The position numbers and the translations under genes are program-made. From the IMG/VR virus record IMGVR_UViG_3300029361_000001: DNA of 64,000 nucleotides; one strand, written 5' to 3'. The notes beneath the pieces were generated by a model. It was not told where the DNA came from and did not search any database. It saw only the letters and a program-made list of their open reading frames with translations. Position 1 is the first letter of the stretch. Every line of letters starts with the position of its first letter. This document shows, piece after piece, positions 1-64,000 of this stretch. The stretch comes from a virus.

Positions 1-521
1 CAGGGTATTACAACTACAGCCGGCAGGATTTTATGAACGCCGATAACCTTAAGGATGCTGTAGTAGCTTGGAACCAAGGAGCAGGACGTCCTCATAAGAG
101 TGTTATAAGAAATGATGATCGTTATGACTATGCTATGGAAGTTGCTAAAAATCTTGGTTTGGAAATTGAAGAAAATTCCGTATCTTTGTATGGTCAAATG
201 GGATTCGGAGATGATGGAGAAATAGCAGCATCGGTAACACTTCCAGAGGTAGAAGTGGCAGCCGCCCTCCCTAACCCGGAAGCCCAGTCCCAGGAGAGAC
301 AGTCCGAGGAAGAGAGACTCCGTACATGGACTGAAACGTATGGTAAAGACATCATAAATCATTTACTGACGTTAGACGGGAAAAAGGATGGTGATGACAG
401 TGATTACAGCATGATGTATAGACAGCATGAAAAAGAAAGCGAAGAGGATAAGAAAATGGCTTTGATTAATGCCGTGCTTCCCAATATTCAGCTTCGCATT
501 AAAGGCGTCACTGATAATTAG
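1..521 (+). CDS. C-terminal part of an acidic hypothetical protein. The ORF is open to the window edge, so the gene begins upstream of the window.
   Basis: Frame 3 is stop-free from base 3 to the TAA at 519-521. The product is an acidic Glu/Asp-rich protein. A hairpin plus T-run follows the stop. Confidence 0.5.
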   Translation, partial: GYYNYSRQDFMNADNLKDAVVAWNQGAGRPHKSVIRNDDRYDYAMEVAKNLGLEIEENSVSLYGQMGFGDDGEIAASVTLPEVEVAAALPNPEAQSQERQSEEERLRTWTETYGKDIINHLLTLDGKKDGDDSDYSMMYRQHEKESEEDKKMALINAVLPNIQLRIKGVTDN

Positions 522-557
522 AACAAGATTGTTTTATTTCTCATATTAATAAAGCGA

Positions 558-630
558 AGCCGGATTTGAGACTCGTTATACGGATACCGAAGGTTGAAGA
601 ACGATATCAAGATAATCCGGCTTTTTTGTG
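558..630 (+). terminator. Candidate intrinsic terminator: a 9 bp stem (agccggatt / aatccggct) with a long loop, followed by TTTTTTG.
   Basis: The inverted repeat 558-566 / 614-622 is followed directly by a T-run, 37 nt after the stop of the upstream ORF. The 47 nt loop is atypically long. Confidence 0.35.
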
Positions 631-893
631 CGATTTCGTGAAGGATGGAACTATCATCGCCTTGGTTTAACAGAACAGACCTACGTACCTCCACTGTCCT
701 GACGGGCATGGGAGCCCGTCTCGCCTACTACCTGCCTGATACCGAAGGTTGAAGAACGATATCAAGATAATCCGGCTTTTTTGTGCGATTTCGTGAAGGA
801 TGGAACTATCATCGCCTTGGTTTAACAGAACAGACCTACGTACCTCCACTGTCCTGACGGGCATGGGAGCCCGTCTCGCCTACTACCTGCCTA
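584..893 (+). repeat. Tandem direct duplication, two copies of 155 bp, each carrying a GC-rich 7 bp-stem hairpin (gacgggc-atgggag-gcccgtc).
   Basis: The sequence 584-738 is repeated almost exactly at 739-893. As a by-product, two overlapping minus-strand ORFs in the track share an identical N-terminus. Confidence 0.9.
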
Positions 894-937
894 ATTCTCC
901 ACTGGCTACTTAATATAACTATTAATGTCACTCCATC

Positions 938-976
938 ACCTATCTCCCTTCGGTAGATAGGTTCAGTCGTTTTTTA
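938..976 (+). terminator. Hairpin with a cUUCGg-type loop (acctatc / gataggt stem) followed by a T6 run.
   Basis: There is a 7 bp stem with loop tcccttcggta, then tcagtcgtttttt. It is the first of three related hairpins. Confidence 0.45.
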
Positions 977-996
977 AATGTTATATGTTCTTTCGC

Positions 997-1017
997 ATCG
1001 TTCCCTTCGGTCACGAT
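997..1017 (+). promoter_or_regulatory. Second hairpin of the tccCTTCGGt-loop family (atcgt / acgat stem).
   Basis: It has the same loop sequence as the hairpins at 938 and 1089 but a different stem, which points to a conserved loop with covarying stems. Confidence 0.4.
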
Positions 1018-1088
1018 ACTCAATCTTTTCACACAATTAGGCGAACAATACGATGACGGAAAAAATAATTTGTCAATCCGTTCACTCA

Positions 1089-1111
1089 CTTAACTCCCTT
1101 CGGTCGTTAAG
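1089..1111 (+). promoter_or_regulatory. Third hairpin of the tccCTTCGGt-loop family (cttaac / gttaag stem), flanked by ttcactcac / ttcattcac direct repeats.
   Basis: There is a 6 bp stem with the conserved loop. Confidence 0.4.
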
Positions 1112-1335
1112 TTCATTCACTGTAAACAATTATATGAATAAATGGTAAAGTATGTAAAATAATACAAATAATATAATGAGTAAGATCATTGAAAATGGTC
1201 TTAATATTAAGGAAAACGGAGACTATTCATAGGCGTAGTTTTAATTCAAGATTTGTTGTCCCACCACTGACGGTCAGCCGGTTACGTTCAGAGTCGTTTT
1301 CCTGTCTCTTATCCAAACCGTCATAAAATAAAAAA

Positions 1336-1390
1336 CCTTGTATCCTATTTCTCTCAAACCGGATACAAGGCAGTGCATTTTCTTCTTTTT
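1336..1390. terminator. Perfect 10 bp-stem hairpin (ccttgtatcc / ggatacaagg) with T/A runs on both sides. It is terminator-like in either orientation.
   Basis: The stem 1336-1345 / 1361-1370 has a 15 nt loop. On the minus strand it is followed by TTTTTTATTTT, and on the plus strand by TTTTCTTCTTTTT after 8 nt. Confidence 0.45.
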
Positions 1391-1400
1391 ATATAAAATC

Positions 1401-1408
1401 ATATATTT
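1401..1408 (+). promoter_or_regulatory. TATATTTG, which matches the Bacteroidota sigma-A -7 consensus TAnnTTTG, about 20 nt upstream of the ATG at 1428.
   Basis: This is a motif match only. Similar motifs lie at 2493-2500 (tatctttg, before the ATG at 2516) and 24343-24350 (tacctttg, before the ATG at 24375). Confidence 0.3.
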
Positions 1409-1427
1409 GCACTAAAAAAAAAACAAG

Positions 1428-2447
1428 ATGGAGACAAAAATAACTGAAATAATGAATCCTCACAAGTTGCACGACAAGCTCTTCAAGAAAGAGCAGGTCT
1501 CTCCGATAGAAGTTATATACAATAGCTTCAGCAACTTAGGGTACAATGTAGTACGCCGTCCAGCCGGTCAGTGTATAGGCAATTTGAGATATTTTAATCT
1601 ATTTTATGACAAACATACTCATCATTTCTATCAGAAAGACAGGAAGTTGAGATATTGTAGTAATTTTATCATATCTGATTACTGGAAAGATAGAGTGCGA
1701 TGTTTCATAGTTTGGAACTTTGGCTTTGGAAGATTCTTTCCGTACAATGACTTTATTGAGGCTATGGTTTATGATTATCTTCGATATGGGAGAAAGTCAG
1801 TTCCTTATCTTAAAAGCGTGCAAGAGGCTGAAGAAAAGTGTGTAAGGTTCTATATCCGGTCTCAGATAGATATGCTTCGTAAGGAAGGATATGCCGCTTA
1901 TCGGGCTAAGTTCAAGGAAGAACGTCCTCAGTATTTCATCGGAGACGATAGGACGGTGTTTAGATGCCTTGACAGCTCTTTAAAAAGAGAAGAGAAGATT
2001 GCTGCATGCGTAGCCCACAAAAGGGCCTTAAAAGAAGGGATAATGACTTCCTTCATCAATCACCTTAAGAAACATCCTACCACTTTATATTCGTGGTTTT
2101 CATCAGAGGTAGATAGCGAAGGAAAGAATAGGCTCTGTCTATCTGAAAAGGCTGTTTCGTATTTGAATAAGAGACTGGTTCGCAATGGGTTAAAGTCTCT
2201 TTCTGCATCATATCTTTTTAGAACGTTTAGAAAAATGGTGAAGATCTTGTTCGGTTCCAATGTCAGGTCGTTTTTGAATAGCTGTCTGATGTCTGTTTCA
2301 ACAGAAGAGGTTTTAACCAAATCTATGAAGAAAATAGTTTCCAAGACAGTGCTGTTTTTGTACAAGAGAGCGCTTAAGAACTATCGCCGGGCATGCGGTC
2401 TTAAGTACGACCCTGATTCGGGCGGTTTGTCTGCCGTACATGATTGA
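1428..2447 (+). CDS. Hypothetical protein, 339 aa, rich in Arg/Lys/Tyr/Phe/Cys.
   Basis: It is a long ORF after the regulatory hairpin region and the first gene of the plus-strand block. I recognised no motif. Confidence 0.5.
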   Translation: METKITEIMNPHKLHDKLFKKEQVSPIEVIYNSFSNLGYNVVRRPAGQCIGNLRYFNLFYDKHTHHFYQKDRKLRYCSNFIISDYWKDRVRCFIVWNFGFGRFFPYNDFIEAMVYDYLRYGRKSVPYLKSVQEAEEKCVRFYIRSQIDMLRKEGYAAYRAKFKEERPQYFIGDDRTVFRCLDSSLKREEKIAACVAHKRALKEGIMTSFINHLKKHPTTLYSWFSSEVDSEGKNRLCLSEKAVSYLNKRLVRNGLKSLSASYLFRTFRKMVKILFGSNVRSFLNSCLMSVSTEEVLTKSMKKIVSKTVLFLYKRALKNYRRACGLKYDPDSGGLSAVHD

Positions 2448-2500
2448 TTTTTAAACGTATCCCATAACGTTGGATTTTCTCGTTCGTTTCTCTTATCTTT

Positions 2501-5356
2501 GTGAAAAAAGATAGTATGAAATTACGAATCATAAAAAATCGTCCGATATTCGCTCCTGGCGGTAGTGTTCAGGATAAGAAACAGGATATTAATGTATCCT
2601 CTACTCAGCCTATTCTTGATTATGGAACGTCTGTTAATAAATGGGGTGAATCTGATATTCAGAATATATATATGCCTTCTGATGTGACTTTAGAAACAGA
2701 GGAGGGGGAGATAAATCCATTTAGTAGTATGCCTACATCCGATCCGTTTTTTGAAAACAATGATGCAGGATATGCAGGATATCTCGCTGATAATAGGGGT
2801 ATGGTTAAAAACGTAGAGAAATCAGTCGTTGATAATGCAATGAATGTAGGTGGTGTTGATGCTGATTCCTCTAAAGAAAAACGTTCCCAAGATGGTAATC
2901 CTCTTGATCCTATGACTACCCCATATTATTCACCCGATCTAACCGGCAGAGCTCAAATGTTCGGTACAAGTCTTGGCCGGATAAGAGCCGGTAATAAGGT
3001 CGGTGCTAATGTGGCTCAAGCTGCCTTGTCTGGTGTTAGTTTAGGATTAGGTCTTACCCGTAATATCATGGGAGCTTCATCTGCTGCGTATGCAGCCAGC
3101 AGAGACGAGCAGGCAGCGAGGGAAAAACTTGCCAAGGAGCGTCGTCAGCAATTCATCAAGTGGGAACGTGAAGGTGGTGGCGTGAATTTAGGTAACGGTC
3201 AGAAGATGGATACGTCTGATATGACCGGCGAATATATTTATCCTCTTCCCAAGTCTATGGAAGATGCTGCGAATGTAGAGATAGAGAAAGGCGAGTACGT
3301 GCTGACTCCTGACTCCGTAGGGCCTATGGAAGCCAAAGGAAACAGACATGAAAATGGTGGCACTCCGGTTGATTTGCCAGAGGCTTATATTGTTTCCGAT
3401 TATCGTAAGATAGATGATGAGTTTGCCTCTTACGTTAGAGAAAATTATGGTATTAAGGCAACGTCAAAAGATACGTATGCTACACTCCTTGATCGATATA
3501 AGAAGAAGATAGGTTTGTCTGATAAGTACGAAGATCAGGAGCGTGTATATAAGAGATTAGAGAAAAATGAAGATGTAAAAGACAAAAACACATCTAATCT
3601 TAATGCTTCTATTCTTTCCAAGTACGTCAATGAAAACCAGAAAGAGATAGACGAGCTTGAAGCACAATTTCGTTCTTTCGCTGAAATCGTTTATGGCAAA
3701 CAGGAAGAATCTAAGCGTAACGAGAGGATGAATGCTTTTTTCAGGGATGGCGGGGTTGTTGATCTGAATCAGGTAAAGAAACAAGCTAAGGCTTTTAATA
3801 TTGCAGAATCAGATGCTAAGAACTGGATATATGACGAGTATGTTAAGCAAACCAGAAAAATGGCTGAAGGTGGACCTACTCAGAAGGAGCTGGAGGAACT
3901 TAGAAAGAATGCTATCGGCTACAATAAGCTTATCAATCAGTTATTTGGACGAACTCTTAATATGACTGTATCTGATGTTAGTGGTCGTGAGCAGATCCTT
4001 AATCCTGATTCCAGTGTCAATGCCAACCAGAATCTCCAACATAGAAGCAATTTAGGATACGGCAGGGTAAATGATAAGGCGGTATCTAATTTGCTCGACA
4101 TAAACCGATGGGCTAACAAGTACAATACGGATGGTGATTTTGATACAGAAGGTTTCCAGAAAGGATACAACAGGCAATTAAATGCATTGTGGGCGTTAGC
4201 TGATGTAGGCGCTATTACGAATGCTGATGCAGCCAAGAAATTCAGAGATGAATACGGATTCTGGGGCCAGGACGCCGGAAGCTACGGAGGGAATCAGGCT
4301 TATAATTCATTTGCCGTAGATGATAAGTTTGGTCAGACAACAGCTACTCGTTCTTATTATGGGTTGGACGTTGTTTCGGCAGAGCAAAAAAGATTGTTAA
4401 ACGAAAAAGGGATAAAGAATTATGTTGACTTATTTGGTGATAAATCTGATGCCGCTAAGAAGATTCTGGGCTCCGATTATAATAAGTTTGTTGCTTTAAG
4501 AGATAGTGGGTTAATGCCGGAAATAGACTTCGTTCTTGAGTCTGTTAAACCAGAAATGAAGCCTATTGAGGCCGGTCCCATAGCACCAGGCCTTACACCG
4601 CCTAAGATTGGATCTCCTGGAAGGATAGAGGTAAAACCGAAAGCAAGTACGCCTACGACTGCAACTGACACCGATACAGAGGAGGTGGTTGAAGACAACG
4701 GACCTAAAGGACAGGGCAGACCGGCGGCGTTCGGTCCTATCTTCCCGGAGATGCTGAGAACGCTCGATACAGGCTTGGAGATAGAAGGTCTGGAAAGACA
4801 TCAGGCTCCGAGAATAGATCCGGTTCTTCAATCTGCTGATCAGTATATCAACGAGCTCAACCGCGCGACATCGGCTCAGTTGGACGCAGTAGGTGACGTG
4901 CCCGACTCCCAGCGTTCCGCTATTCTGGCTAATATGAACGCCATAGCCGGAAGCAATATAGCCAAGTACGTTAATGAAGTAAATTTCAATAACGCAAGGC
5001 AAATAAACGAAGCTGATAGATTCAATGAAATGGCTTATGTTCAAACAGATGATAAGAACATAGCGGAAAGGCAACGTTATGAATCCGGATTATTGAAGGC
5101 TATGGCTATAAGGGATGAAAATCTTGCTCGTTATTATGACAGTATAAACAGCGAGATACAGAATAAGTTTAATGTTAGAACTTCATTGAATACCATAGCT
5201 TCCATAGCTCCGAATATGAGAATGCTTCCAAGTGGCCAAATTATTTACGTTCAAGGTAATCAGGATGTGATGAATATGGGTGATTATTCTACACCTTACT
5301 TGAGAAGTTTAAATGAAGAAGATGACGAAAATAAAAGAAGAAGGAGGACCAAATAG
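2501..5356 (+). CDS. Large virion-associated protein (about 946-951 aa) with a Gly/Ala-rich hydrophobic N-terminal segment, coiled-coil regions and a Pro/Thr-rich linker.
   Basis: This is a 2.85 kb ORF. The track start is a GTG at 2501, but the ATG at 2516 (MKLRII) just downstream of a TAnnTTTG motif is the more likely start. The GANVAQAALSGVSLGLGL segment resembles internal or ejection proteins. Confidence 0.6.
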   Translation: MKKDSMKLRIIKNRPIFAPGGSVQDKKQDINVSSTQPILDYGTSVNKWGESDIQNIYMPSDVTLETEEGEINPFSSMPTSDPFFENNDAGYAGYLADNRGMVKNVEKSVVDNAMNVGGVDADSSKEKRSQDGNPLDPMTTPYYSPDLTGRAQMFGTSLGRIRAGNKVGANVAQAALSGVSLGLGLTRNIMGASSAAYAASRDEQAAREKLAKERRQQFIKWEREGGGVNLGNGQKMDTSDMTGEYIYPLPKSMEDAANVEIEKGEYVLTPDSVGPMEAKGNRHENGGTPVDLPEAYIVSDYRKIDDEFASYVRENYGIKATSKDTYATLLDRYKKKIGLSDKYEDQERVYKRLEKNEDVKDKNTSNLNASILSKYVNENQKEIDELEAQFRSFAEIVYGKQEESKRNERMNAFFRDGGVVDLNQVKKQAKAFNIAESDAKNWIYDEYVKQTRKMAEGGPTQKELEELRKNAIGYNKLINQLFGRTLNMTVSDVSGREQILNPDSSVNANQNLQHRSNLGYGRVNDKAVSNLLDINRWANKYNTDGDFDTEGFQKGYNRQLNALWALADVGAITNADAAKKFRDEYGFWGQDAGSYGGNQAYNSFAVDDKFGQTTATRSYYGLDVVSAEQKRLLNEKGIKNYVDLFGDKSDAAKKILGSDYNKFVALRDSGLMPEIDFVLESVKPEMKPIEAGPIAPGLTPPKIGSPGRIEVKPKASTPTTATDTDTEEVVEDNGPKGQGRPAAFGPIFPEMLRTLDTGLEIEGLERHQAPRIDPVLQSADQYINELNRATSAQLDAVGDVPDSQRSAILANMNAIAGSNIAKYVNEVNFNNARQINEADRFNEMAYVQTDDKNIAERQRYESGLLKAMAIRDENLARYYDSINSEIQNKFNVRTSLNTIASIAPNMRMLPSGQIIYVQGNQDVMNMGDYSTPYLRSLNEEDDENKRRRRTK

Positions 5357-8300
5357 TGGCTTCACAGTATAGTATTTTAAGGCAATATGCCCCGTATGTT
5401 AGTCCTTACAACATAGATCTTGTTAAGGACGTCATGATGTACAAACAGCAGAAGGTTGATGCTGCTCGTGAAAAGATCTATACCCAGGTAGATTATCTTA
5501 TGGGTCAAGAGATAGATAAGCCTGAAGCCCGCGCTTATATGGAAGATAAGATGTCAGGTGTGATTGCTAACATCAATCAAAAATTCAAAGGCGTGGATCT
5601 TTCTTCTGATGGTGTTACGAGAGCTATACAAGGAGAGATCAGTTCGGTGTTAGATGATACGGTCATTAATGCTATTGCCGGTACAAAAGAAGGCAAGAGG
5701 GTTATGAAGGAAATAGAATCTATAAAACAGAATCATCCTGAACTTTATTCTCCTATTAATGAATGGCATGCTTTGGATCCTTATTACAAATGGAGGTCAG
5801 ATGGTAAGGCGGGATCAAGGTTGGGAGGTCTTCATTATTCTCCTTATGTCGATTATACTAAGGAGATAAATAAGCTGGTTAGTGACTTTAGGAAAAACAA
5901 CGAAGGCAAGAAGATTCAGACAACAGAATATGATGTTAAAGGTAATCCTACTGGTGGAATCATAGAAGTCAACGTAGATGAGCTTACTGATTCCCAGATA
6001 AGGAATTTTGTGTCTGCTAACTTATCTGAAAACATGAGGAATCAGATGAGAATAGAAGCATCATACATGGCAGCCACCAATCCAGTGTTCAGTAATCCGG
6101 ATTTGGTTAGTCAATATATTGGGTCTTATGTCGAAAGATACGATAGGCACATAGGAGCATTGGAAGCAAAAAAGAAATCAGTAGGGGATAATAAGGATAT
6201 TATTGATCGTATTGACAGCCAGATACAGGAAGCTAAAAATCAGAAAGCAGAAGCCAAGAGGGAGGCAGATATGATAATAGCTTCATCAGATCCGGTAGCG
6301 GCTGCTAATTTTGTTGTTACCAATAATCTTTTCGATAAGATGACTGATGCATGGAGATACGACAATACAAGTTTTGAAAGGAAGAAAGACGATCTTTATT
6401 TTGCAAGGTTGGCAGAGGATAGGGCTCAGCGAAAGTTTTTGACTGATAATGCCAAGTCCATGGTTGAAATATCATTGGCGAATGAGCAGCTTGCTCAGGC
6501 TAAGATTGAAACCGAATACATGCGTACTTACGGTTCCAAGATGGGCACTGAAAGCTCATCCGGAGGCACAAGAGGAGCAGGCGGTGTAGGAGTGCCGATG
6601 GCTCCTATGGACGGGCCTACGGCTATCAATTCTGGAACGGGTAAGATAGGATCTGTTAATTTGGCTAATATCCCTTATGAACAACTCACATCTTCTTCCA
6701 CAGAGCGTAGAGCAAATTTATTGAAATTATATAATTCATTATCTCCTACAGACAGAAGCAATATCGTTGCAGCATCATACGAAGAAGAAAAAACTGACCC
6801 AGGATTGTATGCTAATATGACTCCTGAAGAACGGATATATTCTTATTTAAAAAATAATGGAGGTCAGAAAAACGGATATTTCGGACAAGGAAATAACAGA
6901 TTGTCTGAAGCTTATGATGCTTTACTTCTTTCTGATTCTAAGGCAAATGGAGCTGCAAAGGCTATAAATAACGTAACTGATTATCAAATAGATAATATAG
7001 TTACTAAAAAAAATAAGGATATTATCAGGAAAGTTCGTAATGCTAAGTTTATGAAAGGAAATTCTTTTATGAATCTTACCAATACAGATGATAAGGCTGG
7101 AGCCTTCCTGCTCGCCACAGCCATAACAACTGGTGTATCTGATGCCGTAGGGATCAGAGAATACATGATGGATCCTTCAAGAGGAATAGATATTCTTAGT
7201 GCTATATCTCCGTCATTAGGAGCTAAGGTGAGTGCCGGCAAGTTGGGGAAAAACATATCTGATGCTATTACAAGCGAGAATAATGGTTCTTCTACTGGTA
7301 CATTGGCTCTTATTAATGGAATGAAGAAACTCAATGGCGATCCTGATTTTAATATATCTGATTATATGACCATAGATAAGGATGGTGATATAGATTTAAA
7401 AGATTATCAGGAAGGTGAACCATTGACTATTACCCAGCTAAGATATGCTGAGAAAAACAGTAGGGTGTCTGATATGATAGCAAGTCAGATGCAGGATGAG
7501 ATAAAAATGTCTGTATCTCCCGATCAGATTTCTGATAAGTTATCTCAGTATCATTACCTTGATTCTTACAAAAGATACAATTGGAATGCCGATTCGCCGG
7601 AAAAGTCTTTGCAGAAGGCTCAGTTTAGAAGATTGTCTGGTTACATGGCAGGAAAGGTAAATAATCTGGATCCTACTGCTATTAATGCCATTAATATGGA
7701 TGCCGAGATAGATAATGGCACCGTTAGAAGATTCTTGACTGCTCAAGTAGGTTCCGGTGAAAATTCTTATGTTACAGAAAGGGTTGAGATTACGAATGAC
7801 GAGCTTCTTAAGGCGGGTATAGATCCTTCGGTCGAGGAGCGCAATTATCCGGTAGATGGCTACAAATCAAGTTTTGAAACCTGTGATTTTGTAGATACCG
7901 GAAAGAAGGAAGGTTATTCTTATGATAAGTATCTTATACGTAATGGCCTTCCTCGTTTGGCTTCTAAGGCTGATGTTAAGAATGATCTTTATGATATAGT
8001 AAAGGTTCATGGTTCTTACCTTAAGCCAGAAGAAATGAATGTTGTTAAAGCCCTTGTTGATAATTTTATTGACATGTCTGATAATATATCAGTTCAGTTG
8101 GAGGGAATGGACGATAGGGGTTCAAGAGAGGTAGCGGTCAATTTCTATGACAAAAGGACTAAAAATTCTAAAAATCCTGCATTGTTGTTCTCGGATTTTG
8201 TTCCTTTGGATCCAGGTAATGATGAGTATGCGGATTACTGGAATAGCATTCACCAGAAGTGTCCTCAGTACTTCTTTGTAAAATACGTGAAGGAGGCTGT

Positions 8301-8415
8301 TCAAGAACGTCTTGATCAGATGAGGGATCCGTATATGAGAGGAATAAATATCACGCCCAACATGAATGACAAGTTTAGTAAGTTGAACGATTTTTTGCAG
8401 AAAATTTATGGCTGA
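5356..8415 (+). CDS. Large virion-associated protein, 1019 aa. It contains a DKDGD motif and a Gly-rich segment.
   Basis: The GTG start overlaps the TAG of the upstream gene (TAGTG) and is preceded by AAGGAGGA. The 3' end overlaps the next gene (ATGGCTGA). This translational coupling is typical of a structural operon. Confidence 0.6.
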   Translation: MASQYSILRQYAPYVSPYNIDLVKDVMMYKQQKVDAAREKIYTQVDYLMGQEIDKPEARAYMEDKMSGVIANINQKFKGVDLSSDGVTRAIQGEISSVLDDTVINAIAGTKEGKRVMKEIESIKQNHPELYSPINEWHALDPYYKWRSDGKAGSRLGGLHYSPYVDYTKEINKLVSDFRKNNEGKKIQTTEYDVKGNPTGGIIEVNVDELTDSQIRNFVSANLSENMRNQMRIEASYMAATNPVFSNPDLVSQYIGSYVERYDRHIGALEAKKKSVGDNKDIIDRIDSQIQEAKNQKAEAKREADMIIASSDPVAAANFVVTNNLFDKMTDAWRYDNTSFERKKDDLYFARLAEDRAQRKFLTDNAKSMVEISLANEQLAQAKIETEYMRTYGSKMGTESSSGGTRGAGGVGVPMAPMDGPTAINSGTGKIGSVNLANIPYEQLTSSSTERRANLLKLYNSLSPTDRSNIVAASYEEEKTDPGLYANMTPEERIYSYLKNNGGQKNGYFGQGNNRLSEAYDALLLSDSKANGAAKAINNVTDYQIDNIVTKKNKDIIRKVRNAKFMKGNSFMNLTNTDDKAGAFLLATAITTGVSDAVGIREYMMDPSRGIDILSAISPSLGAKVSAGKLGKNISDAITSENNGSSTGTLALINGMKKLNGDPDFNISDYMTIDKDGDIDLKDYQEGEPLTITQLRYAEKNSRVSDMIASQMQDEIKMSVSPDQISDKLSQYHYLDSYKRYNWNADSPEKSLQKAQFRRLSGYMAGKVNNLDPTAINAINMDAEIDNGTVRRFLTAQVGSGENSYVTERVEITNDELLKAGIDPSVEERNYPVDGYKSSFETCDFVDTGKKEGYSYDKYLIRNGLPRLASKADVKNDLYDIVKVHGSYLKPEEMNVVKALVDNFIDMSDNISVQLEGMDDRGSREVAVNFYDKRTKNSKNPALLFSDFVPLDPGNDEYADYWNSIHQKCPQYFFVKYVKEAVQERLDQMRDPYMRGINITPNMNDKFSKLNDFLQKIYG

Positions 8416-11400
8416 CAATAATATAGATAGATATAATCCTGCTGCTAAAACCACTTACGAAGATGTGGCAAGGCAAAGGAAATTAGCCGAAGAAGAGAAT
8501 TACACTCCGGCTACATTACCAGAGACGACAACACCTCTGGTTCCTAATTATATGCCTGGTGAAGGTGTGTATGCCCAACCTAAATTTCCGGATTACGCAT
8601 CAAGGATAGCTGCTGCCGAATACGAAGAACCGTATATAGCCAAGGAGATAAGCAACAGCTACTCGGAGGCACTGGCTCGTAACAGCTACAGGGGGGCTAC
8701 ACCTGCCCCGCCGCCTCTTAATCCCTATGGACCGAAGGTAAGTATCCGTGAAAGTCATCAGATGGGTAATGATGGGGTATGGCGTACAAAATATCCCAAC
8801 TATATTCCGGGTATAAACAATGAGGATTATTATGCCAGAAGACAGAGCGGATGGAGTAAGTTTTGGAATGGTGTAGGCAAATTCGCTTTAAAGTCCGCAT
8901 TGTACGGTGCGCAAGGAGTTGTGTCACTGCCTGACAAACTTATCAATATGGCATCTGAGGGAAGTTACAAAGCTGCGTTAAACACTAACATGGATAAGTT
9001 TGTAGGTGATCTTGACCAGCAAATAGACATGCTTCTTCCCCATTATTACAAGAAAGAGGTAGAAGATTATAATTTTGGTCAGAAGCTTTTTAAGGATACC
9101 GGTAATTTCTTGTGGAATGACGTCCTTGGTAATGGTATGTCTTTTACCGTAGGAGCCATGATATCAGCGTACATGACCGGAGGACTTGGAGTTGGATCAT
9201 TGGGTAATATAGGCGCTAAATTAGGTGGAAGAATCGGAGCTAAGTTAGCAGCAAGGCAAGCTGCCAATAGGGGCATAGGAAGCCTTAAAAGCGTGTTTAA
9301 CGACTATGTAAGAAAAGGAGTTGCTACCGGAAGAAATGTAGGGGAGGCGGCTAAGACCATGACGTTGTTGGCTACCAGTGCCGGATTCGAGTCATCGGTT
9401 GAAGCAAATTCTTTTATGAAGCAATCTGAGTCTGATTTCAAGGATTATTATCGTAAGATTTATGGTCGTGATCCCAATGCAGAGGAAATGGCTGTTTTTC
9501 GTAATTCTAATGCTGATGTAGGTAGTGCTATATTTGCCGCCAATATGGGTATCATAGGATTATCTAACTGGCTTCTTTTTGGTAAGTATATAGGGTTAGG
9601 AGGCAAGGCTATACCAGGGTTGGAAAAGAGGCTCAACAAGCATTTATTTGGATTAGGGACGGAAGTTGCGAAGCCGGGAGAGATGGCTATTAAAATAACC
9701 AATCCCAATATAGGACAGAAGATAGCAGGCAATGTTTTCAATATCATGAAAAGACCGGTATCTGAAGGCTTATGGGAAGAAGGATCTCAAGGTGCTGTTC
9801 AGAATACGGCTGAGGAATATGTTAAGTCAAGATATGATAATGTCGCCATGAACGGAGCCGTTGATGTTCTTGATGCTATTTCTGAAGGATTTAAAAAGCA
9901 ATATACGTCTAAAGAAGGATGGACTGAAATAGGAATCGGTGCTATTATCGGTTCTTTGTTTGGTATGAGAGAAGGCTTCTTTGGGGTGAAAGAGTATAGT
10001 AATAGTCAGATCTTGCTGGAAAGGCAAGTGAATGAATATAACAAAGCATCTTCTAATCTTAACACGGCGGCTTTGAATACGTTGAAAAAATCAATGAGTT
10101 TAGGGCCTCAAGTTCGTTCCGATGCCCAGTCTATGACTGGTAAGGAGCTTGATGATGCTATGTTTGAAAAGATGTCTATTGACAACCAAATGGGAACCTT
10201 AGAGGATTCGGCTGAAAATTTCCGGCAGATGATTGATATGATGCCTATTTCGGAAATAGCCGAAGCTAATGGAATGTCTTTAGAAGAGGCAAAGAAATAC
10301 AAGGATTCTATTATTGATAATTGTAACAATCGTCTTTCGGATTTCAGATCTGCCCAGAGTTTTGCCGAAGATCTTATAGGTGATGATTCTAAGATTGAGT
10401 TTAGGAAATACGTGGCTCGTAATGCCTTCCTTGGTCTTCAATCAGAATCAAGAATGAAAGACATAGCTTCTGTCATAGAAACGCTTTCAGGACAGCCTCG
10501 CGTGGCAGATGCACTAAGTACGTTCTCCCGGCTGTCGGACAGGGCAAGGGAGCGGGTGATGGCTATCCGTGGCATACGGTCAAGGATAGAAGAACTTGAA
10601 TCCGAAATAGAAGATCTTGCTACCCGCCCTCGTAACGTAGAAGGGAAAGATCCACAAGCTGAATCCATACAACGAAAAACCGAAGAATTGGAAAGTCTTA
10701 GAACCAATTATAACAATTCGTTATCTGAGTTATCAACGTTAATAGGAAAAGAGTTTTCGATAGAAGAGCTGGTAAGTAAAACTGAATCTGTTTTATCATC
10801 TCCTCTTTCTCCCATAAGTTCACAAGATGTGATAGAAGCCTATGATACGCTTGTGGCTTTTGATGATTATTTTAATGTAAAATCAAGACAGGAAAAGAAG
10901 TTTACAGCCAAAGACAAAGCCATGAGATCCTTGGTAAATGAATACCGAAGGAGTTTGGTGGACTATAGGAATATGAATAACTTCTTGTCTAAGATGCTTG
11001 ATAAAAGATTCTTAGCTGAGGAAAACAGGGGATTTTCAAAAGCGCTGTCTTCTCTATGGTCTACTCCTTATAAAGGGGATGACAAGGTTCCTGATTTTGC
11101 AGAGCCTAATAAAGTTGGTGAATATGACACTGATGAGGTAGTAGATCAAGCTGTTTCAGAAGGTAAGATTTCGGAAGACGAAGCTTGGACTATCAAGGCT
11201 TTTATGCATGCTCTTGATAAAGTAAGGGAAGATAGGATGAAGGAAGCAGAAGATGATATAAAAGAGTCACCGCTTACGGAGTCTGTATCGGATGAAGATT
11301 ATGAGGCTGCGATGGACAATCCTATTATGGTTCCGGCCGTAAGGCAGTCTATAATTGATAAACTATATACAGGTAATGCCGATCTTCTTACTGCGAGAGA

Positions 11401-14400
11401 AAAAGATGTGTATGATAAATACAAACAAGATTTTGATGATTATGTATCGTCTTTGGGTGACAGTCCTGTTAATCTCATAAAATCATTATCTGAGAAGGCT
11501 GATAGGCTTACAAGTCCGAGATCTGTGTATGAGGATAATAAAGCTATTATTGATATGGCTAAATCCAATTTGGAACCAGATCAAAGGAAGGAACTTGATG
11601 ATGCTATTTCTTCGTATGTTGATATAATGAACAGACGAGACAAAGGGGAGAATGTTGACGAAGATAAGCTTGCTGATTCGGTATTTACCATAGAAGATCT
11701 TGGCCAGGTTGGAAATATCACAGATCTCCTCCCTTATATCGAACAAAACAGGATTATTGACAAAGGTCGTATTTCCGAATCTACGTTAAGTAATTTTGGA
11801 GAGGATGATGCTAATATAGATTCTCTTGTAAATGAATTAGACGAATCTGACAATACACCGGGAGCTAACATAGATAGCGCCCAGAATCCAGAGACGTTGA
11901 TGGTTAGAAGAATATCCAACGATGGCAACGAAAGGTATGAAATTGCGGGTCTTAGAGCCGATAAATTTATATCTTCTATAAAATCATTGGTTCCTATTCA
12001 AATAAGCTCTGAAACGAACGCTAATGGCACTAAAAGGTATTCTCTTAACATAGGTGGAGAAACGGCTACTATAATTGAACTGCCTTATCATGCGAGATGG
12101 TCTATAGACAAAGAATCGGCTCGTGTTCTTAACCGTTACACAGATGTGTCTATTCAGGACGTGGGTAATTCCTATTCTTTGGTTTATAAGCGTCTTGATT
12201 CAGATGAGTTGGTTCCGTACAGAACAGGTGTCGGATTTGGAGAGAATGAGGTAGATAAAATAGATCAGGAAGCATTATCTTCTTTGAAAAAAGGAGATAA
12301 GGTTAATCTCGAAATAGATGTAAATGATACCTATAATCGGTCTCTTTTTGCCGAATACAATGATGCTGTTCAGTCCGGAGATAAAAAAAGAATAGAATCT
12401 GCTGAAAATAAACTGGTATCCAATATTGTTATCAAGGTCATGAGTGGAAACAGATTCGTTTCTGTTGTAAAAGCTGACACAGGGGGCATAGATGGTATAA
12501 GTAAGATAAGAAGAACGGCTTTCAACAAGTGGAAGAAGGACGCCGGCCGGTCGGCTACCATCGGCGTCGGCACGCATGTTGTTGCCCAGACCCTTCCCGG
12601 AAGACCAGTGTTTAACATGAAGGTGAACGGTCAAGGATATGGCCAGGTAGAAAATCTTCCTGTTACCGAAAAAGGTGCTGAAAAAGTATCTGATGTCGGA
12701 TATGTATTAAATGGCAAAGTCGTGCTTAAGAACGGATCTAAATACACAGGCTTCCCATTTGCTTATTCTATATTAAATGACAAGGGGAATAATTACAAAA
12801 ATGTAAGAGTTCCGGTAGTCGTCATCAAAGGTAAAAACGGTCTTAATTATCTTTTCCCAGTTAGCCTACGTTCTGTAGAATCAGAGGAAGGGCAGAAATG
12901 GATGTCTTTTATAGATATGCTGCTTGAATCTGGTGATTCTGAATTGCTACAGATGGGTCAAGATGATATACAAGATCTTAATGCGTATCTAACCAAGTTA
13001 GGCCTTGATCCGGCTTCGTATCAAGTATCGTATTTGAATCCTATTTCAGGGCTTAGAAAAGCTCGTGAGGCTATAGAAGAATTATCTACAGTTCCTGATG
13101 TTGTTAAGTGGGTAGAAGATGGAAGTAGGAGTGTGAAAGACATTGTGACGTCTGAAGTAGAATCTGGAATAGATTTCGAAGGTGAGATGTTTGTCGCTCC
13201 TAAGATCAGGATTCAGTTTGGTAAATCATCTTCCAGACCTAAGTCGCTTATAGAGGATGATCTTCCTTTCTCTGATGAGGGTAAGATCGTTACTTCTAAA
13301 GAAGACGTGGATGTTTATGAAGAGGAAATGTCAGAGGAAGGGGCTGTCCGGGAGACTCAGCCGGCGCCATTAGCTCAGCCGGCTTCTGCGACACAAGCTA
13401 TGCAGTCTTTACCTGGCAAGAAGCGCACCTCCAGGAAAAACCTCTCTCTTATGTTAAACGAAATAGAATCTCATATAGAAAAAGAAGGATTGCCGCCTTA
13501 TGCTAATATTTTTGATTTTATAGCAAGGAAGATTGTAGGAGGTGATTTGAGATTTCTTCGTGAGAGAGGTAATCCTAAAAGTCTTAAGGAGGAAATGGGA
13601 TTAGAACCTAAAGGAACAGTAGGTGATAAAATATCCACTCCTTCCAGTAAAGGTGGTAAGACTTTAGAAGAATACGTTTCTTGGCTTCGTTCTCAAACAG
13701 ATCAGGTGGTGGTTGATTATGTTGGGCCAAGATCTGACGAACAAATTATATCAGAGTTGAAAAACTTTTTGAAATATATTAATTTTGTTCCAAGTAAGGC
13801 TTTAAATTATTCTCTTAGAGTCAATGGCATGGATACCCTAAAAGAATATGGCACAAAAGAGGAAGTAGAAAAAATGGAATCTGATATCAATAGTTTGGTT
13901 TCTAAAGTTTTGCCTACGGTGGATAATAAAACTGTAGAAGATGTTTCTACTGCAATAAAATCAAACAACTTGCCTGCCATATGGGAGCCCGTGGAAAGCC
14001 TTGATATGACAAACGAGGAAAAAATAGAGTTTTTGAATAACGTAGCAGATTTCCTTAGCGGCATACCAGAGTATGATGCTGTCGTGGAGTCTATAGAGTC
14101 AGAATCAGATAATATTTTAAATGATGGAAAAGAAGGAAGTGCAGAAGGCGGTGCAGTACGCACTGAGGAAGATGGCGATAAAAAGGGAGATGGAGAAGGC
14201 AAAGGACAATCCAGAACAAATGTCGAAGTTGAAAGAAATGTCGAATTACCTGGATCTGAAGAAGGAAGAGTAGATAACTATAGGAAGAACGGAGATAAGT
14301 TCTCTGACATTGCTGAAGTTACTTTATGGCTACTTAGAAGGGCTGCCGGCATAACCTCTATCCCGGAAGGAGAAGAGGTTTATGTAGAGGGAGATGAGGT

Positions 14401-15049
14401 TAATAGTATTATGACCGATATGGAATCAAGGTACGGGATAGACACCATCAACCACTCGCATACGACTAAGGCTATAAGGGACCTTAACGGCGTATCAGGT
14501 TATAAAGTAGAATACGGCTTAACCTTTTTGACATACGATCCTTTTATTAGAATATCCAATCTAAGGAAAGGATCTAAGGCTGCGAAAGACGAACCTCGTA
14601 TATCCGAAGAGTCGCTTACTCACATATCAAGGGTGACAACCCCTTATTTCCTGTACGGCGGCGATGAAGCATATACATCTGTTCCGGCTAAGGTAGAACC
14701 TATACCGGAGAAGATAATGGGTCGTAATGGCATTAAATTTGGTATGAGTGTAGTCGAGTTAACCAAATTAGGGTACAAAAAAGCTGGTGGAAACTGGATA
14801 TATAAATTTTATATGAACTCAGGTGTGTATGATTTGTATAATATCAGTACCGGTGAAGCGTTTAGGGCAAAACCGGATCTTGGAGTTAAGATAAGTTCCA
14901 GTGCATTCATCCGCTCTTTATCTCAATCTGGTAGAAAAACACAAAATATGATGAGTAACATGAGTCAGGAAGAGATAGATAGGAATAAGAATCTCGTAGA
15001 AGGTTCTGATAATTCGGATTCGATAAATGAGTTAAATAAAGAGTGTTGA
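8408..15049 (+). CDS. Giant protein, 2213 aa. It has a Gly-rich hydrophobic N-terminal region and long coiled-coil, acidic stretches. It is a putative virion internal, ejected or tail-associated protein.
   Basis: This is an uninterrupted 6.6 kb ORF. The GLGVGSLGNIGAKLGGRIGAKLAARQAANRGIG segment resembles tape-measure or ejection proteins. I recognised no catalytic motif. Confidence 0.65.
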   Translation: MADNNIDRYNPAAKTTYEDVARQRKLAEEENYTPATLPETTTPLVPNYMPGEGVYAQPKFPDYASRIAAAEYEEPYIAKEISNSYSEALARNSYRGATPAPPPLNPYGPKVSIRESHQMGNDGVWRTKYPNYIPGINNEDYYARRQSGWSKFWNGVGKFALKSALYGAQGVVSLPDKLINMASEGSYKAALNTNMDKFVGDLDQQIDMLLPHYYKKEVEDYNFGQKLFKDTGNFLWNDVLGNGMSFTVGAMISAYMTGGLGVGSLGNIGAKLGGRIGAKLAARQAANRGIGSLKSVFNDYVRKGVATGRNVGEAAKTMTLLATSAGFESSVEANSFMKQSESDFKDYYRKIYGRDPNAEEMAVFRNSNADVGSAIFAANMGIIGLSNWLLFGKYIGLGGKAIPGLEKRLNKHLFGLGTEVAKPGEMAIKITNPNIGQKIAGNVFNIMKRPVSEGLWEEGSQGAVQNTAEEYVKSRYDNVAMNGAVDVLDAISEGFKKQYTSKEGWTEIGIGAIIGSLFGMREGFFGVKEYSNSQILLERQVNEYNKASSNLNTAALNTLKKSMSLGPQVRSDAQSMTGKELDDAMFEKMSIDNQMGTLEDSAENFRQMIDMMPISEIAEANGMSLEEAKKYKDSIIDNCNNRLSDFRSAQSFAEDLIGDDSKIEFRKYVARNAFLGLQSESRMKDIASVIETLSGQPRVADALSTFSRLSDRARERVMAIRGIRSRIEELESEIEDLATRPRNVEGKDPQAESIQRKTEELESLRTNYNNSLSELSTLIGKEFSIEELVSKTESVLSSPLSPISSQDVIEAYDTLVAFDDYFNVKSRQEKKFTAKDKAMRSLVNEYRRSLVDYRNMNNFLSKMLDKRFLAEENRGFSKALSSLWSTPYKGDDKVPDFAEPNKVGEYDTDEVVDQAVSEGKISEDEAWTIKAFMHALDKVREDRMKEAEDDIKESPLTESVSDEDYEAAMDNPIMVPAVRQSIIDKLYTGNADLLTAREKDVYDKYKQDFDDYVSSLGDSPVNLIKSLSEKADRLTSPRSVYEDNKAIIDMAKSNLEPDQRKELDDAISSYVDIMNRRDKGENVDEDKLADSVFTIEDLGQVGNITDLLPYIEQNRIIDKGRISESTLSNFGEDDANIDSLVNELDESDNTPGANIDSAQNPETLMVRRISNDGNERYEIAGLRADKFISSIKSLVPIQISSETNANGTKRYSLNIGGETATIIELPYHARWSIDKESARVLNRYTDVSIQDVGNSYSLVYKRLDSDELVPYRTGVGFGENEVDKIDQEALSSLKKGDKVNLEIDVNDTYNRSLFAEYNDAVQSGDKKRIESAENKLVSNIVIKVMSGNRFVSVVKADTGGIDGISKIRRTAFNKWKKDAGRSATIGVGTHVVAQTLPGRPVFNMKVNGQGYGQVENLPVTEKGAEKVSDVGYVLNGKVVLKNGSKYTGFPFAYSILNDKGNNYKNVRVPVVVIKGKNGLNYLFPVSLRSVESEEGQKWMSFIDMLLESGDSELLQMGQDDIQDLNAYLTKLGLDPASYQVSYLNPISGLRKAREAIEELSTVPDVVKWVEDGSRSVKDIVTSEVESGIDFEGEMFVAPKIRIQFGKSSSRPKSLIEDDLPFSDEGKIVTSKEDVDVYEEEMSEEGAVRETQPAPLAQPASATQAMQSLPGKKRTSRKNLSLMLNEIESHIEKEGLPPYANIFDFIARKIVGGDLRFLRERGNPKSLKEEMGLEPKGTVGDKISTPSSKGGKTLEEYVSWLRSQTDQVVVDYVGPRSDEQIISELKNFLKYINFVPSKALNYSLRVNGMDTLKEYGTKEEVEKMESDINSLVSKVLPTVDNKTVEDVSTAIKSNNLPAIWEPVESLDMTNEEKIEFLNNVADFLSGIPEYDAVVESIESESDNILNDGKEGSAEGGAVRTEEDGDKKGDGEGKGQSRTNVEVERNVELPGSEEGRVDNYRKNGDKFSDIAEVTLWLLRRAAGITSIPEGEEVYVEGDEVNSIMTDMESRYGIDTINHSHTTKAIRDLNGVSGYKVEYGLTFLTYDPFIRISNLRKGSKAAKDEPRISEESLTHISRVTTPYFLYGGDEAYTSVPAKVEPIPEKIMGRNGIKFGMSVVELTKLGYKKAGGNWIYKFYMNSGVYDLYNISTGEAFRAKPDLGVKISSSAFIRSLSQSGRKTQNMMSNMSQEEIDRNKNLVEGSDNSDSINELNKEC

Positions 15050-15582
15050 GTATGAGAAGGAGATTTTTTAATGCTGCGGATAATTTCGTGGGAGGATGTT
15101 ATAATAAGTTATCTAATGAAGATATAAAAAGGCTTGGAGGAAAAAGACCTTATGTATGTCAGTTTAATAAAATTCATATACATATAGGGCCTGTATTAAA
15201 AGATCATGATTCCGATGTTAGTTACATAATGTTTAATAGTGATTGGAATTATGGTGGTTATGAATCTATGGTTTATAATCATAGCAATAATGGTATTTTT
15301 ATATTAGGTGAAAACAAAATTGGTAACATAGAAGATCATATACAAGATCTAACATATTGGTACGAATATGATCCGAGTCTTAATGAAAATTATTGTTATT
15401 ATTATTATGAAGCTGATAATAGTGGAAATGCTATTAAGTTGAATGGTGAGTTTTGTGATACCAGTACTGTTTTCAACATTCCCAGCTTGGAAGTCACCAC
15501 TCTTCGTGATGGCAGTTTGAGTTTTCCGGAGATTTATATAGAAGGAGTTTGGGATCCGTCATTGTATAAATCAGTTTTATAA
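15043..15582 (+). CDS. Hypothetical protein, about 176-179 aa, Tyr/Asn-rich.
   Basis: The ORF overlaps the stop of the giant gene. The likely start is the ATG at 15052 (MRRRFF). Confidence 0.45.
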   Translation: MLSMRRRFFNAADNFVGGCYNKLSNEDIKRLGGKRPYVCQFNKIHIHIGPVLKDHDSDVSYIMFNSDWNYGGYESMVYNHSNNGIFILGENKIGNIEDHIQDLTYWYEYDPSLNENYCYYYYEADNSGNAIKLNGEFCDTSTVFNIPSLEVTTLRDGSLSFPEIYIEGVWDPSLYKSVL

Positions 15583-15608
15583 TTAACTTTGTAAAAAAGT
15601 TAATTATT

Positions 15609-17864
15609 ATGGGTGTCAAATGTCAGATAGAAAAGAAGGAAAATAAAATAGAACGGGTTGAGGCTCCTAACGGTGAGCCTTCCGTTCTTTACGAAAGTGC
15701 TTTAAAAGTATTAGGAAACAGCGAGCGGGCTCTTCAGGTATGGGCTAAGGCTTACACTCCTGGTTTTTTGTCGTATTACGGTCATTGGAATAACCCGGCT
15801 CCAGGGGAGATGTTTAATACCGATCCTAATGGCGAACCTCTTTTAGAAGATGTGCTGTCGTATATGAAGCGTCAGGCTTATTTTTCCGATCCCTTAACGG
15901 CTCAGGATGTTAAGGATGTAAGAGATGTTATGATATCCAATTCCATATATAGCATACGATCTCTTATTAATAGAGTTAGAAGCTCTTTTTATGTGGATGG
16001 TAATCTTATCCTAAATGAAGAAAATCTAAGGAGATCCGGCTTGTACAATGAGACAGAGATAAGTAGGATATTAGATAATCCTTCTGTACTTAATGAGGTC
16101 AGCTCTTTTATGAGGTTATTATTAGATTATTCCAATAACGAACACGATCTCGGGAAAGAGTCTTACTTCACAACCGTAGAAAAACCATACGGTCCTGTTG
16201 TGTATAAAAATGGTGTCTTCGATAAATTAGGAAAGAGAGCATCATATAATCCGGCTGAAGTTTACGAGGTTATAAAAAATACAGTAGGAGGTATTAGTGT
16301 TGCTTCAGAGTTTGATGCTGCTTTCGAATCTTTATCTGATTCATATCCGGAGTTAGTTGAAAGATATCAGTCGGATAAGAGTTTTGCCTTGTCGCTGTTC
16401 AACGAATTTTCGAATATGAACATCGTTCCGGTTGTGGCTTTAGAAGATAATAATATCGTAGAAGGGAAGAGACGGTCATTATCAAAGTTGCAAGATTATG
16501 CTTATTACAGCCCTATTGGATCTGAGTCATTACGAGCTCGTATATCAGCCTTTCTAAACAGGGTTAATGCTGATACAGAAGAAGACCTTAGAAGTATGAT
16601 ATGGGATGTAGAAGAGGCTTGTGTAGGTCTTGGTATAGATATCGTAGGCGTGTCTAAGGCATATGACGGAACAGAAGAATCGCTGAATAAAATTGATAGC
16701 TTGATGCTGGATCTTGATATTTATGTAGCAAGGCGCAACGATGATACTTATGCTCCTACCTTAGCTTCTGCTATCGATGACGTTCTTGGAGATAGCCAGG
16801 ATCGCCGTGTTATGTTTCTGCCAGAGTATATGGATAATATGAATATCGTTTATATGGAATCTGACATAGATCCGGTATCGGCATTTGAAAATCATTCTCT
16901 GCTTTATCTTGGTGGAAACCTATATCATAAGGTAGAAAGAGATAATTTAGGTGATTTGTACGATATAGCTGCCGAGCTTGCCAAGCGGAGTCTAACTTAT
17001 TTCCCACCTGGTATCTATCCTGAATATTGTTTTAAGGATGGTGTTTTAGATAAGCTCCGCGTGAAAAACGTAGATAGTAAGGCCCTTGCTGATTCTATTA
17101 AAAAATACGTCCTGTCTTATACCGATTCTCAGAATACGGAAGAGATGAATGCTACCAGATTGGCGTTCGGTCATCTTGTTGTTCCTGGAAGCCCGTATGT
17201 TAATGAAGAACGGGAGTTTAGCCGATACATAAACAGAAAGCAGGACAAAGAGAATCCTTTACTCTTATTCGATTTATACCAATCTTATCTTGAAAATAAG
17301 CTTCATAATACGGAAGTGTACGAAGGGGCATACAAGTATCTTGACTTTAAACCAGATCATTTACTGGGTCTTACCGTTTCAGATCCGGATACGTTAAAAC
17401 AAATTGAACTATCTTTGGCAGGTAATGATCGTGAGCAGTTATTTGAGTATAGCATGAGCAGCACCGATCCTTCTTTTACAGATCTGTTCTATTTGGATTA
17501 TTATGATATGTTATATGCCGGTTCTGATTTCTATCACGATCTTTTTACGAAACATCCTAATCTCTTAAATGAGGTTCGGGATCATAACATAACTAAGCAG
17601 GATGATAATGTTATCGTAGAAGGTTTGTATGATAATTTTATCAGAATAGGAGACATGGTGTTCACTAAAGTTGGCGAAAGTAGTTCCGGCTCTATCTACC
17701 AAAATCTAACAGGAACCGAATCGGAGGTGAAATACGATTCTACTCAGAAGGCTAAGACGGTAGAAACCGATTACGCTCCATACCAAAACAGATCTGGCTT
17801 GACGCAAGATATGACCGTAAGCAAGTCTGAATTGGATGATCTTAATAAATTGGAATGCAGGTAA
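15609..17864 (+). CDS. Large hypothetical protein, 751 aa, the last gene of the large-protein operon.
   Basis: This is a 2.25 kb ORF, followed 45 nt downstream by a hairpin (17909-17936) and then a strong terminator at 18371. Confidence 0.6.
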   Translation: MGVKCQIEKKENKIERVEAPNGEPSVLYESALKVLGNSERALQVWAKAYTPGFLSYYGHWNNPAPGEMFNTDPNGEPLLEDVLSYMKRQAYFSDPLTAQDVKDVRDVMISNSIYSIRSLINRVRSSFYVDGNLILNEENLRRSGLYNETEISRILDNPSVLNEVSSFMRLLLDYSNNEHDLGKESYFTTVEKPYGPVVYKNGVFDKLGKRASYNPAEVYEVIKNTVGGISVASEFDAAFESLSDSYPELVERYQSDKSFALSLFNEFSNMNIVPVVALEDNNIVEGKRRSLSKLQDYAYYSPIGSESLRARISAFLNRVNADTEEDLRSMIWDVEEACVGLGIDIVGVSKAYDGTEESLNKIDSLMLDLDIYVARRNDDTYAPTLASAIDDVLGDSQDRRVMFLPEYMDNMNIVYMESDIDPVSAFENHSLLYLGGNLYHKVERDNLGDLYDIAAELAKRSLTYFPPGIYPEYCFKDGVLDKLRVKNVDSKALADSIKKYVLSYTDSQNTEEMNATRLAFGHLVVPGSPYVNEEREFSRYINRKQDKENPLLLFDLYQSYLENKLHNTEVYEGAYKYLDFKPDHLLGLTVSDPDTLKQIELSLAGNDREQLFEYSMSSTDPSFTDLFYLDYYDMLYAGSDFYHDLFTKHPNLLNEVRDHNITKQDDNVIVEGLYDNFIRIGDMVFTKVGESSSGSIYQNLTGTESEVKYDSTQKAKTVETDYAPYQNRSGLTQDMTVSKSELDDLNKLECR

Positions 17865-17908
17865 TTTTTGTATACATATAATATAGTTTTTTCATAATTA
17901 CGATTTGG

Positions 17909-17940
17909 AAAGTGAGGCTTGTGAAAGTCTCACTTTTCTC
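17909..17940 (+). terminator. Hairpin (aaagtgag / ctcacttt, 8 bp stem) immediately after the 751 aa gene.
   Basis: The inverted repeat 17909-17916 / 17929-17936 has its T-tract inside and after the stem. Confidence 0.4.
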
Positions 17941-18370
17941 ATATATGTACGTATATCAATAACATACAAGAAAAGTTATATTTTCATTGTTTATGGATTA
18001 TTTTTGTTAAGTTTGCGATATTAGTTTCAGGAAGGGATTATGGGAATAAGGAAAAAGTAAGAACCGAACGTAACTAATAACAGTAGGAAATGAGAATCAG
18101 TACCATCAAACGTAACAACAGCATTCATCTTATGTATAAAAACATTATGAATGATTTAGGTCAATTAAGAACTGTAGTTTCAAAATCCTATATTTATAAT
18201 CTGATACAAAATCAAACCGGATTAAGTATCAGAACTATATCCCATGTCTTGAATCACACAAAAGAACAGGATACAGATTCTTTGTGAAAACCATACATTT
18301 TCATACATTTGTGTGTTCTTTAGTTTTTAGATTTAAGTTTTTCATGGTATTAGTTTAGATTAGTGTAGAT

Positions 18371-18408
18371 CAGGGTTCGCAGTGATGCGGGCCCTGGTTT
18401 GTTTTAAA
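18371..18408 (+). terminator. Strong rho-independent terminator: a 10 bp GC-rich stem (cagggttcgc / gcgggccctg), a 6 nt loop, then GTTTGTTTT.
   Basis: The hairpin is followed directly by a T-rich tract. Confidence 0.7.
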
Positions 18409-19092
18409 AAGTATTAAAATATTTGTTATTTAAAATCCTGTTCCTATCTTTGTTCCAGAAACAATGAACAACGAGATCCCACCTCTGGTTGTTTGATGTT
18501 GAAAGATATTTTTGGCTCATTAGGGTTTGTCATAGTGGGATCTGACATTCTCTTTTGGGCCTATTTTTTTTATTATGGATAATACTTGTATTCCTTTTGT
18601 GTTAATAAACGACAGAAAAATGATTGACGCAAAACATGTTCATAAATTGTTAGAATGTAAGTATGATTTTAAACATTGGATTAAGGATGTAATATCATCT
18701 TTTAATTTTATGACGATCGGGTATTAGATATAATACATAGATCTATCGATAGGTATAATAAAAAATGTATAAAATATTTTACATATATAATAAGAAATAA
18801 TAATAATGGTTTTTATAAAATAGGTAAAAGCTCTGATGTAAAAAGAAGGCTATCTGGGTTGTCTATTGTAGAAGATAACTTAACATTAAGAATGGTTCAA
18901 CTTATCAGATTGCGATTTGAATGATATAATTGATAAATATAAATTCAAGTTGTGTGACATGGCTTGAATTTTATTACAATAAAAAGTGATTAAGAGATGA
19001 GTCTATGGTGATATTTACTCATCTCTTCTTATTTTTCTGAAAATACTTCTCTTCTATAGGAAATAAACACACCCATATTCCACCCTGCAATC

Positions 19093-20157
19093 ATGATCTT
19101 TGTTACGTGCTTCATGCACATATGTTTAACAATTAAATACTATAAAATTATGGGTGGTGATAAAATCGTCCTTTTAGATGGAGCCGGGGCTAACGGTGGT
19201 GGTGCAGCCACTAACGGTCTTCTTTCAATGATTCCCGGCATGTTTGCTAATTTGATAGGTGGTAATAAAATGGATCCGAATCTGGTGGCGGCTTTGATGA
19301 ACGGTCGTAACAACCAGGACGGTTTCGGTGGGGCTAACGGTTGGTGGCTCTGGATAATTGTTTTGTTCTGGCTGTGGGGTGGACGCGGCTTCGGTAACGG
19401 TTTTGGAAATGGCGGTGATTGTTGCGCCAATGGTTTGCCGGCTCAGTTGAATAACGATTACGGTCGTGAACTTTTGATGCAGGCAATTCAAGGTAATCGT
19501 AGCGCCATAGATCAGATTGCTTCTGCTTTGAACTGTTCTACTACTCAACTTCAGAACGCTATCTGCAACGTACAGGGTGCTATTGATAAAGTAGCTGGTC
19601 AGGTAGGTATGACTTCTCAGGCTGTTATCAACGCAGTTCAACAACAAGGTTGTGAAATAGGAAATCAAATCAGCTCTTGCTGCTGCAATCTGAGTTCGTT
19701 GATCAATCAAAGCACTTGCCAGACTCAGGGAATGATTACTCAGCAAGGTTTTGATAACCAGCTTCGCACGTTGGAACAAACCAATATCTTGCAGAACGGT
19801 CTCAACCAAGGTCTGGCTAACAATCGTGAGCAAGCTACAAGCCAATTCAATATCTTGTCTGCGAAACTTGACGCCCAAACCGTTATGATCAACGACAAAT
19901 TCTGTCAGTTGGAAATGAGGGAGATGCAGAACACTATTGCTCAACTTCGTGAAGAAAAAGCGGCTTTGACAGCTTCGGCATTATCTCAGCAACAAACCCA
20001 GAATATCGTTGGTCAATTACGCCCGACGGCCGTCCCAGCCTACCCCTCTTGTTCTCCTTACCAGGCTTATTCTTGGGGACAGGTATTCGGAGGAGGTTAC
20101 TGCAATAACGGATGTGGATGTAACAACGGATGTTGCAATAACAACGCTGCTGTCTGA
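19093..20157 (+). CDS. Gly/Asn/Gln/Cys-rich low-complexity protein, 354 aa (336 aa if it starts at the ATG at 19150). It has a Trp-rich transmembrane-like segment and Cys-rich N- and C-termini (…GGYCNNGCGCNNGCCNNNAAV).
   Basis: The plus-strand ORF is co-oriented with its neighbours. The overlapping minus-strand ORFs have the Leu/Ser/Thr-rich composition typical of antisense reading of a Q/N-rich gene. Confidence 0.45.
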   Translation: MIFVTCFMHICLTIKYYKIMGGDKIVLLDGAGANGGGAATNGLLSMIPGMFANLIGGNKMDPNLVAALMNGRNNQDGFGGANGWWLWIIVLFWLWGGRGFGNGFGNGGDCCANGLPAQLNNDYGRELLMQAIQGNRSAIDQIASALNCSTTQLQNAICNVQGAIDKVAGQVGMTSQAVINAVQQQGCEIGNQISSCCCNLSSLINQSTCQTQGMITQQGFDNQLRTLEQTNILQNGLNQGLANNREQATSQFNILSAKLDAQTVMINDKFCQLEMREMQNTIAQLREEKAALTASALSQQQTQNIVGQLRPTAVPAYPSCSPYQAYSWGQVFGGGYCNNGCGCNNGCCNNNAAV

Positions 20158-20180
20158 TTTTATTAAGAGAGGAGGCTAAT

Positions 20181-20594
20181 ATGGCTTGTGTTTCTAAAAT
20201 AGGATCGTTGTATGAGATGGTTACGAAGAATGTTATTGTCAGTACGACAAATACAATCTTCGGTATTAACCCACGGGCTTGGATCGCCCTTCCGTGTGAG
20301 GGTCTTATCCTTCTTAAGATAAGGCAAGTAGTCCCCACAGCCGGAAGTGCTCTACCGGTACAGATTGCGGTCCCGGCAAACAGCACAGTTTCAACAGTAG
20401 GAGCCGACACCTGTTGCTCGGTTACGGGAGTGAATGTCGTGAACCCTATTAACGTAGCTGTAACGGGTGCTGCTATGGTAAATGGCACAGAACGCCTTCT
20501 GTACTTCAATAAAGTTCGTGGCGTGTTAAGATTAATGGATTGCTGTGTTCCAGTAGCGGCAGCCCAGGCGTCTGAAGTTAAAGCAGGTAAATGA
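20181..20594 (+). CDS. Hypothetical protein, 137 aa, Val/Thr/Ala-rich and beta-strand-like.
   Basis: The ORF has AGAGGAGG eight nt upstream of its ATG. A hairpin lies just downstream (20596-20625, tgatggagatcatcaccctat). Confidence 0.45.
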   Translation: MACVSKIGSLYEMVTKNVIVSTTNTIFGINPRAWIALPCEGLILLKIRQVVPTAGSALPVQIAVPANSTVSTVGADTCCSVTGVNVVNPINVAVTGAAMVNGTERLLYFNKVRGVLRLMDCCVPVAAAQASEVKAGK

Positions 20595-20644
20595 TTTCAG
20601 TAGGGTGATGGAGATCATCACCCTATTTTCACCTAAATAATATT

Positions 20645-21139
20645 TTGATCATGTTTTCAGATTTGAAGAAAGGGTTTCAGGTACATACCCTTGATACTAA
20701 TACAGTACCTAAATACGAATTGGGAAAGGTAGTAGCCGTATCCGAACCCAGGTATCTTCCTCCTCAGCCGGGTCAGTATCAGGCGATGCAGACCCGCGTG
20801 GTGGATCTGACGGTAGAGCTCACTGGCGAAACCAAGACCTATACGGTCCCGGAATCCCAGAATGTGGCTAAGGCTATGGGTATAACATTATCTACCAGCA
20901 TAGATCCGATTATGAACGAACTGAATGCTATAAAAAGCACCAGTCAAGACATAATAGACAGCGTAGATACCCATCGTGCCAAGATAGAGGCTTGTGAATC
21001 TATATTAGAAGACATCAATCCGGCATTCAAACAAACGAGAGAGCAGGATCGTAAAATAGCTGGTATAGAAAATAAGGTGAATGACCTTACTGATTCATTC
21101 GAAGATTTAAAGAAGTTAATTGTAGAACGTTTGAAATAA
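20645..21139 (+). CDS. Hypothetical protein, 164 aa.
   Basis: The ORF is co-oriented with its neighbours. Confidence 0.45.
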   Translation: MIMFSDLKKGFQVHTLDTNTVPKYELGKVVAVSEPRYLPPQPGQYQAMQTRVVDLTVELTGETKTYTVPESQNVAKAMGITLSTSIDPIMNELNAIKSTSQDIIDSVDTHRAKIEACESILEDINPAFKQTREQDRKIAGIENKVNDLTDSFEDLKKLIVERLK

Positions 21140-21146
21140 GTATAAT

Positions 21147-21524
21147 ATGATAGTATATGATTTAAATTCAGGACACAGAGAATATCCTGGATATGACGAG
21201 ATAGAAGACAGACGAGGTGGAGGCAGAGGCAGAAGCCGGCGTGCTGATGGAACGTACATGGAGTACGGACATGGGTTCCTTCCTCCTTATGATCATTACG
21301 GTATGCATGAGAAGATGAAGGAAATGGAAGAACGCGAAAACGAGCTGGAAGAAAGGGAAAGAAGGCTTGAGGAGCGCGAACGTCGTCATGAAATGGAGGA
21401 CCGGGAATACCGGAGGATGGGTTACGAATCCTACCCGACCGATTACTATGGAGACGACAGATACTACGGTGACGGACCTCAGATGCGTAGAGGTCGCGGA
21501 CGTGGCAGAGGTCGTTCTTATTGA
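21147..21524 (+). CDS. Arg/Glu-rich protein, 125 aa, with RG/RGG repeats at both ends and an (EERERR)n coiled-coil centre.
   Basis: It carries GGGRGRSRR…RRGRGRGRGRSY. The next ORF continues in the same frame after a single TGA. Confidence 0.45.
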   Translation: MIVYDLNSGHREYPGYDEIEDRRGGGRGRSRRADGTYMEYGHGFLPPYDHYGMHEKMKEMEERENELEERERRLEERERRHEMEDREYRRMGYESYPTDYYGDDRYYGDGPQMRRGRGRGRGRSY

Positions 21525-21617
21525 GGAGCAGACGCAGAGGATCCAGCTTATCAGAAATATGTAGATACTTACGGCTACCATTTTTCTAATGCTCTTGCTG
21601 ATGAGGCGGTAAAGAAG

Positions 21618-21911
21618 ATGGTCAACGTCGATGGATCCAAGAGGATCTGGAAGCAGCCGGAAATAAAAGATATTTTTGAAAAGTGCGGAGCGAAGAAGCC
21701 GGATAAAGCGACATGGGGCGATGTCCAATATGTCTTTGCAATGTACTATTCGGATGGTTTTCCGAAGGTCTTCAAATGTGAGAACGAGTTGGTGAAAGCT
21801 ACGTTAATGTATTTGGATGATCCGGATGCTCCCGAAGGAGTAGCCTTTATAAGATGGCTTGCCGTGCAAGATTACCTCGGCGAAAAAATAAACTGGAAGG
21901 ATCTGACCTGA
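21618..21911 (+). CDS. Hypothetical protein, 97 aa. The frame is open for another 31 codons upstream, back to the TGA of the preceding gene.
   Basis: The ORF track entry. The stretch 21525-21617 is stop-free in the same frame. Confidence 0.4.
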   Translation: MVNVDGSKRIWKQPEIKDIFEKCGAKKPDKATWGDVQYVFAMYYSDGFPKVFKCENELVKATLMYLDDPDAPEGVAFIRWLAVQDYLGEKINWKDLT

Positions 21912-21987
21912 GATCCAGATCCAGGTCCTTCCGGTGGTGCGGGAGCCATAGTAAAAAATATGATTCCCGCATTCCCGTTTTTCCCGT

Positions 21988-22254
21988 TTGGAAAAAAAAG
22001 GAATAAAAATATTATACCGGTCGGCGGGCAATAGAATACCCGTGGCCGGTTTGTTTCACATAACTTTTTTTTGGGATATGAATATAGCACATGAATCTAA
22101 ATCGAATAAAACCCCCTTGTATTTAATAGGAGAGTTGATTGGCGTACCGAATACGGTTATGGACTCAGCATTGCATGAACTGAAAGATAGAATAGACAAA
22201 GACCCTAAATATAAAGATGTTAAAAATTGGCTCGAATCTTTACCCAAGATCTGA
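21988..22254 (+). CDS. Hypothetical protein, 88 aa.
   Basis: The ORF is followed by the terminator at 22278. Confidence 0.35.
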   Translation: MEKKGIKILYRSAGNRIPVAGLFHITFFWDMNIAHESKSNKTPLYLIGELIGVPNTVMDSALHELKDRIDKDPKYKDVKNWLESLPKI

Positions 22255-22277
22255 ACCTATTTTTTTTCAATACCAGG

Positions 22278-22312
22278 CCCGATGCGATTTTAACGTATCG
22301 GGTTTTTATTTT
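22278..22312 (+). terminator. Intrinsic terminator (cccgat / atcggg stem plus TTTTTATTTT).
   Basis: Inverted repeat followed by a T-run. Confidence 0.5.
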
Positions 22313-22382
22313 AATTCATATTGTTTTATTTTAAATCTAATTAATTCATGTATGTCGTACTTTTGTTGAAAAAGTATTCTAT

Positions 22383-22610
22383 ATGGAAAATAAGGAAGAT
22401 TACATTGGTTACGAAGATCAAGAACTGTGTAACCGGTATTACAAAGAGGCTGAAGCCATGAGGCAAAAGCAGGACTGGTCTCAGCTTAGGGCTGTCCCTG
22501 CTCCGGCTAAGGGAACCCCATCGCCCGGCTGGGGTCAGCTTGGACGTGGAAATGGTGTCCGTGTTAAGTACGTTAGTATCAATTCAGGATTGGGAGGAGA
22601 TAGGTTATGA
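22383..22610 (+). CDS. Hypothetical protein, 75 aa.
   Basis: The ORF's stop overlaps the next start by 4 nt (ATGA). Confidence 0.35.
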   Translation: MENKEDYIGYEDQELCNRYYKEAEAMRQKQDWSQLRAVPAPAKGTPSPGWGQLGRGNGVRVKYVSINSGLGGDRL

Positions 22611-22825
22611 CCGTAGAAGAATTAGCTAATAAAAGATACGGTGGCGAATTTGTTTTCATGTTTGGTCATCTTGAAGGTAGAACAAGATTCGTTTTTGAAT
22701 GCTTTGATCCCAGACCTGATCACGAAGGTAAAAACACTTATATGGTTTCCTATTTTGAAAAGGGACTTCATAGAAGAGATGTGGTAGATGTACCGTGTTA
22801 TATGAATGTTTTGCAAAAATCGTAA
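22607..22825 (+). CDS. Hypothetical protein, 72 aa.
   Basis: It belongs to a chain of translationally coupled small ORFs. Confidence 0.35.
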   Translation: MTVEELANKRYGGEFVFMFGHLEGRTRFVFECFDPRPDHEGKNTYMVSYFEKGLHRRDVVDVPCYMNVLQKS

Positions 22826-22997
22826 AATTGTAGATGATATGGTTAGAATTGCATATTTCGGAACCGATGGATGTCTTGGTCATCACGTTATTCCAATACG
22901 AGGTAAATTTACGGAAGAGGATATTAAGGTAATAGAATCTATAGATTGTGATGATTTCTATAAGGTGTTTGACGTTATGCGTTATTTTGTGGATTGA
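22806..22997 (+). CDS. Hypothetical protein, 63 aa.
   Basis: Small-ORF chain. Confidence 0.3.
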   Translation: MFCKNRKIVDDMVRIAYFGTDGCLGHHVIPIRGKFTEEDIKVIESIDCDDFYKVFDVMRYFVD

Positions 22998-23194
22998 GAC
23001 ATTGTTCTATCATTTCTCAGTTTGCGGCATACGGTATAGCCCATAAAAACCGCAGTGTTCAAGGATTTTTGACAAGCAAGAATCGGTTTTTAACAAGAGA
23101 GGAAGCGTCTGAACTTGTTAGAAACAATAATCAGGAGATGGTGGTAGATAGGAATGCCATTAGAGAACAGTTGTATTCAGAAGATTTGTATTAA
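22994..23194 (+). CDS. Hypothetical protein, 66 aa.
   Basis: Small-ORF chain with a 4 nt overlap. Confidence 0.3.
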   Translation: MRHCSIISQFAAYGIAHKNRSVQGFLTSKNRFLTREEASELVRNNNQEMVVDRNAIREQLYSEDLY

Positions 23195-23211
23195 CTAAAA
23201 AATAAAACAAT

Positions 23212-23562
23212 ATGGGATTTATAATCAGAAAGTCAATCATTTATAATATGATGGACGGCAATCAGTTAGAGTATGAATTTGACAACATAAATTTAGATCA
23301 TATCACATTTAAAGGTAATGGTAAAGAACCTTTTTCATTTAACAGAGTCCTTGTTGAAAATTTAATTGAGACATTTGAGACTATGCAAGATATATACTCT
23401 GATAATTACGGAATTAAGGTTTATACCGGTAATTGCATAATTCAACTGAATGTAAATCCAAAGAACTTAAGTGAATCCTTTTTTGACGTATATGATAGAG
23501 ATGGGATGAAATTGATATATAGCATACAAAATAGTATCTTGAAAGAAATGTTTGTCATATGA
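23212..23562 (+). CDS. Hypothetical protein, 116 aa.
   Basis: ORF. Confidence 0.4.
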   Translation: MGFIIRKSIIYNMMDGNQLEYEFDNINLDHITFKGNGKEPFSFNRVLVENLIETFETMQDIYSDNYGIKVYTGNCIIQLNVNPKNLSESFFDVYDRDGMKLIYSIQNSILKEMFVI

Positions 23563-23879
23563 TTACTAAACAAGATATACAAGCAGCAGCATCGTATATT
23601 TTCCGAAGCAGTTTTGTCTCGGAGGACCAGGCAAGGAAAGCAATGGTAAAAGCCGGCAATAACGCTACCAAGATCCTCGTCAAGACCTTTAGAGGCAAGT
23701 TGTTCAAGAAAGCTTTTGAAAGAGCCCGTAGAGGAAAGGATATCAGTTCTTTTGAAAGACAGGAAAAAGAAAGTGGTTTCAATTTTCTACATAATCCTAA
23801 TAATGGTCGTATGCAAAGCGGTCATATTATAATAGATGGAATTGGTCTGTTTAAACAAATAATAGAGTCGGGTACGTAA
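23559..23879 (+). CDS. Hypothetical basic protein, 106 aa.
   Basis: ORF with a 4 nt overlap. Confidence 0.4.
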   Translation: MITKQDIQAAASYIFRSSFVSEDQARKAMVKAGNNATKILVKTFRGKLFKKAFERARRGKDISSFERQEKESGFNFLHNPNNGRMQSGHIIIDGIGLFKQIIESGT

Positions 23880-23908
23880 GTTATCCGACTTTTTTATATA
23901 TTTGTAGC

Positions 23909-24232
23909 ATGGCAAGAGGTTATTATTGGATACCACAAACAGATGAAACGTTAAATGGCAGAAGCTATTACGTGGCTAAGATAGTAGGGGATATCACGTT
24001 TGATACTAAACGAAAAAGAATCGTATTTCAAGCTGATAGGTATTTCCCTGTAGGATCTGTTTTCCATTTTACGCACAATTGCTTCAATTATATCATAACT
24101 TGCCGACTTCGCAAGCCGGGGCTTTGGTTTGAAGCCAGGAGAGAGGATTCAGGCTCTATTTGCCCTGAAGATATTGAGCGCTTTGAATCGGGAAGGTTTA
24201 TTCACCGAGATGGGTACATGCATTACATATAA
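23909..24232 (+). CDS. Hypothetical protein, 107 aa.
   Basis: The ORF is followed by two hairpins with T-runs. Confidence 0.4.
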   Translation: MARGYYWIPQTDETLNGRSYYVAKIVGDITFDTKRKRIVFQADRYFPVGSVFHFTHNCFNYIITCRLRKPGLWFEARREDSGSICPEDIERFESGRFIHRDGYMHYI

Positions 24233-24282
24233 GCTAAGCTTGACGATTTTTCGTCAGATTATAATTTTTTTTCATATTATTT

Positions 24283-24323
24283 TAAAGCCATCAGACTGAG
24301 AAGTTAGATGGCTTTATTTTTTA
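24283..24323 (+). terminator. Intrinsic terminator: a 9 bp stem (aaagccatc / gatggcttt) followed by ATTTTTTAT. A smaller hairpin plus T-run lies at 24241-24271.
   Basis: Two consecutive hairpin/T-run structures sit between the small-gene cluster and the giant gene. Confidence 0.55.
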
Positions 24324-24374
24324 TGATATGCTTGATTTTTAACTACCTTTGTCTCATAACAAAAATGTTTTACT

Positions 24375-27300
24375 ATGACATCAACGTGTATTATTAAAAG
24401 AGATAATAAAAATAAAGTTGTTTCTGTCTCTACCAGATCAGGGGACAGGTCTATGTTGTTTGATAAAATAGCATCTATTCCTCTTATGGAGAATAGGGAA
24501 CGGGCTACTACTGTTTTTAAAACCGTATTTTCTAATAAGTTCTTAAAGGCTTTTGGTGACTGGAGAAGGAATGTACCTGTTAATAAACAGGCTTATAATA
24601 AGGTAAAATCCAACATCGGCCTTATTCCGGAATCCTATAGAGAAAGGGTGCTGGATAAGGCTTCTAAGATGAGTAATCCTATTCTTGTGTCAAAATCAGA
24701 TGCACCTTATGGAATCCGAGAATCGGGCTTTGGATTCTACAGCCAAGATCTGGGTGATAATATTATGTTGGTGGATGCTATGGTTCCGTCAAGTATTTCC
24801 GTACCGGAAGGACCTGGAATAGACGCCGGGCAGTATTTACAAGATGCTATATCTTCGGACTTCACTCCCGTATCTATGGTACAGGATAAGGGTGTTAATT
24901 ATATGGTTATAAAAGACGGTCTTAAGATATTTAGCCCAGAAGAGTTACCACAGACAGATTCTAATCCTGTGGGTGTAACGTATCATACTGGAGAGCCTCG
25001 TTTGTTTTTCATGAACGATCGTAGTCAATTATTTGAAGATTACGGAGAAGCTCTTCGCTCTGGAGGGAATGATATTAGAATAGGATTCTTATCCGGCACC
25101 GTTCAAGAATCTGCCGTGGATGGCGTGGCAGACATTACTTACAAGGCTGGAAAGTATGTTCTTAATAATCCCAAGTCTTTTATACCGGTCATGACCGCTT
25201 CTGCTTCTACTTCTTTATCAACAAAAGGTGGTATAATTAACTACCTTATAAAGAAGGGTCTTTTGTCAGGATCTAAGATATTCGATCCTGAAACAAGAAG
25301 CTATTATCTTACAGGAGAAGGACATACAGGACAAATTAGACTTTTCAATTCAGCCTTATCCTACACCGAGCTCCGTAATCATTTTGGTTCCGATGTTTCC
25401 ATGAATGACCAAGGTATGATAACCATAAGCTCGTTGGATAATAGTAAGGTAACTATGAGACTCGCCACCGGGGGAACGGAAAGGGTTAGTAGGGAACAGA
25501 TAAAGAACGATCTTAAGTCTGGAAGATACAATGAATTGGATGCCAAGTACGATCATTTTGATGCGCTTGTAGTTTCATTCATATTAGAAGATAACGATCT
25601 TTATGCTGATACTAAAGCTAAGATCGTATCAGATTATAGCAGGCAGGAACGTGACCAACGAAATTCTATTGTCGAGATACTGAAAACGCTTGGCGTTAGT
25701 GTCATAGGTATGACCGACTATATAGAGAAGTATCAAACCAAATACGGGCACGAACCTTCTGCTAAGGCATTGGCGGATATTGCCAATAACGTAATAGCAG
25801 TCGGTGAAGATGCTACTTTATCTGATTTAGTAGAAGAGACAGCCCACTTCCTTGTAGAGGCATACAGAGATCAGAATGCTGTTGAGGCTGTTATGCAAGA
25901 TGTAGAAGGTACGGAAGAGTGGAACCAGTATGCAGGTCAGTATTATAATACATACGGTAAGGTATATGAGGGAGCTGAGCTTGATAATGCGGTTAGGAGA
26001 GAAATTCTTGGAAAGATCCTCGCCAGGGAGATGCAGGCCGGCACAGCACAGGCGCCGGTAGAGCCCACCTCCTTCCTGGGGCGCGTCCGGCAGCTTTTCT
26101 CTGGAATCGTAAGCTGGCTTAAATCAGCTTTATCAACCCAAAGACAAGATTTGAATAACGTTATTAAAAACATTCGTGATCTTGCCATTACTGACATAGA
26201 TAAAGGATTTGACACCTCTCTGTTAAAGGATAATGACTTTACATTATACTCCCTTTCTTCTATGAACAAGAACAAGTTTCTTGAGTCTAAGATCAGATCG
26301 CTAAGAAAAACATTAAGAGACTTACGTCAGATAAGCTCTGATAGGGCTGTAACTACGTCTATGACCCTTGCTCAGCTTAAGACCATAGAAGATAAGATAA
26401 ATAAAGTAGAGACCGAGATAGACAAGAATGAGATGGCGGCTGCCATGAACAGCATGATCTCCACAGCCGAAGCTCAGGTCAGATACTTAAGCAATGTGGT
26501 GAACACCATCCGTCATGGTGATACCAAAGACGGTAAGCTTCACTTCAATACCAATGATCGAAAGAACGTAGATATTATCAACAATCAGGTTCTTCCGATC
26601 ATGAACGATCTTCGAGGATATATCCGTAACAGAAGTACCGAATTTGATGAACGTGAAAAGCAGGATTATACAAATAGGATCAATACCGTCATTGCCGACA
26701 TCAATGGTATTCAGTCTGATATTAAATCAGTACAAGACCTTGATGAAAGTACGTTGCTTGATAAGTTAATGAACGAACTTCATGTGCCGGCAGATAAGGT
26801 AAAGAGAGTAAAAGAATTTTTCGACAAGGTTCAACACGATGTTTCTTGGATAAGTAGGTGGTTTGGTATATTAGAGCATTCTTCCAGTCCGTTCAATAAC
26901 GCTCTTGGAGCTATGATTGCCAAAGACAATTACAATGCGATGGTGAATGCCCAGCCCGCCATATCCGATTTCCTGGCATATGCGAAAAAGCATGGTTTTA
27001 ACAAATCTGAATTTGAAAAACTGCTTCAGAAAGTAGATGGCAAAACTTCTAATTACCTTCGTAGTGCTCTTGATATGGCTAAATACGATCGTAATAAGAA
27101 GCTGGCGCAGATGCGAGCGTTTGCGACTGCCATGAACATAGAGATATCAGAAGAAGAAATTGGTGATGTGGTTGACAATAACCGTAATTACGTATTTAAA
27201 AGAGAAGTAGTTGACAAGGATGGAAATACGGTTACTGAAAACGCTAAATTCAAACCATCGTCTGATAGAGTTAATACCGATATTTTTACCATCGAGCAGG

Positions 27301-30300
27301 AAAAGATTTATACAGAACAGATGGAAAAGTGGGATGCTGAAAATTCGGAACTGGAATTTAGCGGAAGTTATGCCACAAGAATGGAATCCATATACAAAAA
27401 GGCTGAAGAAGAATTAGGGCATCCGGTTTCTCAAACAACCAAAGAATACCTTAATGCTCTATCCAGGCAAAAACGGATATTGAGGCAGCCTTTTATTGAT
27501 AGCGGTGGTAATTTTGATGAGGTTGCCTATTTTAAAAGCAGCAATTACGAAGAAGAAGGACTGCTTCGTAAACAACGTAAGGAAGCAGCTTCAGAATACA
27601 TATATGTAGGAACCAGGAGAGTGGAAAAAACCGGCGACCAACTTAAGATGGCTAAAGAAATACAAGCTATAAATGAAGTTTGGAGAAAGGAATCAAATAA
27701 TGTTACCAATGCCGTATCAGAATCGTTTTTGCAAAAATTAAGAACGATTCAGAGCGAGTCGGGAGGAGAAGCTGCGCTGAAGACACTTATGTTGGGAGGT
27801 CACCTGTCGTTCAATGATCGGTTTTGGAATGAAGTAGAATCGGAACAGTCGGCGCGTACCGAATCAAATAACAAGGCTTCGTATCTTAAAATGGCGCATG
27901 ATATCATTAGTTCTACGACAAGTGATAGAGATGCGACTGACGTGGATTCGATTGTGAAAGATATAGAAAAAAATAAGGCCATTATCAAGGAAATAATCGG
28001 AAACAACCGAGATGTGGCTGATATCGGAGAAATTAACGAAGCGACATTTACCTCATCTGAAAGAGATGCTTTTAGGGCCGCATCTGAAGCTATTGAAGCT
28101 GATTACGCTATCTTAATAGATTATGCTAAGATGGTGGGTCTTGAAGATATTGATAAGTACCTTACTAAAAGCAGTAAGGCCGAAAACGAAGTAAATCAGT
28201 CTTATTTAAATGCTCTTGCTGACTCCAAGGAAGTGGAATGGAAGTTCGTACAACGTCATACTACGGCGAAGAAAGCAAAAAGGATTCAGGCTTTAAGGGA
28301 TAAGCTGTTTAAGGCTGCTGATAACCGATATCTGTTTACCGTATCTGAAACCAACTACCTGTCAGAAAAGCTTGGTATAAGCAAAGAATTAGACGGTAGA
28401 GATTTCAGGAATGCTGTTAATGCTAAGATGGCCAGCTTGTTTTTAAATAATACAAGAGAAGAGGGCATAGAAGAGACCAATGCTATTGTTAATGAATTTG
28501 CCAGGAGCCAGGTCTTTTCGTACTATAAACGCATGGCGCCTACCGGATATGCGGCCATGATCGACAAAATAGGTCGAGGTGAGATAGATGTGGCGCAGAT
28601 GGTTAAGGACGTACAAAACGGTACATCCACCCAAGATTATGGCATGGACATATCGTACCTGTCTTTCGATCCTGCAAGGGCATGGGTGGCTGAATCTGAA
28701 GCCGAAAATAGCGGCCGTAATCCTGATTATGTAAAAGATCATGGGTATGGTCATCGCATGCCTAAGAAAAGCCTGTATCGTGATGAATCGTATTTCAATG
28801 ACTTTGGTATCAAGTATGATGCTGACGGTAATGAAGTTGCTACTAAAAACGTAGAGCAGTGGAATATGATTCAAAAACTCAAGGAAATAAAAAGACAATC
28901 CCTTGATCTATACAAAGAGCAGAGTCCCAATTTGTATGCTATTCCACAGATATCAAAACAAGACATAGAACGTATGGAAGGATTGGGTATTAACTTCAAA
29001 AATACGGTTCGTAATTTTGTATCAGATCTGTGCCTGGACAGAGTAGACGATTCTCTATATGGTAAGACCAGGCAAGGGGAAGTATATGACCCGGAAGACA
29101 GACTTAGGTCTATACCTAAATACTACATATATGAATTGGAGAACCAAGATGATGTATCTCACGATTTTGGCTACTCTTATTCGATGCTTATGATGCAGTC
29201 ATCGTTATACAACGAAAAGCAGAAGTCTATAGAGCTTGCCCAAGGACTGGAGCAGATGTTGCTGAACAAACAATTTGAGGGCGGTAAGAAGGCTGAAGCA
29301 ACCCAAGCATATCAGATGTTTAGGGACTTCTTCAACGATCATTATTATGGCATTAGGATGAACACCAAAAAACTTACGGTGAACATCGGAGGATATACGG
29401 TAGACCTTACAAGAATTATGATGGCTGTTGAAAGATTTATGTCGGTCATGAACTTGGCACTGTCTCCGTTTGTGGCAGCTACCGGCGCCCTGACAGGTCA
29501 TATCAACCTCATCATGGAATCTGCCGTAGGACAGTATATAAGCAAAGACTCCCTTAAATACGCATCGGCTGAGTTTTCACGTCTTGCGCCATCTTGTATA
29601 GCAGAAACCGGAGACATAGATAGGAAAAGCAAATTATATGTCATAGGTGAGAGAATGGGGATATTCAATATCCGAAATCGTATGTATGGTGCCGGATACA
29701 ATAGAGCGGCCAGGACCTTAATGTGTTCGCCTATGTATGCTTTTATGGAAATCCTGAACTACCCTCTTAATCCGCAGGTTATGATTGCTACTATGGACAA
29801 TGTTCGTTATTACAAAGGCCGGTTCTACACGTTCCAAGATTTCAAGATGGAAAAAGAACGCAATAAAGAACAGAGTACCATAAAAAGAGAATGGAACGCA
29901 TTAAAAGATCGTACTTTATGGAGTATGGTAGACGTCGTGGATGGAAAGGTGGTTGTAAAGCCGGGATCGGGTGTTACTGTTGAGGAAGTTGAAACCCAGA
30001 TGGCTATAACCAGGAATCAAGTCCGTAGCTTGTCGCAGATATGTAACGGATCTTTGAATGAAGAAAACCGAACTGCCGCATCGCGCAACTGGATAGCCAG
30101 GTTCATGACCGCCCACCGAGGCTGGCTGGTGCTGGCAGCTCAACGTCTGTGGAAAAGACGTGGCTTCAATTTCCAAACAATGCAAGAAGAGGAAGGGTTG
30201 TCAATTACGTTAAAGAATATGATAGCCAAAACATTTAGCCTGGCTTCCGAGTCTGGTATGAAAAACATCATAGATGCCTGGAACGAAAATAAAGATAATA

Positions 30301-30797
30301 TGAATGAGGTAGAGAAAACCAATATAAAACGTCTCAGTGTCTATGCCGGCACGTTCCTTACCATGCAGGCCGTATCTATGCTTCTTGCCGGATGGCGTGA
30401 TGATGATGAAAACGAAGAAAGTTGGCTTACTCAATTTGGATCCTATGTCGGATTCAGAACCATAAACGAAATAGCTTCACAGATGCCGTTTATTATGGAG
30501 CTTAACGTGGTAGATATCATTAACGATCCGTTCGTCATGGGACGGAAGCTGAAGGATCTTACCGATCTTAGGAACTACTCACTTGATAAGGTGACGTCCG
30601 GTACATACAAAGGAGAGTCTAAGTTATTTAGGCAACTCGCCAAACAGACGTTTATCAAACAATGGTATAACATCAAGACGCCGGAAGACGTAGCGCGCGC
30701 CTATAATTGGTGGCAGCGGACAAACAACAAGTCAATGATGTTCTTCATCGGCGCCACTCCTGATTCGGAAGGAGACGATGATGTTAGTTACAAATAG
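24375..30797 (+). CDS. Giant protein, 2140 aa. It is a putative virion-associated or ejected protein with long coiled-coil stretches.
   Basis: This is an uninterrupted 6.4 kb ORF. The candidate promoter motif TACCTTTG lies at 24343. I found no clear catalytic signature. The DxDGN motifs are not the RNA polymerase DxDGD motif. Confidence 0.65.
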   Translation: MTSTCIIKRDNKNKVVSVSTRSGDRSMLFDKIASIPLMENRERATTVFKTVFSNKFLKAFGDWRRNVPVNKQAYNKVKSNIGLIPESYRERVLDKASKMSNPILVSKSDAPYGIRESGFGFYSQDLGDNIMLVDAMVPSSISVPEGPGIDAGQYLQDAISSDFTPVSMVQDKGVNYMVIKDGLKIFSPEELPQTDSNPVGVTYHTGEPRLFFMNDRSQLFEDYGEALRSGGNDIRIGFLSGTVQESAVDGVADITYKAGKYVLNNPKSFIPVMTASASTSLSTKGGIINYLIKKGLLSGSKIFDPETRSYYLTGEGHTGQIRLFNSALSYTELRNHFGSDVSMNDQGMITISSLDNSKVTMRLATGGTERVSREQIKNDLKSGRYNELDAKYDHFDALVVSFILEDNDLYADTKAKIVSDYSRQERDQRNSIVEILKTLGVSVIGMTDYIEKYQTKYGHEPSAKALADIANNVIAVGEDATLSDLVEETAHFLVEAYRDQNAVEAVMQDVEGTEEWNQYAGQYYNTYGKVYEGAELDNAVRREILGKILAREMQAGTAQAPVEPTSFLGRVRQLFSGIVSWLKSALSTQRQDLNNVIKNIRDLAITDIDKGFDTSLLKDNDFTLYSLSSMNKNKFLESKIRSLRKTLRDLRQISSDRAVTTSMTLAQLKTIEDKINKVETEIDKNEMAAAMNSMISTAEAQVRYLSNVVNTIRHGDTKDGKLHFNTNDRKNVDIINNQVLPIMNDLRGYIRNRSTEFDEREKQDYTNRINTVIADINGIQSDIKSVQDLDESTLLDKLMNELHVPADKVKRVKEFFDKVQHDVSWISRWFGILEHSSSPFNNALGAMIAKDNYNAMVNAQPAISDFLAYAKKHGFNKSEFEKLLQKVDGKTSNYLRSALDMAKYDRNKKLAQMRAFATAMNIEISEEEIGDVVDNNRNYVFKREVVDKDGNTVTENAKFKPSSDRVNTDIFTIEQEKIYTEQMEKWDAENSELEFSGSYATRMESIYKKAEEELGHPVSQTTKEYLNALSRQKRILRQPFIDSGGNFDEVAYFKSSNYEEEGLLRKQRKEAASEYIYVGTRRVEKTGDQLKMAKEIQAINEVWRKESNNVTNAVSESFLQKLRTIQSESGGEAALKTLMLGGHLSFNDRFWNEVESEQSARTESNNKASYLKMAHDIISSTTSDRDATDVDSIVKDIEKNKAIIKEIIGNNRDVADIGEINEATFTSSERDAFRAASEAIEADYAILIDYAKMVGLEDIDKYLTKSSKAENEVNQSYLNALADSKEVEWKFVQRHTTAKKAKRIQALRDKLFKAADNRYLFTVSETNYLSEKLGISKELDGRDFRNAVNAKMASLFLNNTREEGIEETNAIVNEFARSQVFSYYKRMAPTGYAAMIDKIGRGEIDVAQMVKDVQNGTSTQDYGMDISYLSFDPARAWVAESEAENSGRNPDYVKDHGYGHRMPKKSLYRDESYFNDFGIKYDADGNEVATKNVEQWNMIQKLKEIKRQSLDLYKEQSPNLYAIPQISKQDIERMEGLGINFKNTVRNFVSDLCLDRVDDSLYGKTRQGEVYDPEDRLRSIPKYYIYELENQDDVSHDFGYSYSMLMMQSSLYNEKQKSIELAQGLEQMLLNKQFEGGKKAEATQAYQMFRDFFNDHYYGIRMNTKKLTVNIGGYTVDLTRIMMAVERFMSVMNLALSPFVAATGALTGHINLIMESAVGQYISKDSLKYASAEFSRLAPSCIAETGDIDRKSKLYVIGERMGIFNIRNRMYGAGYNRAARTLMCSPMYAFMEILNYPLNPQVMIATMDNVRYYKGRFYTFQDFKMEKERNKEQSTIKREWNALKDRTLWSMVDVVDGKVVVKPGSGVTVEEVETQMAITRNQVRSLSQICNGSLNEENRTAASRNWIARFMTAHRGWLVLAAQRLWKRRGFNFQTMQEEEGLSITLKNMIAKTFSLASESGMKNIIDAWNENKDNMNEVEKTNIKRLSVYAGTFLTMQAVSMLLAGWRDDDENEESWLTQFGSYVGFRTINEIASQMPFIMELNVVDIINDPFVMGRKLKDLTDLRNYSLDKVTSGTYKGESKLFRQLAKQTFIKQWYNIKTPEDVARAYNWWQRTNNKSMMFFIGATPDSEGDDDVSYK

Positions 30798-30923
30798 ACG
30801 AAGAATATCGGACTTGCATTGTTTTTGTATGATTCCAATATGTTATATTAGCATCGTCAAAGAGTAGATTGTACGTTTTTTGTTCTTACTTGAAAGATTA
30901 TGTAGGTTTAATTTTTTCTGAAA

Positions 30924-31277
30924 TTGTTTTCTTACCGGTTCTCAGTCAGAGATGATAGGGAACCGGTTTCTTTTATGTTGTCAATTATTGCTATCTTGCA
31001 AACAAAAATCATGAGACGAAGATTTCAAATAGGGATGGGGGTAAATCCCTCGCTTATAATCAATAAAGGCATATACATCCAACATGTAGATGGAGGATTA
31101 TATACAAAAGAAAATTGGTCTAATAAAGGATATTCCAATGATCTATGCAATGGAATAGCTCTTGTAGATAAAGTGTGTTTTGTTATAGCCACCGAATATA
31201 TTGGCACATTTCGTTGGGGTAAGGATGGAGAAATAGACAATATATTTGCATTTATAGGCCATTTGACCGGCCGGTAA
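30924..31277 (+). CDS. Possible small protein (up to 117 aa, more likely shorter, starting from an internal Met).
   Basis: This is the last plus-strand ORF before the convergent junction. The support is weak. Confidence 0.25.
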   Translation: MFSYRFSVRDDREPVSFMLSIIAILQTKIMRRRFQIGMGVNPSLIINKGIYIQHVDGGLYTKENWSNKGYSNDLCNGIALVDKVCFVIATEYIGTFRWGKDGEIDNIFAFIGHLTGR

Positions 31278-31325
31278 TCGTTATCGCAGTCGTCTTTTCT
31301 AATATAAAATCTTGCTCTGATCATG

Positions 31326-31634
31326 TTATTCCACTTTTTTTATTTCACTCAAATCGTTTTCAGACACCAAGTAAGATCTTTTTCCCGGTCTTCCTTCTTT
31401 ATTAGCTTTATGTATTGTAAATATAACTGCTCCAGTACTCATGATTTGCATGTTCTTAAAGAAACCAACAAGAGGTTCTTTCGAATGTTTGTAAAGAACG
31501 CTTACTTTATCCCCCTTCTTTAATCCATAAACAGAATCGAAATACTCCTTTTTAATTATTCTAATATTATTTTTATGTTTGTTTATTGCATCATACTCTG
31601 TGTCTAACAGTTGAATCATTTGTTCTTTTGTCAT
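31326..31634 (-). CDS. Hypothetical protein, 102 aa.
   Basis: The first gene of the minus-strand block. Confidence 0.4.
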   Translation of the reverse strand: MTKEQMIQLLDTEYDAINKHKNNIRIIKKEYFDSVYGLKKGDKVSVLYKHSKEPLVGFFKNMQIMSTGAVIFTIHKANKEGRPGKRSYLVSENDLSEIKKVE

Positions 31635-32188
31635 TTTTTTTCCTCCTTATTTAATGGTATTAATCCTTTCCCGTGCTTATCATACCACAGCATAGCTATA
31701 CAATTCCATGCGCATTGTGCAAGATGAAAACACCCTGTATCTGAATCTATTCTTTCTCCTTTCATGTATTCCATTAGGTGTCTGGCAGCCGCAGCACGAT
31801 ACCGTTCAAAGCCGTTATCAAGATTCTGCCAATTGTTAGGTCCGTACTTCTTTGCGCCAGCATGATAGACTCTTACAATGTCTTCAATCTCTTCCATAGG
31901 AAGTAAATCCCATCGTAGTTTGTCGTCTATGATGTCATTTTTCACCGATTTGTTTTCTATGGGGTCTTTGGTAAGAATAATACCCATAATATCCGTTTCT
32001 ATAACGAACGTCTCCCCATTGCAACAAACCTCAGCATATTTATCATTTACTTCTATGTCTGATACTGCCTCCGCTATAGCTCCTTTGGCGACTTTAAATT
32101 CGGCACTGATTATATCATCTTTCAATATGCGAAAAATAGATCCTTTTGGATAAAGGATATTTTTAGTATTATCATCCATCTTTTCCAT
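31631..32188 (-). CDS. Protein with a C-terminal domain resembling the phage dATP/dGTP diphosphohydrolase N-terminal fold.
   Basis: The basis is the pattern LLPMEEIEDIVRVYHAGAKKYGPNNWQN…RYRAAAARHLMEY…DSDTGCFHLAQCAWNCIAML, which matches LLP…GA.KY..NW…RHL…ESG..HLAH..N. I matched it from memory only. Confidence 0.35.
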   Translation of the reverse strand: MEKMDDNTKNILYPKGSIFRILKDDIISAEFKVAKGAIAEAVSDIEVNDKYAEVCCNGETFVIETDIMGIILTKDPIENKSVKNDIIDDKLRWDLLPMEEIEDIVRVYHAGAKKYGPNNWQNLDNGFERYRAAAARHLMEYMKGERIDSDTGCFHLAQCAWNCIAMLWYDKHGKGLIPLNKEEKK

Positions 32189-32240
32189 TGTTTTATCGTT
32201 GTTTTACCTCATTTCGATAGTAATATAATCCATCTTCGTC

Positions 32241-32528
32241 TTATACCCTATCATTTCTGTTTTTCTCAAAATACTGTCTTACGGCTTCAATCGCCTTATC
32301 GTCATCAAAAGCCTCTACAAACCCCTCATAGAATCTATTTCGCTCCATAGAGAACGTATTGCTTCCATCCGGAATGGTTCTGAACACAACTACCTTCTCT
32401 CCATCTACGTTCGTTCCTATGATGTTGTTATGGAGAATAATAGAATACCGCCCAGAGTTTTTGTTCTGGACGACACTATGTTCGAGATTGTAGAGTCTAA
32501 GTAGTTCTCTTATTTCTTTTACTCCCAT
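32241..32528 (-). CDS. Hypothetical protein, 95 aa.
   Basis: ORF. Confidence 0.4.
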   Translation of the reverse strand: MGVKEIRELLRLYNLEHSVVQNKNSGRYSIILHNNIIGTNVDGEKVVVFRTIPDGSNTFSMERNRFYEGFVEAFDDDKAIEAVRQYFEKNRNDRV

Positions 32529-32529
32529 A

Positions 32530-33327
32530 TTATTTTACGTTTTTAGAAGTTACAGCCTCTTCTCCCCATTTCTTTACATATATAGACCTCATCATGTTCA
32601 TTAAATTAGAGAAAGAAGAGATGGTTCCCATCTCTATGCAGAATGCAAGATTAGACTGTAGGGTTTCAAGTTCTTTCAACTGCTCCTGTGTAGCCCTATT
32701 TCTTATCATGCTTTCATGCTCATTAAATACAATCCAATTTAAACCTTTAGCCATCTTGGAGTAATCGGCATCCGGAAATCTTGATATAGCTCTTGATAAG
32801 ACATTGTATTTATCACCTGCCTCTATTCGGTTTAAGATAAGCTTATCTGTTAACCACGTAACAACCTCAGCATACAACATAGGGTTTAGTTCCATAGCTA
32901 CAAGCACCCATATATATGGATTACACATAGTTCTCCTATTCTCTCCTCTACCCATTGTCTTATAAGCTCCCATTTTTTTCATCACTTTTATAAGTGACTC
33001 TTTTTCAACAGATTGTATAAAACCAGGAAATCCTGATTCTATCTTATATCCTTGTTTTTCAAGGATATAGTAAACACGTTCCGCACTCTCCTTATTAGAT
33101 AGGATATTTTCTATTCTCTTTTCATTCCACCCCATCTCAACCCTCTTCTTCGTATAGGCTTCCTGAAGGTCTGTTAAGGACATAAACGAAGTTTTAGTGT
33201 CCTGCTTAATTATTACGCCAAATAATTCTCGGTCTTTTGATACCATTGTAACATTTGTTTTCATAAAATATAACACATAAAAAAAATAATACGATACAAA
33301 AATATGTATCGTATTATATCTATACAA
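32530..33327 (-). CDS. Putative KilA-N/APSES-type DNA-binding domain protein. The true start is probably an internal Met, about 33246-33264.
   Basis: The segment GRGENRRTMCNPYIWVLVAMELNPMLYAEVVTWL resembles the KilA-N signature (G..Y.HP.LA..FA.WLSPEF..WV). Confidence 0.35.
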   Translation of the reverse strand: MYRYNTIHIFVSYYFFYVLYFMKTNVTMVSKDRELFGVIIKQDTKTSFMSLTDLQEAYTKKRVEMGWNEKRIENILSNKESAERVYYILEKQGYKIESGFPGFIQSVEKESLIKVMKKMGAYKTMGRGENRRTMCNPYIWVLVAMELNPMLYAEVVTWLTDKLILNRIEAGDKYNVLSRAISRFPDADYSKMAKGLNWIVFNEHESMIRNRATQEQLKELETLQSNLAFCIEMGTISSFSNLMNMMRSIYVKKWGEEAVTSKNVK

Positions 33328-33363
33328 ATATATTGTGTTAAATTTTATGGTTGTATTTTTATA

Positions 33364-33726
33364 TTATGCGCCTATGGCTGCCTCTAAATTTCCTATAATA
33401 TCAGTTTCTATCTCATCGATTTTATCATCAATGGTTGAAACCGCATTCTCTAAATCCCCTACAATACTTTCCATATCATCAACAACCGCCTCCATATTAG
33501 CTACAGCCTCATCTGATTGATAATATCTTTCTGTATCTTGTAACGACTCCGGCATATTGTCTCTTGCTTCTGTCTCCTCGTCTAAAATCATATCAACATC
33601 ATCCTTGGCTGAATCCAGATTATGCCTGACCTCTGACAGCTTTGATTTGATAAACTCAAGATCTGTTTTATGCTTTTCCAAATTGGAAATAATATCCTCT
33701 ATTTTCTTACGTCTTTTGCTGTTCAT
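33364..33726 (-). CDS. Acidic coiled-coil protein, 120 aa.
   Basis: The ORF overlaps the helicase stop by 4 nt. Confidence 0.4.
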   Translation of the reverse strand: MNSKRRKKIEDIISNLEKHKTDLEFIKSKLSEVRHNLDSAKDDVDMILDEETEARDNMPESLQDTERYYQSDEAVANMEAVVDDMESIVGDLENAVSTIDDKIDEIETDIIGNLEAAIGA

Positions 33727-35153
33727 GCTTTTATCCTATTATAATATTCGATAATCTTTTCTTTCCTATCTCCCCGTTTTACTGCCATATTCTCAGCCAA
33801 GAACCTAAAATACGACACCGGTATGTCTTTGAATCTAATTCCTTCATATTTTCCAAACCACATTATTATGCTGTCAAGATCGTCCTCTCTCCTACCATCT
33901 CCATTTACGGATTTAAGAGAAGCTGCCCGGCGAAGTATTTCGTCTTTGGTAATAATATCTCCCATCCTTATATTGGACAGAAGTTGATCGCCGGCAAACA
34001 TACACCAGCCCTTAGAAGGGAATTGTTCGATTGTCAAGTCTTCTATCCGGCCGAAACGCCTCATGTTGTCGCAGCAATCAACTATCAGCGCCTCTTTCTT
34101 GTCAGGATGGATGCGGACGGCGCGGCCTAATATTTGGTAATAAGTTGAATATGAGAAAGTTGGGCGACCAAACATCACACAATCAAGTTCAGGAAAATCA
34201 AATCCGGTAGCAAGCGTTGAATAATTAAACACGACCTTTAACTTACCTTCTTTGAAATCGGATATGATTTGCTCTCTTTTCTTTTTGGTTGTTAGCGATG
34301 TTACGACACCGGTTATGGCTCCCATCCTGGCATTCATGAACTCTGATATTCTATTACATGATTCAATAGAATCCATACATACCAAAATAGCCTTCCTCTC
34401 GTTCATAAGCTGAAGAAGGCGTTTGTATATGGAGTTGTTTAAGCCATTTCGTACAATACTTTCTTTAATAGATTCGTTGGTGTATTCGGCTCCGGTACTG
34501 TTTAACATCAGAGCCGATTCATCAAACGACCATCGTTCGTACTTAAGTGGACACCAAAACCCTTGAGAGGTTAGTTCTTGTATTTGTGTTACGTGAACTA
34601 TCTCCTTAAAGAAATTACGCTCGTCTTTCGTCAGCATATTAAGTTTGCTGTAGTTCCCTTCCAGCATAGAACTGTAGGTCCGGAGGCGGCAGGGCGTGGC
34701 AGTGAAGCCCAGTACCTTCGCCTCTGGGAACTCGTTCATAAACTCCATAAATTCAGAACCTTCTTCTGGGGAATATCCTGAATGACATTCGTCTATCAAT
34801 AAGGTATCTATCCCTATATCCTTCAACCTCGCTATATCCTTCTTGATACTTTTCAATGTAGCATAAGTCATAGCTGACAGCTCCTTTACGCCACATGAAG
34901 CAGAATATATAGTAGGCTCAGAACCGAACGATATAGCTTTTGCATAATTTTGTTCCAGAATCTCTTTTGAAGGTTGCAACACTAATGTCGGTCTATTAAT
35001 CTCATGCGCTATCTTGGATATCAGGAGGCTCTTTCCACATCCACATGGAGCTACTATTATGCCGGGCTTTCTTGACCTCCCTGTAAGAAACTTAAGCCCG
35101 GCATCTACCGCCTCTTTTTGGTAAGGTCTAAGTTCAAAGCCCACTGCAATCAA
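33723..35153 (-). CDS. Superfamily 2 DExH-box helicase (ResIII/UvsW-like) with a C-terminal DUF3820-like tail.
   Basis: Motifs seen are RPYQKEAV (the Q motif), VAPCGCGKS (Walker A), LLIDECH (motif II) and a C-terminal WFGKYEGIRFKDIPVSYFRFLAEN matching the FGKYKG…IP..YL.WL.EN pattern. Confidence 0.75.
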   Translation of the reverse strand: MIAVGFELRPYQKEAVDAGLKFLTGRSRKPGIIVAPCGCGKSLLISKIAHEINRPTLVLQPSKEILEQNYAKAISFGSEPTIYSASCGVKELSAMTYATLKSIKKDIARLKDIGIDTLLIDECHSGYSPEEGSEFMEFMNEFPEAKVLGFTATPCRLRTYSSMLEGNYSKLNMLTKDERNFFKEIVHVTQIQELTSQGFWCPLKYERWSFDESALMLNSTGAEYTNESIKESIVRNGLNNSIYKRLLQLMNERKAILVCMDSIESCNRISEFMNARMGAITGVVTSLTTKKKREQIISDFKEGKLKVVFNYSTLATGFDFPELDCVMFGRPTFSYSTYYQILGRAVRIHPDKKEALIVDCCDNMRRFGRIEDLTIEQFPSKGWCMFAGDQLLSNIRMGDIITKDEILRRAASLKSVNGDGRREDDLDSIIMWFGKYEGIRFKDIPVSYFRFLAENMAVKRGDRKEKIIEYYNRIKA

Positions 35154-35532
35154 TATTATAATTTTGTGCGTAAAATCTTATTTCTTTTACCATTATTTTT
35201 CTTGCTATTTCTATATCGTCTTCATCCAAGCATATATTACATTCTACATAATCGGGATACGATATAGTATTTGCATCTCCTATCGTGTATGCGCAACAAT
35301 AATCAAACTCCGGCTCTTTAGCTACAGGAATAAAATCTTTATCATCCGCCTCGGATAAAGCGCAATACTCAGCTTCTGTTTCACACAATACAGTCAATTT
35401 TTCAACTTTTATAGTTAGATTATTATCTTCGTAATGACCACTATAAAGCCATAACTCCTTCCCCTTGTTTTTGTAGAAGTCATCCAGTCTTTCCTTGATA
35501 CTTTTCGCTTTTTTGATTTCAATCTTTTCCAT
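35134..35532 (-). CDS. Hypothetical protein, 132 aa, Cys-containing.
   Basis: ORF. Confidence 0.4.
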   Translation of the reverse strand: MEKIEIKKAKSIKERLDDFYKNKGKELWLYSGHYEDNNLTIKVEKLTVLCETEAEYCALSEADDKDFIPVAKEPEFDYCCAYTIGDANTISYPDYVECNICLDEDDIEIARKIMVKEIRFYAQNYNIDCSGL

Positions 35533-35543
35533 GACATTTTTTT

Positions 35544-35852
35544 TTAATTAGTTATTAAAATATATCTTTTAACAATATCTTCAAGCTCCATAGAAGATAA
35601 TAAAGTTGGGCTTTTTCCGTACTCGTACAGAGCGTACCCTTCCTTTATGTCTAATATCTTAATCACATGCTTGCCTCTTTCAAATGGATCCATGAAGTAA
35701 CCTTTGTATTCGTATCTTTGACCGACTTTTATCTTGTCGGTTTTCTTCTTCATCTTATACCGATCTATCGACCTGCTTATTTTTATAAGAGCCGTTACAA
35801 ACAGGTATGATAATAAAAAGACCGCTGCTCCTGCTATCAATGCTTCTTTCAT
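35544..35852 (-). CDS. Small membrane-anchored protein, 102 aa.
   Basis: It has an N-terminal hydrophobic helix (ALIAGAAVFLLSYLFVTALI). Confidence 0.4.
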   Translation of the reverse strand: MKEALIAGAAVFLLSYLFVTALIKISRSIDRYKMKKKTDKIKVGQRYEYKGYFMDPFERGKHVIKILDIKEGYALYEYGKSPTLLSSMELEDIVKRYILITN

Positions 35853-35855
35853 TAG

Positions 35856-36026
35856 ATTTCTTTTAAGTAGTTAAACCAAATAGCTTCAAGTTTCTCCTGG
35901 AACTCAAACGCCTTTTTAAAATTTCCGCACCGTACCGCCACGTTCCTCATCTCTTCAAGATATATGACTTCCGGATCTTGCCGGTATTTTGTTCTTAACT
36001 TTTGAACGTCCTCGTATTTCATCGAT
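35856..36026 (-). CDS. Possible 56 aa protein (MKYEDVQKLRTKYRQDPEVIYLEEMRNVAV…) filling the gap. It is below the cutoff of the ORF track.
   Basis: I translated the minus strand of the gap by hand. The ATG lies at 36024-36026 and the stop is about 35856. Confidence 0.3.
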
Positions 36027-37038
36027 TTATCTTTTTAGACGGATCCCAATCTGAAGAGAAAGGGCATTCGTTTTTGTTATGTAATCCAAAGTCACAATAA
36101 TAACACAGTGCCGACGGGCAGGGTAGCTTGTTTTGCGAAACAGGCTGGCTTAGGGTGGCACGCCGCTTGCTATACCTGGCTCCTTCTGCTCCCTGGATGT
36201 ACGCTTGAAATGATTTTACACTATTATCTTCAAAATCATACATTTTAGATAAAGTGTCATTTAGCATCTCTATAGATTTTGTTTTACGTTCCTCATCCAC
36301 CTTAACCTTTTGGTACTGCCTGGTTCTGGTAAAGAAATAGATGTTCATATCTGGTAGAACCCCACCATATTTTCTATAGATGTAAAACGAATATATAGGA
36401 TGCTGTAAATTCGTTTCCAACTTCTTAGAATCAAAAACCTTATTCCCTGATTTCCAATCTATGACATAATGGTGAATTACGTTCTTGCTCTTTATAGCCA
36501 GATGAAGGTCTACTGATCCTACTATGTACACATGGGTATGAATTACCCCATTTATGTCAACTGGCTTAGGAAGACGGTACGGCAGCACAAAATCTTCTTC
36601 GACTCCAACTATAGCGCCGTGTCTGATAAGTTTCTCACAAGGATTAAGATCACTATCAGCTATCATAAACCTATTGCCGTCTTTTTTAAACAGATCCACA
36701 ATCCAAGCAAGAAGCTCCCCAGATTGTTTCATGGCTATCATCATATTTTCCGGTGATTGCCAAGGTATGTCTTCTTGGTAAGCATAGTAACTTATTGCTT
36801 CTCCAAGGTCTTTGCCAGAAGGCTGCCTTCCGTTCTTGAAGAAGTATTCCAGTGTCTTATGAATAACCGTACCATAAGACGTAGCTTCTTGTTTTTCTGT
36901 AGACCTTTTGCCCTCTACGTAAGTCTTATACCATTTCATTGGACAAGTAAGAAACGTATCTATCTGGGAATAAGAAATGGCAAGACGTTTCACACCATTA
37001 AACTCCTTATATAGCAAATGCGTTTCCGGGACCATCAT
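36019..37038 (-). CDS. PD-(D/E)XK family exonuclease, Cas4/RecB-like.
   Basis: An N-terminal SYSQIDTFLTCPMKWY motif, an IDWKSG (D-x-K) motif and a C-terminal cysteine cluster CPSALCYYC…ECP together give the Cas4-like pattern of 1 + 3 Cys. Confidence 0.6.
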   Translation of the reverse strand: MMVPETHLLYKEFNGVKRLAISYSQIDTFLTCPMKWYKTYVEGKRSTEKQEATSYGTVIHKTLEYFFKNGRQPSGKDLGEAISYYAYQEDIPWQSPENMMIAMKQSGELLAWIVDLFKKDGNRFMIADSDLNPCEKLIRHGAIVGVEEDFVLPYRLPKPVDINGVIHTHVYIVGSVDLHLAIKSKNVIHHYVIDWKSGNKVFDSKKLETNLQHPIYSFYIYRKYGGVLPDMNIYFFTRTRQYQKVKVDEERKTKSIEMLNDTLSKMYDFEDNSVKSFQAYIQGAEGARYSKRRATLSQPVSQNKLPCPSALCYYCDFGLHNKNECPFSSDWDPSKKINR

Positions 37039-37394
37039 AAGCTATCGTCTTTAAATCCTTCTGGGTAATATACAACATATTTCTTGCCATCCTCCGGCGT
37101 CATGGCGAATTGCATGTAGTTATTACGATTACGATGTTTGCCATCCAATCCTCGTCTCCAATACAGTATCCCGTCTATATCCACATAAGATCGGCCTCGG
37201 TCGGCTCTAACTACGTCCGTGTGCAGCAGATACCCGTCGGAAGACACGATCCACACTTTATCCCCTTTGTTTAAATAGGATATTCTTTTTCTTACAACAA
37301 CCTTTTTCTTATTATCTAATGCAAATTCCTCATCAGTCATACTCTTCATCCTCCTCTTCTTCTGTTTCAAAATCAATTCCATAACACTGATCAT
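37035..37394 (-). CDS. Hypothetical basic protein, 119 aa.
   Basis: ORF. Confidence 0.4.
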   Translation of the reverse strand: MISVMELILKQKKRRMKSMTDEEFALDNKKKVVVRKRISYLNKGDKVWIVSSDGYLLHTDVVRADRGRSYVDIDGILYWRRGLDGKHRNRNNYMQFAMTPEDGKKYVVYYPEGFKDDSL

Positions 37395-37456
37395 AATGCT
37401 TGGTCAGTTCTTCTGGTTCTAAATCTTGTCCAAAATCCATGTTAAAAATATTGTAA

Positions 37457-38230
37457 TTAGTAAAGCACTGTCCCTGCCGGCAGGAAATCTATAAATGCTG
37501 CTTTTGCTTCTTCAATTAGGCCCAAGTGTAACCTTGGGCCATTAGCTACAGCCGTTTCTTTTTCCTTCTGTTGTACAGCAATCTTAATAGCACCCAGCTT
37601 TTCCTGTTCTTCGATATTAGCCTGTGCTTCGTTCAGAGCCTTGCTTTCAGCCTCTTTACCAAGATTCATGATGTAGCCGGCTTCATCTCTGATGTCACTG
37701 ATGTTAATGTTCAAAAGATAAAGACCCAATTTATTAAGTTCGTTATCAATGTTTTTTCTTGCCTTATCCAAAAACTCATCCCTATCAGAATTAAGTTTTT
37801 CGATTGTCATTTCGGCAATAATCAAACGCATCTGACCGTAAACGATGTCTGTAATAAGATTTTCAGTAGATTCGGTATCCATCCCCAAAAGTCTTTCTGC
37901 TGCATTTTGCATGATTTCAGGATTTGTACTGATAGCTACTGTAATAGTTGTAGGCACATCTACTCTAATATTCTGAGATGACAAAGCACCGGTAAGCCTA
38001 CAATCTATTTGCATAGGCTCCATAGATAAAATATCATAGCTTTGGATAATAGGCAACACGAATGCTGCTCCACCATGATATAATTTCGCCGATTTCTTCT
38101 CTCCACCTGTCTTACCATAAACGACCAAGACCTGATTAGGCTTACATCTACGATACCTTGATAAGACTCCGATGATTGTCAAAATAATCACTACAGCTAA
38201 GATGGCTGACACGTACATGATTGTTGTCAT
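37457..38230 (-). CDS. SPFH/band-7 (stomatin/prohibitin/flotillin-like) membrane protein.
   Basis: It has an N-terminal TM helix followed by a PHB-like core (VLVVYGKTGG…QIDCRLTG…IRVDVPTTITVAI…AEMTIEKLNSDRDEF…) and a C-terminal coiled coil. Confidence 0.65.
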   Translation of the reverse strand: MTTIMYVSAILAVVIILTIIGVLSRYRRCKPNQVLVVYGKTGGEKKSAKLYHGGAAFVLPIIQSYDILSMEPMQIDCRLTGALSSQNIRVDVPTTITVAISTNPEIMQNAAERLLGMDTESTENLITDIVYGQMRLIIAEMTIEKLNSDRDEFLDKARKNIDNELNKLGLYLLNINISDIRDEAGYIMNLGKEAESKALNEAQANIEEQEKLGAIKIAVQQKEKETAVANGPRLHLGLIEEAKAAFIDFLPAGTVLY

Positions 38231-38262
38231 AACTTTTAAAATTTAATTGTTGATAAAAAAAA

Positions 38263-38757
38263 TTAGATACTTAATTCTCCTTCTTCGTATTTTATATTCA
38301 CCTTGTCACCGTTTTTGTAAGTTTTTCCAGACAAGCATCTTACTCTCATTTGCTCCTGTCTTCCATTTTTCGAAATATTTACCATATAATGATTCTTCCC
38401 TGATCTAAACACTATCTCCACCTCTCTTTCATTTAAATCTTCCGGACATTCGTACACCATTTCTTGCTTTAACTTAAGAAGTAACTTATATACGTAAAAC
38501 AAAACGATAAAGAAAAACGACCCTATCACAACCCCTACTAAATGGGAACCCGAAAAGTAGGTAGTCCAGCTATATCCAAGAATAAAATGTGTTATGCCCT
38601 TGAATGATATGATGTCCGACAAAGACATACTTAGATCAGAAGCATCATCAATATCAATATCCGTATCCAGATCAGATCCTAATATCGACAACAAAAACTG
38701 TATAACAAAAGCAAATGACGCTATTAAAGCCATGCATAAAATTATGTCACTTCCCAT
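38263..38757 (-). CDS. NfeD-like membrane protein, the usual partner of an SPFH protein.
   Basis: It has two or three TM helices and a C-terminal beta-rich OB-like segment (EVEIVFRSGKNHYMVNISKNGRQEQMRVRCLSGKTYKNGDKVNIKYEEGELSI). It lies immediately downstream of the SPFH gene. Confidence 0.5.
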   Translation of the reverse strand: MGSDIILCMALIASFAFVIQFLLSILGSDLDTDIDIDDASDLSMSLSDIISFKGITHFILGYSWTTYFSGSHLVGVVIGSFFFIVLFYVYKLLLKLKQEMVYECPEDLNEREVEIVFRSGKNHYMVNISKNGRQEQMRVRCLSGKTYKNGDKVNIKYEEGELSI

Positions 38758-38998
38758 ATCCTTCTGTTATTATTTTGTAAACAAGATCAGTCATATCTTT
38801 GATGGTCTCCATATCATAATCATTAATAACAATATTGAATTTTTGTTCCACCATCATTTCCAGTTCAATTTGATCGATAGAATCTAATCCAAGTTCTTTA
38901 AACGTCACATCTTCTTCATGAACTATATCTATTTCCGAATTAAGAAACTGAGTAATAATTATATCCTCTATTATCTTTCTGATTCTTACTTTTTCCAT
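38747..38998 (-). CDS. Acyl carrier protein-like, 83 aa.
   Basis: LGLDSIDQIELEM matches the phosphopantetheine-attachment DSL motif (DLGADSLDTVELVM). It is small and acidic. Confidence 0.6.
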   Translation of the reverse strand: MEKVRIRKIIEDIIITQFLNSEIDIVHEEDVTFKELGLDSIDQIELEMMVEQKFNIVINDYDMETIKDMTDLVYKIITEGYGK

Positions 38999-39699
38999 TG
39001 CTTTCTAATTTTGTTAAATAAATACGTTTTTATGTTTTTCAATCGCTCTTTGTCTGTTTCAGAACTTCCGGTAAACAAATAATCCGGATTGCCTTTAGCC
39101 GGCGGCGTAGGCAATTTAGATACGGCAAACAACCAATCCATTTCCTTATTCTTCTTAGACTCCAAATAAGGCTCGGTAGCGATCTTAAATTTTTCAGCTA
39201 TTAAGTCAAAGAGCTTTGAGTTTTTAAGGTTCATATGGACTGAAAAAGCCTGAGAAGGCGGTTTCCATATGAAGTTACATAAGCTCATTGTATAATCTCC
39301 TGACTCTGCTATATAAGATTCTGTTACCTGAAGTATGACCTCTTTCTTGAATGAGGTGTTACCCATAAACCAACACAATCTGGATTCCGCTTCTTTTCTG
39401 CTGACACCTATGTCTTTTGAATATGATTCGTACATTCCTATCATAATCTTCAACGTTTCCAGAACCTCGTCTGTCATTTCCGGAGTCTCTATATAATTCA
39501 CAAAAGACGTTCCTTTGTTGGTCAATCTCATCACGCCTGATTTTAATTTCTCAACCAGGCCAAGCTCTATATACCTCCCAGCATCTTCTTCCGGCATGGC
39601 TTCGATCATAACCGTATCCTTCTGTCTTATGGCAAGAAGATTAGCAAGATCATTAGGAGTCATGTCTGATGCTGCAAGTTGTCTGAAATTGATGTACAT
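38986..39699 (-). CDS. Hypothetical protein, 237 aa.
   Basis: ORF. Confidence 0.4.
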   Translation of the reverse strand: MYINFRQLAASDMTPNDLANLLAIRQKDTVMIEAMPEEDAGRYIELGLVEKLKSGVMRLTNKGTSFVNYIETPEMTDEVLETLKIMIGMYESYSKDIGVSRKEAESRLCWFMGNTSFKKEVILQVTESYIAESGDYTMSLCNFIWKPPSQAFSVHMNLKNSKLFDLIAEKFKIATEPYLESKKNKEMDWLFAVSKLPTPPAKGNPDYLFTGSSETDKERLKNIKTYLFNKIRKQWKK

Positions 39700-39701
39700 A
39701 C

Positions 39702-39899
39702 CTAATCAGCTTTAATAAAAATAACATTCTTGTTATCTTGTCTATCAACATGTCCACATAAACCAACAATTATGTCTGTACATGAACAAGAATCGTAATC
39801 TTCGAATATACACCTATCGCATGTATCACCTTCCACACATTTTAATCTTACAAGTCCGGCATCAAATACTTCTCCTACTTTAAATTCCTTCTTTTCCAT
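39702..39899 (-). CDS. Small Cys-rich protein, 65 aa.
   Basis: ORF. Confidence 0.3.
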   Translation of the reverse strand: MEKKEFKVGEVFDAGLVRLKCVEGDTCDRCIFEDYDSCSCTDIIVGLCGHVDRQDNKNVIFIKAD

Positions 39900-39914
39900 A
39901 TTCCCTCCTTGTTT

Positions 39915-40517
39915 TTAACTGTTGTACCCTTCTTTAATAATCGAATTTCTACCGGTAGATACCGACTGTCGAAGATCGTCATGTACAGAATCTACCGTAG
40001 AATACTTGTTTCTGGTTGTAAAAATCACTTCCAGCATCTCCTTGTAATCACCTAAAGCTACTTCGTATCTCGGATCTACTTTGGCTTTTCTTTCAGCCTC
40101 TGCATTACTTTTAGCCAGTTCTCGATCAAGAAGATCTTCTTTGATTCGGTCAGCAATCATATCAAGTTCTTTTTTAATAACTTCTCCTGCTGCCCGAAGT
40201 TGACCTTCTACGTCACCAAGCTGGTCTTGGACGGTACCTATTTCTTTCTTTAGACGATCGTATTCGTTAATCATACCCATATCACCTGCATAGCCGGAAA
40301 AGTCCTTGATTATTTTGGTTCCTTCTTTAAGGAGCTCAATGACTCGTCTTTTACGTTCTCTGCTTATTAAAGACGGAAGACGATAATTCATATCCGCCAC
40401 CGCCTTATCATGTATGGAGTTGATTAAAAACATCTCTCTTTCATCCCCTGCAAATTCAGTAAGAACCAAAAGGAACTTACTTATCAGGTATTCGTTTTCT
40501 TCTACTGTTAGTCTCAT
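39915..40517 (-). CDS. Hypothetical coiled-coil protein, 200 aa.
   Basis: ORF. Confidence 0.4.
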   Translation of the reverse strand: MRLTVEENEYLISKFLLVLTEFAGDEREMFLINSIHDKAVADMNYRLPSLISRERKRRVIELLKEGTKIIKDFSGYAGDMGMINEYDRLKKEIGTVQDQLGDVEGQLRAAGEVIKKELDMIADRIKEDLLDRELAKSNAEAERKAKVDPRYEVALGDYKEMLEVIFTTRNKYSTVDSVHDDLRQSVSTGRNSIIKEGYNS

Positions 40518-40532
40518 GGTTCTTATTTTTTT

Positions 40533-41666
40533 TTAATACAATGACTGTTCTTCTTTTGTCTCTTGTTCTTGTTCCTGATTGCCCGTAACGTCTTCCACAG
40601 TATAGAGCTTGGGCGGCGTCGGCGGCTGGTTGGGGTTCACGAACTTCGTCCCGCCCTCCCCGTACATCCATCCATGCCCCGGCAGGATCTCTGGGTGGAT
40701 TGTATTAGTAAGCTCTTCCATACTAACCTGCCTTACCTTCAGTATATGATGAAACACCAGTCCGGCTGTCCTGAATGATGTTTTGTTTTCAGTTTTAAAC
40801 CTATCAAGAGTCTGATACCAATCTTTCCCAAATATCATATACTTATCCAGCCCGTACCGACGAGGATTATGCAAACCTATCATTAACGTACATAACTGAC
40901 CCAGCGTATCAGACTGGTAAAAATCAGAAAGACGCGGAGGCTGCTCTTGTGGGCTTTTTATCCTTCCTTCTATCTCTCTGTTGAATTGGGATATGATGAG
41001 GAAAAATATGTTTTTATATACTAATTTAGCTTCGTTCATAACCGCCACCAAATCATCTATAGCCGACTTAGGATCTAATCCCATTCTTTTTATCAAAGCA
41101 ATATGATCGACTTTAAATATTATAAGACGTTTGTCTTTGTGTTTGGTAGCTATATGATACACGGCCGCCTCAAACTCTTTTACCGTACACGGAGCATCGA
41201 TGTATATTATGTTATTTCTGATTTCACCTTGAAGGATTTCAAACATCCTCATCTCTTCTACTGTATTAGAATCTTGCCTTCTTAATATTTCAGGAGCCCT
41301 CTTTTTCATATCCTGGCTCATTCTACGAAGAAGAAGATCTTGAGGATTCATTTCGAACTCGCAATTAACAAGAAAATAATCTTCTGCTTGCGGGTTGATC
41401 ATCGGATTCATCACATTTTCCAATATCTTTTGGGCCACATACGATTTACCTACAGATGGCCGGGCTCCTATAGCAATAGCATGCTGAGGAAAAATACCTC
41501 CAAGCAAAGCCTCATCAATATAATCGTATCCTGTTTTAGCGGGGATAAGCTCTCCCCGCCTGTATTTCAAGATATTCTCATACGCCTCTTCCATAACCTG
41601 TTTAGAGGTTTTGAATATCCTTCTTATATCTATTTTATTTTTCAGATCCTCTTGCATTTTTGTCAC
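40533..41666 (-). CDS. DnaB-family replicative helicase (RecA-like C-terminal domain).
   Basis: IAIGARPSVGKSYVAQ aligns with DnaB IIAARPSMGKTAFAL (Walker A). It also has ISQFNREIEGR (the LSQLNR motif) and SDTLGQLCTLMIGLH. Confidence 0.65.
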   Translation of the reverse strand: MTKMQEDLKNKIDIRRIFKTSKQVMEEAYENILKYRRGELIPAKTGYDYIDEALLGGIFPQHAIAIGARPSVGKSYVAQKILENVMNPMINPQAEDYFLVNCEFEMNPQDLLLRRMSQDMKKRAPEILRRQDSNTVEEMRMFEILQGEIRNNIIYIDAPCTVKEFEAAVYHIATKHKDKRLIIFKVDHIALIKRMGLDPKSAIDDLVAVMNEAKLVYKNIFFLIISQFNREIEGRIKSPQEQPPRLSDFYQSDTLGQLCTLMIGLHNPRRYGLDKYMIFGKDWYQTLDRFKTENKTSFRTAGLVFHHILKVRQVSMEELTNTIHPEILPGHGWMYGEGGTKFVNPNQPPTPPKLYTVEDVTGNQEQEQETKEEQSLY

Positions 41667-41958
41667 CTTTCGTATCCGATTTGGATCCCCTATTAGCTTT
41701 TACTGATTTATACCTAAGACCGTTCTTTGTATGAGAACAATCTTTGCCTTTCCTCCAGCCCTTGCCTTTCTTCTTGTCCGTTTCGTAGTTTTTACGACCA
41801 AGCTCTCGGCGTTTGGCTTTCTGTTCCGGTCTGGCATTTATCTCCTTGTCCTTTTTAGCCTTTTTCTTCCTGGCTTCGGGATGAGTCCTGTAGTACTCTG
41901 TTGATCTGCCCATCTTCTTACATTTTTTTTTGATTAATAATAGCACAAAGATAGGCAA
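41635..41958 (-). CDS. Highly basic Lys/Arg-rich small protein, 107 aa.
   Basis: It has runs of K/R and is histone-like or nucleic-acid-binding-like in composition. Confidence 0.4.
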   Translation of the reverse strand: MPIFVLLLIKKKCKKMGRSTEYYRTHPEARKKKAKKDKEINARPEQKAKRRELGRKNYETDKKKGKGWRKGKDCSHTKNGLRYKSVKANRGSKSDTKGDKNARGSEK

Positions 41959-41966
41959 TTCGCGCC

Positions 41967-42533
41967 CTATTTCAACCTGCCGTAGCTCATATCAGGATCA
42001 CACCAGACATACCCGTCTTTCTCATCATGAAGATACTCGGGACATCCTCTGCATGCGCTACTTCCTGACACTATTTGATTGTTCTTATTAGGACACTTAT
42101 CTCCAGGTTTATGCCATTCTATTCTCGAACCTGATCGTTCTTTGTTTGCATGACAGAACTGAAATACTTTTCCCATCGTCTTCTCGCCGAACATACCTAT
42201 ATGCGTGTATTCTTCCGGTATAGAAAGAAATTCAGATAAATCCTTATACATCCTTTCCCGTTCCTCCGGCGTAGACCATAGTCTATCAAGTTCGGCATGG
42301 ACTCTTATCTTAAGAGACCTCAGTGATGGCCCCGCAAGCCGGCCTTTAGCTTTTCCCTTATTCGGCCCTGATTCATGAACACCGACATAAGCATTACATG
42401 GTTTGCACATCATAACCATACCTAAGCCTTTTCTACTATATATTTTATCGGCATTGACCAGCTCGGTTTCTCTTCCGCAATAAGGACAAATTTCGCCTCT
42501 TAAAATCCGTTGTTGCCGCACATTGAGTTCCAT
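41967..42533 (-). CDS. Zinc-ribbon protein, 188 aa (CPYCG…CKPCN…CRGCPEY).
   Basis: Cys pairs. Confidence 0.4.
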   Translation of the reverse strand: MELNVRQQRILRGEICPYCGRETELVNADKIYSRKGLGMVMMCKPCNAYVGVHESGPNKGKAKGRLAGPSLRSLKIRVHAELDRLWSTPEERERMYKDLSEFLSIPEEYTHIGMFGEKTMGKVFQFCHANKERSGSRIEWHKPGDKCPNKNNQIVSGSSACRGCPEYLHDEKDGYVWCDPDMSYGRLK

Positions 42534-42778
42534 ACCCTATCCTTTTGTTTCTCTTTAAACTTTTCATACAAACTGTTTTCAGTTTCCATTTCCGAGATCT
42601 CTACCTCTACGTCCTCTCTTTTGAAAATTACTTTCTTGGCTGTCGGATACGCGCATTTAGAGATACGAATAGCATTACGAATAGCGTAAACAAAATACGT
42701 TTCTGGTGACGATTCGATCACCACTACCTCATTTAAAGTATTTTTATAATTTTCCATGTTGTTATCTACTTGCTTCAA
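42500..42778 (-). CDS. Hypothetical protein, 92 aa.
   Basis: ORF. Confidence 0.3.
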   Translation of the reverse strand: MKQVDNNMENYKNTLNEVVVIESSPETYFVYAIRNAIRISKCAYPTAKKVIFKREDVEVEISEMETENSLYEKFKEKQKDRVWNSMCGNNGF

Positions 42779-43115
42779 TTATATAACCCGGATGATCTTC
42801 ACACGCCTCTTTGTATTTGATAAGAAACTTAAGAAATGAATCATAAGACCCCCATCCATTTTCTGGCTCGTATTTCAAAAGACTTTTTCTCTTGGAGATC
42901 ATAATACATATACCTTTTGTAAGTACATTCTTCATCTCATCGGTATCTATTTCCCTACCCAATTCTTCTGGTCTCCAAACATAATCGTACAGCGTTTCTT
43001 TATTTTCTGATACGAATATTCTTTGTGCCATCTTGTTCATGTTGTGGGTGATGTTCGCAACCCATTCACGATCCTCTTCTTTCTTCTTACTTTTAATATA
43101 AACGTCCAGGCTCAT
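42762..43115 (-). CDS. Hypothetical protein, 117 aa.
   Basis: ORF. Confidence 0.35.
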   Translation of the reverse strand: MSLDVYIKSKKKEEDREWVANITHNMNKMAQRIFVSENKETLYDYVWRPEELGREIDTDEMKNVLTKGICIMISKRKSLLKYEPENGWGSYDSFLKFLIKYKEACEDHPGYIIEASR

Positions 43116-44106
43116 ACTGTTTTTCTTTTACCTTGTTATTGATTATCAAATCTGCCACATCATCTCCGTCTCCTACATTTTCAACATTTTGAAGATAGTC
43201 CGATACTTTTATCCTTGACTTCATCATCATCCCATCTATCTTTTTACTCCATGTCTCAAATGCTTGTCCTTTGTCCGGAAAAGCTACAGTCTTTCTATCT
43301 TTTAAGACATCTATCACTTCCGGCCTTAGATTCTGCAACCCACCGGTAGCTACAAATAACTCATCTGGTTTATTCACAGCGCATATAATAGCCGTCTTTT
43401 CTGATTCCACCAGATTAACCACCTTATCCGGATACTGGCTTAGAAGATGCTCTCCGAACAGGCATTGTCTAAACAAGAAGTCTCTTGCATGCAACGAGTG
43501 ATAAAACATAACATGAGGCCGCTCATTGTCACCGTCTTTTTCCTTCACTCTTTTTACATCAATCTCATTCCCCTGGCCGTCGGTTTTTATATAAAAGTCC
43601 ATGATCTTGCCGGTTCTACATACAAAATCTTTGTCTATCTGCCAGAATATACAACATCCTTTCCATCCCCATAAGTCCATTGTTCCTACATGATACCTCC
43701 TGAATACATCAGACACCCTTTCTTTTCCCCATAGAGACGATAAAAATCTAAATACAGTGTTTCTATCGTCTGGAACCACAGTCCTCTCAAACTCGCTAAA
43801 AGGTATGTAATTTACAACGTCAGGATTTACAGGAGGACGATAAGCTCTTATACACTTGTTTCCCGAAATCCAAAGATCTTTGTCACCTACATCCTTACCA
43901 GTAGGTCGTTTATCGTAACCGCAAGTCCGTTCATGATCGCATCTTCCGAACTCGTTGCCAACAACCTGACCTGTTGCCACATCAATATAAGGAGTGAGGC
44001 ACCGGCTTTTCCCGCAAGCCGGGCAGGTCAGCTTCAGTCGGCTCCTGCCAGGCCTGCGGTCAAGTTGAAACCGAGGTACGTTTTCGTATTTTCTAAAATC
44101 AAGCAT
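43093..44106 (-). CDS. DnaG-type primase (zinc finger plus TOPRIM).
   Basis: It has an N-terminal CPACGK…C..H..C zinc finger and a C-terminal TOPRIM-like segment VVNLVESEKTAIICAVNKPDELFVATGG…VAFPDKGQAFE. Confidence 0.55.
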   Translation of the reverse strand: MLDFRKYENVPRFQLDRRPGRSRLKLTCPACGKSRCLTPYIDVATGQVVGNEFGRCDHERTCGYDKRPTGKDVGDKDLWISGNKCIRAYRPPVNPDVVNYIPFSEFERTVVPDDRNTVFRFLSSLWGKERVSDVFRRYHVGTMDLWGWKGCCIFWQIDKDFVCRTGKIMDFYIKTDGQGNEIDVKRVKEKDGDNERPHVMFYHSLHARDFLFRQCLFGEHLLSQYPDKVVNLVESEKTAIICAVNKPDELFVATGGLQNLRPEVIDVLKDRKTVAFPDKGQAFETWSKKIDGMMMKSRIKVSDYLQNVENVGDGDDVADLIINNKVKEKQYEPGRLY

Positions 44107-44128
44107 CCTTAGCTCCTCTCATTGCTTT

Positions 44129-45457
44129 TTATATCATGAACCTTTTAGATATTTCCTCTGCAATATCATATACAACCGTATGATCCTCTTCATTGTATGG
44201 TTTATTGATATTCAACACTCCTTTTCTCACTTTGAATTTCTTATCTTTTCTAAGGTGATTCAACATACCTTGTTGGAACACACAGTCCGCCTTTTCAAGT
44301 GCTACACTGTCTTCTGTCCATTCTTTCAGCGTATATCCTTTACTGCTCGTGCTTTTTGGAGAAAAGTTCATAATACGTGCATCAATGCCATACCATGCTT
44401 TAACCATTCTTCTTTCAGCTTCCAATTGGAATGCATATGATTCCCATATTCCTCCCGATTTAAAGTCAAGAATGACCACTTCTTCTTTTTCCACTTCTCT
44501 TACTTCCTTCTTCGGATCACCTTTTTTGAACTGTCCGGTAGCCCTTTGATACACGGCTCCAAAATAACCTTCTTCTTTGTATTTGAATGTCATTTTAACC
44601 ATCGCATCAATAGGTGTTGCTACAAGGTAATCCTCTAAAGAAAGGATTCTTTCTATCATCATCGGTTTCACCTTGTAATCAGAACAGAATTTGGCAAACT
44701 TCATGACCCTGACAATCATATCGTCAAGATCATCTATGCTATTAAAGAACCGATCAAGATTTTTCTTAGATATCTTCAGCTTGCCTTCTTGCACTGTCTT
44801 AACCACAAAGCTTCGATTTAAGACCATATCTCTACCTGTTAGGTACAATCCGTATAAGTAGTGCATGATCGTTCCCTTATCGGCTTCATACTGCGCTACC
44901 TCTTCTGGATTGCGACCAAGCATCTTTATCTCTTGCTTCCATTCCTGAAGTGCTGTCTTATCATCTACATACCCATCTTTGATTAAAGTTGTTACCGAAG
45001 CATATATCTTAGCCGTCCCATCATCCATCTTTCTTACATAAAAACGATTATCGTCTAATGTCAATCTTACGAATTTGGGGGTCTCAATCTTCTTTAACTC
45101 ATCACAGATATAAAACGGCTCTAACGTTTCCTGATTTTCTGTAAACGGATTCGAATCTTCCTCTCCAGGGTTAGGATCTGCTTCCTCTGCCGGAGCTTCC
45201 GGTTCTTCTCCCTGGGCCTGCTCTGGCTCAGGCGCCGGCTCTTTAACTACTGGAACCTGTCCGCCTCTTTCTGCTATGTCTCTGTTCTTTATTAAAGACA
45301 TAACCTCCTTCTTCAACTGCTCTGGTGTTTGGTTAGGATCTGACACCGACATCACAACATCGTTCATTCTAAACAACGTATTTCCCTCTCCTTTCACCAT
45401 AGGTACAAACCCTAAATCTATTAATATTTTAATCTTTTCTTCTATCATACCTATCAA
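44129..45457 (-). CDS. Putative PD-(D/E)XK (RecB-family) nuclease with an acidic Pro/Glu-rich linker.
   Basis: VVILDFKSGG followed by YAFQLEAERRM matches the hhDYKTG…QxxxY pattern of RecB-type nucleases. Confidence 0.4.
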   Translation of the reverse strand: MIGMIEEKIKILIDLGFVPMVKGEGNTLFRMNDVVMSVSDPNQTPEQLKKEVMSLIKNRDIAERGGQVPVVKEPAPEPEQAQGEEPEAPAEEADPNPGEEDSNPFTENQETLEPFYICDELKKIETPKFVRLTLDDNRFYVRKMDDGTAKIYASVTTLIKDGYVDDKTALQEWKQEIKMLGRNPEEVAQYEADKGTIMHYLYGLYLTGRDMVLNRSFVVKTVQEGKLKISKKNLDRFFNSIDDLDDMIVRVMKFAKFCSDYKVKPMMIERILSLEDYLVATPIDAMVKMTFKYKEEGYFGAVYQRATGQFKKGDPKKEVREVEKEEVVILDFKSGGIWESYAFQLEAERRMVKAWYGIDARIMNFSPKSTSSKGYTLKEWTEDSVALEKADCVFQQGMLNHLRKDKKFKVRKGVLNINKPYNEEDHTVVYDIAEEISKRFMI

Positions 45458-45956
45458 TTATTTCAATAATCAACCTACCTCTTTCCTTGATCATTCCTCT
45501 GCTTTCCATATCCAGTACCTTCTTTACCGCATACTTCCACACAAAAGGAAATTCTGTTTCAAGTTTATCAAATTCCATCCGGTCAAGATACATGTCGAAT
45601 ACCGTATGCTCCGATTCATGTAGAAAAACTATATTATCTCTGCAAGTGGCAACAGACTTATATATCCTTTTTGGAAGTATGTGACAGACGTTACATACTG
45701 TAGGAAAATGGATAGCCCTACCAGTCATAGACATCCGACTATTATTTAACTCTTCCAGCATAAGACGAAAAAAACCGGATAAATCCGGGTTCTTTAACTT
45801 TTTCTTCTTGCTGCTGTTTTTAATGGATGTAATTCTGTCTTTTTTCTTCGGAGTCAACTCTTTACTCCTGCAAGCCTGGCATAAGCCATGACTTCTTATC
45901 ATCACTTTTCGTCCGCATCGTTCGCAGACGTATAGTTTCTTTTCCTTGCTTTCCAT
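45429..45956 (-). CDS. Zinc-ribbon protein with a possible HNH-like motif.
   Basis: It has CERCGRKV…CQACRSK and CNVCHILPKR…NIVFLHESEH. Confidence 0.3.
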   Translation of the reverse strand: MESKEKKLYVCERCGRKVMIRSHGLCQACRSKELTPKKKDRITSIKNSSKKKKLKNPDLSGFFRLMLEELNNSRMSMTGRAIHFPTVCNVCHILPKRIYKSVATCRDNIVFLHESEHTVFDMYLDRMEFDKLETEFPFVWKYAVKKVLDMESRGMIKERGRLIIEIIDRYDRRKD

Positions 45957-46141
45957 TCGAATAATAATGATATTATTGAAAAGAACAATCCCGCTGAAGC
46001 CAGTAGATAAGGTACGTTCATTAATAATTTAGATACCTCGTCTGTCTTAATCACTATCAGAAGGAAAGCGCCTGCTGAAAGCAATAATATTATCGCCACA
46101 ACAAGCGCTATGTTGGAAACTACATCAGCCTTACTCTTCAC
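45902..46141 (-). CDS. Small membrane protein, 79 aa.
   Basis: It has two hydrophobic helices. Confidence 0.3.
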   Translation of the reverse strand: MKSKADVVSNIALVVAIILLLSAGAFLLIVIKTDEVSKLLMNVPYLLASAGLFFSIISLLFEWKARKRNYTSANDADEK

Positions 46142-46601
46142 TCTTCTTCTCGCCTAATTTTTCAGCTCCCTTCTGAAGATCATATTTGAATACGTCAATG
46201 ATCTTCGTTTCAGCAATAGCTTCGCAATTCCAGTCGCCTAACGTGCCCTGCATGCCTTTAGTCAACACAGCTTCGGCATCCTTGGGATTGCCGGCCTGGA
46301 CATACATATAGCATGGTGTTTTCTTTTCTTTACCTTTCTTTTCATCCAGTGTAATGTAATTCACCTTACACTTATACCAGTACTCAGCTTCTCCGTTGAA
46401 GAAGATTCCCGACACTTTAATAGGATTAATTTTTACAACCTCGAAAGAATTGTACAAATCCTTAAAGATCTCCAAAGATCTTGATTCTGCCTCTGTATAA
46501 GACAAGGCATCTACCAAATACTTTTCAGTTACTTTCTTTTTTTTGCCGTTCTCGATATTATCAATCTCGGCTTTTACCGTAATTTCAAACCAGCGATTCA
46601 T
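46131..46601 (-). CDS. Hypothetical protein, 156 aa.
   Basis: ORF. Confidence 0.4.
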   Translation of the reverse strand: MNRWFEITVKAEIDNIENGKKKKVTEKYLVDALSYTEAESRSLEIFKDLYNSFEVVKINPIKVSGIFFNGEAEYWYKCKVNYITLDEKKGKEKKTPCYMYVQAGNPKDAEAVLTKGMQGTLGDWNCEAIAETKIIDVFKYDLQKGAEKLGEKKSEE

Positions 46602-46613
46602 GTTATTAATATT

Positions 46614-46874
46614 TTAATTAGTTGATTTCTTTCCTTTTTCTATTTCTGTTTGAAGCCTGGCTGAGCACCATTGTAGTACATCCATCATCATCATATTATT
46701 ATTTGATAATACACCTTTTATAACCAAAGCCAGTTGACGAGGAGACATACGCTGACTCATATCAAACCTACATTCTTCTTCGTTTACTATCGTGACCACA
46801 AAATATTTGCAACCTTCTAAATGTATCAGGGCTTCAGCCATAGCCTCTTTAATCTTTTCTTCTCCCTCTTTCAT
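46614..46874 (-). CDS. Hypothetical protein, 86 aa.
   Basis: ORF. Confidence 0.35.
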   Translation of the reverse strand: MKEGEEKIKEAMAEALIHLEGCKYFVVTIVNEEECRFDMSQRMSPRQLALVIKGVLSNNNMMMMDVLQWCSARLQTEIEKGKKSTN

Positions 46875-46942
46875 GTTTCTTACTTTTCGGACAAAGATAT
46901 GTCTTTTGTTGCTTAATAAGAAACAAAATGATTTAATATAAA

Positions 46943-47611
46943 TTAATTTTCTTCCGGGTCAACATCGATAGACATATTGTATCTTTTCCTGATAAAGACT
47001 TCTGTTTCTTCATTAAACGGGTAGGCTTCTTTCAAGAAAGCCATAGCCCGCTCCGCATCTTTATCTGCTATCTCAATATATCTCTCGAAAGTCATGCAAA
47101 GGTCGATGTTGTACGCACGCTCCTGTTTTATCTTGTCCACGTATTTCAATACCCTGTCTTTGATTTCATTGGCTTTTTTCACAGTATCATTGAAAGAATT
47201 TATACTTTCCAATTCTGGATCTTTGTTTTCCTTGTTTACCTTATCAAACTCTTCCTTGCTATATCCCGCTTCTCCTGTAATGGCTGGGCAAACACTTCCA
47301 TTTATGATCCAAAACTGCTCATACGATCCTATCAGAAACTTTGATTCCATTTTAAATGCATTATATTTAATAAGCAAATTAGCCACCTCTGTTGCACCTT
47401 CTATGGTTCTAAAACCGATGCCGATATCTTTTAACATAAATACTGGAACTCCCGTTCTTGGATACACGACTTCTTTTTCGTTCTTTATATTCCAATTTTT
47501 AGCTTTAATTGGAATACCCTTACCAACAAGCTCTTTGTCTATATACAGACTTATCTCTTCGTCTGTCAATGCCACAATCTCATCTCTGCTTAAATCAAAA
47601 ACTGTTTTCAT
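46943..47611 (-). CDS. Hypothetical protein, 222 aa.
   Basis: ORF. Confidence 0.4.
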   Translation of the reverse strand: MKTVFDLSRDEIVALTDEEISLYIDKELVGKGIPIKAKNWNIKNEKEVVYPRTGVPVFMLKDIGIGFRTIEGATEVANLLIKYNAFKMESKFLIGSYEQFWIINGSVCPAITGEAGYSKEEFDKVNKENKDPELESINSFNDTVKKANEIKDRVLKYVDKIKQERAYNIDLCMTFERYIEIADKDAERAMAFLKEAYPFNEETEVFIRKRYNMSIDVDPEEN

Positions 47612-48060
47612 TTTTTTTATTCATTAGATTAAACAACTTACTTCTTTGTTCAGGCTCCGTATATTCCACTCATATATCGGCTGCCACATTCCTCAGAAAT
47701 TCCATAAAGTCTTGATGATCCCTGTATTCAGTAGAATCAACTTTCCTTACAAAATTTATAATTTCTTTTAGTATTTTATTGTTTTCTTCAAGAAGCTCTC
47801 TATCGGTCATGATCTCGTGAAAATATATTATTCAACATGTAATAGGCAGTAAATCTTCGATGTATGCCCATCTTACGATATGGAAAATTCTAACAGCTAT
47901 TTTCCAATTAGACCACTGTGTTGTGGTGTTTCGCTTGCATCATACCACACGCTGTTAATGCGCCATTCTGCACCAGCTTTAAAAAGAGGAACAGCAAATT
48001 CTATATCTTGTTTCATGTCTTATTATTGTTTAATTAATTTAAATATTTTTAGTTTTGAAA

Positions 48061-48306
48061 TTATTTAATATGCTTATCGGCTGGATTGATTATCAATCCA
48101 TCGTCACATGAAGGGAATGATATGTTAGATTCTCCATTATCAAGATTAGCCAGTTTAACCGTTCCAGCATATTCATCATCCACAAAAAACAATTGACCCG
48201 AAGAAACCACAAACCTGCATTGATATGCATTCATCATTGCTCCAAGTTGTCTAATCTTAGTTTTAATCTCTAAAAGTTGAGCGTTGTTGATTATATTCTT
48301 ATTCAT
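48061..48306 (-). CDS. Hypothetical protein, 81 aa.
   Basis: ORF. Confidence 0.3.
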   Translation of the reverse strand: MNKNIINNAQLLEIKTKIRQLGAMMNAYQCRFVVSSGQLFFVDDEYAGTVKLANLDNGESNISFPSCDDGLIINPADKHIK

Positions 48307-48459
48307 ATTTTATTAAAGTTTATCTATTATTTTGTCACCCATTTCCTGCCATTCTTCACTCACGCTTATAACCAATCCTATGACAGTTGATGATAATAAC
48401 AATGTAAAAATAAGCCATAACAGAAAGCAGATAAAAACACATACATACCTCATGATTTT

Positions 48460-49206
48460 TTAGTTGTTAGATAAAAGCAAAATCGGTTCATTTGACTCCG
48501 CAATTGCTTTTATTTGTTCTGGATTGACAAAACTCTTAACTTGTTCGCTTATATTACAAATGGACTTGATCATATCAACGAATAATTTCGAGGTACATTC
48601 GTTACACTCCACTTCCATTACCTGTTTATGTCTATTGTATGATATGCTCGTTACACAATTCAGCCAGTGCGCATAAGTTCCTTTTTCTGTATTTAACCTG
48701 CCGTATTCTACTTTTGTCTCTCCATTTCCATATTCAATTACTCTTTTTAGAAATGGTTTTGCATAAACACTAAAACCGAAAGGTTGGGTGTTTAAGGCAT
48801 CTAAACGGGAAGTTCCATCTCTCCATTTTCCATTTTCATCGCCTCCTGTCCATTCCTTAGAGGGGTTAGGGACAATATTTCCGTTTTTGTCATAGGAAAA
48901 CGTGCAATTCGTTTCCAGTTGATACTTAATAACAGGCACTTCTTCTACTATTTTATAACTCAAACATCTCTTCATAACTTCCCTGATTTGACTTTCCAAA
49001 TCAGAAAGTGCTATACTATTGAAATATCCTTCGTTGCCTAATCTGTTTGTAGGTAATTTGATCCCATAAGAATGAATCTTATCCACATCTTCTTTTGATA
49101 AAGTAGTGGTAAACACTCCTTCTTTGGTGACATTCACTTTAGCAGTTACAGATAAACTGTTATTAGCGTTCTTTTCCGTTATATTTAGTGTTGTTAATAC
49201 TGCCAT
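48460..49206 (-). CDS. Hypothetical protein, 248 aa.
   Basis: ORF. Confidence 0.4.
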   Translation of the reverse strand: MAVLTTLNITEKNANNSLSVTAKVNVTKEGVFTTTLSKEDVDKIHSYGIKLPTNRLGNEGYFNSIALSDLESQIREVMKRCLSYKIVEEVPVIKYQLETNCTFSYDKNGNIVPNPSKEWTGGDENGKWRDGTSRLDALNTQPFGFSVYAKPFLKRVIEYGNGETKVEYGRLNTEKGTYAHWLNCVTSISYNRHKQVMEVECNECTSKLFVDMIKSICNISEQVKSFVNPEQIKAIAESNEPILLLSNN

Positions 49207-49224
49207 AATCAGATCTTTTTAAAA

Positions 49225-49476
49225 TCAATTTGAATAAATATAATGCATTCCTGCTTCATATACCTTATGTACATCAGGGTCATTCTTGTCTTCCGGTTCC
49301 AATTCACTCTCTTCACAAGTATAATCCCATTCAGAGTTGTAGTACATATCCTCGTCTGTTTTCTCCAAGGAACAATCTTTCATTAGATTCATATTTTCTC
49401 CCCAGACTGCAACTTCTTTTTGTTGCTCTTCTTCTGTCATAAGAGATATTTTGTCTTTCAATTCTTTCCAGGTCAT
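49225..49476 (-). CDS. Acidic small protein, 83 aa.
   Basis: ORF. Confidence 0.3.
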   Translation of the reverse strand: MTWKELKDKISLMTEEEQQKEVAVWGENMNLMKDCSLEKTDEDMYYNSEWDYTCEESELEPEDKNDPDVHKVYEAGMHYIYSN

Positions 49477-49500
49477 GATTTCTAAAATATGATCAATAAT

Positions 49501-49884
49501 TCATTCTACATCAAAAAGTTGATCTAACACCAATAATTCGGCATCCATGTCTTCATCTTTCGGGAAACGAACTTTTATATTTCCAAACTTAGATGTCTTA
49601 AACAAGATATAGGGGTTCATATCTTCGGCAGTCACCGGCTTATACTCCTTAACTTCCGACATCTTGAGATACCAGTCACCTATTTTTACAAACCCCGAAA
49701 AGATAGAACACAGATGCGCTTTCACGGACAGTATTTCCCTTTTATCTTTAAGGGGTATAATTTCCTCCTTCCCTCTTATCCTGATTGACAGGAAAGGACG
49801 AATGTTGTCTGTTTCATTTTGGAATCTGAAGCCTGTTATGGCTTGCTTGGGGATTCTTCTTCCCATTAATATAAAATAGCTCAT
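49501..49884 (-). CDS. Hypothetical protein, 127 aa.
   Basis: ORF. Confidence 0.35.
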   Translation of the reverse strand: MSYFILMGRRIPKQAITGFRFQNETDNIRPFLSIRIRGKEEIIPLKDKREILSVKAHLCSIFSGFVKIGDWYLKMSEVKEYKPVTAEDMNPYILFKTSKFGNIKVRFPKDEDMDAELLVLDQLFDVE

Positions 49885-50147
49885 TGTGATAAGTGATTTT
49901 GTTTTATGTTAGGTAAGCAATTTGTAATAACATCAAGTGATATCCATAACTCTGGCTCTATGCTGTTTTTTATTCTATCACTGAAAAGAGAATTATCATC
50001 ACAATCACAATGAGAGATTGTGATATAACAATCTTGATAATCCCACCAATGAGCCGATTTAAAATCGTCTCCTCCATTCCAAAACCCTATTCTTATACCT
50101 CTTGGGTTGAAATCTTCATCTATCCAACTTGGGTGATAAGCCAACAC
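49881..50147 (-). CDS. Hypothetical protein, 88 aa (His/Cys/Asp-rich segment HWWDYQDCYITISHCDCDD).
   Basis: ORF. Confidence 0.35.
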   Translation of the reverse strand: MLAYHPSWIDEDFNPRGIRIGFWNGGDDFKSAHWWDYQDCYITISHCDCDDNSLFSDRIKNSIEPELWISLDVITNCLPNIKQNHLSQ

Positions 50148-50202
50148 CTCTTCTCCCTCTGGAGGTTTTTCCTCTTTGAATTTCTTCCAGTTTCACTTTT
50201 AA

Positions 50203-51000
50203 TTAGTTAGACACAAATGTACAAGTTTTATTAAGATACCCTTCTGTCATCTCTATAAAATTCACACAATCTAATTTGCTTAACTTGTAAATCAACACTG
50301 GATTGTGCACTATGGCTATAATTTGTGTTTGTGGTTTATGAAATGACAATACATTATAAATTTGCATTATGTTGTCAATGTCAAGATTCCTGTCTGGCTC
50401 ATCCATGAGAACCGTGTATTCAAAACTGCTTTCTGTTAATGTTATGCGGTTTCTTTTATAATACTTCAACAGATTATCAATTCTTTTAATCCAAAACGTA
50501 TTTGATTTTTTCTTGTATTCTACAAGATCTCGTATTGGAAACGTATAATCCTTTTGACCGAACATTAAATTGAAAAGTGATTCCAATGATAACACCACTT
50601 TCTCTCCATAAGATCTTCGAATATTATTCACATACAAATCTAAATTGCTGATGTTTTTCAATACACTATCCCGATTCATCTCCGCCGATGGCAATAAACG
50701 GAATACTTTCCCTGCATAATCAGACAATATGTCAATCCCATCAAGAACCTTGTCATCATCATCAAATATAGGTAGAAAATCCAGCGCCTCAGCCGGCATT
50801 TCAGAGCACATGGATTTCTCGCATAACGCATACATTGATATGATGTTAAGCAAGGTTGATTTTCCACTACCGTTTTTACCTATAATTACATTCACTCCTG
50901 GCTTGAAAATAAATTCTCTGCCATTTTCAAATGCTTCTATATCCGAAACATATTCAAATGGAGTTTTTGTATTGTCTTTTATTTTTACTGATGTTATCAT
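50203..51000 (-). CDS. Compact ABC-type (AAA_21/SMC-like) ATPase, 265 aa.
   Basis: Motifs seen are GKNGSGKSTLLN (Walker A), SYGEKVVLSL (signature-like, SGGEK…L), VLMDEPDRNLD (Walker B) and IVHNP (H-loop). It has no transmembrane partner. Confidence 0.65.
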   Translation of the reverse strand: MITSVKIKDNTKTPFEYVSDIEAFENGREFIFKPGVNVIIGKNGSGKSTLLNIISMYALCEKSMCSEMPAEALDFLPIFDDDDKVLDGIDILSDYAGKVFRLLPSAEMNRDSVLKNISNLDLYVNNIRRSYGEKVVLSLESLFNLMFGQKDYTFPIRDLVEYKKKSNTFWIKRIDNLLKYYKRNRITLTESSFEYTVLMDEPDRNLDIDNIMQIYNVLSFHKPQTQIIAIVHNPVLIYKLSKLDCVNFIEMTEGYLNKTCTFVSN

Positions 51001-51011
51001 TGCAATCCTTT

Positions 51012-51851
51012 TTAAAAATCAATTACCGTCCGAACCATGTCTCCGATGTGCTTGTTGCCGGTGCCCGTGAGGCCACTGGAGAAGACCACGTACCACGCGA
51101 CGGCCTGGCTGCTCTCAGTACTGGACCAATACCACGTCGAGGAGAGGGGAGATGCCGAAACATAAGCGAATGCTTTGTTTAGTTCGTTCATATAATGGGC
51201 CATTAAATTTAATTGACCAAGAGATGGTATATACTCGCCATCTTCCAGCAGATTTCTCAATTTTGGATTTCTGGCTACAAGGCGTTCCGTATTGCCGCGT
51301 CCGTCAATGTCAAACAGCGCATTACATTCACGTTCGTAATATGTCCCACTTCCGGATTCTTCACGGCTATCATCGTCAAGCAATTGTACGATATCATGCT
51401 CCGTCAGTGAGATTGCAAATGACATGTATCTGTGCTTCAACCCGATGTATCGTACACAATCTTTGGAGTTATCGCCGGTAAACGGCTCTGCATGTCCGTC
51501 TTCGTAGATTATATACAGTCCGTCAGTTGACTCTTTCTTATCCTCTTCGGATGGTACTCTGTTTTCACATGTACATTTCTCACTTTTGGATCTTACGATT
51601 ATATTCAATTCATTTAATACATGATTCCTGATGACATTCTCGCACGCTCTTCTTACAAAATCATGATCTCTTTGTTTGAGTTCATCATTCACCATGCATC
51701 TGATCCAGTTTTCTATCTGGTTGTCACCTCCATATGTATTAACCATGTACCGTTCTGTACTTAAATCTCCATCCTTCCTTCTGATGTTTTTCATCATTGA
51801 ACGAATCAATAGCCTCCTGAAAATCGCTTTCACTTTCAAAGAAAATATCAA
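51012..51851 (-). CDS. Hypothetical protein, 279 aa, with a Trp/Ser-rich GC-rich C-terminal segment.
   Basis: The ORF lies immediately upstream of the ATPase. Confidence 0.4.
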   Translation of the reverse strand: MIFSLKVKAIFRRLLIRSMMKNIRRKDGDLSTERYMVNTYGGDNQIENWIRCMVNDELKQRDHDFVRRACENVIRNHVLNELNIIVRSKSEKCTCENRVPSEEDKKESTDGLYIIYEDGHAEPFTGDNSKDCVRYIGLKHRYMSFAISLTEHDIVQLLDDDSREESGSGTYYERECNALFDIDGRGNTERLVARNPKLRNLLEDGEYIPSLGQLNLMAHYMNELNKAFAYVSASPLSSTWYWSSTESSQAVAWYVVFSSGLTGTGNKHIGDMVRTVIDF

Positions 51852-52005
51852 TGTCTTTTACTCTTTATCCGGAAAGGATATTTTTAAAACATCCACCAGC
51901 TATAAACCCTTTGTGGCCTTCCATATACTTGTCAAGCCATCTTATTTGCCAGAAATTATCTGGAGTATCTATTACAAAATTATTCATATTGTTTATGTTT
52001 TGCCG

Positions 52006-52260
52006 TTACCAAGCGAGATAAAAATTCCGCTTCACAATAATACAATGAGTGTAATTACTCAGGTCGATTCCGTTGTCCGTAAATGCATCCAGGACCCGTT
52101 TTTCCACGTATTTGAGTTTTACTGTTATCCCCTTCTTAAACACTTCTATTAACTTCTCATTGCACTCAATAGGTCCAATAAGACAGTATCTATTCGAAGG
52201 ACTGTCTGATATACAATATGTCTGACATCCTAACATGTTGCTTAAAATTACTTCGTTCAT
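52006..52260 (-). CDS. Hypothetical protein, 84 aa.
   Basis: ORF. Confidence 0.3.
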   Translation of the reverse strand: MNEVILSNMLGCQTYCISDSPSNRYCLIGPIECNEKLIEVFKKGITVKLKYVEKRVLDAFTDNGIDLSNYTHCIIVKRNFYLAW

Positions 52261-52267
52261 AATTTCT

Positions 52268-52765
52268 CTATGATTCTAATATGGTGTCTACAAACTCCGT
52301 TATTTTATCAACGGATTCTTTTGATAAGGTATATCTTCTCCAATCCCATCTAAAATGCGCTTTTGGGAGATTTTTAGTAGAATATTTTTCATTTCCGTCC
52401 TTGTTAGTCCATTCGTAATTATCCTCTGGATCCGCCACTTTTATCCCCGATTTAGGTCCGTTACGAAAGCTATATAGCATTCTTATAACCGATTCAAAAT
52501 CCGAACCTATATCAAATAGCATATGATACACCTTGTTTATTAAAGCCCTATCAGCGTTTATTAAAGCCCTATCAGCTTGTCCCAAGTCTTCACCAAACAA
52601 CTCTCTTACACTCCAATTTTTCATTTCTGAATAACGAATGAAATTAAGTTTCCCTTTTTCTATATTAGGATTTTTTCTTGATAATACAAGCTCCAAATCT
52701 TTCACAAATGATTCTTTTAGCTTCTGTTGTCCTAACAAGGCGGTGTATTTGCTTACTATATCCAT
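52268..52765 (-). CDS. Hypothetical protein, 165 aa, with an in-frame 7 aa tandem duplication (ADRALIN ADRALIN).
   Basis: It contains the 21 bp tandem repeat at 52536-52577. Confidence 0.4.
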   Translation of the reverse strand: MDIVSKYTALLGQQKLKESFVKDLELVLSRKNPNIEKGKLNFIRYSEMKNWSVRELFGEDLGQADRALINADRALINKVYHMLFDIGSDFESVIRMLYSFRNGPKSGIKVADPEDNYEWTNKDGNEKYSTKNLPKAHFRWDWRRYTLSKESVDKITEFVDTILES

Positions 52766-52941
52766 TATCCAAAGTTTTTTAATATTGCTCCAAACGAATC
52801 ATATTTAACCCCTAATGTGTCATGTGCCTTTTGGGATCCACATTCACCAACTTTACATTTTTGTATGTATTCTATTTTCATATATGTTCCATTTTCAAAA
52901 TATCTGGGGACAGATATTCTTGCAACTCTAATTTGCGTACA

Positions 52942-53673
52942 TTAAAGCGCCTCGTCAGTTCCTAAAAGATGCTCGTTTCCCTCAAAATGAATACAATAAT
53001 CCCATAATGTTCCATTAGAACATTCGTACTTATAAGGCAATCCATTATAATCGTCCACAAATTCCCTTGCAAACAAACTGATATTCCATTTTTTATTTCC
53101 TTCTTTTCTTACCAGCACTTTATCAAACGGCTTAAAATCATATTTCGGCTCTTCTTTAATCCCGAAGAAGCGTTTCAGATATTCTTTTGCTTTAGGATTT
53201 TCGCTTTTCTTTAACGCTTTAATCATCTTCTGTTTTTCCGAATCTGTTGCAAGTCTATAACATTCTATGTGGTTTTCGTGTGCAGCAATATCATCCGATA
53301 TATTAAGACTTGTTCCCGCTGCAAGACTCGCATACAAAGATGTTAAATATTTCCCATTAGCATTTAAGATAAAAATAAAATTTCCTTCTTCGTTGCTTAA
53401 CACATCTCCATCTTTAAATGTAGTATATTCCGGGACTTCAAGAAGGAGGCGATTTTCGCTGCTAAATGCTTTTCCTGTAGCAGAAAACCAATCTGCCGAT
53501 ACAGAAATAGAATGAATTACAACCAATAACGGACAAATTGACGAATTGTCTTCATATACGATTTCTGCTCTATTTCGTCCTTTCTCTGTCACAATCTGAC
53601 CTACTCTTTCTCCTATGTTTATTTTTTTCGCCGTTTCTAAATCAAACGGGATTGTTACCATTTTATATTCCAT
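52942..53673 (-). CDS. Hypothetical protein, 243 aa, a tandem paralogue of the next gene.
   Basis: It shares the motifs …IPFDLETAKKI…, KYDFKPFDKVLVRK and EGNEHLLGT with the ORF at 53678. Confidence 0.45.
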   Translation of the reverse strand: MEYKMVTIPFDLETAKKINIGERVGQIVTEKGRNRAEIVYEDNSSICPLLVVIHSISVSADWFSATGKAFSSENRLLLEVPEYTTFKDGDVLSNEEGNFIFILNANGKYLTSLYASLAAGTSLNISDDIAAHENHIECYRLATDSEKQKMIKALKKSENPKAKEYLKRFFGIKEEPKYDFKPFDKVLVRKEGNKKWNISLFAREFVDDYNGLPYKYECSNGTLWDYCIHFEGNEHLLGTDEAL

Positions 53674-53677
53674 AATC

Positions 53678-54418
53678 TTATTTGTTTTTATTAGTTCCTA
53701 AAAGATGTTCGTTCCCTTCGTATGGGATACACTGACTAAATCCTACCCCTCCTAAGCATTCGTATCTATTATCTCCTCCTGATTCTCTGGAAAATAAATG
53801 CAATTTCCACCTCTCTTGGTTAGTTCTTCTCACCAGCACTCGTTCAAATGGTTTGAAGTCGCGTTTCGGCATCTCATCTAATAGATACTCATATTCACTT
53901 AAATATCGTTTTATTATATCTATTTTTCTACTGTCTTCGACTTTTATAATCTTCTCTGCTAAAAATTTCTTCTCTTCTTCTATAGCCTTTCTTACATGCC
54001 GTTTTTTATCTTCATCATACACATCAGTCCATAATCCGCTATGATCAAACTCAATATCTCCAGATGTTGCCATTCCACATATACTTCCCATTACCCCTTT
54101 GGTAATAAGTCCATCATATATAAATTGACATCCTTTAGTGCTTGTTAATACATCTCCTTTCTTAAAATACGCCCCAGCCTCTACTTTCAATTCCAGAGTG
54201 GCGTCAGCAAAAGTACAACCTTCTGTGTTAGCATATATAGCGCTTATCCCATATCCATCTTTTTTTACAAAAAGCAAATTATAAGGACTTGCACAGTTTT
54301 TCGACTCATATGCAAATTCTATTTCAATATCATTAATTAATACCGAACCTTCTATTTCTCCGCTTTTAATTTTTCTCGCCGTATTTAAATCAAACGGAAC
54401 AATAATTGGATTTTCCAT
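53678..54418 (-). CDS. Hypothetical protein, 246 aa, a tandem paralogue of the previous gene.
   Basis: VPFDLNTARKI, KRDFKPFERVLVRR and YEGNEHLLGT are shared with the ORF at 52942. Confidence 0.45.
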   Translation of the reverse strand: MENPIIVPFDLNTARKIKSGEIEGSVLINDIEIEFAYESKNCASPYNLLFVKKDGYGISAIYANTEGCTFADATLELKVEAGAYFKKGDVLTSTKGCQFIYDGLITKGVMGSICGMATSGDIEFDHSGLWTDVYDEDKKRHVRKAIEEEKKFLAEKIIKVEDSRKIDIIKRYLSEYEYLLDEMPKRDFKPFERVLVRRTNQERWKLHLFSRESGGDNRYECLGGVGFSQCIPYEGNEHLLGTNKNK

Positions 54419-54458
54419 ATCTTTTCGTTTTTAATTGTTATAAAACAGGATGGGTTAC

Positions 54459-55520
54459 TTACGCCCATCCCAGTTGTTTCGCAATACTTTCCATCTCGCT
54501 ATATGCAATCCGGTGGCATCCAGCGGTTAACAAATCTTTTTCGTACCGATTTAGACTCCACTGGTGGCCGGTGACGTCCTCCACCAGACCGTGCCGAAAC
54601 TCGGCGCCCCGGTGCATTGCCGACACAGCCCGCCACAGTTTTTTGGCTTCTGCTATTCCAATCTTTATCTGTTTACTTGTCTCAATAATATTTCCTTTTA
54701 TACGGATCCAGGCGTTAGGTTTTTCATCAGGAATATAGAAAGGTGTATTCAAGAAATTGATTTCTCCTGACTTCCACTCTTCCAGTTTTTCATCAAAATC
54801 CTTGTAACGGGCTTCTTCTTCCTTTCTTAATCTCTCTAATTTTCTTCTTTCTCTTTCTTCCTCACCCTTTCTCCATCTTTCAGATCTTTCTGAATACTTA
54901 ATCCATGTACCTTCCCCGCAAACTTCATCTACAATCACATTAACGGTCCCTAACACTTTTAATCCTTGATGATCCAATAAAATTTGAAAGATGCGTTTTA
55001 ATTCATGTACGTGCTTACGCTTGATACTATCTCCGCTCTTGGATAATTCATGATTGGTTCCAAGCCAATCATTAGCACTCTTTTTAAGGATACTCTTAGC
55101 AGTTCCCATGTTAAAGAACTGAATGTAATCCATCATATTCCCAAAAGCGCCCCAAATATCTGTATAAGATAATTCTGTTTTAGCTCTTTTGTATTTTTCA
55201 ATAGACTTCTTAATTGATTCCAGTTTGCTGGCAACAAACCTCATATTACCAGTATCCGATATATTATCCCCTACACTGAGAACCATTGCCCAAGTTGGTA
55301 TCGCATTACGAACATAGCATTGATGTTTGCTCGTGGTAGCAGAATAATAATCTTCATTTATCAGGTATGCTTTCTTCCCTTGTTTGTTTTTTACTATTCT
55401 CCCGACTTCAAAGTGATACCCATAAGAATAAATACTTGTACCTTCAAAGAAGAAATTGCTCCCTGATGCTGATTCTTCTTGTTCATGAGCCCACAAGTGA
55501 GCGACCATTGAATTGTTCAT
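54459..55520 (-). CDS. Hypothetical protein, 353 aa, with an Arg/Glu-rich coiled-coil segment.
   Basis: ORF. Confidence 0.45.
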   Translation of the reverse strand: MNNSMVAHLWAHEQEESASGSNFFFEGTSIYSYGYHFEVGRIVKNKQGKKAYLINEDYYSATTSKHQCYVRNAIPTWAMVLSVGDNISDTGNMRFVASKLESIKKSIEKYKRAKTELSYTDIWGAFGNMMDYIQFFNMGTAKSILKKSANDWLGTNHELSKSGDSIKRKHVHELKRIFQILLDHQGLKVLGTVNVIVDEVCGEGTWIKYSERSERWRKGEEERERRKLERLRKEEEARYKDFDEKLEEWKSGEINFLNTPFYIPDEKPNAWIRIKGNIIETSKQIKIGIAEAKKLWRAVSAMHRGAEFRHGLVEDVTGHQWSLNRYEKDLLTAGCHRIAYSEMESIAKQLGWA

Positions 55521-55532
55521 ATAAATATCTTT

Positions 55533-55859
55533 TTAATTGTTTAACTTACCTTTATCATATACATTGCTACCTCTGTTGTATGTGAATGAGATCCCATTCG
55601 CTTCCCCTTTCTTTAAATATTTTACAATGTCTTTCTGTTCTATATGCTTCATTACAATAACATCTCTAAGATTATGCTTGTTATCGTAGAAGAAAGTTTT
55701 CCAATTGCATTCATCATGCAATCGATGCATATCAGAGTATTCAAAAAAGAATGACCCAAACAAACCCCAATTAGTTATAGGGCATTCTGAATCATGGCAA
55801 TAATACACTTTAATGCGATAATCGCCTACTTCTTTTGTTGTAATAAGATCGTCTTCCAT
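55533..55859 (-). CDS. Hypothetical protein, 108 aa.
   Basis: ORF. Confidence 0.35.
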   Translation of the reverse strand: MEDDLITTKEVGDYRIKVYYCHDSECPITNWGLFGSFFFEYSDMHRLHDECNWKTFFYDNKHNLRDVIVMKHIEQKDIVKYLKKGEANGISFTYNRGSNVYDKGKLNN

Positions 55860-55870
55860 GTCTTTATATT

Positions 55871-56323
55871 TTAAATAGTTCTTAATTTTTCTTCGATAAA
55901 TTCATCTATTACATCATAGTATGAGCCATCAAAATCCCCATATTTCTCTGTAAACTCTTTAGTCCACTCTTGAATGATGGCAAATGCCTCTTCCCTGCTA
56001 CATTCTTTTAATCCCATTAGATCATCCACGGCTATCACCGACATCTCTTGCAGATTTCGTAAATAATTCAAATCTATGCTATATGGTAGCTTGCCTACTT
56101 CTATACATACATAATGACCTTGTTTAAAGGCATCCTGCAAGTCTTCAAGACTCTCTATCAATGACTCAGACTCATCATCTATTCTTATCTTGTATAACTC
56201 AAAATCTTCATTTTCTGCCGACACCCATATCTTATAGGCTTTTTCGTTGGACAATCTTTTCCAAACAAATCCGTCACTGAATACAATTAGGCTACCTGTT
56301 ACTATCGTATTTTTCATAACCAC
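55871..56323 (-). CDS. Hypothetical acidic protein, 150 aa.
   Basis: ORF. Confidence 0.35.
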   Translation of the reverse strand: MVMKNTIVTGSLIVFSDGFVWKRLSNEKAYKIWVSAENEDFELYKIRIDDESESLIESLEDLQDAFKQGHYVCIEVGKLPYSIDLNYLRNLQEMSVIAVDDLMGLKECSREEAFAIIQEWTKEFTEKYGDFDGSYYDVIDEFIEEKLRTI

Positions 56324-56325
56324 TT

Positions 56326-56640
56326 TTAATCTGTTATTCTGTAATAATAATCAAGTTCTTCTCCCTTAAAGTTGTTCATGGCATACTCGTCAGCTTCTCG
56401 CCACAACCGGTCATACAATGCAGCCAGTTCGCGATCACCTTCATAATGCTGCCAGATTTTATGATTCAATACAAGCGTTAATTCCGTGAAAAACTTATAA
56501 TCATCTTTCCATTCATTAAACGCACGTCTGTAGGTATCCTTGACACCTGCTATACCATACTTGTCGGCTATGCTGAAATCTTCCCAAAAGGTAGTCATTA
56601 GGTTATAGCCCACTTCTTTCATAAATTCTTTGAATGTCAT
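56326..56640 (-). CDS. Hypothetical protein, 104 aa.
   Basis: ORF. Confidence 0.35.
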   Translation of the reverse strand: MTFKEFMKEVGYNLMTTFWEDFSIADKYGIAGVKDTYRRAFNEWKDDYKFFTELTLVLNHKIWQHYEGDRELAALYDRLWREADEYAMNNFKGEELDYYYRITD

Positions 56641-56671
56641 AAGCTATTATTTTAGGTATATAATTACCTCA

Positions 56672-56962
56672 TTAAATTTTTGAATTGTCATATAATTCCC
56701 CTGAATATGGACTGTATATTGTTCCGGCTTCCACCGCTCCAGGTTCTACCGCCATCAGTCCTACACCTACTTCATAATACAGTTCAAGATCTATTGGCTC
56801 CATCGCCATCCTCTCAGCTTCTTTCTTGCTAAGACCTGAAAGCATTAAACATTTCACCTTATTTGCGTACGCAATAGGATACTCTTCTGGAGTTAATCTT
56901 ATTAAGACTACTTCTGCTTCTTCTGCGCTGTTAAGTTTTAATTCGTTTCCCATTTTATGCAT
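56672..56962 (-). CDS. Hypothetical protein, 96 aa.
   Basis: ORF. Confidence 0.35.
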   Translation of the reverse strand: MHKMGNELKLNSAEEAEVVLIRLTPEEYPIAYANKVKCLMLSGLSKKEAERMAMEPIDLELYYEVGVGLMAVEPGAVEAGTIYSPYSGELYDNSKI

Positions 56963-57220
56963 TGTTTTCGCTGTTCACTATCTGACTAATGTACGGTCCT
57001 GGTCACGAACAGCCAGGCCGACCTCATGGCAGGGCAGGCGTCGCCTTACCCTGGCTGTTCTACCCACTCCCTGTACCCTACATTAAAACCAATAGGATCA
57101 TACCTTTTGATCATAGTGCCATAATTCTCTCTACCGCAATACCTGTTCTTTCCTCCAATAACCCATGCTTCATCGTCTCTATCTGGAGATATGGAGTTAA
57201 GAAACTTCTCATAATCTTTT

Positions 57221-57589
57221 CTACTCTTTCCCATCTTTGTCTTGATTTAAACAATAGTTAATAAAATAAGCAACCTGTTCATTTTCCCCTGTATTATCAT
57301 AATCACCTAAAGTCATATCATCATAATCCAGCAGAACTATACGAAAATCGTTTTTTTTGACATACACTTCCGTTAAATACATAGGAATCCCAGCAATTTC
57401 TATTATCACCGGAAACTGATCATCGAAGTCAAACGCATCATTAGTTTCTTTAAACTCTTTAAATTCTTTGAATTTTAGCTTTATACTTCCACCGTTCTCC
57501 ACTAATGCCTCTTTGATGTACTTTAATCTTTTTGCATTCAGATCAACCTCTGCTTTTTCTATTTCTTTGTACAATTCATTCAGATCCAT
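57221..57589 (-). CDS. Hypothetical acidic protein, 122 aa.
   Basis: ORF. Confidence 0.35.
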   Translation of the reverse strand: MDLNELYKEIEKAEVDLNAKRLKYIKEALVENGGSIKLKFKEFKEFKETNDAFDFDDQFPVIIEIAGIPMYLTEVYVKKNDFRIVLLDYDDMTLGDYDNTGENEQVAYFINYCLNQDKDGKE

Positions 57590-58091
57590 ATTCCACTATA
57601 TTTATGTTGTCAAATTTTTCTTTTATAACATCCAAGGCGCCACACTCGTTTGTTACCATAGCATACTTTCCTGGCTTCATTCTCCACAGATTAAAATATC
57701 TTGTCACATTTATAATGTTGTTAAATAATGATATTTCGTATCTTGTGTTCCCATTTTCACCATGTCCCGCTTTTTTAAAATAACATAGGGTCGGCTTGTA
57801 TTTGAAATAATTAAAAAGCCTATACCATCCCTTCCCGTTACATGTTTCACGATTCCATATTCCAGTAAGCTTCCTATATCCCCTTACTGGTATTTTCTCT
57901 ATTTCTTTTGGTACAATCTTGACATACTCTCCTTCTCCGATTGGTATAGTCATATTGCCTGCCTTTTCCGTGCAAAAGTATTCTATTTCAGATGCCATGC
58001 CTTTATATACATAGAACCGGTATAGGTTCCCGTCAGGGTCTACCCGATCCATGTAATATAATATCACTTTGTCTACTTTTATCTTTTTCAT
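57576..58091 (-). CDS. Hypothetical protein, 171 aa.
   Basis: ORF. Confidence 0.4.
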   Translation of the reverse strand: MKKIKVDKVILYYMDRVDPDGNLYRFYVYKGMASEIEYFCTEKAGNMTIPIGEGEYVKIVPKEIEKIPVRGYRKLTGIWNRETCNGKGWYRLFNYFKYKPTLCYFKKAGHGENGNTRYEISLFNNIINVTRYFNLWRMKPGKYAMVTNECGALDVIKEKFDNINIVEYGSE

Positions 58092-58339
58092 TCCTTTATT
58101 CTCCTTATCTTTAAATCGTTATTCCCACAGTATTCCTTCAGCCAACTATCCGTTAGATAACGATTAACTCTATCGTATTTCTTTTTCGGGCCCTTGCTCC
58201 AGAATTTCCATTCTTTTGTGATATTGTACCCATATTTATCAAACCAATAGATATAATACACTACGTTACCGTATAAATCCACTCTTTTTCTTTCCTGTAT
58301 GACTACCTCGTAAGGCATCTTCTTGTCTCTTTTCTCCAT
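58088..58339 (-). CDS. Hypothetical basic protein, 83 aa.
   Basis: ORF. Confidence 0.3.
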   Translation of the reverse strand: MEKRDKKMPYEVVIQERKRVDLYGNVVYYIYWFDKYGYNITKEWKFWSKGPKKKYDRVNRYLTDSWLKEYCGNNDLKIRRIKE

Positions 58340-58417
58340 CTTTGTCCTCCTTTCTTGAATAAAAAAAACGGCACCTATCTTCGCAGACCAGTGCCGGTAA
58401 CTAACTTACATGGAAAA

Positions 58418-58828
58418 CTACTTAACCTCAACTAATTCTACAGAGTTGTAGAATTTAGTGAAGCTACCAACAAATTCTCTTATATTTTTATATTCTTCTG
58501 GTCGTTTTCTGTTACCGTCTTTTATGTAATTCACCCACAGTCTATCCTCTATGTTCTTAATCGCATTCTCTATAGTAAATTCGTCGCTGACACACATTAA
58601 GCACGAAGACCCTGTTTTCTTATGCGGTTTATACACCCTTGAAAAAGACCACATCTTTATCCTGTCGTATATATATCCGTTGTTGGGATAAACGAATCCT
58701 ATCCGGCTGTCACCTTCTTTAGCGTAAAACACACCTGGCTCCTTCCCGCCCTTTCTATATACTACAAATCCTTTTTCTTTTAGGATATTAACCACTTTGT
58801 CTAATTTATTTTCCACGTTCATTTTCAT
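58418..58828 (-). CDS. Hypothetical protein, 136 aa.
   Basis: ORF. Confidence 0.35.
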   Translation of the reverse strand: MKMNVENKLDKVVNILKEKGFVVYRKGGKEPGVFYAKEGDSRIGFVYPNNGYIYDRIKMWSFSRVYKPHKKTGSSCLMCVSDEFTIENAIKNIEDRLWVNYIKDGNRKRPEEYKNIREFVGSFTKFYNSVELVEVK

Positions 58829-59279
58829 GCAAAAATTTAAAAACGACCCTCATTATAGTTGCGAAGTTCTCCACCTTAACCCACTCATGAGCTACTGCTC
58901 TAAGTACGGATGTTTCGTATGTCGGAATATCGTCTTCTTTAACCACCTTACAAGAAGCCAGAACTCCTTCAGTCGGCTTTAGTCCGCGGTCATGCAGCTC
59001 GCAGAGACCGTCTGGCCGGCGGAATGCGCACCACCCGTCTTTCTCTGTTGGCTGGATCATCGCTATTGGTTTTTCTTTCACTGCAAGATACCCTACCATC
59101 CACATTGTTTCTTTTAACCTGTCAGCGTATCCGGCATCTATGATAGCCTCTATGTCTTTTGGCGTACCAATACAAGGAACCTTACACATGTTCTTGCATT
59201 TATCACATGTACAAGGTTGCTCCCATCTGTTATGATCTATGCCTACCAACTTCTTTATCCGTTCTACTTCTTCTTTCAT
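58806..59279 (-). CDS. Cys-rich protein, 157 aa (CTCDKCKNMCKVPC…).
   Basis: It has a CxCxxCxxxCxxxC cluster, suggestive of metal binding. Confidence 0.35.
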   Translation of the reverse strand: MKEEVERIKKLVGIDHNRWEQPCTCDKCKNMCKVPCIGTPKDIEAIIDAGYADRLKETMWMVGYLAVKEKPIAMIQPTEKDGWCAFRRPDGLCELHDRGLKPTEGVLASCKVVKEDDIPTYETSVLRAVAHEWVKVENFATIMRVVFKFLHENERGK

Positions 59280-59280
59280 A

Positions 59281-59562
59281 TTATACTATCTCTGTTAGTT
59301 TTTCATAATACAACTTCATTTCCGGTGAAGCATATTCCATGAACGCTTCGAATAAGTGGGGTACCTCTATTATCATATTCACATCACAACCTTCTGCCTG
59401 TAAAAGAGATTCAAGATCATTACTGTATGAACACGTTACATAAGCTCCTACATTAAACACATGTAAATCTAATCTTACATATTCCATACATAAATCTAAC
59501 GCTTTAAACAAGTTCTCTACCTCAATCTCCTGAAATAGGTCTATAAACATCCTTAAATCCAT
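59281..59562 (-). CDS. Hypothetical protein, 93 aa.
   Basis: ORF. Confidence 0.3.
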   Translation of the reverse strand: MDLRMFIDLFQEIEVENLFKALDLCMEYVRLDLHVFNVGAYVTCSYSNDLESLLQAEGCDVNMIIEVPHLFEAFMEYASPEMKLYYEKLTEIV

Positions 59563-59945
59563 TATTTTACCACCCTTTCTACATGTTTAATTAATACTAC
59601 TGCTATTCCATTGCCGGTTTTTATCGCACATTCCGATCCCCTTATCCATTCTACACACCCTACATACTTTTCCGTAGCATGAAATCCGGGATTGTATTTT
59701 CCAGATGTACTGAACTCTACCGTATCCCCTACCCTCAGATCATCAAAAGCAATAGACCATGTGGTCCAAATTCTGTCATGTCTCCCAGGCTGAATGGCCT
59801 CGATTACGCCTTTTTTACGACCGTTTTTTATCGCCCTTAGTATTATCTTCCTATCACCTTCGATAAGGCTGCAAAAGCGCCCGTAAAAGGTCAAATCAAC
59901 CTGTTTTCCTCCTATTTCTTCTCTTATTTTTGTTATTCTGTTCAT
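59562..59945 (-). CDS. Hypothetical protein, 127 aa.
   Basis: ORF. Confidence 0.35.
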   Translation of the reverse strand: MNRITKIREEIGGKQVDLTFYGRFCSLIEGDRKIILRAIKNGRKKGVIEAIQPGRHDRIWTTWSIAFDDLRVGDTVEFSTSGKYNPGFHATEKYVGCVEWIRGSECAIKTGNGIAVVLIKHVERVVK

Positions 59946-60189
59946 TTTCTGATTTTGTTTTATTTTTTTCTTTGTTTTTTCTATCTTCTATAGAAGATGA
60001 TAATAACATTATCTTTTCTATGTTACTTTTTGACTGTAAAAAAGAATCGCATTTCATTACTACTACCACCTTCTTAAGTTCCCCATTATCGTATAGCGAT
60101 ACACGCATCATGTTTTGCACCTCGTCCACTATCAGACCTGGAGTAGTCTTAGCCATTTTGCGTAGCTTATTATACTCCGGTCTTTCCAT
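59896..60189 (-). CDS. Hypothetical protein with a basic Lys/Asn-rich tail. The start is uncertain, and the ORF overlaps its neighbour by 50 nt.
   Basis: ORF. Confidence 0.25.
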   Translation of the reverse strand: MERPEYNKLRKMAKTTPGLIVDEVQNMMRVSLYDNGELKKVVVVMKCDSFLQSKSNIEKIMLLSSSIEDRKNKEKNKTKSENEQNNKNKRRNRRKTG

Positions 60190-60454
60190 TTCCTCTGTTT
60201 ATTACTCTATAGTATTTATCCTTATCCCCTTCTTTCAACTTCTCCAGATAGAAAATTCCATCATGTAAATGAGACAAACAAAACCTGTATCCGTATTTCT
60301 GTACTCTTCTTACATGATCCCGCAGTCTTATCTCTTCACTTTTGTCTTGTACTTTGATTTTAATACTGTCTCCTTCTTTGATTGTGTATAAAATAGTTTG
60401 AATCTCTTCTTTTTTCATCTTATAAAATATTTTAACGGCAGCACCTATACTCAC
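60170..60454 (-). CDS. Hypothetical protein, 94 aa.
   Basis: ORF. Confidence 0.35.
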   Translation of the reverse strand: MSIGAAVKIFYKMKKEEIQTILYTIKEGDSIKIKVQDKSEEIRLRDHVRRVQKYGYRFCLSHLHDGIFYLEKLKEGDKDKYYRVINRGNGKTGV

Positions 60455-60481
60455 GCACCACTACTGCCTTATGTTTAACAA

Positions 60482-61291
60482 TTAAATACTTAACTCTTCA
60501 ATGGTCAAGCCTTTTTCTTTTGCCCACTTTAGCATCGCGCATAATTCTGTTTCTGACTTATATTTCGGATCACGCCACGCCCATCCGAATTTATCCAGGA
60601 CATGATGATATAATTCGTCGGCCTTTGCCGTGTAAATGTCTTTGAATAAATGCTCCGAACCTTCCGGTATAAGCATCTCTGTTGTTGCAAAATCGGAATA
60701 CGATAAACATCCGTAAGCATATTCTGTTATTTCACTCCATGCTTCTCCGGCTTTAAATCCAAATTCTTTTACAAAAGCCAAAGTTAGATACATATTTAAT
60801 AATATTGTTACATCATATCCCGAATCTGACTTTCTTTCTATTATTTCCTTTTCAAATTCCTTTAAATCTTCAGGCCCTAAAAAGATGTATCCTGGTACCG
60901 ACCGGTAATTAGCCTCCGCATACTTCTTGCATTTATCATCATTGACAATCTTACCAATGTTAGATAACATCTTTTGCCTCCATTCATCACAAAACTCTAC
61001 CTCTACGTTCATCCAATCAGTACCATAATTATATTCTTTCGGATATCCGACCGATGTTACCTTTATGTTATTCACGCCATATCCGTAAAGGCGTTCACTT
61101 ACCTCATTCGCCCATTCCTGTACAAAAGGAATAAACTTATTGTAATAAGAATCAAAATCAAAATCCGATTCCTCCTCATATTCTGGCATCTCTTCATAAT
61201 CCTGTTCAAAGAAATGACGAGGATCTGCTATTGTTTCGTAGAAACTTACGTTAATGAAACAAAACTCGTTGGTTGTCGTTTTTAATATCAT
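60482..61291 (-). CDS. Acidic Tyr/Glu/Asp-rich protein, 269 aa.
   Basis: ORF. Confidence 0.4.
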   Translation of the reverse strand: MILKTTTNEFCFINVSFYETIADPRHFFEQDYEEMPEYEEESDFDFDSYYNKFIPFVQEWANEVSERLYGYGVNNIKVTSVGYPKEYNYGTDWMNVEVEFCDEWRQKMLSNIGKIVNDDKCKKYAEANYRSVPGYIFLGPEDLKEFEKEIIERKSDSGYDVTILLNMYLTLAFVKEFGFKAGEAWSEITEYAYGCLSYSDFATTEMLIPEGSEHLFKDIYTAKADELYHHVLDKFGWAWRDPKYKSETELCAMLKWAKEKGLTIEELSI

Positions 61292-61542
61292 AACTTTTTG
61301 TATTTACGTACATTTTTCTTGCCATAGAATCTACATATGGCACGAATCTGACTATAAAATACTTTTGTCCTCCTGGCCTCAAAGTATTTAAACATTTCTT
61401 CATTCTTTGTTTCCCAAACGTAATCCGTTTGGGAACTCATGCGATCTTTCTCCTTGCGTGAATAATGGTAATATGATACCACAACACGTTTCATACCATT
61501 CTTTACAGGTACGATATTTACGTCTATACTATTCTCTGTCAT
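61288..61542 (-). CDS. Hypothetical protein, 84 aa.
   Basis: ORF. Confidence 0.3.
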   Translation of the reverse strand: MTENSIDVNIVPVKNGMKRVVVSYYHYSRKEKDRMSSQTDYVWETKNEEMFKYFEARRTKVFYSQIRAICRFYGKKNVRKYKKL

Positions 61543-62056
61543 ATTATTATTGTTTTATGCATTATACAAATACAAAGAGCGCATACCTTCACAGGCCGGC
61601 GCTCCTTTCAATAAAAATGAAAAAACTAATATTACAGAAACATATTGTTTTCTACTCTTTATTACAATACTTTTGTTCCGCAATTATTATATCTACCATA
61701 TTCGTTTCTTCCATCATTCCGTATTTCAAAAATCATCTTCTTATGATCTTTGCCTGGTAACCTATCCTTAACAGCCGATATTACGCCCGCTATAGACGTA
61801 AAGCCTGAATCTGTTATTGAACACAGTAACACACCTCTGTCTGCGCCGGTGCTTATCGCTGACGCCTTTATAATATCATTCTTGTATATTCTCATAATCT
61901 TTTGTTTTATTATCTACAAACTTATCTATATCGTCTCTTATTCTTTTTAGCACTCCGGCTATAATTTCCGGCATCTCTCCTTCGGTACGGTTCAGAGTTT
62001 CTATCACCCCATCAATCCTACCAATTTGACGCCATAAGAAATTGGCGTCTTTCGCA

Positions 62057-62305
62057 TTAAATTCCCCCATCATGTCTTATTTTACAGTAAACAACTTGCT
62101 TTTTTAAGCACCAGTCTTGCGATTCTGAGAGTGAACACCGTTCGGAGTTGTTAAAAAATATACAATCTTTGCAGAACATAAGAGGATCTTCGTCGTCACC
62201 AACTACTTTGACATCATACTCTATGCCATACAATTTTAATCTAAATACATCTCCTGCTTCTTTAGAAGATAAATCCATGTCTGGACTGAATGTTATTACT
62301 TCCAT
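62057..62305 (-). CDS. Hypothetical Cys-containing protein, 82 aa.
   Basis: ORF. Confidence 0.3.
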   Translation of the reverse strand: MEVITFSPDMDLSSKEAGDVFRLKLYGIEYDVKVVGDDEDPLMFCKDCIFFNNSERCSLSESQDWCLKKQVVYCKIRHDGGI

Positions 62306-62478
62306 ATGATTATGATTTATTGTTTGTGAGATTCCTGGAATCGAACCAGAACCGACACATACATACCGGCACGCCGCGCCATCCCTCTATGATACAGAAA
62401 TAGGCATGCCTATTCTCACGAACCGACATGCCAAAACCCAAAACTTAATTTGATGAATAAAATAGATTAACAAAAATA

Positions 62479-62793
62479 CTATTCTAATTCTTTTATAATA
62501 TCTTTCACAATATTCAGCCTTACCTCCTTCGTTTCTGGACTAAGACAACCAAACCACCCATAAAACGTTCTTGTTTCCTCTGGTTCTGTGGCCATACTTA
62601 TCTTCTCCTCCAATTCCGGGAAATATATTCTCACCATTTCGTCTGAACGAAACTCATAGATATTTTTATGTGTTTTGAAATACATAAACACTACATTTCT
62701 TAACGCAACACATATGTATTCCCCATCCTCTAACCTATCAATCATCTCATATACCTTTTTCCATATGAATAATCGCTCTTCTTTTGTAAACAT
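62479..62793 (-). CDS. Hypothetical protein, 104 aa.
   Basis: ORF. Confidence 0.35.
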   Translation of the reverse strand: MFTKEERLFIWKKVYEMIDRLEDGEYICVALRNVVFMYFKTHKNIYEFRSDEMVRIYFPELEEKISMATEPEETRTFYGWFGCLSPETKEVRLNIVKDIIKELE

Positions 62794-62801
62794 ATCTTTC
62801 T

Positions 62802-63149
62802 TTATTTTTGTGGTATTATTTGACTGTACGCAGACTTTTCCATGTACACAACACTATGTTCCTGTCCAAGTATTTTCTTTGCTGCTTCTTTCTTTATCGC
62901 GCAATATCTCCCTGTACGATACGGATTCTTTTGATCTGATCCATCCTCGACTTCGATAATAAAACAACCTCCGTCATCTATTATCTTTTTGCAATTGTCA
63001 CATACTCCGCCCGTGCATATATGATGCGGCGCCTGCCCTTTGATGTTATTCCCTAATAAAGCAATCCCCATCTCTTCGCCACATATCATGCAGACTTCTA
63101 TAGACGGATTCAATCCGTGTTCTGGATGTAATGTAATACCATCTTTCAT
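62802..63149 (-). CDS. Cys/His-rich putative zinc-binding protein, 115 aa.
   Basis: It has CMICGEEMG…HHICTGGVCDNCKK. Confidence 0.35.
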   Translation of the reverse strand: MKDGITLHPEHGLNPSIEVCMICGEEMGIALLGNNIKGQAPHHICTGGVCDNCKKIIDDGGCFIIEVEDGSDQKNPYRTGRYCAIKKEAAKKILGQEHSVVYMEKSAYSQIIPQK

Positions 63150-63490
63150 TTTCTTTCCTCCTTTGTTTTTAATGTTGTGTGAGATCGCCGGAATCGAACC
63201 GACCTACCGCACCATGAATCCCATAAAGCAAATGCTCCGATCTTCGCAGATGGGAGCATTCTGTCTAAAGCATAAGAAAATTAATGAAGAAATTTTTCTC
63301 ACTTACGCCATAGCATCTAAAATAGCTATCAGCACTATTTCTATGACAAACATAATAGAAAATATCTTAAATGCCTTTTTCATATCGCTATCTCCTCCTT
63401 TTTATTTTTTTTAGTTCCACAATAAACTGTTCCGGCTCTGCTCCGACCTACGTTCCACCTACAACCGCAGGCCTTAGCCCAAGGCGCCGC

Positions 63491-63691
63491 CTACTCCCCC
63501 TCTATGGCAGCCTGTTCGTACCTACAAATCCAATCTCCATCTATACAACTATCACTACGCGATAATAAACATTTATCCTTATAACAATCACAAAAAATAC
63601 ACCCACTACCTTCTATTCCTTTTACCCCAAAAATACAACCTTCTACCTCCTTACTCAAATCTAAGTCAGGCGCAAAGTCATATACGTTCAT
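63491..63691 (-). CDS. Small Cys-rich protein, 66 aa.
   Basis: ORF. Confidence 0.25.
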   Translation of the reverse strand: MNVYDFAPDLDLSKEVEGCIFGVKGIEGSGCIFCDCYKDKCLLSRSDSCIDGDWICRYEQAAIEGE

Positions 63692-63790
63692 GTTGTTTAT
63701 GTTTTAATTGTTATACATTCCGATTGAAAAAAAATACTCACATAATGCAGTCCTTAACCCTTACATACAGAATACTGTTTTAAAAACGGT

Positions 63791-63908
63791 CTTAATTTTG
63801 TTGGAAAATCCTACATTGTGCTGTTTTAAAGCACTGCAATCCTTAATTTTGTTGGAAGAAACTACAAAATGCTGTTTTAAAGCACTGCAATCCTTAATTT
63901 TGTTGATG
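63791..63908. repeat. Two copies of a roughly 51 bp module (…gctgttttaaagcactgcaatccttaattttgttgg…), giving three spaced cttaattttgttg cores.
   Basis: Direct repeats lie at 63820-63854 and 63871-63905. The core is at 63791, 63842 and 63892. Confidence 0.8.
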
Positions 63909-64000
63909 GTTGAATTTTGTTGAAAGAGAGTTGAATTTTGTTGAAAGAGAGTTGAATTTTGTTGAAAGAGAGTTGAATTTTGTTGAAAGAGAGTTGAATT
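63909..64000. repeat. A 21 bp iteron array (gttgaattttgttgaaagaga) with at least 4.4 perfect copies, truncated by the window edge.
   Basis: Perfect tandem copies lie at 63909, 63930, 63951 and 63972, with a partial copy at 63993. The array shares the AATTTTGTTG core with the upstream 51 bp repeats. Confidence 0.9.

Follow-up and report, generated by a model that had tools for sequence, protein, structure and literature searches.

The window, a 64,000-nucleotide stretch of viral DNA, carries three genes that are probably best explained as a NfeD-like/flotillin operon derived from a bacterial host and broken in this genome, accompanied by a separate, fast-evolving acyl carrier protein (ACP) gene. 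The source of the window is a crAss-like human-gut phage of the csAssE-Sib type, with a genome of ~150 kb. The window is 96.4% identical in nucleotide sequence to csAssE-Sib, whose GenBank annotation lists a flotillin, a transmembrane protein, and an ACP.

Results

Gene layout of the locus

The three minus-strand ORFs and their features are listed in Table 1. An earlier note on this DNA had described three co-directional, adjacent genes encoding an SPFH protein, an NfeD-like protein and an ACP-like protein, and the ORFs of the window bear this arrangement out. The placement of the module between an exonuclease gene and a DnaB-like helicase gene was likewise confirmed by profile searches, which identify the exonuclease as PD-(D/E)XK. 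The ACP and NfeD-like ORFs overlap by 11 nt. Promoter and terminator scans gave counts equal to the shuffle expectation. A 237-aa protein encoded upstream had no informative match in Pfam, PHROGs, or other sequence searches; it was considered as a candidate ACP partner or phosphopantetheinyl transferase (PPTase), with no sequence match backing either.

Table 1. Features of the flotillin/NfeD-like/ACP locus in the window
Feature	Position	Strand	Description
ACP-like gene	38747..38998	-	83 aa, pI 4.3; Pfam PP-binding and PHROG 5934
NfeD-like flotillin partner	38263..38757	-	164 aa; three TM helices, C-terminal OB barrel (residues ~108-164)
Spacer between NfeD-like and flotillin genes	38231..38262	-	32 nt, A/T-rich; left breakpoint region of whole-gene flotillin deletions in relatives
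SPFH ORF	37457..38230	-	257 aa
Flotillin 5' remnant (residues 1-230)	37541..38230	-	TM anchor, SPFH domain, first ~35 coiled-coil residues
Deletion junction	37541..37543	-	AAT (Asn230) codon common to both breakpoints
Tail of fusion ORF	37457..37540	-	From small tail-anchored TM ORF downstream of flotillin in relatives

The SPFH gene is a flotillin remnant

The 257-aa SPFH protein matches Pfam Band_7 (PF01145) over residues 30-211 with 93.2 bits against a cut-off of 23.6 (E-value 2.6e-26), covering profile positions 4-176 of 176, and contains no other Pfam domain. Hydrophobic residues 5-23 near the N-terminus read as a membrane anchor. FloT is the top NCBIfam model (2.3e-31), with HflC reaching just 1.3e-3, although the FloT match, at 109.4 bits against a cut-off of 700 and spanning positions 4-230 of 477, does not reach equivalog level. 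Among PDB sequences, the closest solved relatives of the full-length homolog are Flotillin-2 and Flotillin-1.

The full-length flotillin of csAssE-Sib has 566 aa, and the 566-568 aa flotillins of relatives contain both Band_7 and a Flot half (PF15975) that is absent from the window protein, which stops 27 residues past flotillin position 230. BLAST comparison with csAssE-Sib returned two segments overlapping at the junction codon, the remnant being 95.6% identical over its alignment segment, and ~1,015 bp of the reference were absent from the window. The breakpoints, 1458/2474 in reference coordinates, share a 3-bp microhomology, and the right one falls beyond the repetitive stretch. The reading frame stays open across the junction into a tail, GPRLHLGLIEEAKAAFIDFLPAGTVLY, which was matched to the translation of nucleotides 7420-7572 of a related phage locus (L001) and has a counterpart in a second (L090). 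In relatives this sequence belongs to a small tail-anchored TM ORF of 50-52 aa located 3' of flotillin; in the window its TM helix has been lost through an extra ~10-bp indel, and net -10/-11 indels are frequent among relatives.

Read from these alignments, the 257-aa ORF is flotillin residues 1-230 joined to the tail of the small downstream ORF, not a complete gene, and a microhomology-mediated deletion of 1,015 bp took out residues 231-566, comprising the coiled coil and the Flot oligomerization domain. The description of the protein in the earlier note as an anchored SPFH scaffold with a coiled coil thus stands for the Band_7 domain and the TM anchor; it missed the truncation, which leaves only ~35 coiled-coil residues and no Flot half. 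In solved Flotillin-1/2 and HflK/C (SPFH) cages, the C-terminal coiled-coil half is needed for oligomerization. Because the 1-kb deletion halved the flotillin gene, the scaffold gene is defective and the module is probably non-working in this genome.

It is extremely improbable that the short gene is an assembly or sequencing artifact of a repetitive coiled-coil-coding region. The missing region does encode a low-complexity K/E/A-rich coiled coil, and some related "truncated" proteins simply stop where a contig ends, but the same junction and 257-aa product recur in independent assemblies from different pipelines and biosamples (ENA scaffolds of 139.6 and 126.7 kb, and Logan contigs), and the clean 3-bp microhomology, with its right breakpoint beyond the repeat region, also speaks against it.

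Flotillin is repeatedly lost in related phages

Flotillin is intact, with its coiled-coil/Flot half, in 57 of 80 related loci. The others include at least five distinct deletion junctions, frameshifts at several positions, and in-frame deletions; the whole gene is gone in nine of the 80 loci, with junctions at 739/2569 and 741/2578, and the ACP and NfeD-like genes are kept where flotillin is deleted. These many other deletions and frameshifts therefore mark flotillin as a conditionally dispensable accessory gene in these phages. The exact 257-aa product recurs on 12 contigs, which come from at least four samples (the source samples include SAMN05971525, SAMN05971526, and SAMN05971529), and for this reason the allele is heritable; the four samples belong to one study, and a single lineage may explain the recurrence.

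Being open, in frame and persistent across samples, the truncated ORF could have kept or gained a function. A specific form of this idea, that the 257-aa SPFH protein has acquired a new function under selection, either capping host flotillin in a dominant-negative manner or serving as a minimal, monomeric SPFH protein in the membrane, would fit the preserved frame, the identical allele on those contigs, the intact TM anchor and entire SPFH domain, and the purifying selection on the NfeD-like gene (below). We nevertheless judge it rather improbable: the varied disruptions, complete losses and scattered frameshifts are the signature of decay instead of one selected form, the single-study origin of the four samples may suffice to explain recurrence, and the part required for oligomerization in solved flotillin/SPFH cages is missing.

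Selection on the three genes

Between clades, flotillin shows 82% protein identity and DnaB 79%; dN/dS at this distance was unusable due to saturated dS, and within-clade pN/pS was taken instead. The pN/pS values were 0.044 for flotillin and 0.058 for the NfeD-like gene, compared with 0.048-0.057 for neighboring genes, and 0.435 for the ACP gene. Purifying selection on the intact 566-aa flotillin matches in strength that on the replication genes, and the ACP evolves ~10 times faster than its neighbors, under a selection regime quite unlike that of the pair. The changes behind the high ACP value include some in the recognition helix.

Strong purifying selection on the gene where it occurs, paired with repeated, independent losses, is a pattern typical of accessory genes that are useful only under some conditions, and one reading is that the intact pair serves counter-defense or superinfection exclusion, guarding the membrane against pore-forming abortive-infection effectors or blocking competing phages, with the polymorphism reflecting host-dependent benefit. 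Its independent acquisition or retention in several large gut-phage lineages and its early-gene position near a weak Lar-like (restriction alleviation) match would agree with such a role. However, no PADLOC defense model was matched, literature searches found no such role described, and a mild, dispensable housekeeping benefit explains the pattern equally, and we hold this reading to be unlikely.

The 164-aa protein is a putative NfeD-like partner

The 164-aa protein contains three TM helices, the first of them followed by an acidic DxDxDxD loop, together with an SFKGxxHF motif and a C-terminal OB barrel. The helices and barrel appear in a confidently predicted AF2 model (pLDDT 88.9), and the predicted combination of N-terminal TM helices with a five-stranded C-terminal OB barrel resembles solved NfeD domains. 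The protein itself had no match in Pfam (E ≤ 0.1), PHROGs, NCBIfam, or PADLOC and did not reach the gathering score of PF01957, so the Pfam NfeD domain expected by the earlier note was not recovered by direct search. When PF01957 was searched against 76 family representatives, one matched (6e-5). Among bacterial family members, eight of ten match PF01957, one of them above the gathering score (31.1 bits against a cut-off of 29.1), and a profile built from phage sequences only recovers bacterial members at 1e-9 to 1e-17. Against PDB sequences, a six-sequence profile of the family found nothing, and a 76-sequence profile yielded, besides TM-helix noise, just a marginal match to YuaF.

The gene lies directly upstream of, and co-directional with, the flotillin-type gene in the window. 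The NfeD-like assignment holds, as a putative one, by predicted fold, transitive homology, and synteny only: what the earlier note had said of the TM helices and OB-like domain agrees with the model, the family link and the gene order, without a direct PF01957 match.

The NfeD-like/flotillin pair resembles a Bacteroidales operon

In 74 of 80 bacterial loci the gene immediately 5' of flotillin belongs to the NfeD-like family, and this order of the two genes is the standard arrangement of the flotillin operon on Bacteroidota chromosomes. In tblastn searches, the phage flotillin was 62-66% identical over nearly full length to flotillins of Bacteroides, Prevotella, and Parabacteroides, and identity to Bacteroidales flotillins was ~71% over trimmed alignment columns; taken together, the identity is about 65-70%. 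In a neighbor-joining tree, the phage clade is sister to the flotillins of Bacteroides, Phocaeicola, Parabacteroides, and Prevotella, inside the Bacteroidales; the direction of transfer is read from this distance tree, which carries no support values. Because the phage flotillin is sister to the Bacteroidales flotillins, we infer that the complete two-gene cassette was captured from a Bacteroidales host, and this capture forms part of the explanation that we consider probable.

Sampling of 70 additional large viral contigs recovered the pair in 69, and it is common in other gut viral contigs of 95-435 kb. The view that such a pair is unusual in a phage was therefore overstated, the more so as SPFH genes are present in T4-like and Vi01-like phages and the genes of csAssE-Sib were already annotated.

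The ACP assignment holds, but the gene appears separate from the pair

The ACP-like protein matches the Pfam PP-binding domain (PF00550) at 9.4e-8 (32.6 bits against a cut-off of 20.8) and PHROG 5934 (acyl carrier protein) at 1.7e-10. The top NCBIfam ACP models reach 33-37 bits where the equivalog cut-offs are 70-106, below the level of AcpP orthology. Its top PDB sequence matches are all type II ACPs, with 89 solved ACP sequences at E ≤ 0.01, and its serine (S40) aligns with that of the DS motif in solved ACPs. A canonical acidic helix II comes after GLDS, the phosphopantetheine-attachment motif, which is kept in 81 of 82 homologs, including lineages just 39-45% identical. Both the assignment as an ACP with a phosphopantetheinylation motif and the conservation of the attachment serine are thereby upheld. 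Homolog searches with the ACPs recovered almost only near-identical phage variants, and the closest non-phage relative is encoded in a bacterial gene cluster for membrane lipids. Neither 53 other ORFs of the early region nor the csAssE-Sib annotation yielded a PPTase, acyltransferase, or ketosynthase domain.

None of the 80 bacterial flotillin operons includes an ACP gene, nor was one adjacent to the pair in ~70 other viral loci with the pair outside this clade, as judged with an ACP model free of an ACP-NfeD fusion ORF; one such fusion ORF occurs among the collected sequences. The adjacency therefore appears specific to this phage clade and not part of the operon. The attachment of an ACP to the pair, of which the earlier note knew no described case, is indeed confined to this clade, but flotillin and ACP were already annotated in the csAssE-Sib GenBank record.

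Could the three genes nonetheless act as one unit, with the NfeD-like/flotillin scaffold recruiting acylated or apo ACP to a membrane microdomain and supplying or sensing lipids for a replication or assembly platform? Three sublineages, despite ACP divergence to 39-45% identity, strictly keep ACP first, then the NfeD-like gene, then flotillin, the ACP stop overlapping the NfeD start; this is compatible with a functional link, as are the near-invariant attachment serine and the membrane-lipid context of the nearest non-phage relative. On the other side are the absence of ACP from the bacterial operons and other viral loci, an ACP pN/pS ~10 times that of the pair, and the persistence of ACP and NfeD-like genes without flotillin; the whole module is also tightly packed, which makes the overlap a weak sign of function. 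A functional trio is not supported, because ACP adjacency is clade-limited and the selection regime differs, and we regard the single-unit model as distinctly unlikely.

Discussion

Under the favored explanation of a host-derived flotillin operon, broken here, and a separate ACP, the intact pair would be made along with the replication genes and inserted into the host inner membrane, by analogy with cellular flotillins. Flotillin would form or join a flotillin cage on which the OB domain of the NfeD-like protein may dock, and the effect might be to supplement or re-tune the membrane-scaffold and membrane-stress system of the host during a long infection. In the window genome, the cage-forming part is missing, and at best the NfeD-like protein would act on the ~70%-identical flotillin of the host. 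The ACP would be a separate accessory gene, presumably activated by host AcpS and used by host lipid enzymes. The roles that the earlier note offered (replication compartment, cargo, anti-defense) are candidates, for which this genome has only a broken scaffold gene.

A broader proposal treats the cassette, possibly with the ACP, as a membrane device that benefits crAss-like and other large gut phages under certain conditions, by shielding the Bacteroides membrane from pore-forming abortive-infection effectors or by building a replication/assembly platform; deletions would then represent a host-dependent cost-benefit polymorphism, and SPFH stumps would act on host flotillin. We consider this unlikely.

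Flotillin/NfeD operons are widespread in bacteria, where little is understood of what they do. A captured, complete Bacteroidales operon in an abundant lineage of human-gut phages could make the system testable, and the coexistence in nature of an intact, conserved form with many null alleles would offer a ready natural knockout series for the role of the flotillin scaffold in infection. The window itself holds a largely explained and mostly ordinary gene set with a defective scaffold gene.

Comparison with known systems

SPFH genes were listed in the T4-like phages 44RR, Aeh1, and RB43 in 2006 and also in Vi01-like Sajous1, as gp200 (PMC1524935, PMC10892097). These phages, PHROG 200 and Vibrio phage KIT04 resemble the present case in that large virulent phages carry an SPFH protein of unassigned role. 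Most of the earlier-listed genes encode short SPFH lipoproteins or flotillins standing alone, and no NfeD partner is recognized for them, whereas here a whole host operon appears to be present; for the "flotillin family protein" of KIT04, which shares 29% identity, no partner is annotated. Literature searches on csAssE-Sib, on crAss-like phages with flotillin, and on flotillin, NfeD and phage returned no relevant paper on phage-borne copies.

The window ACP resembles PHROG 5934, Yersinia phage fHe-Yen9-04 g153, and Sajous1 gp186 in being a small acidic PP-binding protein with a DS(L/I/V) motif and no obvious synthase, but it is just 43% identical to the nearest deposited phage ACP, over 59% of its length.

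Among cellular systems, the operons compared with the phage pair are B. subtilis yuaF-floT (NfeD2-FloT) and E. coli yqiJ-yqiK. YuaF has marginal sequence similarity to the phage NfeD-like family, and the window protein does not match the Pfam NfeD or YqiJ models. In the structurally solved SPFH-NfeD complexes of E. coli (QmcA-YbbJ, PDB 8Z5G) and Pyrococcus (PH1511/PH1510), the SPFH protein is stomatin-type, whereas that of the phage is flotillin-type, and PH1510 has a protease domain that the phage NfeD-like protein lacks.

The closest counterpart is the Bacteroidales operon, which is like the phage cassette in its two genes, their order and the short spacer. In a B. thetaiotaomicron locus (L171), a 165-aa "hypothetical/transmembrane protein" precedes a 552-aa "flotillin family protein". 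The Bacteroidales and phage partners are ~38% identical and share TM1, the acidic loop, SFKGxxHF, the TM helices, and the OB architecture; the phage NfeD-like partner has diverged from its Bacteroidales counterpart far more than the phage flotillin has. The phage copy differs from the Bacteroidales operon in lying inside a replication module, with an ACP gene joined on 5' of the pair and a small tail-anchored ORF 3' of it, and the window flotillin, unlike that of Bacteroidales, is cut at residue 230.

Organization of the locus

The ACP-like, NfeD-like and SPFH/flotillin ORFs occupy exactly the interval in which the earlier note had placed three co-directional genes, within a minus-strand block that starts near 31 kb at a sign change in GC skew. 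The first two ORFs overlap by 11 nt, and a 32-nt A/T-rich spacer precedes the flotillin ORF. The exonuclease and DnaB-like helicase named in that note as flanking genes were recovered with Pfam and PHROGs. The region is 96.4% identical to the human gut phage csAssE-Sib (OR575929.1; 151 kb), whose record annotates a ring, muzzle and portal of crAss type and lists the trio as 'acyl carrier protein', 'transmembrane protein' and 'flotillin family protein'. Terminator-like sites are no more numerous than expected by chance, which, with the tight gene packing, fits the predicted co-transcription of the trio with the replication genes.

Coordinates of the trio and its flanking genes in the window
Feature	Position	Strand	Placement	Basis
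ACP-like ORF, 83 aa	38747-38998	minus		ORF call; PP-binding (Pfam)
NfeD-like ORF, 164 aa	38263-38757	minus		ORF call
SPFH ORF, 257 aa	37457-38230	minus		ORF call; Band_7 (Pfam)
PD-(D/E)XK exonuclease	36019-37038		one flank of the trio, together with an SF2 helicase	Pfam/PHROGs
DnaB-like helicase	40533-41666		opposite flank of the trio	Pfam/PHROGs

Further minus-strand ORFs of the early region (window 31000-63200) match DUF6371 with a Zn-ribbon (primase-like), DUF4494, dATP/dGTP diphosphohydrolase and SMC/AAA_23 ATPase, with weak Lar-like (restriction alleviation) and EcoRI-like matches. At 41635-41958 (minus strand), running into the start of the DnaB-like gene, lies a 107-aa ORF that is extremely basic (K/R-rich) and matches no family; it may be spurious or may encode a nucleic-acid-binding protein. 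Outside the window, csAssE-Sib has an annotated diversity-generating retroelement (VR/TR/IMH and reverse transcriptase; OR575929.1 45751-47816) targeting a tail-fibre-like gene, and two annotated TnpB genes.

The flotillin gene is truncated in the window and repeatedly lost among relatives

The SPFH assignment made in the earlier note held in the Pfam search (Band_7, 2.6e-26, 93.2 bits), with PHROGs and NCBIfam in agreement. In csAssE-Sib a 566-aa flotillin precedes a tail-anchored ORF of 50 aa; relative to that arrangement, ~1,015 bp are absent from the window. The alignment blocks join at 37541-37543, an AAT codon found at both breakpoints, so that the loss is a 3-bp microhomology deletion. 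The 257-aa product consists of flotillin residues 1-230 (TM anchor, SPFH domain and first coiled-coil turns) and the in-frame tail of the small ORF, from which a further ~10-bp indel has removed the TM segment. The Flot/coiled-coil half (PF15975 in relatives) is missing, and of the coiled coil previously ascribed to the protein only the first ~35 residues are present. An assembly artefact is ruled out as the source of the short gene by the identical 257-aa protein on 12 contigs from at least four biosamples, all of one study; Logan contigs are among the 12, as are ENA scaffolds 139.6 and 126.7 kb long.

Eighty closely related IMG/VR loci were picked by requiring an intact NfeD-like match; 57 of them code for an undisrupted 566-aa flotillin. 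Nine have lost the whole gene, with breakpoints at 739/2569 or 741/2578 (reference coordinates); large deletions of other extent (842/2644 and 907/2490) affect two loci, and the window deletion (1458/2474) brings the junction types to five. Additional alleles carry frameshifts at differing positions or, in one case, an in-frame internal deletion, and some short database entries are simply contig-end truncations. Within this NfeD-selected set, the flotillin-deleted loci keep the ACP and NfeD-like genes. Intact flotillin alleles have a pN/pS of 0.044, and between sublineages flotillin, at 82% protein identity, is as conserved as DnaB and the exonuclease (79% each). This mix of strong constraint where the gene is present and frequent loss elsewhere marks flotillin as an accessory gene that is conditionally dispensable.

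Between the small post-flotillin ORF and a 119-aa gene, 13/80 relatives (L013, L031, L041, L047, L049, L056, L064, L071, L076, L085, L030, L058 and L070) carry a ~355-bp insertion, at a site corresponding to window ~37395-37456, where the window has none. In another locus (L035 5601-5821), ~220 bp of unrelated sequence holding a GGAGACC...GGTCTCC hairpin replace the flotillin gene.

The NfeD-like protein and the origin of the pair

The 164-aa protein has no match in Pfam, PHROGs, NCBIfam or PADLOC. An exhaustive profile search assigned it to a family of 406 representatives at 50% identity, sharing TM1, an acidic GDxDxDxD loop, an SFKGxxHF motif, two further TM helices and a C-terminal beta domain. 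The family profile matches YuaF at an E-value of only 0.13, and PF01957 is matched by one of 76 representatives (6e-5). Eight of ten more distant bacterial members match PF01957, one above the gathering score, and a phage-only profile retrieves those members at 1e-9 to 1e-17. On its fold, its transitive homology and the gene order we therefore call the protein NfeD-like, short of demonstrated PF01957 membership; the NfeD partner proposed earlier stands in that sense, but not by direct Pfam match. The Bacteroides orthologue is named only 'hypothetical/transmembrane protein' at NCBI.

In a scan of one genome per species, flotillins of Bacteroides, Phocaeicola, Parabacteroides, Prevotella and Leyella were 62-66% identical over near-full length, and those of other Bacteroidota 37-45%. 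In 74/80 of these bacterial loci the gene just upstream of flotillin belongs to the NfeD-like family; in B. thetaiotaomicron a 165-aa protein precedes a 552-aa flotillin, the same order as in the phage. A distance tree, which carries no support values, places the csAssE clade inside Bacteroidales as sister to Bacteroidaceae, Prevotellaceae and Parabacteroides flotillins, and the majority of other viral flotillins in a separate clade. The simplest reading is that the csAssE-type lineage captured the whole host operon, and that in other phages the pair has an older history of its own.

That such a pair is unusual in a phage, as the earlier note had it, holds in part. Only 11/50,697 deposited phage records have a flotillin-like match, several being fragments. 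Uncultivated viruses look different: a pattern search with other family members found 70 loci, mostly on contigs of 95-435 kb (full range 9-435 kb), with a 600-710-aa flotillin directly downstream of the NfeD-like gene in 69. One more example adjoins multisubunit RNA polymerase genes, and SPFH genes were tabulated long ago in T4-like and Vi01-like phages, without functional study (PMC1524935, PMC10892097). The uncultivated gut viral contigs L096-L165 (IMG/VR; mostly 95-435 kb), a large clade apart from the csAssE type, carry the pair and often have, directly upstream and instead of an ACP, a small gene for a lipoprotein or signal-peptide protein.

The ACP as a probable separate accessory gene

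The 83-aa protein scores above the Pfam PP-binding cut-off (9.4e-8; 32.6 versus 20.8 bits), with PHROGs and NCBIfam in agreement, as expected from its earlier assignment as an ACP. The best matches among solved proteins are without exception type II ACPs, with whose attachment Ser its Ser40 aligns. The serine motif GLDS, whose lack of conservation would have spoken against an ACP, is present in 81/82 homologues and is kept in two sublineages with ACPs only 39-45% identical. The protein is acidic (pI 4.3) and scores far below the NCBIfam AcpP equivalog cut-offs. Its pN/pS is 0.435, ~10x the 0.04-0.06 of every neighbour, and the variation reaches helix II, the partner-recognition helix (DS[V/I/L]D[Q/R]IEL[E/D][V/M/A]M); these substitutions hint at adaptation to varying host partners.

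The 80 bacterial operons contain no ACP, and other viral lineages have none within 4 kb of the pair; no PPTase, acyltransferase, ketosynthase or adenylating domain was found in the 53 other early-region ORFs or the csAssE-Sib annotation. From this we regard the ACP as a separate accessory gene that adjoins the pair in this lineage only; because gene order is conserved within the clade, it may still be functionally linked to the pair. A weak lead comes from the ACP's nearest relative outside phages (44% identity, E 1.8e-5), which lies in a bacterial lipid cluster alongside PlsC-like and LpxL-like acyltransferases. That cluster (L250, Logan SRR22388344), which also holds three ACP-like genes, an ABC transporter and a ketosynthase, is a specialised-lipid pathway as opposed to core fatty-acid synthesis.

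Proposed role of the module

By analogy with cellular flotillins and SPFH-NfeD complexes, intact NfeD-like and flotillin proteins would insert into the host inner membrane, where the C-terminal half of flotillin would mediate oligomerisation and the OB domain of the partner would dock on flotillin. The positive residues that follow TM3 (KLLLKLK) suggest a cytoplasmic OB domain. With these proteins the phage would supplement or re-tune the host scaffold and membrane-stress system during infection. Since the oligomerisation half is missing in the window, the module there probably either has no activity or comes down to an NfeD-like protein, which could still encounter the ~70%-identical flotillin of the host.

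The earlier observation of an SPFH/NfeD/ACP trio in a phage replication module is confirmed, and its interpretation is borne out in part. The interest lies in the population-level pattern of flotillin loss and the wide occurrence of the pair in large gut phages. The locus itself is a phage-borne instance of a known operon type, already annotated in GenBank in the nearest relative and defective in the window genome.

Follow-up and report, generated by a model that had tools for sequence, protein, structure and literature searches.

Closely comparable among described systems are the tandem early promoters of the virulent podophages T7 (A1-A3) and N4 (P1-P3, which serve its virion RNA polymerase), which are kept in the same layout at the leading end of the genome. 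The repeat array analysed here resembles T7 A1-A2-A3 and N4 P1-P2-P3 in having two to three modules of the same orientation, in non-coding DNA at one locus, between the predicted end of the genome and the first small early gene. It differs from them in that its modules carry neither a host consensus on the gene-facing strand nor an N4-type hairpin, and in having extra arrays made of one module box (box B) only. Module spacing also differs, being 51 bp in the array and roughly 100 bp or more in T7. A further likeness to N4 is that a related phage, crAssE-Sib, is reported to carry a virion RNA polymerase. The array is of a familiar kind, a putative tandem binding-site array in a phage control region, rather than a system of a new kind; the literature yielded no account of iterons or variable repeats for crAss-like phages. 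Here we establish its anatomy, uniqueness, orientation, box-versus-spacer constraint, position, hypervariability and effect on assembly.

The DNA analysed (hereafter the window) was the whole stretch of 64,000 nucleotides from IMG/VR record IMGVR_UViG_3300029361_000001. Window positions 62000-63881 showed 95% identity to OR575929 (phage csAssE-Sib/crAssE-Sib, 151,256 bp, human gut), and positions 77,148-150,585 of OR575929 were collinear with the entire window. crAssE-Sib was described by Babkin and colleagues as an epsilon crAss-like phage (PMC11054128), and the array-bearing phage is, judging by sequence, likewise an epsilon crAss-like phage, of the proposed genus Epsilonunovirus. The crAssE-Sib assembly is pseudo-circular, its position 1 was chosen with PhageTerm (p = 1.5e-22), a DNA polymerase gene is absent from epsilon phages, and a phi14:2 gp66-like virion RNA polymerase was reported in crAssE-Sib (PMC11054128). 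No integrase was found in crAssE-Sib, and plasmid-like persistence or lifestyle was raised as a possibility; the repeats of the array are not mentioned in that paper (PMC11054128). As the only conserved, unique, orientation-fixed non-coding element heading the early genes of a phage group with no DNA polymerase and an unusual virion RNA polymerase, the array is an obvious first target in the search for an early promoter, origin or persistence element of these uncultured phages.

Anatomy and genomic setting of the array

The array spanned 63765-64000 (236 bases) and consisted of three two-box modules at 51 bp spacing followed by at least 4.4 perfect 21 bp units (Table 1). Each module comprised a box A and, 24 bp later, a box B, with a variable spacer between them. 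The core AATTTTGTTG started at 63794, 63845, 63896, 63913, 63934, 63955 and 63976, and one unrelated match was present at 6307. The eight occurrences in the 64 kb window compare with 0.43 expected, and none of 100 shuffles reached eight. TRF revealed a 51 bp period with 2.3 copies at 63791-63905 (90% match) and a 21 bp period with 4.4 copies at 63909-64000 (100% match, 0 indels). GTTGAA recurred every 10 or 11 bp within the 21 bp units, giving them a 10/11 bp substructure.

An original prediction, made from the letters of the window, had described seven AATTTTGTTG cores in 51 bp and then 21 bp repeats, and all its coordinates and counts hold. Both of the 51 bp modules that it counted are present, but a third, partial module of the 51 bp type has to be added, whose box A (A0) precedes the start given in that prediction and whose counterpart at the other end is box B3. 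Its view that the array is not a CRISPR was confirmed: the 21 bp units abut without a spacer, and what separates the cores of the 51 bp modules is the conserved box A. It had also suggested a search for the 21-mer elsewhere in the genome. GTTGAATTTTGTTGAAAGAGA was absent from the rest of the window even at three mismatches (expected 0.01), and a module matrix found no further module in the 151 kb relative. This matrix scored 57-69 bits at the array, as against a best score of -6.8 elsewhere in the window and the 151 kb relative and -4.6 in shuffled genomes.

Table 1. Array boxes and adjoining features at the right end of the window.
Feature	Position	Strand	Sequence and remarks
First gene of leftward ORFan run	63491..63691	-	66 aa, Cys-rich, acidic; from ORF list
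AT-rich conserved leader, abutting first gene upstream	63692..63726	-	GTTGTTTATGTTTTAATTGTTATACATTCCGATTG on + strand; in nearly all haplotypes
Bacteroidota-type promoter-like segment, leftward	63727..63761	-	TTA-N18-TATTTTTT; read from sequence
Box A0	63765..63784	+	ATACAGAATACTGTTTTAAA; from repeat-family analysis
Box B1	63791..63806	+	CTTAATTTTGTTGGAA
Box A1	63811..63830	+	CTACATTGTGCTGTTTTAAA; module starting 63809, PWM 63.3 bits
Box B2	63842..63857	+	CTTAATTTTGTTGGAA
Box A2	63862..63881	+	CTACAAAATGCTGTTTTAAA; module starting 63860, PWM 57.1 bits
Box B3, junction to short-unit array	63893..63908	+	CTTAATTTTGTTGATG
Box-B-only expansion	63909..64000	+	4.4 perfect copies of GTTGAATTTTGTTGAAAGAGA, cut by window end

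The array is non-coding: a coding role was rejected because unit lengths in many relatives are not divisible by three, no start context is present and all frames vary. A hairpin or cruciform in the modules was likewise rejected (ssDNA fold z-scores -1.14 and -0.63; MFE of the 21 bp array 0). No Rfam family was found in the window or, in a relative, in the region past the window end, and no tRNAs were found in the window.

In crAssE-Sib, the + strand block (17.4-110.8 kb) encodes terminase, capsid, tail and giant virion proteins, and the - strand block extends from 110.9 kb across the record end and start to 17.4 kb. The repeat region lies at 150,460-150,620, within the leftward block and not at its end. 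The array had been placed by the original prediction at the far end of the early and replication block; this placement did not stand, as the leftward block runs ~18 kb further, with helicase, SSB, sliding clamp, ThyA and dUTPase. The order to the right of the array is ~1 kb of mostly non-coding DNA, then small genes, PNK, NrnA, tRNAs, dUTPase, SSB, sliding clamp, ThyA and helicase. Immediately to the right of the PhageTerm point, the preceding block is closed by two leftward terminator-like hairpins, and past them, in leftward order, come a tiny two-helix membrane ORF, the array and the ORFan run. This run, to the left of the array, is long (more than 20 small ORFans, all leftward) and is followed by primase, DnaB-like helicase and other replication genes. 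Runs of ORFan genes are typical of phage early regions.

The ATG of the first gene in the run is 74 bp from the first box A, and the array is upstream of the gene. The product is 86 aa in most relatives and 66 aa in the window, the result of an in-frame internal deletion of 20 aa; the 66 aa product had no Pfam or PHROG match. Pfam and PHROGs gave nothing informative, and no DNA-binding protein, for 20 small proteins flanking the array on both sides. The promoter-like segment between leader and array has a -7 box at 63729-63736 and a -33 box at 63755-63757 on the minus strand, and has the form TTA/TTG-N18-TATTTTTT. It is optional, being present in 47 of 80 relatives. The Bacteroides promoter consensus is TTTG / TAnnTTTG.

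A 115 aa protein encoded nearby (window 62802-63149, minus strand) belongs to a C4 zinc-finger family present across crAss-like phages; its identity is 31% to gp27 of Carjivirus communis and 43% to a Bacteroides phage BS162P1 protein.

Variation and constraint among related phages

Three sets of loci were compared: 80 from IMG/VR found through the C4 zinc-finger gene next to the array, 74 retrieved by a two-core pattern search, and assemblies encoding the exact 66 aa first gene of the window. Because the 80-locus sample was anchored on a neighbouring gene, it is unbiased as to the array. The array was found, in the same place, in about 100 related independent assemblies and in GenBank OR575929. 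Diverged C4 zinc-finger homologues (P0035, P0032, P0062 and P0060) still came from the same genus and had the same array; P0068, from a PolB-encoding phage, had none, and no comparable array was found in Bacteroides phage BS162P1 or Cellulophaga phi14:2. The 10-mer core alone is not diagnostic, because the two-core IMG/VR search also matched unrelated contigs (coding repeats, other arrays).

Unrelated IMG/VR contigs L109 (~2400-2600), L111 (~3300-3450) and L130 (3450-3800) contained dense clusters of the motif TTGGATAA(A) / TTATCCAAC in both orientations. This motif is one base off the DnaA box, and the clusters resemble an iteron or DnaA-box origin of another element.

All 298 cores in 82 loci had the same orientation, with none reversed. 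Contigs that span the locus had 1-13 cores, and L133 had at least 18; L168 and L169 had two each, and the crAssE-Sib array consisted of three modules of 51 bp plus a single degenerate short unit. Unit lengths among relatives were 15, 20, 21, 22, 23, 28, 31 and 51 bp. The start-to-start spacings were 51 bp (110 cases), 50 (18), 21 (37), 22 (16), 23 (18), 28 (16), 31 (10), 15 (8) and 20 (6), of which 15, 23 and 28 bp are off helical phasing. Copy number and unit length varied widely among genomes more than 94% identical, so that the array is a variable-number tandem repeat, differing in copy number among close relatives. At least one or two modules were retained in every genome examined, whatever the number of short units.

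Boxes A and B were near-invariant among 143 distinct modules (several positions 143/143); at spacer positions the major allele was below 55%, and the module tail also varied freely. The box A consensus, CTACAnAATGCTGTTTTAAA(A)C, includes the palindrome GTTTTAAAAC, and the box B consensus is TT(G/T)AATTTTGTTGGAA (also given as TTKAATTTTGTTGGAA). The offset from A to B was fixed at 24 bp in the 143 modules, with the box centres about 23 bp apart. The constrained module is ~47 nt, comprising box A, 14 nt of free spacer and box B. Neutral duplicates would diverge evenly; the uneven divergence therefore points to selection on boxes A and B. The short-unit arrays are evidently expansions of box B only, on the gene-distal side.

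Assembly behaviour and relation to the predicted terminus

The 39-mer at the window junction had no match in IMG/VR or JGI metagenome contigs, and the window end is likely the end of the source contig. A near-identical 139.6 kb scaffold (L162) shares with the window both the gene for the 66 aa variant and the left part of the array. Past this part it contains ~12 short units, including half units (GTTGAAAGATG) and three tail variants, and its array ends at the conserved flank GAGTGCCCTCCC, followed by a variable (CCCTCT)n tract. The extension past the window that had been advised for counting the units therefore led to a finite array, at least in this scaffold.

The array was internal in L162 and in 47 of 80 gene-anchored contigs; by coordinates, 28 of the 80 ended in it, i.e. 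about a third of related metagenomic contigs end at the array. A 100-N gap adjoins the array in L162, and a gap lies inside it in L163. Contigs from sister samples had ends inside the array or a collapsed module. The array is real. The copy number that any short-read assembly gives for it should be read as a lower bound or a guess, because of the N gaps, collapsed modules, contig breaks and differences even among sister samples. The original prediction had named a collapsed assembly artefact as the outcome that would speak against it. The existence of the array is upheld by the many independent assemblies and OR575929, but the caution was justified in part, in that copy number varies between assemblies and gaps and breaks are frequent.

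Five contigs of 141-155 kb had the array at both ends in direct orientation. A circular assembly opened within a tandem repeat accounts for these contigs, which mimic genomes with terminal repeats. In virome catalogues, an array at both contig ends can pass for direct terminal repeats or for a "complete circular genome" signal. The clearest immediate consequence of the array is thus technical: broken assemblies and spurious terminal repeats in a gut phage lineage that is very abundant. Strain-specific array architecture could also serve as a typing marker for this lineage.

The PhageTerm start of crAssE-Sib lies to the right of the array, at a distance of about 640-800 bp. Contig L005 reads through the PhageTerm point, as expected of a permuted or terminally redundant genome. 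Since the array is internal and finite in spanning contigs, including L162, it is near the terminus and is not the terminus. The suggestion in the original prediction that it is a genome-terminus element is at odds with its internal position and with a PhageTerm start 640 bp beyond it.

Two copies of a 17 bp direct repeat, TTTCGTTTTAGACCAAT, found nowhere else in the genome, are 74 bp apart (L001 9888-9904 and 9962-9978; crAssE-Sib 151143 and 151217). This pair lies 40-115 bp before the PhageTerm start, and is a better candidate for the packaging recognition site than the array.

The (CCCTCT)n polypyrimidine tract directly flanks the array and is 11-43 nt long (mode 19) across relatives (L162; L005 10668-10692; L003 2712-2749). 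It is purine-rich on the leftward strand and might form a triplex or R-loop. A second, unrelated tandem array (unit 31-33 bp, TCTCTCCCATCACATAAACATCTTTCTCACATA, 3.6-4.5 copies) is intergenic in the leftward block, at L005 13375-13519 and crAssE-Sib (L002) 2066-2176, about 2.7-3.5 kb right of the main array. Nine of the 80 gene-anchored contigs ended at this 33 bp array.

Possible functions of the array

We tentatively favour the reading that the array is a single-locus cis-regulatory region, whose tandem control or promoter modules may head the leftward early operon. This reading is suggested by the ~47 nt module, the two boxes, the two to three basal copies, the fixed orientation, the single locus and the virion RNA polymerase, taken together. 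The array lies between the predicted genome end and the first early gene, as tandem early promoters do, and is the only upstream element common to all haplotypes. A (degenerate) module directly adjoins the first gene's conserved leader in ~30 of 80 genomes, and no further candidate promoter lies between the two. The functional unit would be the ~47 nt module, arranged head to tail in two to three copies in the basal state. A sequence-specific DNA-binding factor would recognise the modules and control or start transcription of the early genes; candidates are a polymerase that recognises tandem promoters (the gp66-like virion RNA polymerase) or an early-promoter regulator. The 21 bp units would have arisen on the gene-distal side by lineage-specific slippage or unequal crossover of box B alone. 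Units spaced at 15-23 bp are too crowded to be independent promoters, and another role, or none, has to be assumed for the box-B arrays.

The two elements of a bacterial promoter have a centre-to-centre distance about equal to the 24 bp A-to-B offset. However, the minus (gene-facing) strand of the modules had no match to the TAnnTTTG/TTTG Bacteroidota or sigma-70 consensus. The only consensus-like piece in the modules, the -7-like TAATTTTG in box B, faces away from the genes, has no -33 partner, and reads GAATTTTG in roughly half the modules. The modules therefore give no support for a host-type promoter, neither strand having both elements. No N4-type hairpin was found in the modules (z-scores -1.1 and -0.6; the 21 bp array is unstructured). 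The early non-coding region of phi14:2 had no comparable array, and no promoter motif for the gp66-like class of virion RNA polymerase was found in the literature. A more specific version of the promoter reading appears improbable, namely that the 47 nt two-box modules are promoters of the crAss-type (phi14:2 gp66-like, two-barrel) virion RNA polymerase and that the box-B arrays would act as a landing platform concentrating injected polymerase at the entering genome end. An origin or a packaging site would be just as compatible with the uniqueness, direct orientation and non-coding position of the array.

An iteron-type origin is possible but rather unlikely. A phage initiator or host factor would bind the repeats cooperatively, melt the DNA and load the phage DnaB-like helicase, and host polymerase would replicate the genome, as epsilon phages have no DNA polymerase; the phage has to recruit host replication machinery. 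Direct repeats of 17-22 bp recur several times in the array, all in one orientation; their spacing is 21-22 bp in many lineages, and in the window GTTGAA comes each 10-11 bp. The locus is unique and non-coding. The 50 bp on its gene side are 78% AT, and the tract flanking it, purine-rich on the leftward strand, could favour an R-loop. It thereby resembles lambda ori, P1 oriR and the R6K, pSC101 and F iterons, which share ~21 bp direct repeats, one orientation, a unique locus and an AT-rich side. Against such a role, cumulative GC skew in crAssE-Sib had its minimum at 17 kb and maximum at 110 kb, i.e. at the strand-switch points, with a monotonic slope through 150.5 kb and to the window end, although this is weak evidence because phage skew largely follows gene orientation. 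No DnaA-box-like site (at most one mismatch) occurred within about 700 bp, the nearest being ~770 bp away, and AT content was unexceptional (local 60 bp maximum 0.82, as against 0.87-0.90 at 15 other genome sites). Pfam and PHROGs revealed no initiator of Rep_3, O, RepA or DnaA type in 10 proteins of the replication block (22 kb away; primase, DnaB-like helicase and an exonuclease-like protein) or in 20 flanking proteins, a search that a highly diverged initiator would escape. A copy number from 1 to at least 18 and off-phase spacings of 15, 23 and 28 bp are unusual for origins, and the constrained two-box unit of ~47 nt is larger than typical iterons. The array thus differs from the iteron origins named above in its hypervariable copy number and spacing and its 47 nt two-box unit, as well as in having no cognate initiator, DnaA boxes or skew signal. 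The original prediction of an iteron-type origin was accordingly supported in part, by iteron-like direct repeats, uniqueness and non-coding position. The skew check that it proposed gave no inflection at the array (extremes at 17 kb and 110 kb), and the further search made here for nearby DnaA boxes, an exceptional AT stretch or a recognisable initiator found none.

Neutral evolution of a minisatellite, in which only the basal sequence or none matters, slippage expands and contracts the repeats and much of the variation is assembly artefact, is an unlikely explanation. The perfect copies in the window imply recent expansion, the wide differences in copy number and unit length among genomes more than 94% identical would be expected, and N gaps, collapsed modules and contig breaks occur even in sister samples; the flanking (CCCTCT)n tract and the second 33 bp array 2.7 kb away are likewise unstable. 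Neutral drift with homogenisation, however, would not leave boxes A and B near-invariant while the spacers of the same units vary, and orientation and position are fixed in all genomes, none of which is without a module. We also consider it unlikely that the array is an accessory element of packaging or the terminus, with sites for small terminase or a DNA-bending protein that would mark the concatemer junction near the cut. Regions of pac/cos type are genome-unique and often have phased repeats (SPP1 pac, lambda cosB, P1 pac), in crAssE-Sib (95% identical) PhageTerm gave a highly significant start 640 bp right of the array, and five IMG/VR contigs have the array at both ends. However, the predicted cut is 640-800 bp off and has its own genome-unique repeat pair, TTTCGTTTTAGACCAAT. 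No related contig ended at the PhageTerm point; ends fell in tandem arrays, as expected of repeat-induced breaks. Spanning contigs had ordinary unique sequence on both sides of the array, and those with the array at both ends are accounted for by a circular assembly cut within the tandem repeat. In being short, strain-variable, near but distinct from a cleavage/packaging signal, and troublesome in assembly, the array is comparable to the DR2/DR4 arrays of the herpesvirus "a" sequence and to poxvirus terminal repeats; this is analogy only, as those are eukaryotic viruses with unrelated packaging machinery. Plasmid centromeres are tandem arrays of tolerant copy number upstream of an operon, and the array shares with F sopC (12 x 43 bp), R1 parC (10 x 11 bp) and the pSM19035 omega heptads its tandem modules with a short palindrome, its position upstream of an operon, its tolerant copy number and some units of helical period. 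A role as a centromere-like partition site or as an array that titrates a protein, comparable to sopC, parC or omega sites and serving plasmid-like persistence, is nevertheless very improbable, even though a plasmid-like lifestyle was raised for crAssE-Sib, with no integrase found (PMC11054128). No ParA, ParB or ParR-like (or ParM/adaptor) protein was detected among the flanking proteins, and box A-N14-box B had 4 matches in 185,579 reference genomes, which is chance level, with no episome or prophage among them. The array thus differs from plasmid centromeres in having no detected partition ATPase or adaptor nearby.

Several features away from the array were also noted. A perfect tandem duplication of 155 bp (two copies, window 583-892) lies in the + strand structural block, within ~900 bp of non-coding DNA (521-1428); the element is single-copy in crAssE-Sib, and the duplication in the window could be real or an assembly duplication. 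A perfect tandem repeat of two 21 bp copies (GTTTATTAAAGCCCTATCAGC) is present at 52535-52576 in the leftward gene block. Two full matches to TTTG-N17-22-TAnnTTTG occur on the + strand, at 18281-18311 and 18422-18452, in a 1.2 kb ORF-free gap (17864-19093). The region of this gap had 80% identity to crAssE-Sib, and the antirepressor gene of that relative is missing from the window there. Outside the window, at 72.3-72.8 kb in crAssE-Sib, four DnaA-box-like sites (at most one mismatch) in 500 bp form the densest such cluster of the genome, adjoining an 88% AT stretch and two tRNA genes.
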